Shown here piece after piece: positions 1 through 64,000 of a stretch of DNA of 64,000 bases (position 1 is the first letter of the stretch; each line of letters opens with the position of its first letter). The stretch is from Thermodesulfovibrionales bacterium (GTDB lineage: Bacteria > Nitrospirota > Thermodesulfovibrionia > Thermodesulfovibrionales > SM23-35), in NCBI GenBank assembly GCA_963715195.1, contig CAVQRT010000014.1, positions 30,333 through 94,332 on the forward strand, in the 5' to 3' direction. The translations under genes and the position numbers were made by a program. Below the pieces are notes generated by a model. It had not been told where the DNA came from. It saw only the letters and a list, made by a program, of their open reading frames with translations, and made no database searches.

Positions 1-318
1 AAAGAGAATATTGAAAAGCGGACCGGAAAAAACGATCAGAAACCGTTTCCAGACTTCCTGGAAATTATACGCAAAGGGTTTATCCGCGTCGCTCATCTCA
101 TCTCCCGGTGTCTCACCGAGCATTTTTACGTATCCCCCAAGAGGTATTGCAGAGATGCGGTATTCGGTATCACCGAATTGTTTGCCTATGAGTTTTGGCC
201 CGAACCCGAGGGAGAATTTTAATACCCTGACTCCCATCAGTTTTGCGAAAAGGAAATGCCCGAGCTCATGGACAAAGATAATGACGCCGAGCAGAATGAT
301 TGCTGAAATTAATGACAT
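1..318 (-). CDS. rseP: RIP metalloprotease RseP, N-terminal part (runs off window start)
   Basis: Manual translation of the minus strand from ATG 318 gives MSLISAIILLGVIIFVHELGHFLFAKLMGVRVLKFSLGFGP with HExxH; AGGAG RBS; follows dxr. Confidence 0.92.
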   Translation of the reverse strand, partial: MSLISAIILLGVIIFVHELGHFLFAKLMGVRVLKFSLGFGPKLIGKQFGDTEYRISAIPLGGYVKMLGETPGDEMSDADKPFAYNFQEVWKRFLIVFSGPLFNILF

Positions 319-370
319 ACGTTGACTCCTGAAATAGTATTCATAGTTGCCTGCATATTGCCTGTATTTT

Positions 371-1537
371 CTATGATAACGTTTTGATTACTCTTTCTGC
401 TGTTCTTCTTGCCCACCGGTCAGCCTCTGTAATAACATGAAGCTCTGTGTCCGGTCCGGCCACATGCTTATCCATCGTTTCCTTGATAACCACCGGGATC
501 TCTGTGAACCTGATGATCCCTTTCAGAAACGCATTCACTGCAATTTCATCGGCAGCATTGAGCACACACGGCATTGTGCCGCCTGTCTCTAAAGCCCTGT
601 ACGCGTATGAAAGGCACGGGAACGAAATTCCCCCCGGTTGTTTGAAGGTCAGGGTCCCGATTTCGTGGAGCGAAAGTCCGTCGATAACGTTATCGATCCG
701 CTGTGGGTAGGTCAGAGCATATGCGATAGGACCTTTCATGTCGGGAACCGAAAGCTGTGCAATGCAGCTCCTGTCGTTGAATTCGACGACGGAATGCACG
801 ATGCTCTGCGGATGAATAACCACATGAATGCTCTGACGGGGAAGACCGAAGAGATGATGGGCTTCGATCACCTCAAATCCCTTATTCATGAGCGTTGCAG
901 AATCGATGGTTATCTTTTTCCCCATTTTCCATCTCGGATGTTTCAGCGCCTCCTCCGGGGTTATGGCACCCATGTCGGCGGGTCGTCTTTCTGCAAACGG
1001 GCCGCCTGAAGCGGTCAGGATGATACTTCTCAGCGCAGATTTCCGGTGGCCTTCGATGCATTGGAATACCGCGCTGTGTTCACTGTCAACAGGAATGATC
1101 CTCGCACGGCACCGCTTTGCTTCGCTCATGAGAATTCTGCCTGCCATTACCAGCGCCTCTTTATTTGCGAGGCCGATCGTTTTTCCTGAACGCACTGCAG
1201 ACAGGGTCGGAATGAGCCCTGCCGCTCCGACAATCGCGGAAAGGACAAAGTCCGAGGCCTCATATGCAGCAGCATCAGCGATGCCGTCCTGGCCAGACAC
1301 GATTTTTGATAAAGAAGCACGCTTTTTCCCGATTCTCTTTTTTAACTGGTTTTCAGCCTCTTTGTCGGCAACAGCCACAACATCGGGAGAAAAAGATTCC
1401 ATTTGTTTGTCGAGAAGGGCGACGTTGCTTCCCGCGGTCAGTACGGTTACCCTGAACCGGTCCCGGTGTGAGGATATGATATCGAGGGCGTTCCTCCCGA
1501 TTGATCCTGTTGACCCGAGAATTGCTATATGTCTCAT
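371..1537 (-). CDS. dxr: 1-deoxy-D-xylulose 5-phosphate reductoisomerase
   Basis: ILGSTGSIG, LANKE, PVDSEHSA and WKMGKKITIDSATLMNKG motifs. Confidence 0.98.
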   Translation of the reverse strand: MRHIAILGSTGSIGRNALDIISSHRDRFRVTVLTAGSNVALLDKQMESFSPDVVAVADKEAENQLKKRIGKKRASLSKIVSGQDGIADAAAYEASDFVLSAIVGAAGLIPTLSAVRSGKTIGLANKEALVMAGRILMSEAKRCRARIIPVDSEHSAVFQCIEGHRKSALRSIILTASGGPFAERRPADMGAITPEEALKHPRWKMGKKITIDSATLMNKGFEVIEAHHLFGLPRQSIHVVIHPQSIVHSVVEFNDRSCIAQLSVPDMKGPIAYALTYPQRIDNVIDGLSLHEIGTLTFKQPGGISFPCLSYAYRALETGGTMPCVLNAADEIAVNAFLKGIIRFTEIPVVIKETMDKHVAGPDTELHVITEADRWARRTAERVIKTLS

Positions 1538-1608
1538 GGGGGAAATAGGCCGGATTCAGAGAATGAAAAGCGCCGGTAATCTCCGTTGTGTAGCCTTGCC
1601 ATGACGCT

Positions 1609-2391
1609 CTATGCGAACCCTTTCACGATCCAGTACAGGAATGGTCCTGCAAACAGGGAACCGTCGATTTTATCCAGGATGCCTCCGTGTCCGGGGATGA
1701 TGGTGCCCGAATCCTTAACCCCTGCATCCCTTTTAAACATGGATTCTACGAGATCGCCTAGTATAGAGATTATTCCCACCATTATACCAATGAAAATTGC
1801 CGGTACGACGTGCAGCTGAGGGACTATCAGAATGCGCAGGACAAGAGCTCCTGCAATGCCTCCGATAACAGAACCTCCTGCGCCGGCGACAGTCTTATTC
1901 GGACTCACTTCCCTGTAGAGCCTGCGCTTTCCGATGCCCTTGCCAATATAGTATGCCAGTGAGTCAGATGCCCAGACTGTTGCGTAGAGGAAGAGTATCC
2001 ATTCAGGTCCGATATGCCTAAGCTGCCCCTGAAAGGTGAGTAATCCGGGTATATAGATAAGGCCGATAACCGGAGGGGCCAGCTCAGAAAGAGAGGAGGA
2101 AGGGTCTTTTTTCAGCAGGAGCCTCAAGACCATGATTGCCATTGCAGCAACCATGACGGCATCGGAAAAGTATTCGGCCGCAAAAAAGGAAACACTGAGG
2201 ATTGCCGATCCCGACAGGAGACAGGCATATTTCATCGGCACGTCAAGACGGTACATGGCGCAAAATTCAGAGAGCGCAACAAACGAGACAGCGAGAAGAA
2301 GAAAGAAGAAGAATATCGGCGGCAGGTACATGATGTAGAGATAGAAGAGGGGAAGAAAAATAAAGGCTACAACCAGTCTCTTACTGTGCAT
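1609..2391 (-). CDS. cdsA: phosphatidate cytidylyltransferase
   Basis: SPNKT and GDLVESMFKRDAGVKDSG..IPGHGGILDKID motifs; hydrophobic. Confidence 0.96.
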   Translation of the reverse strand: MHSKRLVVAFIFLPLFYLYIMYLPPIFFFFLLLAVSFVALSEFCAMYRLDVPMKYACLLSGSAILSVSFFAAEYFSDAVMVAAMAIMVLRLLLKKDPSSSLSELAPPVIGLIYIPGLLTFQGQLRHIGPEWILFLYATVWASDSLAYYIGKGIGKRRLYREVSPNKTVAGAGGSVIGGIAGALVLRILIVPQLHVVPAIFIGIMVGIISILGDLVESMFKRDAGVKDSGTIIPGHGGILDKIDGSLFAGPFLYWIVKGFA

Positions 2392-3100
2392 CTAACCTCG
2401 CCGGGATCGCACCGAACCTCCGCTCCCTCTGCTGGTAGTCCTGTATTGCGAGGAGGAATTCATCCTTCGAAAAATCGGGCCAGAGGGTCTCAGTAAAATA
2501 GAGTTCTGCATAGGCAGCCTGCCAGAGGAGGAAATTGCTGATGCGCTTTTCCCCGCTTGTTCTGATAATCAGGTCAGGCGGGGGGATGCCGGCGGTGTCG
2601 AGAAAAGAACTGAATACCTCTTCGGTCAGTGCATCCGCTACAATACCGGAACGGAGAATTTTCCTGACTGCCCTGACGATTTCGTTTCTTCCGCTATAAC
2701 TGAGTGCTGTGACGAGTATCATGCCGTTATTCGAGGATGTCTTCTCCTCGGCATGTTTAATGACGCTTTGAATGTGTTCAGGAAGCCTCCATATCTCTCC
2801 GATAGCCCTGAACACTATACCGTCCCGCATCAATCTGTCGAGTTCTTTTTTCAGATATACTTCGAGGAGCTTCATAAGGGTCGACACTTCCGCAGACGGC
2901 CTCTGCCAGTTCTCTGTTGAAAAGGCATACAGTGTCAAGGACCTGAGTCCCAGTTCAGCAGCGCATTCAATAATTTCTTTCGACCGCTCCGCGCCCCGCC
3001 GGTGCCCTTCGATTCTCGGGAGACCCCGCAGTTCAGCCCATCTTCCGTTCCCGTCCATGATAATCCCGACATGATGAGGTATTCGGCCGGTGAGTAACAT
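2381..3100 (-). CDS. uppS: undecaprenyl diphosphate synthase
   Basis: IMDGNGRWA, FSTENWQRP, RTSGEKRISNFLLWQ. Confidence 0.97.
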   Translation of the reverse strand: MLLTGRIPHHVGIIMDGNGRWAELRGLPRIEGHRRGAERSKEIIECAAELGLRSLTLYAFSTENWQRPSAEVSTLMKLLEVYLKKELDRLMRDGIVFRAIGEIWRLPEHIQSVIKHAEEKTSSNNGMILVTALSYSGRNEIVRAVRKILRSGIVADALTEEVFSSFLDTAGIPPPDLIIRTSGEKRISNFLLWQAAYAELYFTETLWPDFSKDEFLLAIQDYQQRERRFGAIPARLDAQ

Positions 3101-3108
3101 TCAGCTCC

Positions 3109-4854
3109 TCAGATTCCTTTCAAGGGGTAGACAGAGAGTTCCTTTTTTACCAGGTTTTCACCCTTCAAAATATTCCCTGCCCTTATGCCGAATAAGGGAC
3201 TGGCAAGAACAAAGATATTATCGCTCGTAACCGCATAATCCATGATGGTGCCGTCTACTCCGTCTACAACGATGCTTTCTTCCATGGAAAAACCATTCCA
3301 CCGCAGGCTGCGTATCCGGGATTTCTTATAGCCGAACCCTTTTATCATATCCAGGAAAGGTATCCTTTGCACGTAGAGGATATCCTGTTGCCTGAAAAGC
3401 AGCCTGTCTTTCACCGACCATTCACCCCGGTCAACCATTGCCGAAGAGGCATCCTTCCGGAATGTTGTCAGAAAATTTCCCGCGGCAGTTTTGCTTTTCC
3501 AGAGCTTCAGCCCATTTTTGTCGTATACCGTGAAGTAACCCTTTTCATCATATGCGAGCAACAGCCTGCCCGCCTCCGGATCTTCGAAGAATATGAAATC
3601 ATAAATATTGACGCCTCCGGGTAATGTGAGGGCATCACCTTTTTTCAAGGTCCCTTCCCATGAGAGATTGAATACATCACCGTCGAATCCGAGATGGCGT
3701 GAATACGGCTGGGCAAAAAGCTTATCGCCTATTTTCCTCATGAACACATTGTCCTGGTAGAGCAGAATAAATGCTTTTCCGTCGTATTCATAAATCGAAG
3801 ATGTAATATCATCACTCTTCATTGTTGGTTCATTATTAGACATGACAGTGGACCCCTTCATTGATGTGACAATGATCTCATCCTTGCCGTTTTTATTGAT
3901 GTCTGCGGAATCAATCCAAATATGATGATCACGGGTAGACCCCTGAATGGTAATCCCTCCGAGCGCCGGATGCAGGTCTCTGTCCAGTGCATAGACAATG
4001 AGATCTGTGCCCGTGCTGAAGATCAGTTCTTTTTTTCCGTCTCCGTCGACATCGCACATGATGAGGAACTTTGCTGCAGCCGGCACATCGAACTGTGTAA
4101 GGGGCTGGTGCTTCTCAACGGTGAAAAATTTCTCGCCGATGGAAAGTTCTTTTTCGAGAGCCTGATCGATTTTCGCCTCCATCGATCCGATCTGCAGCCC
4201 GTCGGATACCCAGTAAAGCTTCTGCGTAAGGAATATCTCATCCCCTGTCTTTTTCGTGCTTACAAGAAGCGCCACGTCGGCGTTCAGCCGCCTGGCCTCT
4301 TCGAGAACTTCTTCCGGTTTGTCGGTCTCAAGAGCAGTGTCGATGATCTGAACCCTTCCGGTATCTTTTAGTCTCCGGTAATAATACTCAGCCAATTGCC
4401 AGTCGGTATCCCTGGATTGACAGAAGAGGAGGTTAATCTTGAGTCCGGATATCCTAACCGTATCACCTGCTTTTGCATCACCTTCGATAATGATGCCGGT
4501 GAATGCATCTTCAGTGGCTTCCTTCACCTGCAGCTTGCCGACAAGTGATTCAAGGTTTCCGAGCAGTTCTTTGGTAACGGGGTGTCTGAAGGGCGCTTCT
4601 TTTCTCAGGATCTGAAACCTCATACCCGTCTTTACAGAATCTTTTGCGCCTATATTTACAGCAACCTGTTTTCCCTCAACTGAAAGAATGCTCCCTTGCA
4701 GGGGCTTGAAATAGGAGGTGGTTGCATCAAGCATGGTATCTATTGCACGGTCTTCTGCATGCACGGCAGGGCAGGCGCAGTGCAGGACGAGCAACAGAAA
4801 CATGCACCTGAGCAGCCTCCGTCCTGTCTGAAGTATGATCGGGACAAACAGCAT
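3109..4854 (-). CDS. secreted protein with FG-GAP/VCBS-like repeats
   Basis: N-terminal signal-like segment; DVDGDGKKEL and DINKNGKDEI motifs; fills the nusB-uppS gap co-directionally. Confidence 0.7.
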   Translation of the reverse strand: MLFVPIILQTGRRLLRCMFLLLVLHCACPAVHAEDRAIDTMLDATTSYFKPLQGSILSVEGKQVAVNIGAKDSVKTGMRFQILRKEAPFRHPVTKELLGNLESLVGKLQVKEATEDAFTGIIIEGDAKAGDTVRISGLKINLLFCQSRDTDWQLAEYYYRRLKDTGRVQIIDTALETDKPEEVLEEARRLNADVALLVSTKKTGDEIFLTQKLYWVSDGLQIGSMEAKIDQALEKELSIGEKFFTVEKHQPLTQFDVPAAAKFLIMCDVDGDGKKELIFSTGTDLIVYALDRDLHPALGGITIQGSTRDHHIWIDSADINKNGKDEIIVTSMKGSTVMSNNEPTMKSDDITSSIYEYDGKAFILLYQDNVFMRKIGDKLFAQPYSRHLGFDGDVFNLSWEGTLKKGDALTLPGGVNIYDFIFFEDPEAGRLLLAYDEKGYFTVYDKNGLKLWKSKTAAGNFLTTFRKDASSAMVDRGEWSVKDRLLFRQQDILYVQRIPFLDMIKGFGYKKSRIRSLRWNGFSMEESIVVDGVDGTIMDYAVTSDNIFVLASPLFGIRAGNILKGENLVKKELSVYPLKGI

Positions 4855-4860
4855 CGGGTA

Positions 4861-5274
4861 TTATACCTTCCCGGCCTCTTTTGCGAGACGGTCGAGAATG
4901 CCATTCAAAAAAGCGGCTGCCTCGATGGAGGAATACTTTTTGGCAATTTCGAGTGCCTCGTTTATGGTGACAGCAGACGGGATATCCTCTCTGTAAAGGA
5001 TTTCATATGCGGAGAACCTGAGGATATTCCTGTCAACGGCTGCAATTCTTTTCAGTATCCAGTTTTCAGCAACTTTTTCGATCATTGCATCTATCTTGTC
5101 GAGGTTTTGTAGGGTTCCCTGTACCAGTTCCACGGCAAAATCTTTCACATCACTCTGTTTATTCTTGTCCGACCAGAATTCATCAAAGATTTTCTTTTCA
5201 TCGTATGGCCTTCCGGTAAAATCCAGCTGAAACAACAGTTGGAGTGCAAACTCCCTCGCCTTGCGCCGCTTCAT
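4861..5274 (-). CDS. nusB: transcription antitermination factor NusB
   Basis: RRKAREFALQ, VDRNILR, INEALEIAKKY, FLNGILD; next to ribH. Confidence 0.97.
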   Translation of the reverse strand: MKRRKAREFALQLLFQLDFTGRPYDEKKIFDEFWSDKNKQSDVKDFAVELVQGTLQNLDKIDAMIEKVAENWILKRIAAVDRNILRFSAYEILYREDIPSAVTINEALEIAKKYSSIEAAAFLNGILDRLAKEAGKV

Positions 5275-5363
5275 GATTCAGCAGGCAGGAGTCGGGAAGC
5301 AGCAGACACGTGCCACCATATTTTACTCCCCGTAATCTGTCCGCCGGGTACACAATGCAGATT

Positions 5364-5825
5364 TCATAGTTTTTTCTGGAGTTGAGCCATCTCGATGGCG
5401 GTGACAGCGGCATCCCAGCCCTTGTTGCCGCTTTTTGTGCCGGCCCTTTCCACCGCCTGTTCGATGGTATCGCTGGTGATGATGCCGAATACTATCGGTA
5501 CCCCTGTCTCCAGGGACACTGATGCTATGCCTTTGGAGACTTCCGCCGCGATATATTCGAAATGAGGCGTCGCTCCCCTGATGATCGTTCCGAGACAAAT
5601 TACGGCATTATACGTTCCCTTCAGAGCCATCTTTCTGGCAATAAGGGGAATCTCAAAAGAACCGGGAACTTTTACCAGGTCGATGTCATCTTCCCGCGCA
5701 CCATGCCTCACCAGTGCATCTTTTGCGCCCTCAAGCAGCTTGCCGGTAATAAATTCGTTAAATCTGCTCATGACAATCCCGAACTTCAGCCCCTTTGCCT
5801 GCAACTCGCCTTCAAATATTTTCAT
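5364..5825 (-). CDS. ribH: 6,7-dimethyl-8-ribityllumazine synthase
   Basis: [29 protein letters not shown]; start chosen at MKIF behind a GGAGG RBS. Confidence 0.97.
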
Positions 5826-5844
5826 ACAGTCCTCCATTCCCGAC

Positions 5845-5920
5845 AGGGTTCGAGGATCCAGGGGTTCATGGGTTCAAGTGATAATTTTCAATTTCTTGAA
5901 CCCTCGAATCCTTAGCCCCT
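5845..5920. repeat. intergenic imperfect palindrome / REP-like hairpin
   Basis: gggttcaag (5870-5878) pairs with cttgaaccc (5895-5903), with further imperfect pairing; iterated gggttc units. Confidence 0.5.
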
Positions 5921-5925
5921 TTTTA

Positions 5926-7143
5926 TTACACGTTATCCAGTATATGCCCCATTTTTTTCTTCTTCGTCTTCAGATAGACAATATTTCTCTCATTAGGGTT
6001 CATTTCGATGGGGACCCTCGAGACGACCTTCAGGTTATACCCTTCGAGTCCAACAATCTTTTTAGGATTGTTCGTCATGAGACGCATCTTTCTCACCCCG
6101 ATGTCAACGAGGATCTGTGCGCCTATCCCGTAATCTCTCAGGTCCGGTTTAAATCCAAGCTTGATGTTTGCTTCGACCGTGTCGAGACCCTTGTCCTGGA
6201 GTTCATACGCCTTCAGTTTATTAATCAAACCTATCCCGCGGCCTTCCTGTTTCATATAGAGGATAACGCCCTTGCCTTCCTTCCTTATCATCTCCATAGC
6301 CTTGTGAAGCTGCTCGCCGCAGTCGCATCTCCGGGATGCGAAGACGTCTCCTGTAAGGCATTCGGAATGCACCCTCACGAGGACTTCGTCATCAGGTTTT
6401 ATCTCTCCCTTTATCAGGGCGATATGCACATTGTTGTCGATCACATTGCCATAGGCGATTGCGGTAAAATCACCGCCGTATGTTGTCGGAAGCTTTACCG
6501 TTGCGAGTCGTTCCACAAACAACTCGGTCCTCATCCTGTATTTGATGATGTCTTTTATGGTGACGATCTTGAGATGATGTTTTTTCGAGAATTCCATTAA
6601 TTCCGGTACCCTCGCCATGGTTCCATCTTCACTCATGATCTCGCAGATCACCCCGGCAACCGTAAGCCGTGCAAGCCGTGCCAGGTCAACGGAACCCTCT
6701 GTCTGTCCGGCTCTCTGCAGGACCCCGCCGGCCTTTGCCCTCAGAGGGAAGATGTGTCCCGGTTTTGCGAGGTCATCCGGCGTTGTCCGGGGATCAATCG
6801 CTGTGAGTATTGTTCTTGCCCGGTCTGATGCGGAAATCCCTGTTGTAACGCCCCGCTTCGCTTCGATTGAGACGGTGAAAGCAGTCCCGAACGGTGACGT
6901 GTTGTCGTCGGTCATCATGGGCAGTTTCAATTCTTCCACCCGCTCGGGCGTCAGGGAGAGACAGATCAGTCCCCGCCCGTATTTTGCCATAAAATTGATT
7001 GCCTCAGGTGTTACTTTTTCTGCTGCCATACAGAGGTCGCCTTCATTCTCTCTGTCTTCATCGTCAACGAGGATGACCATCTTGCCGGCAGCTATGTCAT
7101 CAAGTGCTTCTTCAATGGTATTAAATGTGTACTTCTCCATCAT
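5926..7143 (-). CDS. ribBA: bifunctional DHBP synthase / GTP cyclohydrolase II
   Basis: [36 protein letters not shown]. Confidence 0.98.
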
Positions 7144-7224
7144 TCATCTTTTCAGACAGGTCCAAAGGGCCGGGGATGACCGGGTGATGAGCCTTGAATC
7201 CTTTGCCCCGTATATCCGCGGATC

Positions 7225-7872
7225 CTATCTGTTCAAGAATCCTCCTTTCATCAGGGTCTTCATGAAATCTGAATCCTTTGCTTCTTCTTTCTGCAGAAAT
7301 TTTGCTACGTATTTCCCCAGGATATCTGCTTCTATATTGACGGAATCGCCGGGACCTTTGAACCCCAGGGTAGTCAGTTTTGCTGTATGCGGAATAATGA
7401 CCAGGGAAAACCTATTTTCCAGTATATCAACAATGGTAAGACTTATGCCATCCACGGCTACGGAACCTTTCTCAACAATGTATTGCATGATCCGGGGAGG
7501 CGCTTCAATCTCAAATTTCCACATATCCCCGATGGCGGCTCTGGAACGAATCTTCCCTACAGCATCCACATGTCCTGTTACAAAATGTCCACCAATTTTC
7601 GAATCAGGCCTCAGTGCATGCTCAAGGTTTACCCGGTCTCCTGTTTTCAGAGTTCCAAGATTGGTGCTTCCCATCGTCTCATCAGAGAGGTCGAACGATA
7701 ACGTTCTGTCCTCTTTCCTGACGACGGTGAGACAGACGCCATTGACGGCAATACTGTCACCGATATCTGCTGTTGCCGATAAATCCCCGGGGAGCAGGGT
7801 CAGCAAGGCTCCGCTGCTCCGCTTTTGTATCATCGTGATGTTTCCCATTTCGAGCACCAGGCCGGTAAACAT
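7225..7872 (-). CDS. ribE: riboflavin synthase
   Basis: Canonical MFTG start, [23 protein letters not shown]. Confidence 0.97.
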
Positions 7873-7873
7873 C

Positions 7874-8230
7874 TTACTCCTCGACATCAACAGTAAAGTG
7901 CAGGGTTTTCTGATACAACCCGAGTACGTCAACTGTCTCTTCCCATGACGTCTTGACGCGGACAGTTTTTGTCTTCCTTGTGACCAGAATATCCTTTTCG
8001 TCCAGAGGGAGTTTCAGTTCCTGGGCTCTTTCGAATATCTGTGCCCTTGTCTTGTCGGTATCACCAAGACTGATCCTCGCCAATTCCTTCACATCTGACT
8101 GGAAGGCTGAATGCTTGTAATACGGAATGCCGAATTTGATACCAAGATAGATACAAAAAACAAGGATAATTGTGACAAGGGTAAATTTGATATACCCTTC
8201 TTGATTACGGTACCCATGCATGTTCTTCAT
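7874..8230 (-). CDS. hypothetical membrane-anchored protein (DUF4845-like)
   Basis: One N-terminal TM after a QEG motif; sits directly downstream of lepB, the usual DUF4845 position. Confidence 0.65.
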
Positions 8231-8835
8231 CGTATTAACCTCCCTATCCTGTTAAACCGGAGCCAGTTGTCCGGATCCCAAGACCAGTAGATCATCAGCG
8301 CCTTCCCCCTGATGTCTTTCCTGTCAACAAAACCCCAATATCTGCTGTCATAACTCTGGTCGCGATTGTCACCCATCACGAAAAACTTATCTTTTGGAAC
8401 GACAACAGGTCCGAAGTTGTCCCGCGGATCATTCCCTCCGGGGCGAACAGACCGGTCAAAATGATGAGCAAAGGGTTCGACAAGCGCTCTCCCGTTCACA
8501 TACACTATTTTATTCTTCTCCTCGACTACGTCTCCACCGGTAGCGATAACGCGTTTTATAAAGTCCTTTTTCGGGTTCTCCGGATATTTAAAAACGATGA
8601 TGTCTCCCTGTTCGGGGCTTCGCCATATCAGAATCTTCTTGTCGGTCAGGGGAATTTTTGTGCCGTAGATGAACTTATTTACCAGGATGTGGTCACCGAT
8701 AAGAAGGGTTGGAATCATCGAACCTGAAGGTATCTTGAATGCCTGTATAATATATGCCCGTATGATCAGGGCGAGGATGAGGGCGGTAACGATAGCCTCT
8801 ATGTATTCCCACAAGAGTCCTTTTTTGCTTTTCAA
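8227..8835 (-). CDS. lepB: signal peptidase I
   Basis: IPSGSMIPTL, FIKRV, MGDNRDQSYDSRYWG. Confidence 0.97.
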   Translation of the reverse strand: MKSKKGLLWEYIEAIVTALILALIIRAYIIQAFKIPSGSMIPTLLIGDHILVNKFIYGTKIPLTDKKILIWRSPEQGDIIVFKYPENPKKDFIKRVIATGGDVVEEKNKIVYVNGRALVEPFAHHFDRSVRPGGNDPRDNFGPVVVPKDKFFVMGDNRDQSYDSRYWGFVDRKDIRGKALMIYWSWDPDNWLRFNRIGRLIR

Positions 8836-8910
8836 TCAGTCTTCCTCCTTTATGTGTTTGCTGTCCCGCAAGATTACGGGGTATACATTTTGTATTCCAT
8901 TGGAGCAGTC

Positions 8911-9846
8911 TTACGGAGAACCGTTGGTTGAGCCGAATACCAGCCCTGCAGCCCCGATAATCCCGGCGTCATCTTTGAGATGCGACGGAATAATCCTTAC
9001 CCTGTCAAAGAGTTCCCTGAATGCCTTCTTTGAAGCCTCTTTTATTGCTTCCTGGACATAGATGTCCCATGCACCTACCAGACCTCCGGCGAGGATGACT
9101 GCCTCAGGGCTCATCAGGTTAATCATGGTCGCGATACCGATTCCGAGGTATCTGCCGGCGTTTTTCAGGAGTTCTCTCGCAAGGTTGTCACCGTCGAACG
9201 CCGCCCGATAGATATCTTCCGTTGTGAGTTTGTAGAAATTCCCGCCGCAATACTCCCCCAGGATGCTCTCTCTGCCTGATTCAAGAGCAGAGCTGGCCCG
9301 GGAGAGGATGGCCCTCGCCGAAGCATACAATTCAAGACAGCCATAATTGCCACAGCTGCACTTTTCCCCGTCTGCGTGAATGCTCATGTGACCGATCTCA
9401 GCTGCAATGCGAAGCAATTTTTTGTCATATACTATGCCACCGCCTATTCCTGTCCCGAGGGTTAAAAGAACGAAATTTCCGAGACCTTTCCCGGCACCGG
9501 CCCAGAGCTCACCGAATGCAGCGACATTTGCATCATTCTCAATCAATACCGGTATTCTGAATTTCTCCTCTGCTGCACGAACGATATCAATGTTTTCCAC
9601 CGCATGCAGATTCGGAGAAATAACTACTCTCCTCTCCTCCCTGCTGATCAGGCCGGCTACGCCAAGCCCGATTCCGGCAACTTCTTCGGAAAAGAGTTTC
9701 CCGGTTCCATCGAGAATGGTTTCAAGGAGTCCTTCCTGGGTTGGTTCTTTTATTTTTTGTACAATTTCCCCGTGACGGGAAACAAGGGCAATCCGCAGGT
9801 TCGTTCCTCCAAGGTCAATCCCTATTGCATATTTTTTCTCTATCAT
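8911..9846 (-). CDS. glk: ROK-family sugar kinase (glucokinase)
   Basis: GIDLGGT, ENDANVAA, GTGIGGG, EIGH and CSCGNYGCLE motifs; start overlaps the ferredoxin stop. Confidence 0.9.
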   Translation of the reverse strand: MIEKKYAIGIDLGGTNLRIALVSRHGEIVQKIKEPTQEGLLETILDGTGKLFSEEVAGIGLGVAGLISREERRVVISPNLHAVENIDIVRAAEEKFRIPVLIENDANVAAFGELWAGAGKGLGNFVLLTLGTGIGGGIVYDKKLLRIAAEIGHMSIHADGEKCSCGNYGCLELYASARAILSRASSALESGRESILGEYCGGNFYKLTTEDIYRAAFDGDNLARELLKNAGRYLGIGIATMINLMSPEAVILAGGLVGAWDIYVQEAIKEASKKAFRELFDRVRIIPSHLKDDAGIIGAAGLVFGSTNGSP

Positions 9847-10058
9847 TCTTCTTCCCTGAATACCTCTATCGCAATCTCCGGACACATCCGGGCACACATG
9901 GCACACCCGGTGCACCGGTCAGGATGTTCAGCTGAAGCCGGGAAAACACCCCTCTTATTGAATCTCTCATCAATCACAATGATACCCAAAGGACACGCAT
10001 CGACACAATATGCACATCCCTTGCACAGTTCCTTATCGATGAGAATCATCCCTTTCAT
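9843..10058 (-). CDS. 2x[4Fe-4S] ferredoxin (oxoacid oxidoreductase delta-subunit-like)
   Basis: CKGCAYCVDACP and CTGCAMCARMCP. Confidence 0.9.
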   Translation of the reverse strand: MKGMILIDKELCKGCAYCVDACPLGIIVIDERFNKRGVFPASAEHPDRCTGCAMCARMCPEIAIEVFREEE

Positions 10059-10089
10059 TCTTCTTTGTGTCAGTGGTTATCTAACCCGT

Positions 10090-11733
10090 TTACGCAGCAC
10101 TTTCGATTAATTCTTTTGCATGTTTCAGGGAGATATCCGTTATTTTACCGCTTAACATGCGGGCTATCTCATTCAGTCGCTTGCTGCCGGCAAGCTCTTC
10201 TACCCTGACGCACATCCGCTCATGGTTCTGCTGTTTATCGACCCTGAGATGGACGTCCCCTTTTGAAGCTATCTGAGGAAGATGCGTAGTACAGAGCACC
10301 TGGTGCTTCCCTGCAAGGTCCCTGAGTTTCTTCCCGACGATTTCTGCTGTCTTGCCTCCGATGCCTGAATCAATTTCGTCAAAGATGAGAACCGGCATGC
10401 TGTCGAAGTCAGCAAAAACGGTCTTCAGGGCCAGCATGATCCTTGAGAGTTCGCCGCCGGAAGCGATCTTTGCCAGCGGTTTCGGCGGTTCGCCGGCATT
10501 TGCTGAAAACAGAAATTCAATCCTGTCGATGCCGTGGGGAGAAATCTCTTCCCGGCGCATTTCTATGAGGAATTCCGCACTGCCGAACGCGAGTTCTTTC
10601 AGCTCCTTTGAGACGAGTCTTTCCATCCCCAGGGCGGCATCTTTCCTCTTCGCTGAGAGAGCAGCTGCTGCCTGCACAAGCAATGCTTCTTTCATGATAA
10701 GCTCGCTCTCGAGGGCAGCTTTCTGCTCATCAACACTCTCGAGGGCATTCATTTCTGCATCGGCATTGTCTCTGTACCGGTGAATCGCTTCAGTGCCCTC
10801 TCCATATTTTTTCCCGAGCTTTCGGATTAACGCCAACCGCTCCTCGATACTGTCGAGACTTCCGGGTTCAAATTCATATCTTCCTTTGTATCCCCTGAGG
10901 GAAACCGCGGCATCATCAAGCAGGGGCGAAGCCGATTCGAGGACGCTCTGCACTTCGGATGCGTGATGATCTATTTCAGCCATCTCCCGGAGCTTCTTCA
11001 GCAGCGCTGAAAGCTTCGCAACGCAGGAGTCATCTGCAGCGTACAGGAGCTCATAGGCTGAGTCGGAAAGCTCTTTCAGCCTGCCAAGATTGGAGACGAT
11101 CGTCTTTTGTTCGCTGAGATACTCATATTCACCAGCCTTGAGAGCAGCGGAATCGATCTCATGAATCTGAAATTTCAGCATGTCAATTCTGTCAGCACGC
11201 TCCTGAATCCTCTCCTGTAATCCGGCAACTTCCTTTCTCAACCCCTCAACTTCCCGGTAAAGCCTTTCAATACCAGCCTGTTCTTCCCGAAGCCTGCCGA
11301 AGAGGTCAAGAAACGCTCTCTGCTTATCAACGGACAAAAGACTCTGATGCTCGTGCTGCCCGTGAATATCAACAAGGGTTTTCCCAATTTCTGCCAGGCT
11401 TTGGGTGCTCACCATGGTATCGTTTATGTACGCCCTGCTCTTGCCCGAAGCAAAAATTGTTCTCCTGAGAATGAGGCCTTCGGTCATGTCGACCCCGATG
11501 TCCGGGAGATTCCGAACCCCTTCAGGCTCAAAGTATGCCTGGACATGCGCTTCTTTTTCTCCTGATCGCATGAAATCGGACTGTATCCTGCTGCCGAGGG
11601 CAAGCCCAAGGGAATCGACGATAATTGATTTCCCTGCGCCGGTCTCACCGGTCAGTACATTGAATCCTCTGCCAAACGTGACTTTCAGGTCATCGATAAT
11701 CGCGAGATTCTTTATCCTGAGTTCCTTTAACAT
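10090..11733 (-). CDS. recN: DNA repair protein RecN
   Basis: LTGETGAGKS, IHGQHEHQ, ASGGELSR, FDEIDSGIGG, THLPQIA. Confidence 0.98.
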   Translation of the reverse strand: MLKELRIKNLAIIDDLKVTFGRGFNVLTGETGAGKSIIVDSLGLALGSRIQSDFMRSGEKEAHVQAYFEPEGVRNLPDIGVDMTEGLILRRTIFASGKSRAYINDTMVSTQSLAEIGKTLVDIHGQHEHQSLLSVDKQRAFLDLFGRLREEQAGIERLYREVEGLRKEVAGLQERIQERADRIDMLKFQIHEIDSAALKAGEYEYLSEQKTIVSNLGRLKELSDSAYELLYAADDSCVAKLSALLKKLREMAEIDHHASEVQSVLESASPLLDDAAVSLRGYKGRYEFEPGSLDSIEERLALIRKLGKKYGEGTEAIHRYRDNADAEMNALESVDEQKAALESELIMKEALLVQAAAALSAKRKDAALGMERLVSKELKELAFGSAEFLIEMRREEISPHGIDRIEFLFSANAGEPPKPLAKIASGGELSRIMLALKTVFADFDSMPVLIFDEIDSGIGGKTAEIVGKKLRDLAGKHQVLCTTHLPQIASKGDVHLRVDKQQNHERMCVRVEELAGSKRLNEIARMLSGKITDISLKHAKELIESAA

Positions 11734-11830
11734 TCATTTCTTTCTCCAGATAACTGCCTATGAATCAAAAAAATACAATGACTTATTCAGAGGGAATGAA
11801 GATCATTGGGAAATAGGTTGCCATCTATTA

Positions 11831-12109
11831 TCAGTACCGGATACTGAAGCCGGTCTCCTCACCCGTATAGGACTCCCATTTCACATCGATGTTGGAAACC
11901 CGTGCTCCCGGAGGTCCTGCATGGCATTGCTGAATTGCCTGCTGAATCAGCTTTTTCTGGCCCTCGAAAACAGCCTCGACCCTTCCGTCTCTGAGATTTT
12001 TTACCCAGCCGTTCAATCCCAGGGCATGCGCCACCTCTCTGGTAAAGCCCCTGTAAAAAACACCCTGCACCCTTCCATCAATAAACAGATGAGCCTTTGC
12101 CTCTTCCAT
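11831..12109 (-). CDS. acyP: acylphosphatase
   Basis: GRVQGVFYR, GWVKNLRDGRVE, GPPGARV. Confidence 0.95.
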   Translation of the reverse strand: MEEAKAHLFIDGRVQGVFYRGFTREVAHALGLNGWVKNLRDGRVEAVFEGQKKLIQQAIQQCHAGPPGARVSNIDVKWESYTGEETGFSIRY

Positions 12110-12139
12110 ATCGTGAAATTATAGCATAATTTTGAAGTG

Positions 12140-12901
12140 TTACTCTCCAAGGTAAGCCCTCCGTACCTGCTCATCGCTCAGGAGATCGTTACTGGTTCCT
12201 TCAAGGGCGACCCGGCCGCTTTCAAGGACATAGCCCCTGTCCGAAAGCTTCATAGCAGCACGTGCATTCTGCTCAACGAGGAGTACCGTGACTCCCTCGC
12301 GGTTAATTTCCCTGATGATCTTGAAAATCCTGCCTGCGACGATCGGGGCGAGTCCGAGAGACGGTTCATCAAGGAGCAGAAGTTTTGGCCTGGACATGAG
12401 AGCCCTGCCTATGGCGAGCATCTGCTGTTCACCACCACTCAGAGTTCCCCCTAACTGCTTCTGTCTGTCTTTGAGTACAGGGAACAGTTCATAGATTTTT
12501 TCACATTGGGATTTCGGGAGCTGATGGTTCGTTCCTGGTTCCCTGAAACCTGATAACCGTCCTCTGCTCAGGGAATACGCTCCCATCTCAAGATTCTCTT
12601 TTACCGTGAGCTTCGGGAAAATCCTCCTTCCTTCTGGAACCTGACTGATACCCATTTTGACGATGTCGTGCGGAGGAATTCCGGCAATGCTTCTCTCTTT
12701 GAAAACAATGTTCCCGGAACGGGGTTTCAGAACGCCGGATATCGTCATGAGAGCGGTGGATTTCCCGGCCCCGTTGTTCCCGATGATGCAGACAATTTCA
12801 CCCTCTCCGATCTCGATATTCACCCCTTTTAAGGCTTCAACCTGGCCGTAGAATGTGTGGATATGTTCAAGCTTCAGCAAGTCTGGCGCCCCCTTAGTCA
12901 A
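12140..12901 (-). CDS. livF: branched-chain amino acid ABC transporter ATPase
   Basis: GNNGAGKST, VPEGRRIF, LSGGEQQMLAIGRALM. Confidence 0.93.
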   Translation of the reverse strand: MTKGAPDLLKLEHIHTFYGQVEALKGVNIEIGEGEIVCIIGNNGAGKSTALMTISGVLKPRSGNIVFKERSIAGIPPHDIVKMGISQVPEGRRIFPKLTVKENLEMGAYSLSRGRLSGFREPGTNHQLPKSQCEKIYELFPVLKDRQKQLGGTLSGGEQQMLAIGRALMSRPKLLLLDEPSLGLAPIVAGRIFKIIREINREGVTVLLVEQNARAAMKLSDRGYVLESGRVALEGTSNDLLSDEQVRRAYLGE

Positions 12902-13659
12902 TGTTCCTTCCCGAGATATGCCTCGATAACAACCGGATCTCTCCGAATATCGCCAGGAAGACCCTCTGCGATCTTAACCCCATGATTCAGAACGGCAATC
13001 CAGTCGGAAATCCCCATGACAACTTTCATGTCATGCTCGATAAGGAGGACGGTTTTGCCGAGTCTTTTTATGTCTGATATCAGATGCATGACTTCAGCGG
13101 TTTCCTGTGGGTTCATCCCGGCGGCAGGTTCGTCGAGTAAGAGCAATACCGGGTCTGTAGCCAGAGCTCTCGCTATCTCGAGCCTTCTCTGGGCACCGTA
13201 CGGGAGACTCCCCGAAATGCCGTGGACATGATCTGCCAACCCGACAAACGAAAGGTATTCAAACGCCTTTTCTCTCACCTCACGCTCTTCGCTTTGAAAT
13301 TTCTTCCATCTGGTGATCGCACCCAATAATCCTGACCGGGTTCTGGCATGCTGGGCTACCATGACATTTTCCAGAACTGACATTTCTTTGAAGAGCCTGA
13401 TGTTCTGGAAAGTCCTTGATATCCCCTGTCTGACAATTTCATGAGGTGCATAAGAAGTGATCTCACGGTCAGAAAAACGGACATGTCCTTTGGTGGGGCG
13501 GGACAGCCCGGTCAGGCAATTGAATATGGTTGTTTTGCCTGCCCCATTCGGACCGATGACGCTCATGATAATGCCGCCTTTCACCCTGAGGTCGAGTTCT
13601 TCGACGGCTTTGATGCCGCCGAAATACATTGACAGCCCTCTAACTTCTAACAGATACAC
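12898..13659 (-). CDS. livG: branched-chain amino acid ABC transporter ATPase
   Basis: GPNGAGKTT, RTFQNIRLF, LPYGAQRRLEIARALA; start chosen at the GTG overlapping the livM end. Confidence 0.93.
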   Translation of the reverse strand: MYLLEVRGLSMYFGGIKAVEELDLRVKGGIIMSVIGPNGAGKTTIFNCLTGLSRPTKGHVRFSDREITSYAPHEIVRQGISRTFQNIRLFKEMSVLENVMVAQHARTRSGLLGAITRWKKFQSEEREVREKAFEYLSFVGLADHVHGISGSLPYGAQRRLEIARALATDPVLLLLDEPAAGMNPQETAEVMHLISDIKRLGKTVLLIEHDMKVVMGISDWIAVLNHGVKIAEGLPGDIRRDPVVIEAYLGKEH

Positions 13660-14827
13660 CCCTGCCTCCAAACAAACCTTGGGGTCTGAATACCATGAGA
13701 AGGACGAGACCGGCACCAAGCGCGAGCATCCGGTAGAGCTGAATTTCCCTCAGCATTTCGGGCAATAAAACAAGAATGAACGCACCAAGGACAACTCCCC
13801 GGATGCTGCCGAGCCCTCCGAGGATGACCATGCAGAGTATCAGGACTGATTCCATAAAGGTGAAGCTTTCCGGTGATACAAATCTCATCTTCGCCGCAAA
13901 CACGGTTCCGGCAAGACCAGCCCAGAAGGCACCAAATGCGAATGCATAGAGTTTATAAACGGTGATATTGATGCCCATCATGGAGGACGCTATTTCATCT
14001 TCCCTTATTGCTACCCATGCCCTCCCGATTCTGGATGCGTAAACTCTCTTCGTGACGAAAAAAGTCAGAAGGACAAAGAACAGGACCAGATAATAAAAAT
14101 ACGATAATGTCTCCAACGACAGGGAGAGGATTTCCGGTACAGAAATTCCTGAAATGCCGTTCGGTCCTTTGGTGAGGCTATCCCAGTTGTTGAGGATGAG
14201 CCTCGTTATTTCTCCGAACCCAAGCGTTACGATCGCGAGATAATCCCCCCGTAACCGCAAAGCCGGAACAGCAAGGAGAAAGCCGGCGATGGTTGAAAGC
14301 CCCACAGAAACGGGCAAAGCGGTCCAGAAACCGAGGCCGAATTTTGTATTCAGGAGGGCATAGGAATACGCACCGATAGCATAGAAGGCTACAAAACCGA
14401 GGTTCAGAAGACCTGCAAAGCCTACCACAATGTTCAACCCAAGCGCGAGGATAATGTAGATGCCGACAAGCACGGTGATGTCGAGAAAGTAGTCCTCCAG
14501 AATGAGCGGCATGGCGAACAGGCAAAGCAGGCTCATGTATCGAATCGCGAAAATACTCTTGCGGGAGAAAAGGGCTCCTTCACTTAATCGACGGCCGAAT
14601 ATTCTTGCGGAGGATGCCAGGGTATTTTTGTACCGGGCGAGAAAACGCCATGAAAGGAGAACGGCTGAAACAATTACGAAGAAAAGAACTGCGGCCTTTA
14701 TCCCTTTGAAGGGAAGAAAAAGGAAAGACAGCCATAAGGCAATGACAAGGGGTTTGAAAACCCTTCCGGTTTCCCCGGTGCGAAACGGTGGTAAAGCGGG
14801 ATTATCATCCGTATATCTCTTAAGCAT
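13640..14827 (-). CDS. livM: branched-chain amino acid ABC transporter permease
   Basis: GLNIVVGFAGLLNLG, LRLRGDYLAIVTLGFGE. Confidence 0.93.
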   Translation of the reverse strand: MLKRYTDDNPALPPFRTGETGRVFKPLVIALWLSFLFLPFKGIKAAVLFFVIVSAVLLSWRFLARYKNTLASSARIFGRRLSEGALFSRKSIFAIRYMSLLCLFAMPLILEDYFLDITVLVGIYIILALGLNIVVGFAGLLNLGFVAFYAIGAYSYALLNTKFGLGFWTALPVSVGLSTIAGFLLAVPALRLRGDYLAIVTLGFGEITRLILNNWDSLTKGPNGISGISVPEILSLSLETLSYFYYLVLFFVLLTFFVTKRVYASRIGRAWVAIREDEIASSMMGINITVYKLYAFAFGAFWAGLAGTVFAAKMRFVSPESFTFMESVLILCMVILGGLGSIRGVVLGAFILVLLPEMLREIQLYRMLALGAGLVLLMVFRPQGLFGGRGVSVRS

Positions 14828-14868
14828 ATCCGTGTGGTTGAAACAGGCATACTCTTTTAATCATACAT

Positions 14869-15771
14869 TCAGACTTTTTCCAGTTCCGCTTTTCCGAAGA
14901 GGCCTCCCGGTTTTATGAGAAGGATGACGATCAGGATGATGAACGCGTAAGCGTCTTTATACTCACCGGAAATATAGCTGCCGCCCAGGCTCTCGACAAG
15001 GCCCAGCAGAATTCCGCCCACCATGGCTCCCCTGATGCTGCCTATCCCGCCGAGGACAGCAGCGGTGAATGCTTTAATGCCTGCGATATAGCCGATGAAA
15101 TAGTTGACCAGTCCGTAGTACATGGCGACCATTAACCCCGCAACGGCCGCAAGCCCTGAGCCGATGATAAAGGTGACTGAAATGACGGTGTCGATGTTTA
15201 TGCCCAAAAGAGCGGCCATTGTCTTATCCTGTGCTACTGCCCTCATTGCCGTTCCTATCCTTGTTTTTCTCACAAAGAAACGGAGAATGATCATTAAAAT
15301 GACTGATGTGAGGATTATGAAAAGCTGCAAAAAGGTCATTCTCACCGACAGGAACTGGAAACCGGAGGCCCCGAATATATGGGGGAAAACCTTATCCGTT
15401 GCCCCCTGGGTGAGCATGACATAATTTTGGAGAAATATGGATACACCGATTGCACTGATAAGCGGACTGAGCCTGGAGGCGTTTCTGAGTGGTTTATACG
15501 CTATTTTTTCTACGGTAAAACCATAGCTTGAACAGACGATAACCGAGAGGATGATGGTGAGCAGCAACGACAGCGGCAGATTCCAGGCTGTAAGACCGAT
15601 GGCAGTAAAAAAGGACAGGAATATTATGCCGAGGTAGGCGCCAAGCATGTAAATCTCGCCGTGGGCAAAATTAATGAGTTCTAGGATTCCGTATACCATT
15701 GTATACCCGAGAGCAATAAGGGCATAGACACTGCCGAGAGTAAGGCCATTTATTAACTGCTGGAGAAACAT
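14869..15771 (-). CDS. livH: branched-chain amino acid ABC transporter permease
   Basis: QQLINGLTLGSVYALIALGYTMVYG, INFAHGE, KAFTAAVLGGIG. Confidence 0.95.
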   Translation of the reverse strand: MFLQQLINGLTLGSVYALIALGYTMVYGILELINFAHGEIYMLGAYLGIIFLSFFTAIGLTAWNLPLSLLLTIILSVIVCSSYGFTVEKIAYKPLRNASRLSPLISAIGVSIFLQNYVMLTQGATDKVFPHIFGASGFQFLSVRMTFLQLFIILTSVILMIILRFFVRKTRIGTAMRAVAQDKTMAALLGINIDTVISVTFIIGSGLAAVAGLMVAMYYGLVNYFIGYIAGIKAFTAAVLGGIGSIRGAMVGGILLGLVESLGGSYISGEYKDAYAFIILIVILLIKPGGLFGKAELEKV

Positions 15772-15916
15772 GAGGCATTTTAACAGAAAAAATTCCGGAG
15801 AGCAAAAAAGAAGCCCGTTTCGGAAGAGAACTATCCCTGCAAAATTACCCTTGAAATAAAATTAAGCATTTGCTAACATAAATAAAACATGCCTTTTCAG
15901 GAAAGGAGGTGAAACA

Positions 15917-16279
15917 ATGCGAAAAATCATGGGGATTGTTATGGCATTCGTCCTTGTACTCTCTTTTTCGGGACTCGCTCCTGCAATTGATGATAAGCCT
16001 TCCGGTAACAAAACGCGGGTAAAAGCGAAACAGATCACGGGAGAAGTTACCGAAATCGATGTGAAAGCCCAAACGGTGAGTGTTCGGGGAAAGAACGGCA
16101 CTGTCTCTGTCGGACTAACCGATAAGACAAAGGTTACAATGAATAAAGAACCCAAAACCCTCTCGGATGTTCAGATTGGGGATCGAGTAACAGTAAAGTA
16201 CAAGGATGCCGATGGCAGGCAGACGGCAAAAAGCATCGAGATCAAGTCAGCGTCCAAAAAACCGAACCTTCCGACGTAG
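15917..16279 (+). CDS. exported small beta-rich protein (OB-fold/DUF5666-like)
   Basis: Strong AGGAGGTG RBS, signal peptide, ITGEV..IDVKA.TV...GDRVTVKY pattern. Confidence 0.75.
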   Translation: MRKIMGIVMAFVLVLSFSGLAPAIDDKPSGNKTRVKAKQITGEVTEIDVKAQTVSVRGKNGTVSVGLTDKTKVTMNKEPKTLSDVQIGDRVTVKYKDADGRQTAKSIEIKSASKKPNLPT

Positions 16280-16300
16280 CGGTTGGGAAATCATCCATGG

Positions 16301-16336
16301 ATCAATGGGCACTCAGGGCTCTGCGTGCCCATTGAA
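16301..16336. terminator. stem-loop after the 15917 gene
   Basis: tcaatgggcac ... gtgcccattga perfect inverted repeat; no clear U-tract. Confidence 0.5.
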
Positions 16337-16573
16337 TCTGTATGCTCATCAACAAGAGCATCGTGAAAAAGCCGTATATTGTTCGATTGGACTTATCGTT
16401 ATCCATCCCAGGTAAAGTACTCACAATGTCCCTCAGGAACTTTTTTCTGAACCTATCCTTAAATAAAAAACTGATCGGAATGTTGCTCTCCCTCATTAAA
16501 GGCCCGATCCATTAGGGCGCCTTCCTGCCCCTTTTCCTGTATAATAGTCCATTCATAATGACGGGAGGGTGTC

Positions 16574-17746
16574 TTGAAGAAAAAAATTTCGGTTGAGCTC
16601 GCTTCGAGAGTAAAACATCTGCCGCCTTATCTTTTCGCTTCTATTGATAAAATGAAGCAGCAGGCTTTACGAAAGGGGACGGATCTCATCGACCTGAGCA
16701 TCGGCGATCCGGACATCCCGACTCCTTCACAAATCGTGCAGGCGATGAAGAAGGCTGTAGAAGACCCCCTGCATCACCGCTATCCTTCCTATGAAGGCAT
16801 GCTCTCTTTCCGGCAGGCTGTTGCCAAATGGTATACGAGAAGATTTCATGTGAATATTGATCCCGGGAAAGAGGTATTGTCACTCATCGGATCAAAGGAA
16901 GGTATCGGCCATATCCCTCTGGCATTTGTCAATCCCGGCGATACGGTGCTCGTTCCGTCCCCGGGATATCCTGTCTATCCTGTCGGGACGCTCTTTGCCG
17001 GCGGGACGAGTTATTTTATGCCGCTCAGAGAGGAAAATAAATTCTTGCCGGATATTGACCGGATACCGAAAAATATTCTCAAGAAAGCAAAACTTATCTT
17101 TCTGAATTATCCGAACAATCCGACTTCGGCTGCGGCGCCCCCTGATTTTTTCAAGGAGGTGATCAGGATTGCGCTTCAATATAACATCATCGTCTGCCAC
17201 GATGCTTCATATACAGAAATTTATTACGATGAAAAACCGCTCAGCTTCATGCAGATACCGGGGGCGAAAGACGTGGGTATCGAATTCCACTCACTTTCCA
17301 AGACATACAACATGACAGGGTGGAGGATAGGTTTTGCTGTCGGCAATCGGGAAATACTCGGCGGTCTCGGGAAGATCAAGACAAACCTTGATTCCGGGGT
17401 ATTCCAGGCTATTCAGGAGGCTGGTATCAGAGCGCTCGCGATGAGCCAGGAGGCCCTTGCTCCGATCAGAAAGACCTATCAGGAGAGGCTCAATATTCTC
17501 TATAATGGCTTGACCAGGCTTGGTATGCAGCTCACGAAACCGAAAGCGACATTCTATCTCTGGGTAAAAGTGCCTCCCCGCTTCACGTCCATGCGATTTG
17601 CAGCGCACCTTCTCGACAAGGCGGGGGTTCTTGCAACGCCGGGGAACGGATTTGGGGATGCGGGAGAGGGGTACATTCGGTTTGCATTGACTGCTCCGTC
17701 TCGCAGAATCAGGGAGGCGGTTGAAAGGATCAGCAGGATCCTCTGA
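16574..17746 (+). CDS. dapL: LL-diaminopimelate aminotransferase (class I/II)
   Basis: LPPYLFA, LIGSKEGIGH, NYPNNPT, EFHSLSKTYNMTGWRIG. Confidence 0.88.
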   Translation: MKKKISVELASRVKHLPPYLFASIDKMKQQALRKGTDLIDLSIGDPDIPTPSQIVQAMKKAVEDPLHHRYPSYEGMLSFRQAVAKWYTRRFHVNIDPGKEVLSLIGSKEGIGHIPLAFVNPGDTVLVPSPGYPVYPVGTLFAGGTSYFMPLREENKFLPDIDRIPKNILKKAKLIFLNYPNNPTSAAAPPDFFKEVIRIALQYNIIVCHDASYTEIYYDEKPLSFMQIPGAKDVGIEFHSLSKTYNMTGWRIGFAVGNREILGGLGKIKTNLDSGVFQAIQEAGIRALAMSQEALAPIRKTYQERLNILYNGLTRLGMQLTKPKATFYLWVKVPPRFTSMRFAAHLLDKAGVLATPGNGFGDAGEGYIRFALTAPSRRIREAVERISRIL

Positions 17747-17794
17747 TCCTGACCAGTCCCCTGTGATCATCTGAGATACTTTTTTTGATGTAAA

Positions 17795-18286
17795 ATGGCA
17801 ATTGTATACCTCAGTCTCGGGTCGAATCTCGGGGACCGGAAGAAAAATCTCGACAAGGCTATAGAACTCCTGAAGGAGCGGGGGATTTTTGTAAAAAAAA
17901 GATCTTCTCTCTACGAAACGGAACCATGGGGAAAGAGTAATCAGCCACTGTTTCTCAATATGGCGTTGGAAATAGAGACAGTACTCGAGCCCCAGGCCCT
18001 TTTAAACACACTGCAGAATGTGGAGGCCGAAGCAGGAAGGAAGAAATCTTATAAATGGGGTCCCCGCATCATAGATCTTGACATTCTTCTCTATAACCAT
18101 ATCATATTAAATGAAGATGCTTTGAAGATCCCCCATCCTTTTATGCACGAGAGGGAGTATGTTTTGAAACCATTAGATGAGATTGCACCGGATGTCCTGC
18201 ATCCTGTGCTGCACGTGCGCATCCATGAACTCTTTGTCCGATTGGGCTGGCAGTCAACGATGAACCATGGAATATCTGAATATTGA
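17795..18286 (+). CDS. folK: 2-amino-4-hydroxy-6-hydroxymethyldihydropteridine pyrophosphokinase
   Basis: YLSLGSNLGD, SSLYETEPWG, WGPRIIDLDIL, IPHP. Confidence 0.97.
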   Translation: MAIVYLSLGSNLGDRKKNLDKAIELLKERGIFVKKRSSLYETEPWGKSNQPLFLNMALEIETVLEPQALLNTLQNVEAEAGRKKSYKWGPRIIDLDILLYNHIILNEDALKIPHPFMHEREYVLKPLDEIAPDVLHPVLHVRIHELFVRLGWQSTMNHGISEY

Positions 18287-20267
18287 TACGCTTTCTGCCC
18301 TCCAGGACCATCTTGCCAAATTAACAGGCCTTTCTCTTGCCCTTTATGGTGAAAGAGGCAATGTTCTTATGCCTCCGGTCAATGAAAATAAACTTTTGTC
18401 ATCCCTGAGGGCTCTGCCGGGAGGGAGAGATGAATATCATGATTTCATAAAGAATGTCATTGAGAAGGCGCTCCAGAGAACCGACATTTCCTTCTTTAAA
18501 GGTCCCGGCGAGATGTATTACTTCCTTATGCCGGTCCGTGTCGAAGACTCGACGGTTATTGTAGCCGGCGGTGGGGTGTTCGTCTCTGCTGCTGATCGTG
18601 ATACTTTTCTCAAAACAACAGGCGCTGCTTACGGCTTTACGCCGGATCAACAAAAAGCCATGATTCAGGAGATACCGATAAGAGACCTTGCCGAACTGCA
18701 GGATGCTGCACGGAATGTCTGTTCAATTTTCAGCCTCGGACTTCAGAGCAGCTGCAAAGAGACGTTTCTCGAGAAAAGGTTCAGACTCATAAAAACGGTT
18801 TTCAGTCTTCTCTCAGAAATACACCGTGAACAACAGGCTGATGAGATGTATGACATCATACTCGATATGATCCTCTTCCTGTTTAATGCCGAGAGTATAG
18901 CTGTCATGATCAGGGATAACCGCACCTTTAACCCTCATAAATCGGCCGGGAAATTCAGGGATTACCTGCAGACGGTATCTTTAGAGACAACCGGTATGCT
19001 TGCTGAAGTCGTTGAGAGGCAACAACCCCTCTATTCAGAATCTGTCATGGATCTCCTCCGGTTTGGTTTCAGTGACAAAATTACTTCAATGTATGTTTTC
19101 CCGATCATATCTGATGATACCGTAACCGGTCTGTTGAATATTTATAACTCTGTTCTCTCTCAGGAAGATTCCGAGATAATTTTTGAAACGTGCAGGACGA
19201 TAAGCGGCTCTCTCAGAATTTCGAAGCTTCGGGAGATATACCAGAAATGTCTGAAGGAGATGGAAGTCCTGAATACGGCCGCTTCGCGTCTCATTCCCAT
19301 CAAAGAGCCGGATATGCTCTATGAAACGATACTGGACATGTCCGTTTATCTTACCGAAGCCGAAAAGGGCTCGCTGATGCTTGTCAGCGATGATGCCGCA
19401 TGCCTTACGGTAAAGGCTGCCAAGGGGATCAACCGGAGGCTTCTGACGGATATCAGGATACGGGCCGGCGAAGGAATTGCCGGCTGGGTATTCAGAGAAG
19501 GTGTCCCGCTCGTGATGGAAGACATCGAAAAGAATGAATGGGGATTCCCGAAAAGGCATAAATACAAGACAGGCTCGTTCATCAGCTTACCCCTGAAAAT
19601 CGGGGAGAAAACCATCGGTGTGCTCAACATGTCTGACAAGATTACCGGTGAAGTTTTTTCAGCAGAAGATATGGCGCTCATCAGTTCCTTTGCAGCCTAT
19701 GCTTCAATCGCGCTCGAGCGCTCAACCTATTACAGGCTCGCAGGGCATTTGAAAGAGCTGTCTATTACCGATTCCCTCACGGGGCTTTTCAACAGACGCT
19801 ATTTTGAGGAGAGATTCTTTGAAGAGCTGAACCGTTCTGATCGTCATAATCTGTCTTTTTCTCTTTCGATGATCGACATCGATGATTTCAAACTCTTTAA
19901 CGATTCCGAAGGGCACCTTGCAGGCGATGAAATTCTCAAGTCTATCGCCGATATTGCGAAAGACTGCCTGCGCGTGAGTGATGTAATAGCGAGGTTTGGC
20001 GGAGAGGAATTCGCCGTCATCATGCCGCAGACGGAGCGGGAAGAAGCGATTCTGGTCTCGGAGAGAATCCGAAAATCCATAAAAGAAGAGATACCCTGTA
20101 CCTGGAGCACCTTCCCGAGAAAATCGATAACGGTCAGCATCGGCATTGCAACCTTCCCTTTCGACGGAAAAGAGAGAAAGGAACTCATACGGAACGCCGA
20201 CAAGGCTCTGTACGTCGCCAAGATGGAGGGGAAAGACAGGACAGTCCTCTGGCAGTACAAAAGCTAA
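18267..20267 (+). CDS. diguanylate cyclase with PocR-like and tandem GAF domains
   Basis: DSLTGLFNRR, DIDDFK.FND..GH..GD, RVSD I-site, GGEEF; GAF-like central segments. Confidence 0.92.
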   Translation: MEYLNIDTLSALQDHLAKLTGLSLALYGERGNVLMPPVNENKLLSSLRALPGGRDEYHDFIKNVIEKALQRTDISFFKGPGEMYYFLMPVRVEDSTVIVAGGGVFVSAADRDTFLKTTGAAYGFTPDQQKAMIQEIPIRDLAELQDAARNVCSIFSLGLQSSCKETFLEKRFRLIKTVFSLLSEIHREQQADEMYDIILDMILFLFNAESIAVMIRDNRTFNPHKSAGKFRDYLQTVSLETTGMLAEVVERQQPLYSESVMDLLRFGFSDKITSMYVFPIISDDTVTGLLNIYNSVLSQEDSEIIFETCRTISGSLRISKLREIYQKCLKEMEVLNTAASRLIPIKEPDMLYETILDMSVYLTEAEKGSLMLVSDDAACLTVKAAKGINRRLLTDIRIRAGEGIAGWVFREGVPLVMEDIEKNEWGFPKRHKYKTGSFISLPLKIGEKTIGVLNMSDKITGEVFSAEDMALISSFAAYASIALERSTYYRLAGHLKELSITDSLTGLFNRRYFEERFFEELNRSDRHNLSFSLSMIDIDDFKLFNDSEGHLAGDEILKSIADIAKDCLRVSDVIARFGGEEFAVIMPQTEREEAILVSERIRKSIKEEIPCTWSTFPRKSITVSIGIATFPFDGKERKELIRNADKALYVAKMEGKDRTVLWQYKS

Positions 20268-20875
20268 TGCTTTTTTACAAACTCTCCGAAATTCTTTAAA
20301 ACCCTCAGACCCGTTTCCTGGCTCTTTTCGGGATGGAACTGGGTTGCAATGATGTTTTCTTTCCAGACCATGGATACAAATGTTCCTCCATAATCGGTTG
20401 TCGCTGCTATTACGTCGTTATCGAGCGGTACCACATAAAAAGAATGAACAAAGTAAAAGAATGATTCATCGGGGATCTCTTCAAAGATTGGGGGCTTCCT
20501 GACCATCTTCACGTTGTTCCATCCCATGTGAGGCACCTTGAGGCCGGTCTGAAATTTCACGACCCGTCCCGGGAATACGTCAAGACCCTTGCAAATCCCG
20601 AACTCCTCTGATTCGCTGAACAGCACCTGCAGTCCAAGGCAGATGCCGAGAAACGGCTTCCCTTTCCGGATCGATCTTACAACAGGTTCTGTCAGTGACA
20701 TCTGCTCGAGGTTTTTCATGCAGTCCCGAAAGGCACCGACGCCGGGAAGGACAAGCGCCTGTGCATCGTCGATTGCCCTGGGGGCTGTAACCACTCCCGC
20801 ATCAATCCCCGCTTTCTGGAATCCTTTCTCAACGCTCCGCAGGTTGCCCATCCCATAATCGATAATCGCAATCAT
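20264..20875 (-). CDS. hisH: imidazole glycerol phosphate synthase glutaminase subunit
   Basis: IIDYGMGNLRSV, PGVGAF, GICLG, QFHPEKS. Confidence 0.97.
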   Translation of the reverse strand: MIAIIDYGMGNLRSVEKGFQKAGIDAGVVTAPRAIDDAQALVLPGVGAFRDCMKNLEQMSLTEPVVRSIRKGKPFLGICLGLQVLFSESEEFGICKGLDVFPGRVVKFQTGLKVPHMGWNNVKMVRKPPIFEEIPDESFFYFVHSFYVVPLDNDVIAATTDYGGTFVSMVWKENIIATQFHPEKSQETGLRVLKNFGEFVKKH

Positions 20876-21183
20876 GGGATTATTATACATCGATCCGGGG
20901 ATTTGAGGACGCAGGGACCCGGGATACAACTGGTTGTGAGAAATAGGCCTGAATGATATAGTTTCATTGATCTTTTCACTCGAACCCTTCCAAATCATTG
21001 CCTGCCTTTATTGACACGCAGCCTGGCGGATGTGTTCAGGCAGCAGGGCGGGAAACATTTTCTCTCTGTAAGCCCGGTTGAAAGCCCTTACACAGAAACA
21101 ACGAGACTCTTTTTACACTGTCTTGAAGCAGGCCTGAGAACGATTTTTACCAAGTCGCGAAAGATTACGGAACTGATCTATTC

Positions 21184-21600
21184 ATGGGCAATCGACCGCG
21201 CACCGGAACTGAGGGTCTCTGGATACCGATTGATGAAAGCACGCAATCAGTCCTGCAATCACATGGATGCGACCTTGCCGGGAGCTTTCATGCGGTTGAG
21301 CACACGGCGATAGCATGCATTCCGCTCTTTGCCCTCTGCGACAGGGGGGATATCGGAGGATTAAGTTATCCTCTGTACCCTCAGTTTAAAAAACCTGCGA
21401 TCTTTCTGTACGATGGCCACGAAGGCGGCATAAGGGCTCACAAGAAGGGCATTGGCTGTGCTCGTTGACTGGTTCAGCACAACACTCAGGGTTATCGAAG
21501 AATGCCCCTGTGCCGATGGATGGTCGTCATGCGTGCAGGATCCGCAATGCGGTTCAGGCAACCTCCCCTCGATAAGGAAGGGGCAAAAATACTTCTCAGG
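21184..21600 (+). pseudogene. remnant of the DUF1998 C-terminal domain of an Hrq/YprA/MrfA-type helicase
   Basis: Split across frames: HAVEH..IACIPLFALCDRGDIGG..IFLYDGHEGG, then IEECPCADGWSSCVQDPQCGSGN; no helicase core. Confidence 0.75.
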
Positions 21601-21639
21601 AGATGGCTTGGAGGAATTCCATATTGCGAATGATAATCT

Positions 21640-22557
21640 CTAATCAGTTTTTAACAGTACCTCTATTTTTGCCTTTGATCTGAGACTCTCAGTCCATTTT
21701 TCCCTCAATTCCTTTGCCCGTTCTGCCTCAAGCTCCCGCCGGAGGTTTTCCCGGGTCTCCTCGAAGGTCATCTGGTGCTCGGGTATTTTATCATCGACCT
21801 TGATGATGAAGTAGTTCGTCTCGGCTTTGATAATGTCGCTCACCTCTCCAGCCTTCAGCTTGAATGCTACCTCATCAATTTCAGGGAGCATTCTCCCTTT
21901 ATGGATATATCCGATGTCGCCGCCTTTTACCCGGTAACTGTCTTCCGATAAATTGGATGCCAGTTCACCAAAGTCATCTCCATCCTTCAGCTTTGCAAGG
22001 ATATCCTTGGCTTTTTGCTCGTCTTTGGTGGAGATGATCCTGAGTTTCACCTTTTCCGGCTCTTTAAATTTAGCAGTATTTTCCTCGTAGTATGCTCTCA
22101 ACGCAGATTCGCTTATCTCGGCCTTCTCGGTTACGTTCCTGGTGTAGGCAGCCTGGGCGAGCAATTCCCTCTCAATGCGTGTTCGTACCTGTGCTTCTGT
22201 GGCCTTTTCTCTTTCAAGGGCTTTTTGATATTCCTCTTCGGATCTGAACCGTTTCTTAAATTTCTCAATCTGAGCATCGATTTTTTCTTTTTCTATTTTG
22301 ATATTCTGTGCCTTTGCATCCTGATACTGGAGCTCTCTGTTTATAATCTCATCAAGGGCTTTCCCGTAGTATAACTTCCGTTTTTCCGGAGGCACATTCC
22401 GGTGAAACGTCATCCGGGGGATGAGCCTGTCAACCTCTTCCTCAAGGTCTTTCTGGGTGAAAACAACGCCGTTTACTTTGGCGACGATTGCATCCTCAGC
22501 ATACGAGGAAACGGTAAAGAGCGCGATCATGAGCAATGACAGGAATATTTTCAGCAT
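21640..22557 (-). CDS. PpiC/PrsA-type peptidyl-prolyl isomerase
   Basis: Signal peptide, VAKVNG, FGELASNLSED..KGGDIG rotamase motif; AGGAG RBS. Confidence 0.9.
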   Translation of the reverse strand: MLKIFLSLLMIALFTVSSYAEDAIVAKVNGVVFTQKDLEEEVDRLIPRMTFHRNVPPEKRKLYYGKALDEIINRELQYQDAKAQNIKIEKEKIDAQIEKFKKRFRSEEEYQKALEREKATEAQVRTRIERELLAQAAYTRNVTEKAEISESALRAYYEENTAKFKEPEKVKLRIISTKDEQKAKDILAKLKDGDDFGELASNLSEDSYRVKGGDIGYIHKGRMLPEIDEVAFKLKAGEVSDIIKAETNYFIIKVDDKIPEHQMTFEETRENLRRELEAERAKELREKWTESLRSKAKIEVLLKTD

Positions 22558-22640
22558 GGTTATCTCCTTTTCTCTTTCTTTTATATTGCTTGAAAGAAAG
22601 GACAACATGCAAGAAGAAAGCGGCTGCCCCGTGAGAAAAT

Positions 22641-23240
22641 TTATGATGCATATACCGAAAGGTATATATCTTCCTGTATGTGCCTCAGGGTCAGGGCGGG
22701 AGAGATTTCGGTTAAGGCGAATGTCAATATTGCTTCGGGTTTCACATAGAATAATTCCACATTCCTCCGGGGTACATAGTAAGTGAGAAAGTTCGCATGG
22801 AGGGATTCCCTGCACAAGAGGAACAGTTTTTTCAGTAAGCGCTTCGCGGATTCTTCGATTCCGGCTATTCTAAAATTGAATACCCCGATTGCGATGATCA
22901 CATCAAAGCGGAGATCAAGTGACTCCTCATCGATATCCATGGCGATGAACCGTGTCCGGGGGTATTTCTGCCGGGCGAGCGTTATGAGGTTTTCATTGAC
23001 ATCAATCCCCCAGTATGAAACAGAAATGCCATGATCCCTGAGAAACCCGTAAAAATCTCCTTTCCCGCATCCAAAATCAAGGATAGTCTTGCCCGAGAGG
23101 TCGCCTGTTATCGTGAGGAAGGTTTTATACCTTCTCATTTGTCCTTCGGGCGTCCACCGGACAGCCTGTGGAGTATCACCAAAGTCTCTCAGGTGCCGGT
23201 TAAAGAAATTGAGAAGTTCCTGTTTGCCGAGCGGGTCCAT
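22641..23240 (-). CDS. class I SAM-dependent methyltransferase
   Basis: ILDFGCGKG, YWGIDVN. Confidence 0.85.
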   Translation of the reverse strand: MDPLGKQELLNFFNRHLRDFGDTPQAVRWTPEGQMRRYKTFLTITGDLSGKTILDFGCGKGDFYGFLRDHGISVSYWGIDVNENLITLARQKYPRTRFIAMDIDEESLDLRFDVIIAIGVFNFRIAGIEESAKRLLKKLFLLCRESLHANFLTYYVPRRNVELFYVKPEAILTFALTEISPALTLRHIQEDIYLSVYAS

Positions 23241-23332
23241 GGATATGTTTTCATAGTACCATAGATGGATAATTCGGTTTGTTCTGTGGTAGAGTTCAAG
23301 AATAGAAGAATACTGAAAACGGGAAAGCACTT

Positions 23333-23686
23333 ATGGAAGAGATCAGGTACAAGGAATACTCTGAAGAGGAATCTCATATTTATCATGAGACGTTGCAGAA
23401 AATCCTGGAAGGTTTGACTAAAGGACTGCCATTCCACGAAGCATGCAGCGCCGTTGAGTTACCCGACAAGAAACTCAGGGGGTTCATCGAAGATGATGCA
23501 TTGAAGATCATGATCGCAGATATGCACTATACCAAAGGTATTTCGCTTGAGAAGATGGCTGAAAACCTTCAGGTGCATATTGATTTACTCCGGAAATCAA
23601 ATGCCGAGATGCTCGAAGATATCGGGATGACAGTTTCGGAAATATACAAGGCAAATAATCCGGACAGCACGGTCGGAAACGCATAG
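23333..23686 (+). CDS. hypothetical protein
   Basis: 117-aa ORF leading the Grx/FTR operon with a 8-nt gap. Confidence 0.7.
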   Translation: MEEIRYKEYSEEESHIYHETLQKILEGLTKGLPFHEACSAVELPDKKLRGFIEDDALKIMIADMHYTKGISLEKMAENLQVHIDLLRKSNAEMLEDIGMTVSEIYKANNPDSTVGNA

Positions 23687-23694
23687 GAGGAGAA

Positions 23695-23955
23695 ATGCCT
23701 GAACAGCGCAAGAAAGTCAGACTGTATTCGCTCAGCACCTGTGCGACCTGCAAAGAGGTGAGGAAGTTCCTGGAAAATCACGGCATACAATATGAACTGA
23801 CTGAAGTGGACCTGCTTGACAGTGGAGAACAGTGGCTCGCGTCCAAGGAAGTAAAGAGATATAATCCGCAGGCAACATATCCGACGCTCGTCATCGAAGA
23901 GGTTATCCTTGGACTCGATGCAGACGCCATGAAGAAAGCTCTGGAACTACCATGA
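23695..23955 (+). CDS. glutaredoxin/NrdH-like redoxin
   Basis: YSLSTCATC CxxC motif, TYPTL cis-Pro motif, AGGAGG RBS. Confidence 0.88.
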   Translation: MPEQRKKVRLYSLSTCATCKEVRKFLENHGIQYELTEVDLLDSGEQWLASKEVKRYNPQATYPTLVIEEVILGLDADAMKKALELP

Positions 23956-24275
23956 CGGCTGAACGGCTCTTCGAAATACTGGGGAAATACGCGGAGTCAC
24001 AGGGTATTGCACTCAACAAGGACAAAGACTTTGTTATGGAAATCCTCAGAGGGCTCCTTGCGAATGAATCAAGATACGGATACCGTTCCTGTCCCTGCCG
24101 TCTGGCGGCCGGAGTCAAGGAGAAAGACGCCGATATTATTTGCCCGTGTTTTTACCGGGATCCTGACATTAAAGAGTATGGAAGCTGCTACTGCCGTTTA
24201 TATGTCTCCAAAGACTGGAATGAAGAAAAAATCGAGCATGTCATCGTGCCGGAACGAAGACCGCGAAGAGATTGA
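23952..24275 (+). CDS. ferredoxin:thioredoxin reductase catalytic subunit-like protein
   Basis: YGYRSCPCR, ICPC and GSCYCRLY motifs. Confidence 0.9.
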   Translation: MTAERLFEILGKYAESQGIALNKDKDFVMEILRGLLANESRYGYRSCPCRLAAGVKEKDADIICPCFYRDPDIKEYGSCYCRLYVSKDWNEEKIEHVIVPERRPRRD

Positions 24276-24293
24276 GAAAGACGTCGGACGGGC

Positions 24294-24668
24294 ATGTTTT
24301 CTGCAAGCAATCTTCCCCTGAGCAGTTTGAAAAAGAACAGACATATCATCGATCATCTGCTCTGGGACTTTGAACCCAAACAATTGATGCAGCCGCGGTG
24401 CGGGAGAACCGGGGAAGGTTCAGAGTCCGCAACCCTTTCCGCGGGGTACATTTTGTATATTGAAACGATGGAAAAGCATCCCGGACTTTTTCTGATGGTC
24501 CAGAGCGCTTCCGGCTATGCCGAGACTTTTGCAAAGATCAGTGATGTGCCGGATGCTCTGCTCGCTGAGGCCATTCAGGAAAACCGGAACAGGGAATATT
24601 TTAAAATGTATCCAATCAACGAGAAGCTGAAAGAGTGGCTGAAAAAGGAATTGAGGATAACGGAGTGA
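24294..24668 (+). CDS. conserved hypothetical protein (DVU0772-like)
   Basis: LLWDFEP, GYILYIE and MYPINEKLKEWLKKEL resemble the DVU0772 family of sulfate reducers (from recall). Confidence 0.6.
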   Translation: MFSASNLPLSSLKKNRHIIDHLLWDFEPKQLMQPRCGRTGEGSESATLSAGYILYIETMEKHPGLFLMVQSASGYAETFAKISDVPDALLAEAIQENRNREYFKMYPINEKLKEWLKKELRITE

Positions 24669-26743
24669 ATAATTTGTTGAATGCGTCGTTGCTGTTCGAA
24701 ATCGGAACCGAGGACTTGCCTGCACGATTTATTTTTCCGGCTATCCAGCAGATGGAAGAGCAAGCCTCTGGAATCTTGCGCGAAATGCGCATTCCTTTCT
24801 CCGGGATCAAAACATACGGTACCCCGCGAAGGCTGGCGCTGATTGCAGAGGGGCTTCCCCGGTCGCAGGAAGACAGGACACGGGAAATTTTCGGGCCTTC
24901 ACGGAAAGCGGCATATGATGCGAACGGGCGCCCTACAAAGGCAGCGGTCGGGTTTGCCCAGTCTCAGGGGGTAAGCGTCGAACAACTTATTATAAAAAGC
25001 AAGGATAAAGGGGAATATGTCGCAGCGGTTCTGGAAGAGAAGGGTGGTCCTGTTATTGCGGTTCTCCCCGAGATCCTGAAGAGAATCGTGCTTTCTCTCC
25101 ATCTCCCGAAATCCATGAGATGGGCTGACGGGGATCTCCGGTTTGCCCGTCCAATACGTTGGTTGTTGGCCCTCTTTGATGACGAAACGGTCAGTTTTGA
25201 CATTGACGGAATCAGAAGCAGCAACACCACAATGGGGCACAGGTTCCTGTCTCCCGCGGCTTTCAAGCTCCAGAAAATTTCAGGATACAAGAGCATGCTC
25301 GCCAATAAACATGTTGTTGTCGATCAGGAGGAACGGAAGAAGATCATAGTGGATGCCATGGAAGTACTCCTTGGTTCCCTTGGTGAAAAACCCGTGCAGG
25401 ATGAGGAACTCCTTGAAACCGTTGTGAATCTGGTGGAGTATCCGGTCCCTGTGCTTGCAACGTTTCCTGCAGCGTATCTCGGCCTCCCCAGGGAACTGCT
25501 GATAACCGTTATGAAAGGCCATCAGAAATATTTTGCTGTCGAGAAAGCGGAGAGCACCATAACCAATCATTTTGTGGTCATTAGCAATACCAGTGAAGAG
25601 AATGCCGGTACGGTCCGGGTCGGTGCGGAACGGGTGATCAGAGCACGGTTTGAAGACGCCCGCTTTTATTTTGAGGAGGACCGGAAAGTTCCTCTCCACA
25701 CGAGGATGGAATATCTGAGAAAAGTAACCTTCCACGAGCGTCTTGGGAGCCTCTATGACAAGACTGAGCGGATTGTCTCGATTGCCGCATTTCTTGCAGG
25801 CCGGGTCTTTCCGGCTCTCAAGGAACATGTAGTTCGTGCTGCCCGGCTTGCGAAGACCGACCTTATTACCGGTGTTGTCAGGGAATTTCCTGAGCTCCAG
25901 GGAATTATGGGTAAATATTATGCACTGCATGACGGGGAATCAAAGGAAGTAGCGGATGCCCTCGAAGAGCAGTACCTACCGGCATATTCCGGCGGAGCAC
26001 TTCCGAGAACGGATGCCGGAGCGCTCCTCAGCATTGCTGACAAGATTGATACCGTCGCCGGTTTTTTCTCCATAGGAATTATGCCGACCGGGTCTGAAGA
26101 CCCTTTTGCATTGCGCCGGCAGGCCCTTGGCATTATTGCAATCATGATGGACAAATCGATTGATGTGCCAGTGCAAGACCTTGTTGACAAGGCATTCGGT
26201 ACCTTGCCTCATGGTGAGAGCATTGATGTAATGAAAGAGCAAATGCTACGGTTTGTTCGGAACAGAGTGGAGGCAGTCTTGTCAGATCTTGGTTACAGTT
26301 CTGATTTCGTACAGTCTGCACTTCCGGTATGCCTTCGTATTCCACTGTTTGCTGTCAGGGAAAGACTCGATGCCCTGAAGAGGTGCAGGGATCATCCTGC
26401 ATATTGTGATTTCCTGGTTGCCATGAAGCGGGTGAACAACATTATTCCGAAATCACCCATGCCTTCGGTTAGACCGGAACTACTTCTCGAAGAACAGGAA
26501 ATCAGTCTCAGTGCGAAGCTTAATTCCATGCGCGGTGAGATTGAGAGTCTGGTAGACAACAAACGGTATGATGATGCTGTTATCCTGCTTTTTTCGCTGA
26601 CGGAAGCTGTCAACCGGTTTTTTGATCATATCCTCGTCATGGACAAACGGGAGGAAATAAAGCAGAACAGGCTTTCACTGCTGCAGGATATCTGGCAGAC
26701 GGTTTCCGCTCTCGCTGATTTTTCAAAGCTTTCATCGAATTAG
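24665..26743 (+). CDS. glyS: glycine--tRNA ligase beta subunit
   Basis: LLFEIGTEDLP, TPRRL, EFPELQGIMG, GSEDPFALRR. Confidence 0.97.
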   Translation: MNNLLNASLLFEIGTEDLPARFIFPAIQQMEEQASGILREMRIPFSGIKTYGTPRRLALIAEGLPRSQEDRTREIFGPSRKAAYDANGRPTKAAVGFAQSQGVSVEQLIIKSKDKGEYVAAVLEEKGGPVIAVLPEILKRIVLSLHLPKSMRWADGDLRFARPIRWLLALFDDETVSFDIDGIRSSNTTMGHRFLSPAAFKLQKISGYKSMLANKHVVVDQEERKKIIVDAMEVLLGSLGEKPVQDEELLETVVNLVEYPVPVLATFPAAYLGLPRELLITVMKGHQKYFAVEKAESTITNHFVVISNTSEENAGTVRVGAERVIRARFEDARFYFEEDRKVPLHTRMEYLRKVTFHERLGSLYDKTERIVSIAAFLAGRVFPALKEHVVRAARLAKTDLITGVVREFPELQGIMGKYYALHDGESKEVADALEEQYLPAYSGGALPRTDAGALLSIADKIDTVAGFFSIGIMPTGSEDPFALRRQALGIIAIMMDKSIDVPVQDLVDKAFGTLPHGESIDVMKEQMLRFVRNRVEAVLSDLGYSSDFVQSALPVCLRIPLFAVRERLDALKRCRDHPAYCDFLVAMKRVNNIIPKSPMPSVRPELLLEEQEISLSAKLNSMRGEIESLVDNKRYDDAVILLFSLTEAVNRFFDHILVMDKREEIKQNRLSLLQDIWQTVSALADFSKLSSN

Positions 26744-26965
26744 TCCGCATAATCTATAAACTTGACAGGTTAACCCAAGACGTGCGGACATTCTTCGAAA
26801 AATTGTGTAAGTCGATGATTTGATTGAAATATCTCTTGTCTCTGTTTAGACAAAAATATTCTTAAAACTATCAGTTCAAGGTACACTGTGGCGTCGGAAA
26901 ATACTGTTTCTCTCAAAATGAGTACCTTTCGAATACATTCTTCAGATTAACGGGTACAATAAACA

Positions 26966-28168
26966 GTGGCCAATGCTCTGCGGTTTGCAGCATTACAGAA
27001 CAGGGATTTCAGGCTCTTCTGGTTCGGTCAGCTTATCTCGCTCTCCGGAACCTGGATGCAGTCTGTTGCCCAGGGCTGGCTGGTGTACAGTCTCACAAAA
27101 TCACCGTTCTATCTCGGTCTGGTTGCGGCAAGCGGTACCCTGCCGATCCTGCTCTTTACCCTTGCGGGGGGCATTGTGGCAGACAGATTCCGGAAGAGAA
27201 ATCTGCTCATCCTGACACAGGCTTTATCGATCGTCCCCGCGCTTGCACTCGGAATACTGACGAATATCCATGTGATCGCGGTCTGGCAGGTTGCCTTGTT
27301 TGCAGCAGTTCTCGGCACCGTCAACGCATTTGATGTTCCTGCACGGCAATCATTTATTGTCGAGATGGTGGGAAGAACTCATCTCACGAATGCTATTGCC
27401 CTGAATTCTGCTGCCTTTCATGGCGCGCGCATGGTTGGTCCGGTTATCGCCGGGATTGCAATAGCTTCCGTGGGGCTCTCCGCATGTTTTTATTTGAATG
27501 CCCTTAGCTTCGTTGCTGTTATTATAGCCCTCTCAAAGGTTCGCGCGCGGGGCGAAATCCATGAAAAATCGAACGGCATGGTAAACGATCTCCTCGATGG
27601 CCTGCGCTATATCAGGGGGCAATCCGCAATCTTTCAGATCATCATCCTTATCGCGATATTCAGTCTCCTCGGCATGCCGTTCATGACACTGCTTCCTGTT
27701 TTCGCAGCGGAGGTATTTCACAAGGGACCGGAGGGGTTTGGAATTATGGTGGGTGCAACAGGGGCGGGTGCCCTGCTGGCAGCATTATTCATTGCGTGGA
27801 GAGATGACATCGTTGAAAAAACGAGGTTCATGGCTGTCTCTGCTCTCTGTTTTTCTCTTCTGCTCCTCGTTTTTTCGTTCATACATCATTTTTCAATCGG
27901 TATCGCCATATTGGTATGCATAGGATGGAGTCTGGTGAGTTTTTTTGCGGTCGCAAACAGCTATATCCAGCTCTCTGTCCCGGATAACCTGAGAGGACGC
28001 GCGATGAGTGTTTATGCATTCGTATTTCTTGGCACAGCTCCCATAGGGAATTCAATCATCGGTGCGGCAGCAAATGCTGCCGGCACCGCTCTCACGGTCG
28101 GCGTGATAGCAGTTGTGTGCCTTATAACCTCCATGGTATTCTGTAGAAAAATCTGTAAAAGCCGGTAA
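26966..28168 (+). CDS. MFS transporter (DUF894/DHA3-like)
   Basis: RDFRLFWFGQLISLSGTWMQ, GGIVADRF; about 12 hydrophobic segments. Confidence 0.9.
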   Translation: MANALRFAALQNRDFRLFWFGQLISLSGTWMQSVAQGWLVYSLTKSPFYLGLVAASGTLPILLFTLAGGIVADRFRKRNLLILTQALSIVPALALGILTNIHVIAVWQVALFAAVLGTVNAFDVPARQSFIVEMVGRTHLTNAIALNSAAFHGARMVGPVIAGIAIASVGLSACFYLNALSFVAVIIALSKVRARGEIHEKSNGMVNDLLDGLRYIRGQSAIFQIIILIAIFSLLGMPFMTLLPVFAAEVFHKGPEGFGIMVGATGAGALLAALFIAWRDDIVEKTRFMAVSALCFSLLLLVFSFIHHFSIGIAILVCIGWSLVSFFAVANSYIQLSVPDNLRGRAMSVYAFVFLGTAPIGNSIIGAAANAAGTALTVGVIAVVCLITSMVFCRKICKSR

Positions 28169-28180
28169 TATATTGACTGC

Positions 28181-28888
28181 ATGATAATCCTTGCGGTAGA
28201 GACTTCCACATTGCTTGGAGGGATCGCGATCCTTCATGACACATCGGGCGTGATTGCTGAAGGAAAACTCAATATACAAGCAACCCACTCCGAGAGGCTC
28301 ATGACAGAGATAGCCCATTTCATGGAAAAGACTTCATATCAGCTGAAAGATATTGATGCCTTTGCGGTGTCCATTGGCCCGGGGTCCTTTACCGGACTGA
28401 GAATTGGTTTGAGTACGGTGAAGGGTTTTTCATATGCAACAGGCAAACCGGTGGTTGCGGTGCCGTCGCTCGAAGCACTGGCGTGGAATTTTCCTTTCAG
28501 CCGGCATCCCGTCTGTACGATTTTCGATGCGAGGAAAAAAGAGGTCTATGCCGCGGTATTTCTGTGGGAAGGGGAGGGTTTCAAAAGAGTGGTGAATGAA
28601 ACGGCGGCAAAAGTGGAAAGATTGATGGAATACCTGGAGCAGGAGGAAGCATTGCTTGGAGAAAAGATACTTTTTACCGGCGAGGGAGCTCTTCTCTATC
28701 GGGAAGCGATAATCAGCAGACTGAGTGAAAAAGCGCTCTTCCCTCCGGTAGATAAGATGATCCCTTCGCCGGCCAATGTGGCATGCGTCGGCCTGCAGAA
28801 AGCATTGAGGGGAGAGTTTGCGGAGCCTGTCAGTCTCGTACCTTTCTACTTGCGAAAGTCTGAAGCAGAAATAAAAAAGCATGCCTGA
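28181..28888 (+). CDS. tsaB: t6A biosynthesis protein TsaB
   Basis: LAVETST, HSERL, GPGSFTGLRIG, DARKKEVY. Confidence 0.96.
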   Translation: MIILAVETSTLLGGIAILHDTSGVIAEGKLNIQATHSERLMTEIAHFMEKTSYQLKDIDAFAVSIGPGSFTGLRIGLSTVKGFSYATGKPVVAVPSLEALAWNFPFSRHPVCTIFDARKKEVYAAVFLWEGEGFKRVVNETAAKVERLMEYLEQEEALLGEKILFTGEGALLYREAIISRLSEKALFPPVDKMIPSPANVACVGLQKALRGEFAEPVSLVPFYLRKSEAEIKKHA

Positions 28889-29324
28889 ACTCATCATTCG
28901 TGACATGCAGGAGGGTGATATCCCTGCTATTATGGAAATAGAGCGTTCTTCTTTCACCACACCATGGTCGGATATCTCTTTTCTCAGCGAAATATATAAG
29001 AAAAACGGCATCTCGAGAATTGCCCTCTATGAGGAAAAACTCATCGGCTACATTTGTGTGAATTATGTGTTGCATGAGGCACATCTATTAAATCTTGCAG
29101 TGCATGAGGACTTCAGGAGACGTGGTGTCGGAACGATCTTGCTGAATGAAATCCTGAAAGAGCTGAAGAAGAAGGGATGTGTTTTTATGTATCTTGAGGT
29201 CAGGGTATCCAATGCCGGTGCACAGGGTTTTTACGAACAGTTCGAATTTTCGGCTGCAAGCAGAAGGAAGAAATATTATGCGAATCCGGACGAGGACGCT
29301 CTCCTCATGATGGGAAGGATTTGA
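28881..29324 (+). CDS. rimI: ribosomal-protein-alanine N-acetyltransferase
   Basis: NLAVHEDFRRRGVG, LEVRVSN, RKKYY..EDA; follows tsaB. Confidence 0.94.
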   Translation: MPELIIRDMQEGDIPAIMEIERSSFTTPWSDISFLSEIYKKNGISRIALYEEKLIGYICVNYVLHEAHLLNLAVHEDFRRRGVGTILLNEILKELKKKGCVFMYLEVRVSNAGAQGFYEQFEFSAASRRKKYYANPDEDALLMMGRI

Positions 29325-30332
29325 TTATGCCCAGACGCCCTCAAGGGTATATCCGCATTTGAAGCATCTCCCGTCCGCACAGTGCATCTTCATGATTTTG
29401 AACCCGAATCGCATGATCAGAAGCTGCTTGCAGTTCGGACAATACGTGCTCTCCCCTCCCTCGCCGGGAATATTCCCTTCATAAACATACCGCAGGCCTG
29501 CCTCATATCCGATCTCCCGGGCTCTCCTGAGCGTCTGCACGGGAGTTCTTGGCTTATCAGTCAATTTGTACGTGGGATAAAACTGTGTAACGTGCCACGG
29601 AATTGCTGGGTCAACTGACGTAACAAATTCTGCGATTTCCCGCAGGTCATGCTCTGAATCATTGTAATCCGGGATTATGAGTGTAGTGACCTCAACCCAG
29701 ACGCCGAGTTCCTTCATGAGACGGATCGTTTCTTTCACCGGATTCACCCGTGCTCCACACAGCTTTTTGTAGAAATCATCGTTGCCCTTCAGGTCGATAT
29801 TGTTGCCGTCGAGATAGGGAGCAATGACCCGGGTTGCTTCGGGAGATGTATACCCGTTGCTGACAAACACGTTTCTGATACCTTTCTCGTGTGCAAGCTT
29901 TGCACATTCATATGCAAATTCGAAGAAAATTGTCGGTTCTGTATAGGTATATGAGATGCTCTCGCAGCCGTTTTTTACTGCTGCCTCAACGATTCCCCCA
30001 GGGGTCATTTCATACCCGGCAATATCCTCGTGCTCCCTTGGGTATTGAGATATGGTGTTATTTTGACAGTGCTCACAGCGGAAATTGCAGCCCACGGTTG
30101 CGATCGAAAACGAGGTTGACGCAGGCAGGAAATGAAAGAGGGGCTTCTTTTCGATCGGGTCAACATTCATTGAGATCACCTTTCCATAGACAAGGCTGTA
30201 CAGGGTGCCACCCCTGTTTTCGCGCACAGCACAGATGCCTCTTTTGCCCTCTATAATGGTGCAGTGGTGAACGCACAGAAAGCACCTGACCTTCTTCTCG
30301 TCAAGTTTTTCGTAAAACATCGCTTCTTTCAT
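29325..30332 (-). CDS. amrS: AmmeMemoRadiSam system radical SAM enzyme
   Basis: DPIEKKPLFHF, GCNFRCEHCQN, YTYTEP. Confidence 0.92.
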   Translation of the reverse strand: MKEAMFYEKLDEKKVRCFLCVHHCTIIEGKRGICAVRENRGGTLYSLVYGKVISMNVDPIEKKPLFHFLPASTSFSIATVGCNFRCEHCQNNTISQYPREHEDIAGYEMTPGGIVEAAVKNGCESISYTYTEPTIFFEFAYECAKLAHEKGIRNVFVSNGYTSPEATRVIAPYLDGNNIDLKGNDDFYKKLCGARVNPVKETIRLMKELGVWVEVTTLIIPDYNDSEHDLREIAEFVTSVDPAIPWHVTQFYPTYKLTDKPRTPVQTLRRAREIGYEAGLRYVYEGNIPGEGGESTYCPNCKQLLIMRFGFKIMKMHCADGRCFKCGYTLEGVWA

Positions 30333-30598
30333 AAACTCATTATAGCAAGTAACGGTTTTTTAAAGCATGTGCCCCGGGACTTTTCTCCTGGGAAAGTTGA
30401 TGCCCCTTCTTACGTTCGATTGCATCTCATTTTGTACTGCTTAAGATGAAAATCAAGATATGAATATGAAAAATATTGCTTTCCATCCCCTAAGGGCATT
30501 TCTTCTCATAACCCTGAAGCAGATATCTTTGTTGCATATTCCCAGCAGCAATCAGTATCTTAAACTTATCAGACAATTTCCAGAAGGAGGTTAGCAGC

Positions 30599-31210
30599 GT
30601 GAAAGTTTTAGTCCTGTTCTATTCAATGTATGGGCATATTCACCGCATGGCAGAAGCTGTTGCAACGGGGGTACAGGAAGTTGAAGGTGCAATATGCGAA
30701 ATAAGGCGTGTCCCGGAGACACTGCCTGAAGAGGTCCTGATAAAAATGGGTGCGCTCGAAGTTCAGAAAAATCTTGCTCATGTGCCGGTATGCACCCTTG
30801 ATGAACTGGTTTCCGCTGATGCAGTTATCTTTGGCACTCCGACGCGGTTTGGGAACATGTGCGGACAGATGCGGCAGTTTCTCGATTCAACAGGTCAGCT
30901 CTGGGCTGCAGGAGCACTTGTCGGGAAGGTGGGGAGTGTTTTCACCAGTTCGAATACCCAGCACGGCGGCCAGGAATCTACGATTCTCAGCTTTCACCTC
31001 ACACTTCTCCATCATGGGATGATCATTGTGGGCTTGCCTTATACCTTCCAGGGTCAGATGCGCATCGATGAGATTACCGGAGGTTCGCCGTATGGCGCAT
31101 CAACGATTGCAGGTCCAAAGGGACAGCGAATGCCGAGCGAGAATGAATTATCTGCGGCACGGTTTCAGGGAAAACATGTGGCAGTAATAGCTGCAAGGCT
31201 TGCGAGATAG
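30599..31210 (+). CDS. wrbA: NAD(P)H:quinone oxidoreductase WrbA
   Basis: [28 protein letters not shown]. Confidence 0.97.
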
Positions 31211-31282
31211 GAACGTTGCCCTGCGATATCAGGAGACAATAGGCTGCTCTGTTTATAATATTCTTGTGCCGAAGTTGATCTA

Positions 31283-31657
31283 TTGATGGGAAGAATAAAA
31301 ACATTCAGAGTCTTTCAGCATCCTGCCTTCGGATATCAGGCTGTGAAAGTCGGATTTTCATGGCCCGGACTTTTCTTTTCCGGGATCTGGCTCTTGTTAA
31401 AAAGGCTTTGGGGATATGCCCTGGTATTCTTGTCAATCACGATCGTGCTGTCTTTCATAGAAACAGGGTTTGAAAAGGACCAGAACATTACTGGCATCGT
31501 GCTGATACTCTGGTTGGAGATTGGCATGTATATCTTCGTCGGAGTCAGGGGAAATGACTGGCATGCTGCCAATCTGCAAAAGCGAGGTTTTGAGCTTATC
31601 GATACGGTGCAGGCAGAGACTCCCAGCGCAGCAATCGGAAAAGTCGCCAAAACGTGA
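31283..31657 (+). CDS. DUF2628-like membrane protein
   Basis: VKVGFSWPGLFF motif and two TM segments; true start may be 31286. Confidence 0.75.
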   Translation: MMGRIKTFRVFQHPAFGYQAVKVGFSWPGLFFSGIWLLLKRLWGYALVFLSITIVLSFIETGFEKDQNITGIVLILWLEIGMYIFVGVRGNDWHAANLQKRGFELIDTVQAETPSAAIGKVAKT

Positions 31658-31857
31658 GCAGTCTTCCCTGATAATTTGTTCAAGCCTGCTTCCATCGCTG
31701 CGCCTTCCAAAAAGCCGCAGAATTTAATTCTGATATAGTTGTGCAGATTACCAAATATTACCGATATGAGTGAGTATGAATGGAGGCGGAGTGAATATCT
31801 AATGTATTTTGGAGGGCGAACAGCTACCCTCGCCCATTTTGAGGATACCCAGGGATA

Positions 31858-32328
31858 TTATTTCTTTTCAAAGAGGTTTCTATATTGCCCGTATCCTTCT
31901 TTTTCGAGGTCCTCTGCAGGGATAAACCGGAGGGCGGCTGAGTTCATGCAGTAACGGAGACCTGTCGGCGCAGGACCGTCGGGAAATACGTGACCGAGGT
32001 GTGAATCACCAAGCTTGCTCCTCACCTCTGTCCTTTTCATGAAAAGGCGCCTGTCTTGCTTTTCCACGATATTACCGGGTTCAAGGGGCCTGGAGAAGCT
32101 TGGCCATCCGGTGCCGGAGTCGTATTTATCGAGAGAGCTGAAAAGGGGTTCCCCTGAGACAATGTCAACATAAATACCCTCTCTCTTGTTATCCCAATAC
32201 TCGTTATGGAACGCTCTTTCCGTGCCCTCCTCCTGGGTAACCTCGAACTGCAGCGGCGTAAGCTTCTTCTTGAGCTCCTCCTTTGAAGGCTTTACAAATT
32301 TCTTATCTGCACTTTCCATAGTGTGCAC
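31858..32328 (-). CDS. msrB: peptide methionine sulfoxide reductase B
   Basis: [35 protein letters not shown]; lacks the Zn-binding CxxC pairs. Confidence 0.97.
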
Positions 32329-32557
32329 CTCTCTTTTTTCTCCCCATATCGTTTTGAGAAACTGGTCTCTGCCGGAATTAAACCGGTAAAATTTGTACCG
32401 TATAGGATTTTTTTATAATAATCCTGATTATATTCCTTATTATATCAATTTCTCCTTTCCCGGGTTCTTTTCATGGTCAAGAAAGGGAGGTAATTGGTAC
32501 AATAAAACAGGAAAAAAAACTGTTTCTTTTCAGAAAGAATGAAAGGCGAGGTGTTCG

Positions 32558-33154
32558 GTGAGCAGGTACGAAACAAAGACATGTGCGCACTGCGGAAGAG
32601 CCATTAATGCCCGGTATGCAGTCTGTCCTCTGTGCGGCGGGCATATTCGTGACGAGGTCGGGACAATTCCGCCGGTGTGCCCTCATTGCAGAATTCCTCT
32701 TGAAATCCAGATACATGACGGTGATGAATACGATTTCTGCAGACAATGCGGCGGGATCTGGCTTGATAAAGGCGAATTTAAAAAGGCAACAAGGCCCTCT
32801 GACGTATACCGTAAGGAAGAAATCAAAGGCGAGTTTCTCCGTGGATCTTTACGGGAACCAATAGAATATATCCCCTGTGTCAGATGCGGGAAACTCATGA
32901 ACCGAAAGAATTTCAGACGTATCTCTGGTGTCATCATCGACGAATGCGGCAGACATGGCGTATGGCTTGATGCAGGAGAGCTCGAAAAAATACGTCACTT
33001 TATCGCGGATGGTGGTCTTGACAGATCTCAAGACAGAGAAATCGAACGGACACGCAATGAACTGAGGGACCTTGCCACGAAAGTGGATCAAACAGCATTT
33101 GTCCAGAAGATTCTCCATTTCTGGAAATTCAAGAGATGGCTTTTTGGTGGCTGA
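32558..33154 (+). CDS. multi-zinc-ribbon protein (zf-TFIIB-like)
   Basis: CxxC pairs; two CxxxGxWLDxGE repeats. Confidence 0.8.
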   Translation: MSRYETKTCAHCGRAINARYAVCPLCGGHIRDEVGTIPPVCPHCRIPLEIQIHDGDEYDFCRQCGGIWLDKGEFKKATRPSDVYRKEEIKGEFLRGSLREPIEYIPCVRCGKLMNRKNFRRISGVIIDECGRHGVWLDAGELEKIRHFIADGGLDRSQDREIERTRNELRDLATKVDQTAFVQKILHFWKFKRWLFGG

Positions 33155-33208
33155 TTTCGACTCCCGGATAATGAGGCTGTAAGAGTACGACAGGAAAAAT
33201 ATCCCTTC

Positions 33209-36200
33209 ATGGATCAACAGAACGGATTGCCCTCAGAACAGAAGGTTAAAAAAAGATTTCTGGTTTTTTTAATCGGGACACTCCTTATTCTTCTCCTCTT
33301 ATTTTTTGCCGGTGCTCCGGCCATTTCTACAGCGCTGAAAAATGCGCTCATTTCCGAACTGCAGGAACTCTCCGGAGAGAAGATTTCGATTCATGACCTT
33401 CGTCTTAATCTTTTTCCGCTCTCGATAGAGGCGAAAGAAATTGGGGTATCTGATGAAGGCGGAAAGAGTGTTGTTACCGTCGAGAGAGTTAAGGGCTATG
33501 TCGGGCTATCGGGACTTCTCAATAAAACGATCTCTATCCGCCGGCTCGTTCTGAAAGAGCTGAAGGTCATGGCAGAAAGGCAGAAGATTGAAGAGATCGT
33601 CAAACATATCGAGGACTATCTTAATAAGGAACAAAAGGATGCATTGAAGGTCAAGATTAAGGCTGTTGAGATTGTTTCGGGAGGAATTCAGATCGGCGAT
33701 GATGCCCTGAAGGGTATCGTAGAGATGAAAAGACTTTCAGGCGAGATGATTATCGGAAAAACTCAGCGTATCAAAGCAGATGTAAAAGAACTCATCGTCC
33801 AACGGGAAGGATGGCCTGAGATTGTATGCGACGTCAATACCGCTGTTGATCTCGGGAGTGAAAGGATTGAAATCAAGCGTCTTCAGATCGGTGCCTTTGG
33901 CTCCGCGTTCAAAGGAGAGGGAACTTATACTCAGGGGAAAGGCACACTCAAGACCAGCCTGTCATTGCTGGTAAATTCCGTAAAGCGGTTTTTTGGGCTG
34001 CAGGAAAAAGGTGATGGACAGATCACTGCAAAAGGCGAGATCCGGATAGAACCGCATGAACGGTCAGTTCCGTCCCTGCGGACCGAAAGGATAAGCCCTT
34101 CTTTACAGCTGCAGAAAGCAAAAGCTGGGTTCCCCGGCCTGAAGGATATCTTTGTCGATCTGAAGCTTGAAGGTGGTTTTTATGTACAGACGCTCATGGA
34201 ACTCCTGCACGTAAAGGAAAGAATAGAGGGACTGGTTGACTTCGACGGGGAAATCACCGGGCCTCTCACGGATATTACCGGCAGAGCACGGGCAAGGCTG
34301 CAGAAGGGGGACCTGTTTGCTGTTGATATAGATTCTTTGCAGTGCACTGTCATATATAAAAACGGCGTTATCGAGTTCAGGGACGGCTCCGGGAAGCTAT
34401 ATAACGGTACTGCACAAGCTGAAGCGGTACTGCACCTTCCCACTGCTCACGGGTTTACTGTGAATGTGAAATTCCAGGCAATAGACAGCCTCGGTGCGTT
34501 TAAGCTGATACAATGGGACCCCGGGATACCGAACGGAAAGGTTGACGGGGAACTCCTGACCTCCGGCAGTCAATTCAGTCCGGACGGATGGTTTCTGTAC
34601 AAAAACCCTGGAGCAGGGCACCGTATCAGAAAGAGTGAGATGCAGGCACCACGTGATGATGTGCTCAGCAGGATTGGAGATATCAGGGGGAATTACTCTC
34701 TGAGAGGTGCTCGCCTCGCTTTGACAAATCTTCAAATCAATACATCTCTCTCGAATGTTTCGGCGAACGGTACAGTCGATCTGGAGAAAAAATTGCTTAG
34801 TCTTACGTGTAAACTTATGACGGAAACCGTTTCGGATCTCACATCCCCTTATTACAGGGGAGCCGAAGGCCGTGGTGATTTTTCTGGTGAGATCAGCGGG
34901 TCTTTTGATGATCCAAGAATCTCCGGAAAGATATCCATCGCAAATGCCATGGTAGAGGAATACAGGACAGACAGTTTTATTGCTGACTTTTCGTATCAAA
35001 AAAATATGCTTGAACTCCGGAACGCTGTTTTTAGGGACCGGGGAGAGGAACACAGGGTCAGCGGCAGAATATCATTCCCTCAGGCAAAAGAACTCTTTGA
35101 TCTTGCCATTCCGGTATATGACCTGAGCGCAACGCTCAGAGACGCCGATTTTGGAAAGGCAGTCGGAGTTTTCTCAAAGGACTTCGCGGGCACCGGTGCG
35201 CTCAGTGCAGATCTCAAAATAGTGGGAAAGGACGAGGATATTGCCATCAACGGCAAGGCATCGGTTGAGCATGTTTCATTGTATGACGTTTCTTTTGATG
35301 CAGCGACGGCACATATCAACTATGCACATGGAGAGCTTTCTTTAAAACAAGCACGGTTCGTAAGGGGACAGTCTATTCTGACAGCCGATGGGAAGGTCGG
35401 TCCTGACGGTCGGTTCTCTTACCATGCCTCATCGGATAAACTGCTTTTGAAAGACTTTGGGCTTGGCAGGATGCCTGATGATGCTGTGGTTTCCATGCGT
35501 TCTGAAGGAAGCGGGACATTCGATAATCCTTCAATTAACCTCAGTGCTAAGGTTTCAGGAGGAACATTCAAAGGAAGAAATATGGGGAGCGGAACAGTCA
35601 ATGCCGTGATACAGAACCGGAATATTACTGTGCAGGCTGCACTGTTCAATGAAAAGATGAGGCTTACCGGTCGTGGATATCTTGATGATCATTTGCCTTG
35701 GAATGCCGAGCTCATTATTCAGCCGGCACGGTATGATTTCCTTATCAGCTCTCTGCTCAAGGATGTGCCTGAGGACCTCCAACTCAATCTCGACGGAAAA
35801 GTCGAGATGCACGGCGACAGGAAGAATATTGAAGCATCTGCACAGGTAAATCATCTGGCGCTTTCATTGTTTGAGCAATCTTTTTCTAATGATTCCGATA
35901 TCCAATTTTCAGTGATGAACAAAAGAATATCGCTCAGGCCATTTACCATCAGGAGTGGGGAGACATCGTTCGATATTCGCGGCGGTCTGGAAATCGGGGA
36001 GAAATATGATCTTAGGATCGAAGGGAGTTCTGCTCTTTCGCCGCTCAAGGGCTTTTCAAAGAACATCGGGTATCTGAAGGGGGATGCCGATTTTGTCTTC
36101 ATGCTGGGGGGTGAGTGGAATAAGCCTGAGATTAAGGGTGGCATGACTATTTCTGACGCATCATTCGGTCTGCGGGGATATGCCTCTTATATCAGCTCGA

Positions 36201-37285
36201 TTAATGGCTATATCTCTATCGATGAAGACAAGATCATCGTTGAGAAGCTGAGCGGAAAATTCGGAGGCGGTACTCTCGATTTATCCGGGTTTGCGTATCT
36301 GAGAGGATTCCTGATAAAACGGTTTCACCTTGAAACTCGGCTGGACGATATTACGGCAAAAATTTCGCAAGAATTTTCTGTCAATCTGAACGGGGAACTT
36401 CTTTACAGTGGCACCACGGATGCAATGTCCGTAACAGGTGAGGTCCGGATTAATAAGGCACGTTACAGGGACCCGGTGGAATGGCGAAGCTGGCTTTTAG
36501 CCGCCAAAGGCATAGAAAAACCGAAATCCGAGATGTCTGTGTTCGAAAGAACTGAACTGAATATACAGGTCTCAGGGGGTGAGAATATCAGCGTTGACAA
36601 TAATATCGCGCGTGCGCCGATCCGAATACGCGGAGATATGATTGTAAAAGGCACGGCATCCAATCCGATCCTTTTTGGAAGGCTTGAGACGAATGAGGGG
36701 TATATTTACTTCAGAAACAATGAATTCAGGATAATCCATGCAAGTGCAGATTTTTCTGATCCGCACAGGATCAAGCCGATTCTGAATCTTACCGCCGAAA
36801 CCTCGATACAGGGTTATACGATCAGGCTTAACCTTGAGGGGGAGATGGACCGGTTCAACCTCTCACTTTCTTCTGCTCCCCCGCTTGAGGAGGTCGATAT
36901 TCTCTCTCTCCTGACCGTCGGGCAGCTTGGGAAACAGACGAAAGGGCTTGAAGGCGGTATCGGTGCAGGAGCTGCAACGTCATTCATTACCGGCAAACAG
37001 CAGGATATCATCGAGGAAAGGATCAGAGCTTTGACAGGGATAGATAGATTTCAGGTTGAGCCCTATGTATCAAAATCTACCGGTACGGTGGAGCCCAGGG
37101 TAACGGTATCGGAAAGACTCATCAGTGACAAAGTTTTTGTGACCTACACAACTTCGATCGGTTCAACGGAAGAACAGATACTGAAAGTGGAATATCTCCT
37201 GAATAGGAATATCTCTCTCATCGGAACCCGGGATGACATCGGCAGCATTGGCGGTGACGTGAAGTTCCGATTCGAATTCAAATGA
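33209..37285 (+). CDS. tamB: translocation/assembly module TamB (AsmA-like)
   Basis: N-terminal TM, 1358 aa beta-rich, C-terminal DUF490-like (SSAPPLEEVDILSLL..DVKFRFEFK). Confidence 0.88.
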   Translation: MDQQNGLPSEQKVKKRFLVFLIGTLLILLLLFFAGAPAISTALKNALISELQELSGEKISIHDLRLNLFPLSIEAKEIGVSDEGGKSVVTVERVKGYVGLSGLLNKTISIRRLVLKELKVMAERQKIEEIVKHIEDYLNKEQKDALKVKIKAVEIVSGGIQIGDDALKGIVEMKRLSGEMIIGKTQRIKADVKELIVQREGWPEIVCDVNTAVDLGSERIEIKRLQIGAFGSAFKGEGTYTQGKGTLKTSLSLLVNSVKRFFGLQEKGDGQITAKGEIRIEPHERSVPSLRTERISPSLQLQKAKAGFPGLKDIFVDLKLEGGFYVQTLMELLHVKERIEGLVDFDGEITGPLTDITGRARARLQKGDLFAVDIDSLQCTVIYKNGVIEFRDGSGKLYNGTAQAEAVLHLPTAHGFTVNVKFQAIDSLGAFKLIQWDPGIPNGKVDGELLTSGSQFSPDGWFLYKNPGAGHRIRKSEMQAPRDDVLSRIGDIRGNYSLRGARLALTNLQINTSLSNVSANGTVDLEKKLLSLTCKLMTETVSDLTSPYYRGAEGRGDFSGEISGSFDDPRISGKISIANAMVEEYRTDSFIADFSYQKNMLELRNAVFRDRGEEHRVSGRISFPQAKELFDLAIPVYDLSATLRDADFGKAVGVFSKDFAGTGALSADLKIVGKDEDIAINGKASVEHVSLYDVSFDAATAHINYAHGELSLKQARFVRGQSILTADGKVGPDGRFSYHASSDKLLLKDFGLGRMPDDAVVSMRSEGSGTFDNPSINLSAKVSGGTFKGRNMGSGTVNAVIQNRNITVQAALFNEKMRLTGRGYLDDHLPWNAELIIQPARYDFLISSLLKDVPEDLQLNLDGKVEMHGDRKNIEASAQVNHLALSLFEQSFSNDSDIQFSVMNKRISLRPFTIRSGETSFDIRGGLEIGEKYDLRIEGSSALSPLKGFSKNIGYLKGDADFVFMLGGEWNKPEIKGGMTISDASFGLRGYASYISSINGYISIDEDKIIVEKLSGKFGGGTLDLSGFAYLRGFLIKRFHLETRLDDITAKISQEFSVNLNGELLYSGTTDAMSVTGEVRINKARYRDPVEWRSWLLAAKGIEKPKSEMSVFERTELNIQVSGGENISVDNNIARAPIRIRGDMIVKGTASNPILFGRLETNEGYIYFRNNEFRIIHASADFSDPHRIKPILNLTAETSIQGYTIRLNLEGEMDRFNLSLSSAPPLEEVDILSLLTVGQLGKQTKGLEGGIGAGAATSFITGKQQDIIEERIRALTGIDRFQVEPYVSKSTGTVEPRVTVSERLISDKVFVTYTTSIGSTEEQILKVEYLLNRNISLIGTRDDIGSIGGDVKFRFEFK

Positions 37286-40005
37286 CTACCATGCAAGACG
37301 CTGCGAAGAGATTTGGTATTTTCATCGGGAAGGGTTTTCCCCGTGTTTTCCTCGTACTTTTTGCAGTGTGCCTTTTATGTTCTGCTGTTTTTGGCGCATC
37401 GGCTTCAGTTGTCGGGAAAATAGAAATTTTCGGGTTACATTCAATAGGGAAAGATGAATTGCTGTATATCCTTGGAATAAGCCCGGAAGAAGCCATAGAC
37501 GAAACCCTCGTGCGTGAGGGGATTCAAAGGGCTTTTCTAAAAGGTATATTCGATGATATTTCGGTTGAGACAACTGACGAAGAAAAAACGACGGTTATAA
37601 TTCATGTTAGGGAAAGGCCGTATATAAAGGAGATTTCCGTCGAGGGAAATTATGCTCTGCCCAAAAAGACCATTGTATCGTTATTCCTTCTCAAGGAAGA
37701 CCAGTATCTCTCATGCAATATGCTTGAACGCGCTGTGGAAAAACTGAAGCCTGAAATGGCGAGGCGGGGCTTCCCGAATGCTCAGATAGAAACAGATGTT
37801 GAAATATTGGAGAGTCATCCGCACGTTGTTATCCATCTCAAAATCAACGCCGGGGAACCGGAAAGAGTTCAAAGAATCATTGTCTCGGGCACAACCGATG
37901 ACGTGAAATCGGTTATGAAACTGTCCGAAGGCGACGTATTTGACCAGGCTGTCTTACAAAGAGACATTGAAAGGATTGAGAAATACTTTAAGGATCATGA
38001 ATATTTTAAGCCCGTGGTAAAACCCTATACCTATACGGATGGAGTGCTTTACCTGTCTGTGCATCCGGGGAAACGGCTCTATATTATCCTTGACGGTAAT
38101 GATTCAGTCTCGAAAAAGATGATTCTCAGAGAGATGCCCTTTTTTGAGGCTGAAGACTTTAACGATGATATCGTGGAAGAAGCAATACAGAGAATGTTAT
38201 CGCTTTACCATGCGAAGGGGTTTCCCTTTGTCCAGATCGCTCCGGTCGTTAAGGATAAGGATGACATCATCGAACTGACGTTTTTCATCTTCGAAGGGAA
38301 CAAAGTGAGTACAGGAAATATCTCATTTTCGGGTGCAACCCTTGATGAGGCCAGACTCAAGGGCATCCTCTCCGTCAAGGAAGGCACTGTGTTTAACCCT
38401 GACCTCATCGATTCGGACAGGGAAACACTGATGAATTTCTACTACGCTCTTGGATACCTCTCGGTTGTCGTTAGAGAATTTCAGACAACATATGATAAGG
38501 ATGCTCAGACGATGAATATCGTTATTCCAGTGCAAGAGGGACCGAGGACCGTTATCGGACAAATCGATATTGTTGGAAGCCGGATTATTGCTGAGGATGA
38601 AGTGAGAAAAGCCATACATTTAAAACGCGGAGATCCCTTTAATGAAGTCGATATATCAGATGCCAGATATGGGATTATCGAATTATACAACACAAAAGGA
38701 TTTCCCTTAGTTGACGTAACTGTCGGGAGGTCATTCGACGGCCTTAAAGCGGATATCACGTTCACAATCAATGAAGGTCCTTTTGCTGTTTTCGGTAAGA
38801 CGATTGTTACCGGAAATAACAGAACAAAGTACATAGTGATTAAAAGGGAACTCCTTAGAGAAAAAAATGCGCCATTTGATTACAGGGTTCTCAGAAGGGA
38901 AAGGCAGAGGCTGTATAAACTTGGGTTGTTCACGGACGTCAGCGTAGAGATGCTTCAAGGCTATGGTCAGCAGAAGGACGTCCTGGTAAGCTTGCATGAG
39001 GGGAATGCAGGTGCTGTTGAATTTGGCTTTGGATATTCAGATTATGAGCGGTACAGGGGATTCCTCGATGTAAGCTACAGGAACCTCTGGGGTATGCACC
39101 GACAGGCCTCTGCTAGGACTGAGCTGAGTTCAATAGAGCGCCGCCTTATCCTGCAATACTATGAACCGTGGTTCTTGATAAAGTCTAACGCTTTCCGGGC
39201 CTTTTTTCTGACTGAATACCGGGAAGAACTGAATGTTGATACCCGAGAAACCCGGTACAAGCTCTCACGGAATGCAGTAAGCGCTGGAATTGAAAGAAAA
39301 TTTAGTAGCATCGTTAAATCCGAACTCTATTATGAATTCTCGTTTGTGAATACCTATGATGTGAAGCCCGACGTTGTACTCAGCAAAGAAGACACCGGGA
39401 CCCTGATTATAAGTGGATTACGACTCGGGATTATCTTTGATACCAGGGATGATCCTTTCTACCCGACAAAGGGGATTCTGTCCGGTATCTCTACGAAGCT
39501 CACATCACCGCTCTTTCTTTCAGAGTCTGATTTTATCAAGCTGAGCTTGTACGGCAATATCTACCATGAACTTATCCCGCGGTTTGTTATTGCGGCGTCT
39601 CTGAGGGGCGGGATCGCAAAGGGATACGGTGCTACAACCGAGCTGCCGATCGTTGAGAGGTTTTTTCTTGGTGGGAGGACGACGGTGAGAGGGTATGAGC
39701 AGGATACCCTTGGCCCGAAAGGGTCAGACGGCAATCCAACCGGCGGTAATGTCTTTCTCATGGAAAATTTAGAAATGCGGATTTCTTTGGGGAGGGGCAT
39801 AGGGCTCGTAACTTTCCTTGACGGCGGCAACGTATGGGTGGAGGTGAAAGATATTGACCCTTCAGATATCAAATTCACTGCAGGACTGGGATTGCGCTAT
39901 GATACCCCTGTTGGGCCATTGCGGATTGATTACGGGCATAAATTGCAGAGAGCGAAAGATGAGAGCAGCGGGGAGCTGCATTTCAGCATCGGTCATGTAT
40001 TTTAA
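37282..40005 (+). CDS. bamA: Omp85-family assembly factor (BamA/TamA-like) with multiple POTRA domains
   Basis: POTRA repeats, RFFLGG..TVRGY, GLGLRYDTPVGPLRIDYG, C-terminal Phe. Confidence 0.88.
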   Translation: MTTMQDAAKRFGIFIGKGFPRVFLVLFAVCLLCSAVFGASASVVGKIEIFGLHSIGKDELLYILGISPEEAIDETLVREGIQRAFLKGIFDDISVETTDEEKTTVIIHVRERPYIKEISVEGNYALPKKTIVSLFLLKEDQYLSCNMLERAVEKLKPEMARRGFPNAQIETDVEILESHPHVVIHLKINAGEPERVQRIIVSGTTDDVKSVMKLSEGDVFDQAVLQRDIERIEKYFKDHEYFKPVVKPYTYTDGVLYLSVHPGKRLYIILDGNDSVSKKMILREMPFFEAEDFNDDIVEEAIQRMLSLYHAKGFPFVQIAPVVKDKDDIIELTFFIFEGNKVSTGNISFSGATLDEARLKGILSVKEGTVFNPDLIDSDRETLMNFYYALGYLSVVVREFQTTYDKDAQTMNIVIPVQEGPRTVIGQIDIVGSRIIAEDEVRKAIHLKRGDPFNEVDISDARYGIIELYNTKGFPLVDVTVGRSFDGLKADITFTINEGPFAVFGKTIVTGNNRTKYIVIKRELLREKNAPFDYRVLRRERQRLYKLGLFTDVSVEMLQGYGQQKDVLVSLHEGNAGAVEFGFGYSDYERYRGFLDVSYRNLWGMHRQASARTELSSIERRLILQYYEPWFLIKSNAFRAFFLTEYREELNVDTRETRYKLSRNAVSAGIERKFSSIVKSELYYEFSFVNTYDVKPDVVLSKEDTGTLIISGLRLGIIFDTRDDPFYPTKGILSGISTKLTSPLFLSESDFIKLSLYGNIYHELIPRFVIAASLRGGIAKGYGATTELPIVERFFLGGRTTVRGYEQDTLGPKGSDGNPTGGNVFLMENLEMRISLGRGIGLVTFLDGGNVWVEVKDIDPSDIKFTAGLGLRYDTPVGPLRIDYGHKLQRAKDESSGELHFSIGHVF

Positions 40006-40522
40006 AGGATCGGCATTGTCTTTTTTTTGTTATTTCTTGTGTGGTGCTTTTTTTATTCTATCACTGTACTCGTCTCCCTCTGCCGCGATGAGAGACAGGG
40101 TTGTGGCGTATGTCGATAATACGGCGATAACACTCAGTGAGGTGGAAAAGAAATATGCCGAAACGGTTCAGGCAACCCCTGCCGTTACAAAAGAAGAAGT
40201 CCTGAATACGATGATTAACCGAATACTCATGATAAGAGAAGCGAGAAAGCTTCGTTTGAAGTCAGAAAGTGAAGATGTATTGTTGAGAGACTATATTGAT
40301 CTGAAAATCCGGGCATTTATACGGATAAAAGATGAGGAGATAAGATCCTTTTACGATACGCATATTGCTGATTTTTCCGGAAAAGAACTTGACGAGGTAA
40401 GAGAGGATATCGAGAACTTTCTTATCGAGCAAGCGCTGAACAAAAGGCTGAAGGAGCATATTGATGAACTCAGAAACAATGCCTGTGTGAAGGTACAGCT
40501 TATTCAGAAGATTCAGGAATAA
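39995..40522 (+). CDS. SurA N-terminal-domain protein
   Basis: Signal peptide, DRVVAYVDNTAITLSE; precedes pdxA; no rotamase domain. Confidence 0.75.
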   Translation: MYFKGSALSFFCYFLCGAFFILSLYSSPSAAMRDRVVAYVDNTAITLSEVEKKYAETVQATPAVTKEEVLNTMINRILMIREARKLRLKSESEDVLLRDYIDLKIRAFIRIKDEEIRSFYDTHIADFSGKELDEVREDIENFLIEQALNKRLKEHIDELRNNACVKVQLIQKIQE

Positions 40523-40572
40523 GGTATTGCGTCACAGGAAATCAAAATGGTAGTTCTCAAGGTTTTCCGTCA

Positions 40573-41553
40573 ATGAAAAAACTTCTTATTACCATGGGAG
40601 ACCCCGGAGGTGTGGGGCCTGAAATTATCGTAAAGGCACTCGGTGCGCGCGGTATCACGAAATCATGCGTCCCGATCGTGATAGGGAATTCCCGCATTAT
40701 GTCGAAGGCGTTACGTCTTCTCGGAGATTCACGGAAGCTGCGGGAAATACCATCTCCTAAAGAAGCTGAAAATAACGTGAGACTCATTGACATTATCAAT
40801 ATAAAACACAGAGATCTCTCCCCTCTCCTTCATAATAAACCGACAGCCGCAGGTGGGGAAGCCTGCGTGAGTTACATAGAGAAAGCTGCCGAACTTTTGA
40901 TGCGCAATCAGGCTAATGCCATAGTTACGGCTCCCATCTCCAAAGAGGCACTGAAGATGGCCGGGTTTTCGTGGCCGGGACATACGGAGATGCTTGCTGA
41001 ATTATCGCGCACGAAGCAGTTCGCGATGATGCTTGTAGGCGGTCCACTGCGTGTTATTCTTGTCACGATTCATACGGCACTGAAGAATGTTCCTGGTCTG
41101 ATCACCAGACAGCGGATTCTTAAAGTTATTCGTCTTGCCAAACAGGCATGTAACATGTTGAAGATACGCAGTTCAAAGATTGGGGTCGCCGGACTGAATC
41201 CTCATGCCGGTGAGGCCGGGATATTCGGAGACGAGGAGATAACACAGATTATCCCGGCCATCAGGCAGGCGCAGCGGGAGAAGATTCCTGTTTCGGGGCC
41301 GTATTCTCCGGACACGCTTTTTCATAAAGCATACCAGGGTGAAATTGATATCGTTGTCTGCATGTATCATGATCAGGGATTGATACCCTTGAAAATGATC
41401 GCCTTTGATAAAGGTGTGAATGTGACCGTCGGCCTTCCGTTTGTCCGCACATCCCCTGACCATGGAACCGCATATGATATTGCATGGAAGGGGGTGGCGA
41501 ATCCATCAAGTATGATCGAGGCGATTAACCTGGCGGTAAAGCTGAGGGTGTAG
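40573..41553 (+). CDS. pdxA: 4-hydroxythreonine-4-phosphate dehydrogenase
   Basis: ITMGDPGGVGPE, GLNPHAGE, MYHDQG, RTSPDHGTA. Confidence 0.97.
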   Translation: MKKLLITMGDPGGVGPEIIVKALGARGITKSCVPIVIGNSRIMSKALRLLGDSRKLREIPSPKEAENNVRLIDIINIKHRDLSPLLHNKPTAAGGEACVSYIEKAAELLMRNQANAIVTAPISKEALKMAGFSWPGHTEMLAELSRTKQFAMMLVGGPLRVILVTIHTALKNVPGLITRQRILKVIRLAKQACNMLKIRSSKIGVAGLNPHAGEAGIFGDEEITQIIPAIRQAQREKIPVSGPYSPDTLFHKAYQGEIDIVVCMYHDQGLIPLKMIAFDKGVNVTVGLPFVRTSPDHGTAYDIAWKGVANPSSMIEAINLAVKLRV

Positions 41554-41564
41554 ATCTAACTTTC

Positions 41565-41987
41565 ATGAAAAGGATATATACCCTTGGTACCGACAGGAGG
41601 AGCGAGGAGGATTTTATCGAGATCCTTCTCGCGTATGATATCAAGGCACTGATTGATGTGCGGAGTTTTCCGAAAAGCAGAATCCCAATTTTCACGAGAG
41701 AAAATCTTAAAAATCTTCTCGACCATGAAGGAATTCAATACCATTTTCTTGGGAAGGAACTTGGAGGCTTCAGGAAGGGCGGATATACTTCATATCTTAT
41801 TACGGATGATTTTATGAAGGGGATTGATTTTCTTGAATCCATTGCAGGGGAAAAAACGTCGGTGATTATTTGTGCAGAGCGATTTCCCTGGAAATGTCAC
41901 AGAAAATGGATTTCGAGGGAATTGCAAAAGAGGGGCTGGCAGGTGGAGCATATTATTGATAAGGGGAAATTGTGGATACCGAAATAG
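41565..41987 (+). CDS. DUF488 family protein
   Basis: LIDVRSFPKSR, ELGGFR, CAE..WKCHR. Confidence 0.88.
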   Translation: MKRIYTLGTDRRSEEDFIEILLAYDIKALIDVRSFPKSRIPIFTRENLKNLLDHEGIQYHFLGKELGGFRKGGYTSYLITDDFMKGIDFLESIAGEKTSVIICAERFPWKCHRKWISRELQKRGWQVEHIIDKGKLWIPK

Positions 41988-42011
41988 CAGATAATTATTA
42001 TCTATCCGCAG

Positions 42012-42091
42012 ACAATTAAGTTCTTACTTAAACAATTAAGTCTTTACATTTTGGTGGGTCTAGCAAAAACTGGGGACAATTAAGTTCTTAC
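42012..42091. repeat. three copies of a 16-bp direct repeat ACAATTAAGTTCTTAC
   Basis: Copies at 42012-42027, 42032-42047 (variant ACAATTAAGTCTTTAC) and 42076-42091. Confidence 0.85.
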
Positions 42092-42383
42092 ATTTCTGAC
42101 CGTCATCTTACCCATCACCACTACTCACAGTTATCCGCAAAAACATTATTTCTCGATATCTATTCAATTCCCATTCTACTGAACAGGACTCAGAAAATCA
42201 GGGGCGTCACTTTCCATTTGAATGACACATAGCGAAAAACTGACGGGTTATTCAATCCGAGAAGAAATAAACGTTCTATGAGTAAATTTGCTATTAATGC
42301 GAAATAGAGCGAGTCGGGTATTGCCTCCACCTGCGAACAAACAAAATCTTTAAGCCGAAAAAATGATGACTTACAAGAGAATT

Positions 42384-42445
42384 GTTTAACGCTCCGCTTG
42401 AAGGGCATCGCTTCAGCGACGTTCCTCTCCAGGCGACTATTAGGC
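42384..42445 (-). other. attC-like integron cassette site (degenerate)
   Basis: Minus strand GCCTAAT-5nt-CCTGGAGA...TTCAAGC-5nt-GTTAAAC; 62-bp imperfect palindrome downstream of the MBL gene. Confidence 0.55.
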
Positions 42446-42503
42446 GTAATCATCGTTCATCGGCTCAGACCAGATTCCTATAATGCCGATAGATCTCGCG
42501 TGG

Positions 42504-43299
42504 TTAGCTCCCGCCCCTCGTCTGAGCCAATATCTGCTCCAGTGCCGTCTGGTTGGGAGTAACAAAAGGGGTCGAAGTAGGGACCCTCGCAAGCAACTCC
42601 AACAACTGTTCGGTCTTTCCTTGCGCCGGTGGCAAGTGTGCCGAGAGAGATCATTTTCGGGGCAATTTGACGAATTCTGTCCAGCGCTTGGCTGAATACG
42701 CTCGGCTCAACCATATGAACCCATGGGCTGTCCGCGCTGGCCCAGCTGATCATGCCTTGAGCCAGATCCCCCTCTGCAACATCATCGACATTCTGCGCCG
42801 GCGACGGGATGATGGCACCAAAGCAATCGGCAGAGAAAAAGGCTTCCGATTTGTTATCGTAGATACCGATAGTCGTCGGGTTATCGAACAGGGGCGGTCT
42901 GACGGCGGTCAGCTTACGGTCACCCACACTGATACTGTCTCCCGAATTCAGCCAGTAAACCCGATGCATGGGTACCGGCCAAGCCGTGCTCATCCTCAGC
43001 ACTGCTAAGGAGTTCGCCGCAAGCCGCGCGCTGGGTGCTGCTTCAAGAACCTTCTGAATGTTACCGGTATGATCTGCATCATCGTGGGTAAGCCACACCC
43101 ACTTCAAGTCTTGAGGATCAATGATCGACTCCAGAGCCTTCATGAACTCCTCACTCTCAATTCCCATTCCCGTGTCAACGAGGACCGGCTCTTTAGCCTT
43201 GATGACGAAGGCATTGACCGGAAGGAATCCCATACCGGGGATCGGGAAATGCGCGGGAAGGACCTCGATATCTGGCATCGCTTGATAGGGTTTATCCAT
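42504..43299 (-). CDS. MBL-fold protein (FprA/ODP-like), frameshifted near 42650
   Basis: LVDTG, THDDADHTG, FSADCFG; one extra base in the TCTCTC run, after which the other frame reads SAHLPPAQGKTEQLL...GGS*. Confidence 0.8.
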
Positions 43300-43630
43300 T
43301 GGACACTCCTCCTTTCGTGGTTTTTAACTCAGACTTCCTGTTATTACGATAAGTAAGGTGGGCGACGGAATCCAGCTTTCGTTCATCACCAGAAATCTAC
43401 AAGAAACAGGGCGAGGCAAACTCACTCATTCTGTTTATATTTATTTAGATCTAACCTTCTGGAGAACAAATAGTTTTCTACATACCTTACTGTCGTCATC
43501 TATGAAGTATTTTAAAGCGGCTTGTTCCGCTTTAAACTTGTAATGTTTCGTACACACATTTACAAACTGAGGATCACGAATAAAAGATAATTTGTGTTTT
43601 CAGTTCTTTATACAGGCCGCCCGTTAGCTT

Positions 43631-44143
43631 CTAATAAACAGGGACTAAGGAGTATCCTTTGGATTGGTACCCGATTACTGATATCCAACCATTATGTACT
43701 TGCTTAATTTCTGGCAAAATAAATGAGGCCTTTACATTAAAAAAATTTGCAGCAACCATACATATTTCAAAATCTATTCCCTCCTTTGACATCATTTTGA
43801 TTGTATCAGCAATTTCATCAAGAATCTTTTTGTCTTCAGCCGAAAAGCCTTCTTTGTTTTTTGATACAAGTTTCACTGCAGGACCAATAAATACAACTAC
43901 AAAAGCAGGTTTTTCGGAAATTGCTGTAATTTTCTTGTCTTTAGAGGTATCGTGGATTAAATTGAGAAGTCCTGCAGCACTTTTCGCACTGCCTGTCCTT
44001 ACATCGAAAACTGCTTTAATAGATTCTAAACCATGCAATGCTTTGTACTCTTCGCCAGAAACATTAGCAACCATAGTGCATAATAAAAAGGTCGATAGGA
44101 ATAGACATATCCCTATCTTTTTAATTCCTCTTTTCATGTTCAT
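43631..44143 (-). CDS. exported DsrE/DsrF-like protein
   Basis: Signal peptide, KAVFDV, VVFIGPAV, single Cys in EICMVA, YQSKGY. Confidence 0.75.
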   Translation of the reverse strand: MNMKRGIKKIGICLFLSTFLLCTMVANVSGEEYKALHGLESIKAVFDVRTGSAKSAAGLLNLIHDTSKDKKITAISEKPAFVVVFIGPAVKLVSKNKEGFSAEDKKILDEIADTIKMMSKEGIDFEICMVAANFFNVKASFILPEIKQVHNGWISVIGYQSKGYSLVPVY

Positions 44144-44444
44144 CCCCCTTAGAGTTTGTTGAAAAATTGATTGACCTTAAATCTCTTCCCCCTTAGAAGA
44201 ACTTCTATACAAAAGCATAGTCGAAAATTATTAATTGTCAACCGAAAGTAATTTATCGAGAAATAGCAAAAATATAATTTGTAATTTATCCATGAAGTTG
44301 ACAGAAGAATTATTTGTTTCAGTTGTAATTGAAATGTTCTCTAATTTTCAAGAGATGTGTATTTAGGAAGTATGTTTGTCTCTCAAGACTATCAGTAATT
44401 CTGCATCTTTCGCCCCAAAGGAAACATACCATTTCCCCTTTGAT

Positions 44445-45545
44445 TTATTTCAGAGTCAACATCGGATAGTCGGTATAACCTTTTTCACCAGACGTGTAGA
44501 AGGTTTGTTCATCCCACTTTGCCAGTTTAGCATTGAGTTCAAATCGCTTGGGCAGGTCAGGATTAGAAATAAATAGTTTTCCAAAAGCTACCAGGTCAGC
44601 CAGACCCTCTTCGATTACTTTATTTCCTTTTTCCTGATCAAAATTATTGTTGATGATCAAAGTTCCCTTATATTTAGGTCTGTACCGCTTGGCAATATTA
44701 GGTTCTGCATAAGGGACATTCGTCACATCTGTAAATGGCTCTGACAAATCTACGTAAGCCAGATTATAATCATTCAACTGCTCTACGATATAATCAAAGG
44801 TCGGAATGGTTTCCTCGTCGAGTGTCATCCCAAAGGCTCCGTGCAGCGACGGATTTAGGCGTACCCCAATATGGTTTTCTGGCATTACCTTCTTTATTTC
44901 ATCGATGACTTCAAAAAGGATTTTAGCCCTGTTCTCGATAGATCCACCATAGTCATCAGTTCTAATATTAGAAGTCCTGTTGAAAAACTGGTGCAAAAGG
45001 TATCCGTTAGAGGCATGGATCTCAATACCATCAAAACCTGCATCCATGGCATTTTTGGCACCTTGCCGGAAATCCTGAACCGTTTGCTTGATATCATTAA
45101 TCGTCATCGCTTTGGGTGTTACTGTATCTTTAAATCCTTTGGGAGTATAAGACTTTTCGTTAGGATTTAACGCTGAAGGTGCAAGGGGAAGTTCACCATT
45201 ATGAAAATCCGGATGGGACATTCTGCCTACATGCCAGAGCTGTAAAAATATTTTTCCTTCCTTATCATGAACCGCTTTGGTTACCTTCTTCCAGCCCTCT
45301 ACCTGGGCTGTAGAGTAAATTCCTGGAGTGTTGATATAACCTACTGCTCTTTTTGATATTTGTGAACCTTCAGTGATAATGAACCCGGCAGAAGCTCTTT
45401 GCTCATAATATTTAGCCATAAGATCTGTTGGGGCATTCTCAGGATTATTGGCTCTGCTTCTGGTCATTGGTGCCATAACTACTCTGTTTCGTAGCTTGAT
45501 GTCACCCATAATATACTCTTTTAAAAGCGCCTGTTCTTTAGACAT
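44445..45545 (-). CDS. old yellow enzyme / alkene reductase (NemA-like)
   Basis: NRVVMAPMTRSRA, QLWHVGR, EIHASNGYL, RTDDYGGS, GYTDYP. Confidence 0.95.
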   Translation of the reverse strand: MSKEQALLKEYIMGDIKLRNRVVMAPMTRSRANNPENAPTDLMAKYYEQRASAGFIITEGSQISKRAVGYINTPGIYSTAQVEGWKKVTKAVHDKEGKIFLQLWHVGRMSHPDFHNGELPLAPSALNPNEKSYTPKGFKDTVTPKAMTINDIKQTVQDFRQGAKNAMDAGFDGIEIHASNGYLLHQFFNRTSNIRTDDYGGSIENRAKILFEVIDEIKKVMPENHIGVRLNPSLHGAFGMTLDEETIPTFDYIVEQLNDYNLAYVDLSEPFTDVTNVPYAEPNIAKRYRPKYKGTLIINNNFDQEKGNKVIEEGLADLVAFGKLFISNPDLPKRFELNAKLAKWDEQTFYTSGEKGYTDYPMLTLK

Positions 45546-45627
45546 TCAAATAGTTACCGGTTAATAATCTATACCATTTTTGAATATTTTAAGAAAGTAA
45601 AGAAGTATAGGAAGGAGAAAAGGTATA

Positions 45628-45810
45628 TTATTTGAGCCCGATCTTTTTCCAAAACATAAGTCCAGGGCAAATCCCTGTTATCCCTGCCAAAGTAAATAAA
45701 ATAACGGGCACATAAAGGAACCAATGAACCTTATCAAAACCTGTTAACCATATCCCTATAAATACTGTTAAAGCAACTGATATGAATTGTGCTCTTAGAG
45801 CTGAAGACAT
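45628..45810 (-). CDS. small membrane protein (DUF2892/YgaP-like)
   Basis: Two TM segments, GITGICPG, AGGAGG RBS. Confidence 0.7.
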   Translation of the reverse strand: MSSALRAQFISVALTVFIGIWLTGFDKVHWFLYVPVILFTLAGITGICPGLMFWKKIGLK

Positions 45811-45914
45811 AGTAATCCTCCTTTATCAATTACCTTTTGTACTTAATACAATTATATCAGGTTTCATAGATGAGGACTTCAGGATGGACTTTCCTCGAAA
45901 AAGTGGACACCGAA

Positions 45915-46769
45915 TTAAGTTACACTAAGAGCCTTTTCATACTGCACGGGACTCTTATACCCTAATGCCGAATGCTTTCTAGTACGATTATAAAACACTT
46001 CCACATACTCAAAGATGCTTAAGCTTGCATCTTCCCGTGTCTGATACTTCTCACCGTGGACTAAATCCTTCTTCAGTGTTGCAAAAAAGGATTCTATGTA
46101 TGCATTATCATAACAATGCCCCTTTCTACTCATACTGGAGAGAATATGGTATTTCTGAAGAAGTCCCTGATACGCATATGTTGCGTACTGCCTGCCACGA
46201 TCAGAATGATGGACCAGCCCTTCTGCAGGGGGGCCACTCTCTAATGCCTGCCTCAGTGCTGCCATAACCAGTTCCTGCGACAGTTCATCTCTCAGAGAAA
46301 ATCCTATGATCTTCCTGGTCCTTACATTCATGACTGCTGAAAGATACAACCATCCCTCACGAGTACGAATAAACGTGATATCAGATACCCATAAACGCTC
46401 TGTCTGCTTATTTGCAATGAGCAGATTCGGAGCTATAGGATACCCATGCTGTGAGTCTGTCGTCTTCTTGAATTTCCTTTTTATCTTTACCCGAATACCG
46501 CTATCCCTCATGATCCTGGCTACTCGGTTCTTGCCACATGCTATCCCCTGTTCATGGAGTGTATCTGTAATCCGTGGACTCCCGTAGGTCTTCCGGCTGT
46601 CCCTGTAAACTTCCCGAATACGTTCTAAAAGCTCTTTATTGGCTTCTTCTCGCCTGCTCGGCCTTCGCGTCCTCCATGCGTAATAGCCACTTCGAGATAC
46701 CTTCAAGACCTTGGACATTCTCTTCAACTTAAATACTCTTCGGTGCTCATCCATGAACAGATACTTCAT
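45915..46769 (-). CDS. IS3 transposase OrfB (DDE)
   Basis: YGSPR, WVSDIT, HHSDRGRQY, DNAYIESFF, YNRTRKHSALG. Confidence 0.95.
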   Translation of the reverse strand: MKYLFMDEHRRVFKLKRMSKVLKVSRSGYYAWRTRRPSRREEANKELLERIREVYRDSRKTYGSPRITDTLHEQGIACGKNRVARIMRDSGIRVKIKRKFKKTTDSQHGYPIAPNLLIANKQTERLWVSDITFIRTREGWLYLSAVMNVRTRKIIGFSLRDELSQELVMAALRQALESGPPAEGLVHHSDRGRQYATYAYQGLLQKYHILSSMSRKGHCYDNAYIESFFATLKKDLVHGEKYQTREDASLSIFEYVEVFYNRTRKHSALGYKSPVQYEKALSVT

Positions 46770-47074
46770 CCTTGTTGTTTGGAGAAGACGGCCAACGCTT
46801 TTTTTAAAATATCACGCTCCTCTTCAACCTCTACTAGCTTCTTCCGCAACTTCTTCAACTCCGCGTCCTCTGGCTGTGGATTCCCTTTCCCGACAAAAGC
46901 AGCTTCGCCCTTTTGAAAGTACTTCTTTCTCCATTGATGGAGGAGTTGTGGATGAATATCAAGATCTCGGGCTACTTTGCCTACCGGTAATCCCTTGTCG
47001 GTTACCAATTTCACTGCATTTCTCTTATACTCGATTGTGAAATGACGACGGTTGCTCTCTTTTGTCATGAACAC
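46766..47074 (-). CDS. IS3 transposase OrfA (HTH)
   Basis: EYKRNAVKLV..VARDLDI; EERDILKKA containing an A7 slippery run. Confidence 0.93.
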   Translation of the reverse strand: MFMTKESNRRHFTIEYKRNAVKLVTDKGLPVGKVARDLDIHPQLLHQWRKKYFQKGEAAFVGKGNPQPEDAELKKLRKKLVEVEEERDILKKALAVFSKQQG

Positions 47075-47212
47075 CTCCTATCAGATAATACTAACTATTA
47101 GGAGTGTCCATCAATTCAGGGGAAGTCCAAACTTAAAGCTTCAAGCCCAATCCCTTAAGTCTTTGAGTGATCTTATGGAAGGGGTCATTTGAATTTAGTA
47201 ATATACTAGAAT

Positions 47213-47474
47213 ATGACTCGTAGATTACCTGAAGAATTAGAAGACAAAGAACTCATCCCCGGTTTGAGACTTTCTGATGCTAAGAAGATCGAAACAGTTT
47301 TTGACAATGCAGGTATTGATTATACTTTTGAAATCACTCCTATTACGGCTAAAAGCGTCCTCAGTATTTGGGAGTACCAAAAAGGGTGTAATGTTTCTGG
47401 TGCCTTCAGAAAAATATGAATCTTGCAGAAACTTGATAACGAACGAAGGACTTTCAGGTTTTATCGTTCAATGA
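47213..47474 (+). pseudogene. small hypothetical protein split by a frameshift
   Basis: MTRRLPEE..DNAGIDY..KSVLS continues in another frame as FGSTKKGVMFLVPSEKYESCRNLI. Confidence 0.45.
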
Positions 47475-48486
47475 TCCCTTTCAGCTCTGTTTAATTTTTA
47501 AAAATATTTTTTCAGCTGAATAAATTTGGGGTGGGGAGATTCCAAAACCAACTTTTTCAGTTCAGGAACTGATAGAAGAATTTAAAAACCTTCACTTCAC
47601 ATTTTTCATTTTATGTATTATCCATTTCCCTACGAAGGCTTTCAATAACAACTTGTACATCATAAACACCTTTAATAATTATCGGCTCATGGCTCATATA
47701 AAGAATAAGAGAGCCGATAATGCAAATGGTGCTTCGATTATATTTGCTTTGTAAGAAATTTCGTTGTAGCTCGCTAGAGGTGGTCGGGTTTGTTTTACTG
47801 AGACTCCCTGATAGCAGGCGAAGTTGAGATAAAATCGATTTCATAGGTGGTCATTAGATTCCAGAGCAGGTGTGCGAGTTCCATAAATAATAAATGGGAT
47901 AGAGAAAATAATTCCGAATGGAAGAGTTTGAATAATAATTGAGCGTAGTATATCTATTTTCATAATCTGACGGGTGACTTCCTGAGAAATTATTGGTGAG
48001 TATTTAATTAGGAAGAAAGAATGAATAAAGCACAATAAATAGATGGGTAGGAACGAGATAAAGGCTGGTTTTCTTTTATAATAAAAAAGAGGATTTTTCC
48101 ACCTTGTACTACCTCCTTTGACGTTTACTGCAAATAATTGTACCACTGCTGAAGTTTTTTGATGTAAAAATTTCTATTTGGGCTGTACATCTTAATTGAG
48201 AGCTTCAATGTGTGCGAATCACAGCAAGGCATCTTGCCGCAATATTTCCAAAGGTAGTCTTGACCGAACAAATAATAGAGAAGGCTGAATGTTTGGATGG
48301 GAAATAAACGATGTCAAAAAATGCAGGGGTGAGGACTGCTATGTGGTACAGGCATTTTCGCCCGAGTGAACAATTCGGAGTCCTTCTTCATCCTATACGT
48401 AACAAAGCCTACTTTTTCTTTTAATATTAGTTAGTTACAACTATACTCATCACGTCTATTTTTCGTAATCCTATGGCCTTCCTTTA

Positions 48487-49420
48487 TCAGTTTGTCCATC
48501 TATTATTGTCCGGAGCTGCGGAAGACACCTTCGTTGATGAATCGTTATTTCTTATCGGTTGTGTCCTCTCCAGTACAAAATGGCTTTATAGTAATCCCTC
48601 TGAACTTTAAGATTTGAGACTCTGCAGTAGCATTGCGTTGTTGTAATCCTGCTATGACCCAGCAGATCCTGAATGGTAACGAGCTCGGCATCTGCATTCA
48701 ACAATTGCGTTGCCATCGTGTGCCTCAGTTGATGGCAGGATACGTATTCCGGCGCTCCGTGCGTAGTATTCAATCCTCTTTTGGATGCCGCGAACTGATA
48801 TCGGCTTTCCCCTCTGCGTCCCCTTTTGTACCAAGAACACTCTTTTCTCCTTCGACCATCTCCGCTTGTGCATGTATTCTTCCAAGGCACTCTTCGCATC
48901 TTCACTCAGATAGACGACCCTCCCTTTACCACCTTTTCCGTTGAAGATATACAGCTGTCTGTTGCGATACTCTATCGCAGAGACCGTGAGTCGTGCAACC
49001 TCTTCAACCCGTAACCCACATCTGAGCATAACCATGAAGATGGCCCGATCTCTGACATCGTTGATCTTTCTGAAGAGTGTTGTAATCTCTTCGTCTCGGA
49101 GATGCTTGGGAAGTGGCGGGCAGACGAAGCCGGTAATTCTTCTTGATCGGATTAACCATGGGCATCCCCTCATCTTCTATCAGATGGTCGTAAAAAGCGT
49201 GGATGCAGCTGAAATGACAGTTGATGGTTTTTGGTTTTTTTCTCCTTCTCAGGAGATGATCCATATACCTCGGCTTCTTGGAGGTCACCTGCTCAATGGG
49301 AATCTTCAGCCAGTTCATGAAATGATCAAGCATATTGACATAGTTTTTCACGGTGTGTGTCGAATAGTTCCTTCTCTTCAGGAACCTCCTGTACCCGGCA
49401 ATAAGATCAGTATGCTCCAT
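48487..49420 (-). pseudogene. tyrosine recombinase B (frameshifted)
   Basis: SAM-like N-terminus, RDRAIFMVMLRCGLRVEE, HQLRHTMAT, LLGHSRITTTQCY spread over several frames. Confidence 0.88.
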
Positions 49421-50040
49421 GAATACCTCCCTGTTCGATAATCGCCATCGCACGGAAGTATTCCTCTTCGCGGCTTTTATCGGTAAGACGAGCATATCGC
49501 CGAGTTATCTCTATGGTACGGTGGCCTAAAAGCAGTTGAAGATATTCCAGGCGCATCCCAGCATTAAGCAGTTCGCTCGCAAACGTATGGCGAAGACTGT
49601 GGATCGTATACCCTTTGTGCTGCAGCCCCGCAGCCTTTATGCACCTTACAAAAATATTGCGGGCTTGCGTGTATCCTAAATGGTTATCCCGCGACCTTGG
49701 AACAGATATTGTCTTTTCAGCTCTGCTCTGCCAATCCATAGCCTGATGGCCATGAGTGCATCATCGCTGAGATATACGACTCGCCCAAGACAGTTCTTTT
49801 CTCCCTCATAGATGTGTATCTTTCTCTCCCTGATATCCAGGTCCCTTACTTGCAGGCGAAGGAGGACTTCGCCGATTTCATCCCCGTCGCAAAAGAACCA
49901 ATATCAGCGCACGATCACGTGCTTTATCAATACAACCGAGTAACTTTTCTGACATCAGCCGGTGCAATGGCCCTTGGCAGGAATCCGGTGCCTTGAGCTT
50001 GATCTTCCGTTTGAGTATGCGCCCATCAATGATCTCCTGA
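49407..50040 (-). pseudogene. tyrosine recombinase A (N-terminally truncated, frameshifted)
   Basis: HSLRHTFASELL, LLGHRTIEITRRYARL. Confidence 0.88.
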
Positions 50041-50969
50041 TTGCCTCTTCAAGCGCCTCAGTGCAGAATGAGGCATCCAGGGTATTTGATAGCCTCCACG
50101 CCAACACCTTCCGGCTTGCCCAGTCCATAACTGCCACAAGGTAACAGAAGCCTCTGGCCATCGGCAGATAGGTTATGTCTGCTGCCCAGCAGTGATTGCC
50201 TTGCTGATCTCCAACCTCGCAGAAGATACGGATAGACTTTGTGACCCGGATGAGGAATAGAGAGCCGGGGCTTCTGGTATAACGCCTCTATCCCCATCTT
50301 CTTCATCAGAGTGCTCACATGTCCTCTGCCTACGTCATGTCCGAGGTCCCGAAGTTGATTCCGGATACTCCGGCTGCCCATAAAGGGATATTTCAGATGA
50401 ATCTCATCGATCAGCCTCATCAGTTCAAGATCACGCGCACTGATCGGTACAGCCTCGTAATACAGGCTCGAACGCGATAGTTGCAAGTATCTCACTCTGT
50501 CTGGTCAAGGACAACGGATGTTCCCGGTCGATCATTTCCTTGCGCTCGGCTCGGCTATTCGCCCGAGCGCGACTGATAAAAAATCATTCTCTATGGCAAG
50601 TTGCCCAATCTTGGCATGCAGTTCCTTGATGCTTGGCCCTTCTGTGTGTCTTCTTATCCTTTGCAAATACTTCCTCTGCTCGCTCTAAAAGTTGTTTCTT
50701 CCATTCAGTGATCTGGTTCGGGTGTACCTGGAAGCGTTCTGACAACTCAACTATGGTCTGCTCCCCCTTGATTGCCTCTAATGCTACCTTTGCCTTGAAT
50801 GCTGCCCCGTGGTTCCTTCTCGGTCTTTTCATCTTAGCCGCTCCTTTTTGGTCTTTATAGGGTCAAACAGCAAAACCGGCTTCGCCATTTCCCCTATACG
50901 GGGCCATCAGAGCATTCTCGATCTCTGATACCCCATCTTGTTCCTATTTTAGAGCAGCGTTACCACTTA
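50041..50969 (-). mobile_element. truncated, frameshifted IS3-family element
   Basis: orfA MKRPRRNHGAAFKAKVALEA (50584-50832); orfB fragments GSRS, YPYLLR, WAADITY, CYLVAVMDWASRKVL ending at EALEEAI; upstream end position uncertain. Confidence 0.85.
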
Positions 50970-51000
50970 TGTCCTTGTCCAGTTTTTCCCGGCCAGCTCT

Positions 51001-51361
51001 GTCTGCAGCGCGTGCCTCACAGCGCCAGGCGGAAGAGGCCTTGGCGAACCTGAAGCAAATAGTCAGACTAGACGTAATGCTGGCAGCAAACGAGCTAGAA
51101 CGAGCCCGTCAGCAAATTTTTGCATCAAAGACAACCCGTATCCTGCAAGAAGAGACTTTAAAAGCTGAAAAGGAACGTTTCGATGTTGGATCAAGCACCA
51201 CGCTTCTAGTTGCGCAGGCTCAACGCGATCTTTTGCTAAGTAGTATTGTTGAAGTCAAGGCGATCGTTAATTACCGCATCGCTCTCATTGGGCTTTACCA
51301 AGCAGAGGGGAGTTTGCTTGAACGCCGAGGTGTGAGTCTTCCCATTGGTAATATCAAGTAA
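51001..51361 (+). pseudogene. C-terminal fragment of a TolC-family outer membrane protein
   Basis: KAEKERFDVGSSTTLLVAQAQRDL OEP-like motif; 5' part replaced by IS sequence. Confidence 0.75.
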
Positions 51362-51557
51362 TCCTATCCAGAATAAAATATAAATCTATGAATACATAAT
51401 TCTCGTTCTCAAAAAAACATTATTATTTATTTTTCTTTGAAAAAGTTTCACCTGAATGTGTCTTTGATGAAGCTATACGTAACAAAATAGATTGATTCTT
51501 AGAGCCGTCTAGGGGTCATGATTAATCCTGCTTTTTCAATGAGAAAGAGGAGGAGCA

Positions 51558-52588
51558 ATGACCCAGTCAAGTGCAATTCTTAGAGGCAATCATCTGTGAA
51601 ATCGCAGCAGTAAATTTTAACAGCGTAGCAGTCTCTCCTAAAGTAGCAGACTCTCCTATTGATCGCATTCTTAAAAGGATCTTAGTATTGGATCTTCCCG
51701 GCAGCGAGCATTTTGAGAATTACATGCGCTACAAGTGGAGAATGAATCACAAGCCAAGCACTCTTCAGGGCAGCTTCATTGCTGTGAGTTCTTTTCTCAC
51801 TTTTCTATGCAGGCCTTGGTAAGAACCAACTACAAGAGATTGTCAGCGGTGATATTGAAGCATTTGTAGAACATGAGCAGGACAGAGGGCTCAAAATCAC
51901 AACGATCGTGACACGGGTTAAGCAATTGTGGGCTTTTCTGAGGTTTCTGTTTGATCAGGATATTATTGATGGACGCATACTTAAACGTAAAATCAAACTG
52001 AAGGTTCCCGAATTTCTGCCGAGGGCTATTGCACCCGGCGATATAAGAAAGATTCTTGATGTCATTAAGGACAGTCGTGACCGTGCCCTGATCCTCGTGC
52101 TCTTACGAACGGGCATGAGAATAGGTGAAGTGCTTGGCTTGAAGATGATAGATCTTGATGTCCAGGAGAGGAAGATACACATTTATGAGGGCGAAAAGAA
52201 CTGCCTTGGACGAGTGGTATATCTCAGCGATGATGCTCTGATGGCCATAAAACTTTGGCTCCCTAAAAGAGATCCGACAAAAGAATATCTCTTTCCCGGC
52301 CTAAGGAATGGCATTATGTTACACTTCAGGCCCGGAATATCTTTAGACGATATTTGAGGGAAGCAGGGCTTCAACACAAAGGCTATACAATCCACAGTCT
52401 TCGGCATACCTTTGCAAGCGAACTGCTCAATGCCGGCATGCGCCTGGAATGTCTGCAAGTGCTGATGGGTCATCACGACATAGAAATAACCCGGCGGTAT
52501 GGCTCGTCTTACCGATAAGAGCCGCGAAGAGGAATACTTCCGAGCTATGGAAATCATCGAGCAGGGAGGCATTCATGGAGCTTACTGA
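51558..52588 (+). pseudogene. tyrosine recombinase A (several frameshifts)
   Basis: AGGAGGAG RBS; RDRALILVLLRTGMRIGE, HSLRHTFASELL, LMGHHDIEITRRY across frames. Confidence 0.88.
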
Positions 52589-53520
52589 TGCAATTGGCAG
52601 GTATCGCAGATTCCTGAAGCGAAGGAACTGTTCGGTTCACACTGTAAAAAACTATATCAACATCCTCGGTCACTTCAGCAGCTGGCTGCAGATTCCTATA
52701 GAGGAGGCGACCATCAAGGAAACCGATGCGTATATGGACCATCTCTTGAGGAATAGAAAGAAACCAAAGACCATCAACTGTCATTTCAGCTGCATCCATG
52801 CCTTTTACGAATATCTGATAGAAGATGAGAGAATGCCTCTTATCAATCCGGTAAGAAAACATTACAGGCTGCGACTACCCAACCCACTGCCCAAACATCT
52901 CAGGGACGAACAGGTCTCAACACTCTTCAAAGAAATTAACGATACCAGAGATAGGGCTATGTTCATGCTGATGCTCAGATGCGGCCTGCGCGTTGAAGAG
53001 GTTGCACGACTGACAGTAGATGCGATAGATTATCGCAGCAGACAGCTTTATGTCTTCAATGGAAAAGGCAGCAAGGACAGGGTTGTCTATCTCAGCGAGG
53101 ATGCACTGAGTGTCTTGCAGTCGTATATGCAGAAACGCGAGATGGGCTAAAGAGAAAAGAGTGTTCTTAGTGCAGAAGGGACCGCTGAAAGGGAAGCCGA
53201 TATCAGTGCGCGGCATTCAAAAGAGAATTGAATACTATTCACAGAAGACCGGGATACAGGTATCCTGTCATCACTTGAGACACACCATGGCAACACAGTT
53301 GTTAAATGCAGATGCTGCTCTTGTCACCATTCAGGATCTGCTGGGTCACAGCAAGATTACCACAACGCAGTGCTACTGTAAGGTTTCCAATCTGAAAGTA
53401 CAGAGGGATTACTATAAAGCCATAAAGGTTGTATTGCAGAGGACACAGCCAATAAGAAATAACGATTCATCAACGAAGGTGTCTTCCGCAGCTCCGGACA
53501 ATAATAGATGGACAAACTGA
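52575..53520 (+). pseudogene. tyrosine recombinase B (one frameshift near 53140)
   Basis: RDRAMFMLMLRCGLRVEE, GKGSKDR, HHLRHTMAT, LLGHSKITTTQCY; start overlaps the gene A stop. Confidence 0.9.
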
Positions 53521-53756
53521 TAAAGGAAGGCCAATAGGATTACAAAAATAGACGTGATGAGTATAGTTGTAACTAACTAATATTAAAAGAAAAAGTAGGC
53601 TTTGTTACGTATAGGATGAAGGATGTTTGCCTCCCATAAGCCCGGGAAAGCTGTTTGCATAATTTACCCCGAAAGGAACACGCTATTTTTCTTTAAGTCA
53701 CATAGAAAATAAATACTCCTTGAATTTGGAACAGATATTACTTTCTGAATAATTAT

Positions 53757-55573
53757 TTATAATTCAACTCGCATCATGACTCCATGCAGTTTATGCACAG
53801 GCAGGTTATAGAATTGAACAAATGCGGAGACAATTTTTTGATAATGCTGAATACTTTCCAAACAATATTTTTAGTCATGATATCTTCGAGTCCATAAAAG
53901 ATTGTTTGCTCCTCAATTCCCGCTTCTTTCAGTATTTCCTCAATGTCAGGGATCTCCATATATCCTGTCTGTATTTCAAAAACCCTTAATCCTGGACCCA
54001 GTTCCTCCTTAAAAAAGCCTATAATCCCAAAAGGATCACTCCTTTTTATAATGGAAACAATAATATTGTTCTCATAAATGATCCTGTTTATAAGAATGCT
54101 TCTAACCATATAAGGAGGAATTTCTTGAGGATCTTTCAAAAAGAAAAGCGCTGTTCCCTTTAATTTGTCCATATTCTTATATGCCAGATTATATCTCTCG
54201 ATAAATTCATTTAAAGGAACAATATCCATGGTTTTATAAAGCTTTCTCTGCCCTTTTGTATAAATCAGAATGATACAGAGAGGGAGGATGCCGATAAGAA
54301 TTGACCAGTAACCACCATGCGGAATCTTATAGATGTTTGACAGGAGAAAAATCATATCAACAATACTGACAAATAAAGCGATAAGGGCTTTCCCCATACT
54401 TCTTTTTTTGTAAAATATCCATGTCATGAATATTCCTGTTAAAGACATGGTCCCCGTAACTGCCAATCCGTAGGCAGCAGCAAGCCGATGTGATTCCCTG
54501 AATTCAAGCATAATGAATAACACGGAGAGAAGGAGAAACCAGTTGACTAATCCGATATATATCTGAGACTGCAATTCTTTTGATGTGTAATCGATCTTAA
54601 ATAAGGGGATAATGTGAGTAGTTATGCCCTGATAGACAATCAGAGAACATTCCACTTATCATGGCTTGTGATGCAATAATCGTTGCGATAATGCTTAGAA
54701 TCAAAAAGGGAACGTACAGTGTAGGGGCCTGATGAAATATCATTTCAAACAGTACAAACTTTGCATCGGGATGATTCGCGATATATGCTCCCTGTCCGAG
54801 ATAGTTCAATAAAAGCGCAATAAAGACAAAATACCATGCTCTTAGAATCGGTGCCCTTCCTAAATGTCCCATATCAGCATATAACGCTTCCCCTCCTGTT
54901 GCACAGAGAATGACTTCTGAGAGCACAAAAAAGGCAATAATCCCATTCTCCCATGAGGAATTTTATTGCATAGTACGGGTTGATAGCTTTTATCACAACT
55001 GGGGGTGCCTGATATTGACGCTATCCCTGACACAGCTAAAGCGATGAACCACAACAACATCAACGGTCCAAATGATCGTGCTACCTTGTCAGTCCCCTTT
55101 TTCTGAAAAGAAAACAATACGATAGCAATAATTCCAGCCAAAGCTATCAGTATCGTTTGACTTGTGTGCTCAAAGCCAGGTATTAATTGGATGCCTTCAA
55201 CAGCACTCAGTATGCTGATAGCAGGGGTAATGACACCGTCACCGATTAACAAGGATATCCCGATATAGGTGAGAAATGTCACAAATGTCACTTGTCTTCC
55301 GGATTTCAGGAGAGGAACCAGCAATTCTTTTAATACGATAGTCCCGCCTTCTCCACGTTGACCGAGGCTCATCGCAAGCCAGGCATATTCAATCGTCACA
55401 AGAATTACGAGAGTCCATACAATAAGGGAAAGGACACCAACCACGTGATCCAGTGTCGGTTTTGTAAGAAGGAAAATAACGGTTAGGGTATAGATAGGAC
55501 TTGTGCCGATGTCTCCGAAGACTAATCCCAGGGATTTTATAATCCCCTTTACAGGTGATTCGGTGTTATGCAT
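53757..55573 (-). pseudogene. kup: KUP/HAK/KT potassium transporter (at least 4 single-base indels, possibly sequencing errors)
   Basis: GLVFGDIGTSPIY, GEGG, GDGVITPAISILSAVEG, GGEALYADMGHLG, QIYI, AAAYGLAVTG; shifts near 55003, 54951, 54640 and 53828. Confidence 0.93.
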
Positions 55574-55600
55574 AACTCCTCCTCAAAGGGCAAAGGAGGA

Positions 55601-55633
55601 AAAATAAAAAACCGCTGGCAAGGCAGCGGTTTA
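55601..55633 (-). terminator. intrinsic terminator in the kup leader (riboswitch expression platform)
   Basis: Minus strand aaaccgctg-ccttgc-cagcggttt followed by a U-rich tract. Confidence 0.85.
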
Positions 55634-55646
55634 ATTATCTGTCCAT

Positions 55647-55776
55647 TGCCCTTCCAAATGCCTACGAGGTTAGCTGACGGGCTCGGGCTTGGAAGTGCCC
55701 TATTCCCCGGGAATCCCGGGAAATACGCCCCATATTTTGGGTCCCCCGTATCCATCTATTGATGGATTTCGGCTGC
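55647..55776 (-). promoter_or_regulatory. c-di-AMP (ydaO/yuaA) riboswitch
   Basis: Minus strand GCCGAAATCC..GGATACGGGGACCC..TGGGGCGTAT..TAGGG..CCCGAGCCCGTCAGCTAACCTCGTAGGC; cttccaa/ttggaag pairing; upstream of a K+ transporter. Confidence 0.92.
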
Positions 55777-56192
55777 TATTTGAACGTAAATTAACTCCAC
55801 GGCAGGGAAATGTCAATATGAATTTTACAAACTATTCCCAGGGAAGAGTAAATCAGAATGTTGACCTCGATATCGATATTGTTTTTGAAAACCAACAGTA
55901 TCCCATGTGCAGTTAATAACCTGAAAATTATCAGATCCATCAGTCCATGTTAGTCGTGTTTAAAAGTATTATTTCTGTTGATTTTCATTGAACAATCTCA
56001 CCCGGTGAAAAGAATCTAAGGTGCGAAGTAGATTGCAACAATTCCGGTTATGTCCCTAAATAACTCCATAAAACAGAAAACTGAACAAAATTTATAAGAT
56101 TGGGTTCATTGGTTCTTCATAATCTCTTCGCTGCTTATTCATAATTAGGCTTTATCCTTTTCTCTATATGTTTTTAAAAAGGGAGATTTAAC

Positions 56193-56498
56193 ATGATAGA
56201 AAATGAGAACAGGAAGAACATCTCAAGGCATATTTTACCGACATCCGCAAATCTGTTAGGGTTATGCTTTGTAATACTCACTTTTACCAAACTCTCAAAG
56301 ATAGCACACGAAACTATCATCGATGAGACCATGGGTGGAGTGATCATGCTGTTTCTCATATCGAGTGTTTTTTCGTATATTTCTATGAGGTCGAAAAAAA
56401 AGTCGGAAGCTTACGAAAAATTTGCAGACCTTCTTTTTTTATTTGGACTATTCATATTAACTTTGGTCTCCCTGGTGATTATTTTCGAAGTAATATGA
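56193..56498 (+). CDS. small membrane protein of unknown function
   Basis: GGGAG RBS; three hydrophobic segments; HILPTSANLLGLCF. Confidence 0.75.
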   Translation: MIENENRKNISRHILPTSANLLGLCFVILTFTKLSKIAHETIIDETMGGVIMLFLISSVFSYISMRSKKKSEAYEKFADLLFLFGLFILTLVSLVIIFEVI

Positions 56499-56645
56499 TA
56501 AGGGTAATATACAAACAGACAACAAGTCCTAACCTGTCGTAAGATATAGATAAATAATAAAAATACGAACTTGCTCTATCAGTGCATTGATAATGCCTTA
56601 CACATTGATATAGCATAAAAGACAACGGAAGAGCATAGATTAACC

Positions 56646-56921
56646 ATGTATATCAATAAACTATTTATTGATAGCACTCTTGAGAGGAATCATATTTCTC
56701 TGTTATTGGTGCTGTCATTATTAATACTGATAAGCTTTGGATCCTTCTGCTATGATAATGATCCTTTTGATAATGATGATCTTCCCGATTTTACATGCCA
56801 GTATCCAAGCATATCTTCAAAGCACATTGATCAAGTATCTCTCATAAATGTACTGAACGAACCAACTGCATTTTCTTTAGTATTCAGAAATGCTCGTCTT
56901 TCAAGATCTCCACCTGTATAA
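56646..56921 (+). CDS. putative leader/arrest peptide (hydrophobic segment, acidic patch, C-terminal RSPP)
   Basis: LLLVLSLLILISFGSFC, DNDPFDNDDLPD, ends LSRSPPV*; 67 nt upstream of tatA; start codon uncertain. Confidence 0.6.
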   Translation: MYINKLFIDSTLERNHISLLLVLSLLILISFGSFCYDNDPFDNDDLPDFTCQYPSISSKHIDQVSLINVLNEPTAFSLVFRNARLSRSPPV

Positions 56922-56988
56922 ATTCATTTTCCCTTTTGGTCCCATTAGCCGTCTTCTGTAAATCACAACAAAACCATAGGAGGAAAGT

Positions 56989-57180
56989 ATGTTTGGGTTA
57001 GGAACTCAAGAACTCATGCTTATTTTGTTAATTGTCATTGTTCTTTTTGGGGCTACAAAACTGCCACAGATTGGCAGCGGGATAGGACAGGCTATCAGAA
57101 ATTTCAAGAAAAGTGTTTCAGAAGGCGATGCGGATGAGGAGGCACCCAAAAAGAAAGTTGCTGTCAAGGAGAGCGAATAA
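56989..57180 (+). CDS. tatA: twin-arginine translocase TatA/TatE subunit
   Basis: MFGLGTQEL..LFGATKLPQIGSGIGQAIRNFKK; AGGAGG RBS. Confidence 0.95.
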   Translation: MFGLGTQELMLILLIVIVLFGATKLPQIGSGIGQAIRNFKKSVSEGDADEEAPKKKVAVKESE

Positions 57181-57183
57181 AAT

Positions 57184-58188
57184 GTGATAAACAGAAGTAA
57201 GAACTCTTCACAATCATTCAAGGATCTTTGCGCTGTTATTGCGATCGGTCTCTTTGTATTTTCCTTAGGGTATTTTTTTGATATTTTCGAATGGCTTGTA
57301 GTGTGGACGAGAGGATATGATGCAAAGGCGCTCGATGAATATGTGGCACTGCTGATACTCTTATTGTTTGGTGTCAGTGTTTTTTCATTCCGTAGGTGGC
57401 GTGAACTGAAACTCGAAGTTATTCAGCGTGAAGAAGCTGAGGACGCGGTCCGAAAGCTCAACAAGACATTAGAAGGGCATGTTGTTAAACTCACGGAAGC
57501 CAATCAGGAATTGGATACCTTCAATAATACCGTGTCCCATGATCTCCAAACCCCGCTGATGATCATCGGTGGCTTTACAAACAGACTTCTGAAGGTCTAC
57601 GGCCATCAGTTGGAGCCGAATGCAAAAGAGATGCTTGATATCATTCAGATACATGCACAGAAAATGGAAAAGTTTATTAGAGACCTGCTTGCATTTTCCC
57701 GTTCTGGACGCCAGCAGATGAGAAAAACCAAAATCGATATGAACGAACTCATAGGGAATGTGTTAGATGAAATCAAACCGTTAACAGATGGGAGAGAGAT
57801 GTATTTCGACATACATGAACTGCTTCCTGCATATGGTGATAAGACTTTCATGAAGCAGGTGATGGCAAATCTTTTCACCAACGCCCTTAAATTTACGAGA
57901 CAACAAACACCTGCAAGAATTACTGTTGACTGTATACAAAAGGATAAAGAAAATATCTATTTTGTTCAGGATAATGGTTTGGGCTTTCATCAGCAGGAGA
58001 GTGCTAAATTGTTTGCTATCTTTGAACGATTGCATGAACACGAGAACATTGAAGGAACAGGCATTGGGCTTTCGATTGTCCAACGAATTATCAGCAGGCA
58101 TGGCGGAAGAGTATGGGCAGAGGGAAAAGTGAATGAGGGGGCAACTTTCTATTTTTCGCTTCCTCATCAAGACAAGATAGAGAATTAG
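57184..58188 (+). CDS. membrane sensor histidine kinase
   Basis: Two TM segments, SHDLQTPL H-box, NLFTNALKF, DNGLG, GTGIGL. Confidence 0.93.
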   Translation: MINRSKNSSQSFKDLCAVIAIGLFVFSLGYFFDIFEWLVVWTRGYDAKALDEYVALLILLLFGVSVFSFRRWRELKLEVIQREEAEDAVRKLNKTLEGHVVKLTEANQELDTFNNTVSHDLQTPLMIIGGFTNRLLKVYGHQLEPNAKEMLDIIQIHAQKMEKFIRDLLAFSRSGRQQMRKTKIDMNELIGNVLDEIKPLTDGREMYFDIHELLPAYGDKTFMKQVMANLFTNALKFTRQQTPARITVDCIQKDKENIYFVQDNGLGFHQQESAKLFAIFERLHEHENIEGTGIGLSIVQRIISRHGGRVWAEGKVNEGATFYFSLPHQDKIEN

Positions 58189-58287
58189 TTTTTTACTATG
58201 AAGATTAAAAGCATTGACCTTTTTTTAAGAATGATAGGGATACGACCGGTTCTTGGTGTGGAGAGGAAGATCCTGCGATACTAACGA

Positions 58288-59643
58288 TCACATTTGCTTA
58301 ATTTTTCTTTGCAAAGTTCTGAGACCTATATGAAGCAATTTTGCTGCTTGTGTTTTATTTTCATTCGTCCTTTTTAGTGTCTGTTCAATAACCCTTTTTT
58401 CTATATCGGCAAGGGTAAGATCTTTTGGTATCTGGTAAAAATCGATATGCTCAAGCGGATTAATCAGGAGAAATGAGGGGAGATACTTTGCCTCAATGAT
58501 ATCTCCCTCAGCTAATGCCATGGCAGATTCGAGGGCGTTCTCCAGTTCACGGACGTTACCAGGCCAGTGATAGTTCAAGAGTATCTGCATTGCATCTTTC
58601 CCGATACCTCTGATTTGATATCCCTTTTCGTTATTTAATTTATTAATGAAATAGCTCACGAGAAGCGGTATATCCTCGGATCGATCCCTGAGAGAGGGCA
58701 TTTCGATATTCACCACGTTGAAACGATAATAAAGATCTTTTCTGAAAACCCCCTCTTCAATAAGTTTCTTCAGATCCTTATTGGTTGCTGCAATAACACG
58801 CACATCTACTTTTTTGGTTTCGTTTCCCCCTACTCTCTCAAATTCTTTTTCCTGCAAAACCCTGAGTAGTTTTATCTGGATATTGGGTGGAATATCCCCT
58901 ATTTCATCAAGAAAGATAGACCCGCCGTCGGCAAGTTCAAATCGCCCAACCCGCGTTGCAATCGCACCGGTAAACGCACCCCTTTCGTGTCCGAAGAGCT
59001 CAGAGTCTAGCACACCCTCACTTAAGGCAGCGCAGTTCACTTTTATAAATGCCTTTGAGGACCTCAGGCTATTGTAATGTATCGCACTCGCAATGAGCTC
59101 CTTCCCCGTCCCTGTTTCTCCCGTAATCAGTATGTTCACATTCTTTTGTGCTATAGAACTGACAATATCAACAACATGCTTGATCGCCTTGCTCCTTCCG
59201 ATAATATTCCTGAAGTCGAACTGTTCCTTCACCTGCTGTTCCAGTGCCGATTTTTCCAAGAAAAGCGTCTGTTTCTCTACCGCCTTATCGATAACAGTTT
59301 TGAGGAGCCTCTTATCCACAGGGAACTGATAGAAGTCGTAAGCCCCCTCTTTCATGGCCTCAATCGCTTTCGAGAGATTGACGTTCTCTGAGAGGAATAT
59401 TACTTCTATGTAAGGTTTCAGGTATTTAACTTTTCTGAGGAACTTGAGACTGTCCCTCGGAATGTCATAATCACAGATCACGATATGGATTGGCTCATTC
59501 TTTATGATGGAGACTGCTTCACTGATTGATGTGGTCACATAAGGGACAGTATCCTTATGTTTTTTCAGTGCTGCGATCAGACTCTCCCAGTCTTTATGTT
59601 GGGGTCCCTGAATAACGAGGATATAATTTGTCTTTTCTCTCAT
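58288..59643 (-). CDS. sigma54-dependent response regulator (NtrC/AtoC family)
   Basis: Receiver domain, GETGTGKE, GAFTGA, WPGNVREL, C-terminal Fis-type HTH. Confidence 0.96.
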   Translation of the reverse strand: MREKTNYILVIQGPQHKDWESLIAALKKHKDTVPYVTTSISEAVSIIKNEPIHIVICDYDIPRDSLKFLRKVKYLKPYIEVIFLSENVNLSKAIEAMKEGAYDFYQFPVDKRLLKTVIDKAVEKQTLFLEKSALEQQVKEQFDFRNIIGRSKAIKHVVDIVSSIAQKNVNILITGETGTGKELIASAIHYNSLRSSKAFIKVNCAALSEGVLDSELFGHERGAFTGAIATRVGRFELADGGSIFLDEIGDIPPNIQIKLLRVLQEKEFERVGGNETKKVDVRVIAATNKDLKKLIEEGVFRKDLYYRFNVVNIEMPSLRDRSEDIPLLVSYFINKLNNEKGYQIRGIGKDAMQILLNYHWPGNVRELENALESAMALAEGDIIEAKYLPSFLLINPLEHIDFYQIPKDLTLADIEKRVIEQTLKRTNENKTQAAKLLHIGLRTLQRKIKQM

Positions 59644-59696
59644 TTACGCTATTTTGACGTCCCTGAACTCATTACTAGGTCGTACTTTAGCATAAG

Positions 59697-59755
59697 CATG
59701 TCATAATGGCACAAAAATAAACTATTAATCAATTCTGATACGCCATTATGACATG
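59697..59755. promoter_or_regulatory. inverted repeat, candidate enhancer-binding sites
   Basis: CATGTCATAATGGC (59697-59710) and GCCATTATGACATG (59742-59755) form a perfect 14-bp IR between the regulator and the sigma54 promoter. Confidence 0.65.
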
Positions 59756-59849
59756 TTTATGCCGAAATGGACTACCATCTCTAAATAAAAAAAAGAATGG
59801 AGTGCCCAACCCTTTTGAATTATAAAGATTATTTTGCCTTATACCCCTT

Positions 59850-59864
59850 TGGCACGATTGTTGT
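59850..59864 (+). promoter_or_regulatory. sigma54 -24/-12 promoter
   Basis: TGGCACG-ATTG-TTGT versus consensus TGGCACG-N4-TTGC; divergent from the NtrC-family gene. Confidence 0.7.
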
Positions 59865-59917
59865 AATTAAGATATCGTTCCTAGAAAGGGACTATCTTAC
59901 TAAAGGGGAGGTCATGC

Positions 59918-59968
59918 ATGGATAAGAAGAAAGCTCCGGAAAAACCAAAGGGAAAGAAGGGAAAGTAG
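59918..59968 (+). CDS. putative 16-aa Lys-rich micropeptide MDKKKAPEKPKGKKGK
   Basis: GGAGGT RBS 5 nt before the ATG; first ORF after the sigma54 promoter. Confidence 0.4.
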   Translation: MDKKKAPEKPKGKKGK

Positions 59969-60086
59969 GATTTTGCTGTTCAGTTTGTTGAGATGTAATC
60001 CGTAGTTATTATTCACAGTATGTCTGTGACATGCACAACCTATTGAGAAGTAAAGAAAGCATTGCATTGAAAGGAGGTGATTCTGA

Positions 60087-60491
60087 ATGAAGAAAGCAAT
60101 AGTAATTATCGTTTCAGTGCTTTTTGTATTTTCCATTACCGCGCTGACCTTTGCAGCAGAGAAGAGTGCAACTCCGGCTCCTATGGAGAAAAAGGCTGAG
60201 CCTGTCAAGATGGGGAAAGAGGCTCCTGTAAAGGTACATCATGTTGCCGGTGAAGTTGTTGCAGCCGATATGAAAGCAAAGACCATTACCGTAAAAGGTA
60301 ATAAGGGTGATGTTGTCATCGCTGTTGATGACAAGGTCCTCGCAAAGGTCAAGGCTGGTGATAAGGTTGAAGCAAAATACACCGAAGCTGATGGCAAAAA
60401 TACAGCCAAATCAGTAAAGAAGGCCACTGCAAAGATGGCTGAGAAGGAAAAGAAAGAGAAAGCAGCACCTGCTCCTATGGAGTCAAAGTAG
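60087..60491 (+). CDS. exported Lys/Ala-rich small OB-fold-like protein
   Basis: AGGAGGTG RBS, signal peptide; similar to 15917-16279. Confidence 0.8.
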   Translation: MKKAIVIIVSVLFVFSITALTFAAEKSATPAPMEKKAEPVKMGKEAPVKVHHVAGEVVAADMKAKTITVKGNKGDVVIAVDDKVLAKVKAGDKVEAKYTEADGKNTAKSVKKATAKMAEKEKKEKAAPAPMESK

Positions 60492-60506
60492 TCTTTCTAT
60501 ATATGG

Positions 60507-60545
60507 AAAAAGGGCGCTAAGCATTTTGTTTAGTGCCCTTTTTTT
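60507..60545 (+). terminator. intrinsic terminator
   Basis: aaaaagggcgctaa...ttagtgcccttttttt. Confidence 0.85.
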
Positions 60546-60825
60546 AGGTTTGATTTCACCTGTAATTCCTGATCTGACAGGGAGCGAGTAATTTGTAGAT
60601 GTTCAACTTTTTTTATGGCAAGAAATAATCTTTACCTAATGACCCACATTCAAAATGCGGACTTGATGAATGTCTTCACATTGAAGTCAACAGCACTTAT
60701 GAAGCAGAATTTTATCGATTACTTCTTATAAACTGATAATTATGATATTCTTAAAACTACATTATTTATCTGGTAATCTATAAATTTTCTTCTCATGAAG
60801 ATAGAAAGATAATGAACTTTTTCTC

Positions 60826-62376
60826 GTGAGCCGCTTTCTCTTTCCGATACTTCTTCTTGCCATTTTTTTTTCCTTTTTCAGACTTGGATCCGTGACACTC
60901 TTTGATGTCGATGAGGCGGTATTTTCTGAGGCAACAAAGGAGATGGTGGAAAGTGGCAATTGGATAACTCCAACCTATAACGGAGAAAATCGTTATGACA
61001 AACCTATTCTATTCTACTGGTTCATGGCTGTTTCGTATAAGATATTCGGGATAAATGAATTTGGAGCACGGTTCCCCTCTGCTGTTGCTTCATGTTTGCT
61101 TATGGGCGCTCTTTTTTTCTTCGCACAGCGTCTTCAGGATGAAAAAACTGCACTGTATGCTACGTTGCCTTTTGTGTTATCCCTGTCTTTTTTTGTGTAT
61201 TCCCATGCTGCGGTGACAGATATGACATTGACCCTTTTTATAACTCTCTCGTTATTCTCTTTTTATTTATCGGTGTCTGGCGAAAAGGGACATTCAGGCC
61301 GAGATGCAATGTACTGCTATGGATTTTATCTTTTTTCTGCATTTGCCTTTCTTACCAAGGGATTAATAGGAGTAGTGTTCCCCTTCGGTATTGCACTGGT
61401 CTATATGATCGGTACGGAGAAGTGGAGCGGTATCAAAAAGGTATTCAGACTCAAAGGACTTATACTTTTTCTCCTGATCTCTGCTCCCTGGTTCATTGCA
61501 CAATTTTCGATAAACGGTCGGGAGTTCTTTGACCAGTTTATTCTCAAACACCACTTTAGAAGATATTTAGGAGTTATTTCAGGACATAAAGGCCCTTTCT
61601 ATTATTACATCCCGGTATTGCTTATCGGTTTATTCCCATGGATTGGATACCTTCCGGCTGGAATCAGGAATACATTGAAAGAAAAGGAGAGGCTTTACCT
61701 TTTTGCTTTGTTATGGGTCGCTTTTATATTTGTGTTCTTCTCATTTTCCACTACAAAACTCCCTAATTATATCCTCCCAGCGATTCCTGCTGTTTCTCTG
61801 CTTATTGCCTCTGGTATGAAAGTTAAACATAAAAGATGGCGGCAGTTCTCCCATTACTTCATGGCAGCTTTGGCACTACTCATAAGTGCTGCTTTTCTGA
61901 TTTCAAGCCGATATCTTGCAAAATTCGGGATTGATGATTTTGCATGGCTTTACGTGTTAGCAGCAATACCTATCGCGGTAGTCGTTTTGGGCGTGTATTC
62001 TGCATTGACGGAAAAAGGATTTTATATTGTTTTATCCGGCTTAATGATTCTTTTTTTATCAATGCTCTCGATAAAGGTATTACCTGTGATAAACAACTAT
62101 CTCCAGGGCACACTCCATCAATATAGTTTATATGCGAAGGGAAGACTCTCCCCGGATGAAAGTGTTTTTGTGTATGGCATCAACAACCCGAGCATCGCCT
62201 TTTATTCAGGCCATAAAGTAATAACCCTTAGAGGGAAGAATGATCTTAAAGATCTATCTCATACTGTGGACCATGCTCTTCTTATTACGAAAACGAAGAA
62301 CATTGAGATTATAGAAAATTTGGGGTTTCATGTATTAGAGAAAGATGAAAGATATGCAATTCTTGAAAGAAAATAA
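60826..62376 (+). CDS. ArnT/PMT-like GT-C glycosyltransferase (family 39/83)
   Basis: DVDEAVF..EM..SGNWITP, DKPILFYW, LTKG, TKLPNYILP. Confidence 0.9.
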   Translation: MSRFLFPILLLAIFFSFFRLGSVTLFDVDEAVFSEATKEMVESGNWITPTYNGENRYDKPILFYWFMAVSYKIFGINEFGARFPSAVASCLLMGALFFFAQRLQDEKTALYATLPFVLSLSFFVYSHAAVTDMTLTLFITLSLFSFYLSVSGEKGHSGRDAMYCYGFYLFSAFAFLTKGLIGVVFPFGIALVYMIGTEKWSGIKKVFRLKGLILFLLISAPWFIAQFSINGREFFDQFILKHHFRRYLGVISGHKGPFYYYIPVLLIGLFPWIGYLPAGIRNTLKEKERLYLFALLWVAFIFVFFSFSTTKLPNYILPAIPAVSLLIASGMKVKHKRWRQFSHYFMAALALLISAAFLISSRYLAKFGIDDFAWLYVLAAIPIAVVVLGVYSALTEKGFYIVLSGLMILFLSMLSIKVLPVINNYLQGTLHQYSLYAKGRLSPDESVFVYGINNPSIAFYSGHKVITLRGKNDLKDLSHTVDHALLITKTKNIEIIENLGFHVLEKDERYAILERK

Positions 62377-63007
62377 AAACTATTTTTCATAGTATTGATC
62401 CTCCCTTTGGTTTTCTTTTATGTTGACAGTAGGGCTATCCCATGGATGAAAAGGATAAGGGGCGAAATGTCGTTTCTTTATCATTTCTTAGAATCTGTTG
62501 ATCCCGTTATAAATGTTATTTCACACGGTGCAACACTTGCAATTATTGCGGGTATGCTTTATTTCGTTGGTAAATTTAACAATAAAAAACTATATGAAGC
62601 AGGAAAATATTCTGTTCATAGGGTTTCTCCTGTCCGGCATTATTGTTCAAATAATCAAGCATCTTTTTGGCAGGGCAAGACCGCGGCTTATGGATGAGTT
62701 CCTTTTTGTCGGCCCTACATTAAAAGGCGGATATGATTCATTCCCTTCAGGTCACACTGCGGTCGTATTCTGTTTCGTATATATCCTTTCGCAATATTTC
62801 CCAAGATACAGAATTCTGTTCTATCTCTATGCTGTTTTCGCCGCGTTCGAACGGTTTGAAAATTCTTCTCATTTCCCTTCTGATGTTCTGGCAGGTGCAG
62901 TTCTTGGTATCATTGTTGGGAAGCTAATGTTTAAAATATTCAAGGCTAAACAATTGCCTGAGCATTCAACAAAAAGGTCTGTTCCGCATTCCGAATCCTC
63001 AATATAA
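62353..63007 (+). pseudogene. PAP2-family phosphatase (frameshifted)
   Basis: KHLFGRARP, SFPSGHT, R....HFPSDVLAG; N-terminal part in another frame (shift near 62608); start uncertain. Confidence 0.82.
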
Positions 63008-63014
63008 ACAGAGA

Positions 63015-63851
63015 ATGTTTAAAAGCATAACCGATAAATATATGAATAGAACAGTTTCTTTACTGTTGCTTTTCTGTTTGCTATTCCCTTTATTGTCCTT
63101 TGCAGAAGAGAGGGACGTGAATATACAGAAATCGTTAGAAGCCAGTGTTTCACTCAATTGGGGCCCTATCGATGGTTTTGTGCAGACACCTGCTGGAGGC
63201 AGACTTGGCACATCATCTAAGAAGCGTCCATCACTGGATGAATTGGGTATAGATGAAAGTCTATATTATGACCTTCTTGTTTCCTATCATTGGAGAAAAA
63301 GCACTGTTTATGCAGGCTCTCAGTTTATCCGGCTTTCTAATGCAGGGGTTTTAAGAAGAGATCTGGTGAGTCACGGGATGGAGTTTGCTGCTGGAACTCC
63401 CTTTGATGCAGATATTGCCTTTGATTGGTATAGGGTTGGAATATCATATTCATTCCTTGGCGAGGGTAGAATGCCAACAATTTCTCCTAAAATAGAACTC
63501 GCTTTCTTAGACTTTGATTATACTCTTGATACGCCTGATGGAAATGCACACAGGGATTATATTAAGTTAGCCCCGCGGGTTGGGGTAGAAGTAAAGATGC
63601 CATTAACAGGTATTCTTGATCTGAAATTAGACGCTGCAACCTCTATCCCCTTTTCAAACACGCCAATAATTTCCAATGTGGCTGCCGAACTTGGAGCTCA
63701 TATTTTCAGGACAAGTTCTATTGTTGATGCTCGAATATTTTCCAGAATCGGCTACCAACGGATTGATTATGAAGACAACCAGGAGCTTCCGAATCATGTT
63801 CGGCTGGAGATGGAACCATTTCTTGCGATAGGGTTAAACGTATTATTCTAA
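63015..63851 (+). CDS. putative outer-membrane beta-barrel protein
   Basis: Signal peptide, alternating beta-strand pattern, C-terminal IGLNVLF. Confidence 0.7.
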   Translation: MFKSITDKYMNRTVSLLLLFCLLFPLLSFAEERDVNIQKSLEASVSLNWGPIDGFVQTPAGGRLGTSSKKRPSLDELGIDESLYYDLLVSYHWRKSTVYAGSQFIRLSNAGVLRRDLVSHGMEFAAGTPFDADIAFDWYRVGISYSFLGEGRMPTISPKIELAFLDFDYTLDTPDGNAHRDYIKLAPRVGVEVKMPLTGILDLKLDAATSIPFSNTPIISNVAAELGAHIFRTSSIVDARIFSRIGYQRIDYEDNQELPNHVRLEMEPFLAIGLNVLF

Positions 63852-64000
63852 ATAAATAGTATGTCCCAGCCTTCACACGATCCCGCCGTGTTTATTTACA
63901 AGGCTAACATGCACTTATTTAGGAATATTCAAGTTAGCGTGTTTGATGAAGGAGTTTTCCAGCCGCCTTTTGGAATACGCAGAACAATATAAATGGGAAT

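Follow-up and report, generated by a model that had tools for sequence, protein, structure and literature searches.

Positions 51473 to 53614 of the window, the stretch of 64,000 nucleotides analysed here, hold a unit that spans 2142 bp from end to end of two perfect 14-bp inverted repeats (51473-51486 and 53601-53614), and the heptamer GATGAAG abuts the outer edge of both. Between the repeats lie two tyrosine recombinase genes, intA and intB, which overlap by 14 bp when their limits are set against 95%-identical relatives. The preliminary description of this unit, with two overlapping recombinase genes, 14-bp repeats and GATGAAG on either side, is exact. In a profile search the recombinase fragments matched PF00589 and SAM-like integrase domains, and the N-terminal piece of intA matched no family in the domain search. 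Elsewhere in the 2.8-Mb genome there is no perfect 14-bp inverted repeat pair flanked by a 7-bp direct repeat, and 20 mononucleotide shuffles of the window produced none either. The element, and a second copy nearby, comprise the following features.

51457..51465, + strand: left target arm, host DNA, which matches the loose family target consensus by its TG (-9/-8) and its T (-2)
51466..51472, + strand: left 7-bp core GATGAAG, probably the target's own core, as judged from element-free sites of relatives
51473..51486, + strand: left terminal inverted repeat, the arm to which a recombinase presumably binds
51492..51522, + strand: TTGA...CATnAT pair, candidate promoter of a two-gene operon, with columns invariant in 12 left ends
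51527..51536, + strand: sub-terminal 10-mer that may serve as an accessory site for binding, shared by 57 of the 60 complete copies
51558..52588, + strand: intA, the first tyrosine recombinase gene; close relatives have proteins of about 337-341 aa
52575..53520, + strand: intB, the second tyrosine recombinase gene; close relatives have a protein of about 310 aa
53590..53599, - strand: the sub-terminal 10-mer again, inverted and 15 nt in from the right end, likewise in 57 of the 60 complete copies
53601..53614, + strand: right terminal inverted repeat
53615..53621, + strand: right 7-bp core GATGAAG, probably carried by the element, since it recurs after the second copy's right end elsewhere and right cores are fixed within lineages
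53622..53630, + strand: right target arm, host DNA, with the conserved A at +2
48386..50041, - strand: second copy, truncated and frameshifted, with the 3' part of intA, intB, the right inverted repeat (48393-48406) and its core (48386-48392)
50042..50860, - strand: IS3-type remnant in place of the second copy's left part, limits approximate

The TTGA...CATnAT pair was absent from the output of a promoter consensus scan.

Both genes of the window copy are interrupted. Measured against 95%-identical intact relatives, intA has five single extra bases (near 51584, 51799, 52313, 52328 and 52504) and intB one (near 53139), and besides these six coding insertions there is a further one in the leader; no base is missing and no new stop codon has arisen. 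Silent and replacement changes stand at 24:13 and 28:12, much as in comparisons between intact copies (63:37 and 52:26). A sequence error throughout the genome was ruled out, as 50 of 56 tested gene entries are in a single frame and the other six are those of the window element. Local errors in the consensus sequence are the explanation we favour, if only by a modest margin of confidence, and very recent decay is rated somewhat less likely. The neighbouring kup potassium-transporter gene (53760-55630, - strand) is split by extra bases near 54642 and 54954, lesions like those of the element.

The first reading had missed both the second copy at 48386-50041 and an orphan right end on another contig of the same genome. 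The second copy is 80% identical to the window element overall and 98% identical across the final 181 bp (48386-48566 against 53441-53621), so that one of the two must be chimeric, whether their ends were exchanged or the assembly is wrong here. Its right end is followed by the same GATGAAG core at a different insertion site, and its frame lesions are mostly missing bases, unlike the extra bases of the window copy. An intact IS3-family element (45915-47074, - strand) lies beside the copies and, together with the IS3-type remnant, marks the region as a hot spot for mobile elements. The orphan right end (contig C30, 152228-152333; 107 bp) is followed by AAGAAGA rather than GATGAAG and has no adjoining recombinase gene.

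A family of two-gene elements

The window element is confirmed as a frameshifted member of a real multi-copy family of about 2.05 kb whose only genes are two tyrosine recombinases. The IS-like two-recombinase element proposed at the outset thus stands, with many copies and with ends conserved across relatives. Its hosts are sediment and soil bacteria with Nitrospirota and deltaproteobacterial genomes. Some match to the element was found in 18 of 101 related genomes, and at E 1e-60 in 2 of 301 genomes of a phylum-wide sample, its own genome being counted in both cases; the latter figure indicates a patchy spread. Scanning a genome collection with IntB returned 170 relatives, the best 80 of which share 55-95% identity and nearly all bear record titles naming Nitrospirota or deltaproteobacterial lineages. 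In a protein search with 8000 candidates scored, the 120 clusters listed showed 78-100% identity; they come mostly from short metagenome contigs and are often annotated as XerC or XerD. Abundant as they are in metagenomes, the family's proteins are routinely given these labels, and so the family is missed in annotation. A viral collection yielded neither a joined-end junction nor a relative of IntA, and plasmids yielded distant recombinases only, the best among the matches listed having about 30-33% identity.

Up to 12 near-full copies occur in a single genome (G101). We collected 60 distinct copies with both ends found, of which a filter that asked for two long open reading frames with the motifs retained 52. 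Two genes alone, within 2022-2408 bp, make up 48 of the 60, so that the question whether homologs usually carry a third gene can be answered: most copies have neither a third recombinase nor TnpC. Two further copies contain an IS, and ten (L063, L069, L073-L076, L080, L083, L087 and L095) have one extra reading frame of about 400 aa after intB. The product of the latter is TPR-like in its C-terminal part and 62-81% identical between groups; the domain search detected in it no recombinase domain and no Pfam family above cut-off. The perfect terminal repeats measure 12-15 bp in 52 of the 60 copies and less in eight. The sub-terminal 10-mer lies 52-54 nt from the left end in the 57 copies that have it, against a background of 119 in 3000 windows.

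IntA spans 335-388 aa and IntB 292-328 aa in 12 pairs. The catalytic set R-K-H-R-H-Y is complete in both proteins in all 11 aligned intact pairs, and the H-x-L-R-H motif of IntB varies at x only. In a maximum-likelihood tree built quickly from 42 proteins, IntA and IntB fall into one clade each (SH-aLRT 100 and 99) with similar branching, and a sister relation between the two is left undecided. Both clades lie apart from RitA/B/C, XerC/D, IS91-linked recombinases and the pSEA1 integrases, in a tree whose deeper forks are unsettled, in which RIT elements are represented by two trios of pHG1 and the SE integrases of pSEA1 were assigned by size and place, not by annotation. IntB matches the putative SE IntA of pSEA1 at E 1e-7, and IntA gave no match to it. 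As far as sequence can tell, this comparison shows two recombinases that would both be catalytic, having the full set of residues, and that are inherited together.

Two observations concern the flanks of individual copies. L068 and L088, from one assembly, have right flanks that are 98.5% identical and left flanks that differ, which suggests a duplication or rearrangement ending at the element. A 60-90 bp repeat in the left flank of L033 (3365-3455) recurs in dozens of related genomes, including that of the window.

Origin of the two 7-bp cores

Where do the heptamers on either side come from? Both flanks were available for 55 insertions, which are not independent counts, as the copies are kin. 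Left and right 7-mers are equal in 37 of them and unequal in 18, which rules out a target-site duplication. Within the 18 unequal pairs the matches at positions 1 to 7 number 8, 5, 4, 10, 17, 17 and 18, i.e. the final three bases nearly always agree. Unequal 7-mers that share their last three bases bear out the earlier proposal that the heptamer is the crossover core. Three copies break this rule, namely L054, L143/L138 (genome G105) and the decayed L144/L140; the body of L143/L138 is 100% identical to that of L133, and its right core is nonetheless different.

Right cores are uniform within lineages, although fifteen different ones exist among the 55 insertions. In G101, CAGGGTG stands at seven right ends opposite five different left cores; in G102 the right core is GTGGCTG in four of four copies, and in G103 it is CGTGGTG in four of four, whose bodies are 85-96% identical and none of whose left cores equals it. 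G101 and G102 each contain a left core equal to that of the lineage, so a single perfect donor could account for their patterns. By our reading, the 14 unequal left cores of G101, G102, G103 and G105 all fail to recur at any right end of their own genome.

The source of the left core can be checked in 4 of the 18 unequal insertions, with L221 as one useful added homolog and the homologs of L033, L047 and L055 left out of the evidence. With L053, an exact left core stands at the nearest two element-free sites (L184 and L192), and two that are more distant agree with neither core. The left-flank homologs of L028 and L026 run on into the left core or a near match. The left core of L031 exactly precedes one right-flank homolog; another (L196) is slightly closer to the right core, with five of seven positions against four for the left, and a further two match neither core. 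The exact right core occurs at none of the element-free sites or flank homologs of these four insertions. The comparison shows, where it can be made, a left 7-mer that matches the target and a right 7-mer that follows the element. According to the element-free sites, short repeats of the host are frequent targets, and this accounts for left cores that recur. A second subfamily in G101 (L111-L116) has perfect CATGTCG cores and right flanks that mostly start with TAACCATC, a repeated host target.

For the window copy, the direct repeat of GATGAAG claimed at first is present; its two halves would have different origins, the left having come from the target and the right with the element. We infer an insertion at a perfect-match target, in which the identity of the two 7-mers would be a coincidence of target core and carried core. 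No empty site was found for this copy, and the kup loci of three relatives are without its left flank; contigs of four other runs, which span the element only, contained neither its circle nor its empty joint. Compared with CAGGAAG of the 95%-identical relatives, GATGAAG differs at positions 1 and 3, an example of how cores do appear to drift at positions without a homology check.

Around the core, the target arms form a loose palindrome, with T at -2 in 40 and A at +2 in 46 of the 55 insertions (background 0.29 and 0.30), TG at -9 in 16 and CA at +8 in nine. This palindrome differs from the element's own terminal repeat. The predicted junction of joined ends was found in a relative, in one of four loci (L101-L104) returned by a scan of metagenome contigs. 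L103, a contig of 2246 bp with both genes, reads right end, core, whole element, the same core and host flank; a 7-base match alone cannot produce its 45-base terminal repeat, and the junction is therefore real on this one contig, in circular or in tandem form. L101, L102 and L104 have no recombinase genes and were not counted as circles. They are lone joined-end hairpins among ordinary genes (L101:1090-1120, L102:1911-1941, L104:3001-3030), the spacer in L101 and L102 being one base off the common core CACCTAC, and are candidates for a scar or a chance terminator.

Proposed mechanism and rival explanations

Taken together, these observations favour a minimal tyrosine-recombinase transposon that moves as a circle by one-strand exchange, with resolution by replication and an inherited right core; we give this reading a probability of about 0.68. 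The left and right junctions would recombine into a circle joined as right repeat, core, left repeat, which would then pair with a loosely palindromic target and exchange a single strand. The strand in question would be the bottom one, with its cut where the core ends on the right, and about three matching bases would be required. Replication of the junction would leave the target's core on the left and the element's on the right. The one-strand reading builds on the strand-swapping model of tyrosine recombinases: a match at the right-hand three bases, a target core on the left and an element core on the right would all follow from one bottom-strand exchange and subsequent replication. In integrons and CTXphi, too, one strand is exchanged and the junction is resolved by replication, as proposed here. 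If the element also leaves by exchange of the same strand, its right core would be passed on and become heritable, steering later target choice in such a way that complete 7-base matches are favoured without being necessary. On rare occasions a target core might be captured, which would alter the unchecked first positions.

How would two recombinases share this work? Joined ends and target sites are both roughly symmetric, unlike dif, and a division of labour in which one protein binds the element ends and the other the target would fit at least as well as a XerCD-like heteromer. A stronger version is more tentative, and we would sooner bet against it than for it: that this is the smallest autonomous tyrosine-recombinase transposon, with one recombinase holding the ends, the other the palindromic target, and a swappable, heritable 7-bp core guiding insertion.

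The end products could also be reached by other routes. The most serious competitor, to which we assign perhaps a one-in-five chance in view of the 37 perfect insertions among 55, holds that only copies with identical cores leave, by prophage-like two-strand exchange, and that unequal copies are dead ends of one-strand integration. Tyrosine recombinases usually demand cores that are strictly identical (PMC2817482), and both G101 and G102 have the lineage-equal left core that this requires. G103 argues against it, with four unequal copies out of four, diverged bodies and no perfect donor among the copies found, an argument that is not decisive because perfect donors may have been lost or left unassembled. 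Far less probable is a relay of the SE or Tn554 type, in which the circle copies the donor's left core and delivers it to the right end of the new insertion. It would produce the same end state of target core left and carried core right, and elements of both types copy the left core, so that the footprint changes with each round (PMC10214605 and PMC12486829); changes of core do occur, as GATGAAG and CAGGAAG illustrate. The uniform right cores within lineages, and the failure of all 14 unequal left cores to appear on any right end of the same genome, speak against such a relay.

Lowest of all we rank a decayed RIT or Tn554-like element that has lost its third gene, or one that depends on a third factor in trans. 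Its genes do overlap as in RITs, TnpC-less Tn554-like pairs exist (PMC3414803), and ten of the 60 copies have a third reading frame. That frame, however, is TPR-like and encodes no recombinase, both inverted repeats directly adjoin the two genes, and near-identical two-gene copies sit at several sites of one genome; neither protein groups with RitA, RitB or RitC, or is of the 611-828 aa type seen in Tn554-like pairs. We therefore keep to the minimal transposon with an inherited right core as the preferred reading.

Relation to known systems

The two-recombinase family is apparently unnamed so far, and its restriction to two genes and its inherited crossover core are apparently new: the literature, taken without ISfinder, TnCentral and paper supplements, gave no description of a two-recombinase-only element with a right-inherited 7-bp core, and members may be on record in the supplements of PMC8138268 and PMC3414803. 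A paper of 2023 (PMC10214605) distinguished five groups of transposons with tyrosine recombinases and regarded their relations and routes as unresolved; to these the family would add a sixth, without any accessory gene. Such a two-gene system makes it testable why two catalytic recombinases are needed and what sets the strand bias, and an inherited core predicts simple retargeting. If the core does act as a guide, the insertion site of a lineage would be set by a swappable core while the proteins stay unchanged.

Judged by gene content, the element seems to fall outside the definitions of RIT, SE/GInt and Tn554, and would work most like SE and Tn554. With SEs it shares a pair of tyrosine recombinases that are both catalytic, inverted repeats of short length at the termini, a circular intermediate (here a proposed one) and the absence of conjugation genes, and with SE/GInt a target core on the left and a carried core on the right, for which 4 of the 18 unequal insertions of the family are informative. 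SEs, as PMC10214605 describes them, have four genes (intA, tfp, intB, srap), one large recombinase and a 6-bp core copied from the donor's left, and occur in one or two copies per replicon in Gammaproteobacteria, whereas the family has two genes of ordinary size, a 7-bp core inherited on the right and up to 12 copies. The SE/GInt core genes tfp/ginC and srap/ginD are missing, the two genes filling the element, and copying of the carried core from the left does not seem to operate here, given that 0 of 14 left cores recur on the right.

The Tn554 family, including Tn552-II and TnpC-less pairs, is alike in its two tandem tyrosine recombinases and circle junction; to its left lies the 7-bp target core and to its right the core that it brought in, the circle mostly carrying the left core (PMC12486829). 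These types have TnpC or at least one recombinase of 611-828 aa, according to section 10 of PMC3414803. By the descriptions of Tn554 the family is set apart, as it has no TnpC and no recombinase over 600 aa. RIT elements are likewise compact and multi-copy, with overlapping recombinase genes between terminal inverted repeats, but they have three genes and 34-bp repeats (PMC3414803 and PMC10214605) instead of two genes and repeats of mostly 12-15 bp, and the proteins of the two RIT trios sampled share 24-34% identity with the family and form separate clades.

IntDOT of CTnDOT resembles the family in its 7-bp overlap and one-sided homology check. CTnDOT, integrons and CTXphi differ in using one integrase or the host's Xer proteins, and in their conjugation genes, cassettes or phage genome.

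The XerC/XerD-dif system also has a related pair of simple tyrosine recombinases, each about 300 aa long, and NCBIfam Xer models are the best matches of the family's proteins. All Xer cut-offs are missed, with 129-202 bits against XerC (cut-off 335), 117-179 against XerD (330) and 142-198 against XerA (220). The dif site is asymmetric, whereas the sites of the family are symmetric and mobile, and the host has its own XerC-like and XerD-like genes elsewhere.

Follow-up and report, generated by a model that had tools for sequence, protein, structure and literature searches.

What does a 91-codon open reading frame do when it ends in Arg-Ser-Pro-Pro and stops just short of a tatA gene? Such an arrangement occurs in the window, by which we mean the whole 64,000-nucleotide stretch of a Thermodesulfovibrionales genome that was analysed, and a sequence-only reading had taken the short ORF for an arrest peptide that monitors export. 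Known monitoring peptides control Sec and YidC components, and the characterised metal sensors CruR and CutF bind copper through cysteines. We infer that the leader described here is a RAPP-type arrest leader whose target pathway would be new and which carries a candidate for a new sensor. Its RSPP is likely to stall the ribosome and so to switch on a spare copy of tatA, and an aspartate patch, placed like the cysteines of the copper leaders, would turn on that copy under envelope ion stress. The features of the locus are as follows.

56193-56498, + strand: three-helix membrane companion, 101 aa, with homologues in 20 of 56 leader loci (downstream in 17)
56646-56921, + strand: leader ORF, 91 aa, from sequence and family conservation
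56694-56747, + strand: hydrophobic signal or signal-anchor segment I17-F34, from hydropathy and N-region charge
56740-56977, + strand: C>G-rich stretch, candidate Rho-loading region, GC skew down to -0.52
56754-56789, + strand: Asp patch D37-D48, candidate sensor, from column counts, spacing and alignment with a CxxC region (profile A4)
56904-56915, + strand: R-S-P-P arrest-type motif, from sequence, followed by V and TAA
56926-56988, + strand: predicted stem pairing the pyrimidine tract 56926-56940 with the tatA Shine-Dalgarno region, weakly supported
56989-57180, + strand: accessory tatA, 63 aa (PF02416 60 bits, cut-off 21; TIGR01411 63.5, cut-off 53.9)
57184-58188, + strand: membrane histidine kinase, 334 aa, GTG start (HisKA, HATPase_c)

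The leader ORF and a spare tatA

Much of the earlier description stands. The ORF and its RSPP are where they had been placed, 67 nt separate the ORF from the next gene, and that gene passes the cut-offs of both tatA models. The leader itself has no match in Pfam or NCBIfam (no Pfam family at E<=1), so that it belongs to a family without a name. AlphaFold models it as one helix over residues 3-35 with the remainder as coil (mean pLDDT 64), and the Lys and Arg residues ahead of I17-F34, together with the Asp residues behind it, would give this segment an N-in orientation. With the stall register taken from PMC12992588, the residue predicted to occupy the P site is Pro89 (codon 56910-56912).

By itself the terminal motif proves nothing, since RxPP is no commoner than control motifs at the ends of the 17,945 mechanical ORFs of 40-200 aa in the source genome (11, versus 9 for AxPP, 10 for KxPP and 15 for SxPP). 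Among the matches listed, 21 ORFs have an arrest-like end; three of these overlap no long ORF, two of the three are hydrophobic, and the leader is the sole free-standing hydrophobic ORF ending in RxPP among the matches listed. Within the 1,334 long ORFs, RAPP, RGPP and RSPP are depleted (0, 0 and 1 observed versus 4.6, 4.5 and 3.9 expected), whereas control words are not (AAPP 8 versus 6.0 expected, LSPP 10 versus 6.7). What excludes a chance origin of the leader's own motif is its conservation across relatives, described below.

With a size of 2.8 Mb, a completeness of 97.8% and 6.6% contamination, the source genome contains five TatA/B matches, including the accessory tatA, and two TatC matches, both on other contigs (C7 and C9), in agreement with the earlier statement that the window has no tatC. 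The tatC locus is duplicated on contig C9, which is consistent with that level of contamination. The same reading had called the tatA an orphan; it is indeed distant from tatBC, but this is not special, since the housekeeping tatA (C7:114274), which follows a MobA-like gene, is likewise distant. Given this housekeeping gene elsewhere in the genome, the tatA at 56989-57180 is a spare copy. Only 3 nt separate it from the histidine kinase, which is likely to be co-transcribed with it, and the narrow gap makes control of the kinase by the leader plausible. Scans for promoters and terminators did no better than chance and found no terminator on the + strand, and a single RNA run (small word share) gave one 153-nt contig, which lies on tatA only.

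Upstream of the cassette, the K+ transporter Kup (53774-55573, - strand) is split into three overlapping ORFs (54860-55573, 54597-54926 and 53774-54655), reflecting either a frameshifted gene or an assembly error. Further upstream (48552-53520) there are several broken phage-integrase-like ORFs and a split IS3-like transposase, apparently a mobile-element scar near the cassette, all of these labels being assigned by reading the translations. On the other side, the interval 58288-63007 is an envelope-modification cluster adjoining the cassette; it encodes a sigma-54 response regulator (- strand), a Lys/Ala-rich secreted protein, a PMT_2 (ArnT-like) glycosyltransferase and a PAP2 phosphatase.

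Distribution and conservation of the leader family

Of 317 Thermodesulfovibrionales genomes subjected to profile searches, 29 have the leader, source genome included, and it was found in none of the three same-genus genomes; an earlier profile had given 37 of 317, counting CxxC-type leaders and weak matches. In a sample of 401 genomes from the phylum there were 11 with a match, all but one inside the order, and the single match in the other orders was weak and had no motif. Five further genomes that were searched contained no homologue, nor did 17 genomes from the class of the Syntrophales, and metagenomes supplied 29 further leader loci. In the phylum of that class, a DNA pattern for RAPP/RSPP codons ahead of a tatA start matched 45 of 401 genomes; among 30 of these loci that were inspected, two held a TatA/B-like gene and none a leader ORF. 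A search seeded with TatA collected 80 loci, 10 of them with an arrest-like word upstream: two belong to the leader family (L009 with RGPP, L013 with RSPP), two are Methylomirabilota leaders that are discussed further on, and six are apparent noise.

Throughout the family the layout is the same: an N-terminal region, which is rich in Lys and Arg in most members (length sd 7.5), about 18 hydrophobic residues, a patch with the consensus YDDDLxDxNDPP, a spacer, RxPP and a tail of 1-19 residues. The hydrophobic segment is present in every full-length leader. Both RxPP and its spacing, for which the sequence-only reading had asked for a check in relatives, are conserved there: an R[A/S/G/D]PP or KAPP end occurs in 62 of the 66 representatives obtained by clustering at 50%, the other four having no motif, and none of the 50 diverse rows has a distance from D42 to R87 outside 42-45 residues (sd 0.85). 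The majority form is RAPP, the leader in the window having RSPP; among 51 non-identical leaders we count 36 RAPP, 10 RSPP, three KAPP and two RGPP, a set that leaves out exact duplicates, four CxxC-type leaders, the frameshifted L116 (RAPP in the shifted frame) and the weak L137, the last two being without the motif. Since the search profiles include the motif, its conservation is partly circular; it is not purely so, because L122 and L128 were matched over residues 17-53 only and yet end in RAPP or RSPP. The leader ORF is protein-coding, as its pN/pS of 0.38 indicates (17 disjoint pairs, picked at >=62% protein identity, a choice that lowers the ratio; tatA 0.18), and it is under purifying selection.

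A paralogous subfamily (L152, L157, L217, L219 and L224) has FD(F/H/Y)DLSYDHD in place of YDDDLxDxND, and heads two-component or small Cys-rich genes, not tatA. In L219 the motif end is absent and a long transposase-like ORF comes next; 541 nt downstream of L152 there is a gene with a multicopper-oxidase domain.

For the main family the usual next gene is tatA, found in this position in 41 of the 50 loci with enough DNA, at a distance of 55-135 nt (38 loci) or about 249 nt (three loci). Expressed as clusters, the figures are 30/39 at 90% identity, 22/27 at 70% and 11/15 at 50%. Where tatA is missing (nine loci), the leader is followed by an AAA ATPase, a sulfatase-domain protein, two-component or other genes; secA, secDF and yidC are not among the next genes seen. 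No tatC was found in any of the 56 leader loci (21 of them >=7 kb); where tatC was found in family relatives (51/56), it is single-copy. Recurrent partners include a CDC48-like AAA ATPase (nine), a histidine kinase in the downstream run (nine) and a sulfatase-domain membrane protein (three). The 101-aa companion, which is upstream of the leader here, usually lies just after tatA in relatives. It has no Pfam or NCBIfam match and no fold match at E<=0.001; the nearest fold matches, to ninjurins and diacylglycerol kinase, are not significant (E 0.1-2).

In different genomes the leader-tatA pair is flanked by unrelated housekeeping genes. In a TatA tree based on 62 columns, 18 of the 26 sampled leader-linked TatA sequences, from five families, form one clade (99/95), and the copy at 56989-57180 and seven other leader-linked copies fall outside it, nearer to housekeeping copies. 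The starred branches require at least two changes of the leader-linked label, suggesting, within the limits of a short TatA alignment, that the leader may have been re-paired with different tatA copies.

Could the leader simply encode a small exported peptide with a Pro-rich end that happens to share an operon with tatA? In favour of such a view one may cite the weaker RSPP variant in the window, the nine of 50 leaders that have no tatA behind them and the lack of a conserved RNA switch. Yet P89 and P90 are invariant in 50/50 rows (R87 in 47/50) despite a mean column identity of about 25%, the motif is depleted from the source proteome, and the leader comes first ahead of different tatA lineages. 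We therefore consider an absence of regulation quite unlikely. The core of the earlier proposal, an arrest-type leader ahead of tatA, thus survives, the leader being conserved, protein-coding and usually followed by tatA, and it is highly probable that this is a genuine arrest leader controlling that gene.

What is known of comparable motifs bears on the point from both sides. RAPP-type motifs stall both E. coli and B. subtilis ribosomes, and RSPP was among the query motifs of a survey of RAPP-like arrest peptides (PMC10987492). In ApdA and ApdP, according to passages of PMC12992588, two prolines occupy the P and A sites, the Arg is irreplaceable and an Ala-to-Ser change is partly permissive. 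Against an arrest function, the KAPP members depart from an Arg reported to be irreplaceable, and RSPP is only partly permissive in the same two peptides. Like ApdA, ApdP and the RQH class (PMC7897499, PMC10987492), the leaders have about 90-100 residues, an N-terminal localization signal, a RAPP/RGPP/RSPP end, a protein-export gene behind them and a patchy distribution; unlike them, their target is tatA rather than secA or secDF, and their spacer is short and fixed. The small RAPP/RGPP ORFs described in parts of PMC12992588 are similar too, with fewer than 300 residues, a near-C-terminal motif and a membrane or secretory character. In that survey tat is not among the named downstream groups, the searched parts of the supplement included; because it extracted RAPP and RGPP only, the RSPP leader at 56646-56921 would be missed. 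More generally, in the literature searched on arrest peptides and tatA or Tat we found no account of a tatA leader: the terms tat, tatA and twin-arginine are absent in this sense from the main texts of PMC7897499, PMC10987492, PMC12992588 and the LudP preprint, and the searched parts of the surveys' supplement tables hold no tat-linked leader.

The aspartate patch and candidate triggers

If the leader does control tatA, to what does it respond? That it monitors Tat export itself, contact of TatBC or TatA with the nascent chain freeing the stall, was a part of the earlier proposal that found no support, and we consider it highly improbable. It would account for tatA being the usual next gene, and an RR pair does occur in the N-region of several Methylomirabilota leaders that precede tatA. 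However, RR is also present in Methylomirabilota leaders heading other genes. The earlier reading had itself remarked that the leader has no twin-arginine motif, and this extends to the family: the S/T-R-R-x-F-L consensus is found in 0 of 54 full-length representatives and any RR in only five, which rules out a Tat signal in the leader. Moreover, Tat acts after release from the ribosome, and in the copper leader CutF the Sec signal is not replaceable by a Tat signal, as stated in part of bioRxiv 2022.11.11.516240. The acidic patch had also been described as flanked by cysteines. The patch is conserved, but C51 is private (3/34 rows) and C35 occurs in only 16 of 50, so that a Cys-based metal site was ruled out as well. 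With neither a conserved Cys flank nor a Tat signal, direct monitoring of Tat is unlikely.

The composition and position of the patch are more informative. Its columns contain 182 D, 48 N and only 5 E out of 300, whereas the spacer residues include 67 D, 88 N and 64 E; such a D/N-rich, Glu-poor patch would fit side-chain geometry better than net charge. Its acidic centroid lies 48.1 +/- 1.5 residues from the first (P-site) Pro in the 51 leaders, and 46 of 54 representatives have a net patch charge of -3 to -6. About 55 residues separate the P site from the end of the hydrophobic segment.

The leaders resemble the DUF2946 (PF11162) copper leaders CruR (Bordetella pertussis Bp2923) and CutF (Rhodobacter capsulatus), as far as these are described in portions of PMC9426467, bioRxiv 2022.11.11.516240 and bioRxiv 2025.02.05.636593. 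These too come first in their transcription unit with an export signal, and they have a 3' C>G stretch and a polar, sensor-like motif that precedes a RAPP-type end by a constant distance of some 45 residues. In CruR, passages of PMC9426467 give 45 residues between CxxC and RAPP, conserved to 1-2, with a C>G stretch and Rho-dependent termination, and the signal peptide is dispensable for release; CutF, in the part of bioRxiv 2022.11.11.516240 that treats it, needs its Sec signal, and copper prolongs the stall and opens a stem-loop. Unlike CruR and CutF, the present leaders lack a CxxC column pair and a PF11162 match, having the Asp/Asn patch instead, and head tatA rather than genes of copper handling or metal homeostasis. 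Given the CxxC-to-RAPP geometry of CruR, the Asp patch may be read as a carboxylate counterpart of CxxC. The family profile also aligns end to end with that of the His/CxxC-RAPP leaders of the same order (hhalign 93%, E 2.7e-7), although the latter profile (A4) comprises only four close rows and the hydrophobic segment and RAPP could drive its score; in this alignment the Asp patch falls on the CxxC region. Three A4 CxxC-RAPP leaders that were scanned had no DUF2946 match at E<=0.001, and one His/CxxC-RAPP leader heads a protein with a TonB-receptor plug domain.

His/Asp-rich CxxC-RAPP leaders of the same order (L124, L125, L126, L129 and L220) stand before large secreted proteins. In L145:6272-6556, L150:5961-6281 and L116, which lie directly before a CDC48-like AAA ATPase without tatA, most of the YDDD has been lost; in L151, with a similarly reduced patch, tatA is kept.

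Our favoured reading, which we hold tentatively and at something less than an even chance, is that the patch senses a divalent cation (Mg2+ or Ca2+) or protons, tuning the predicted stall before tatA. The N-in hydrophobic segment would bring the nascent chain to SecYEG, and at the stall the patch, 41-52 residues from the P site, would be situated at the translocon, a distance for which some 45 residues suffice (as stated in sections of PMC12002286 and PMC7886326). Occupancy of the patch would then alter the lifetime of the stall, as copper does at the CxxC of CruR and CutF. Either by shielding the C-rich stretch from Rho or by loosening the ribosome-binding site of tatA, the stalled ribosome would allow expression of tatA and of the genes downstream, and the extra TatA would join the single TatBC encoded elsewhere. 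Most probably the system would be switched on by a shortage of the cation or by an acid medium.

The neighbourhood offers a suggestive link to cations, the genes being listed here without a background comparison: Kup in the 64-kb window, and MgtA, MgtC, TrkH, Pit, a Na+/H+ exchanger and CrcB at other leader loci. These ion-transport genes are scattered and often divergent, and most leader flanks are housekeeping genes. VTT/DedA and sulfatase-domain membrane proteins also occur as neighbours.

TatA is part of a translocase driven by the proton-motive force, and the same patch could alternatively respond to voltage: the membrane potential would pull the acidic stretch through SecYEG and free the stall, and a drop in potential would make the stall last and raise TatA. 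The narrow placing of the centroid and the mostly negative net charge are what this alternative calls for. Ismail et al. in 2015 reportedly found a peak at 47-49 residues. That about 45 residues span the distance from P site to translocon (in the relevant part of PMC12002286) is again compatible, and passages of the review PMC6028853 state that acidic stretches are pulled by the potential, which in engineered constructs releases SecM from arrest; in Salmonella, tat is induced by envelope stress via PspA (from part of PMC9604234), which is stress induction by another route. Pure charge, however, predicts neither the near absence of Glu (5/300) nor the frequent neutral Asn (48) in the patch, and the exclusion of Glu in particular counts against it. 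Furthermore, basic and neutral stretches also increased release, according to the same passages of PMC6028853. On balance a voltage trigger seems rather unlikely.

A third possibility is a plain monitor of Sec or YidC substrates of the SecM, ApdA/ApdP or MifM type, in which a pull on the hydrophobic segment would free the stall, with slow export raising TatA and the patch merely setting topology. The layout is shared with the RQH class, among named Atlas clusters those of SecM_small come nearest (0.89, no more than a lead), and the segment-to-P-site distance of about 55 is near the MifM median of 54. Like the leader, MifM (Bacillus subtilis, upstream of yidC2) has one hydrophobic segment some 54-55 residues from the arrest site with narrow spacing; monitors of its type are, however, N-out YidC substrates without a RAPP end, whereas the leader has N-in charges and targets tatA. 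According to parts of PMC10987492, spacers are long and variable in Sec monitors and short and fixed, near 54, in YidC monitors. The leader fits neither pattern, since in Sec monitors an N-in signal goes with a spacer that is long and variable, and the class with a short fixed one is N-out and lies ahead of yidC, a gene lacking from the leader loci. A short fixed spacer, N-in charges and no yidC together point to a position-specific feature other than the hydrophobic segment, and a plain monitor leaves the position-specific D/N pattern unexplained. We judge it unlikely.

Sensing of a cation or of protons, were it confirmed along with the arrest, would bring the Tat pathway under control by stalling and introduce a sensor of the carboxylate type; it would also provide a reason for spare tatA copies, as an inducible supply for a single TatBC. 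Whether a cation or the membrane potential proved to be the trigger, the class of arrest leaders would gain a new input. Because RAPP-type motifs stall E. coli and B. subtilis ribosomes, the 91-codon leader lends itself to tests of arrest, trigger and direction.

Possible output at the mRNA and a second Asp-patch family

The C>G-rich stretch covers the 3' half of the leader and the intergenic region. None of 1,144 control gene ends is as C-skewed as the leader end, and in 36 of 37 leaders the last 50 codons contain more C than G; the skew comes partly from Pro and Ser codons, with 287 C and 198 G at fourfold sites. A rho gene is present in 48 of 56 family relatives and was not found in the source genome.

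For the other conceivable output, the tatA Shine-Dalgarno sequence (AGGAGG, 56978-56983) was considered together with the predicted stem that includes it. In stability the fold does not exceed shuffled sequences (z-score 0.60, not significant). Masking of a ribosome footprint lowers the opening energy of the tatA start from 10.5 to 7.0 kcal/mol, versus a change of 0.4 in shuffles. Across the family, 6 of 34 loci open with the footprint versus 9 of 34 with a control mask; the mean gain is 0.9 versus 0.3 kcal/mol, 20 of 34 exceed shuffles, and RNAalifold gives 0 pairs. A family-wide anti-Shine-Dalgarno switch is thus not supported, the signal across the family being weak. In one subfamily the intergenic region of 120-135 nt (alignment A6, 18 loci) contains two short inverted repeats that share CCTGATAT; RNAalifold predicted no consensus pairs in these 18 regions.

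The two Methylomirabilota leaders mentioned above seed a multi-copy RAPP family, present in 20 of 61 genomes, with a signal-like segment, an Asp patch and a RAPP-type end. The first acidic residue of its patch lies 52-57 residues before the first Pro (23 of 30 loci parsed). Here tatA is the next gene in 3 of 30 loci and the second gene in two, a tally (5/30) that includes the seed locus L033; other leaders head a CNNM transporter, a PMT_2 glycosyltransferase or unknown proteins. We detected no homology to the Thermodesulfovibrionales family (hhalign 2.7%), so that Asp-patch RAPP leaders seem to have become paired with tatA either by convergence or very long ago. It is conceivable, if improbable, that we are dealing with a natural voltage-sensing arrest peptide which gauges the proton-motive force, such leaders having been recruited to tatA in at least two phyla. 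In the Methylomirabilota loci L225-L254 the patch takes the form DPxW...DDxDxDD, with up to seven copies per genome, and many of these leaders head secreted proteins of about 430-460 aa without a Pfam match.
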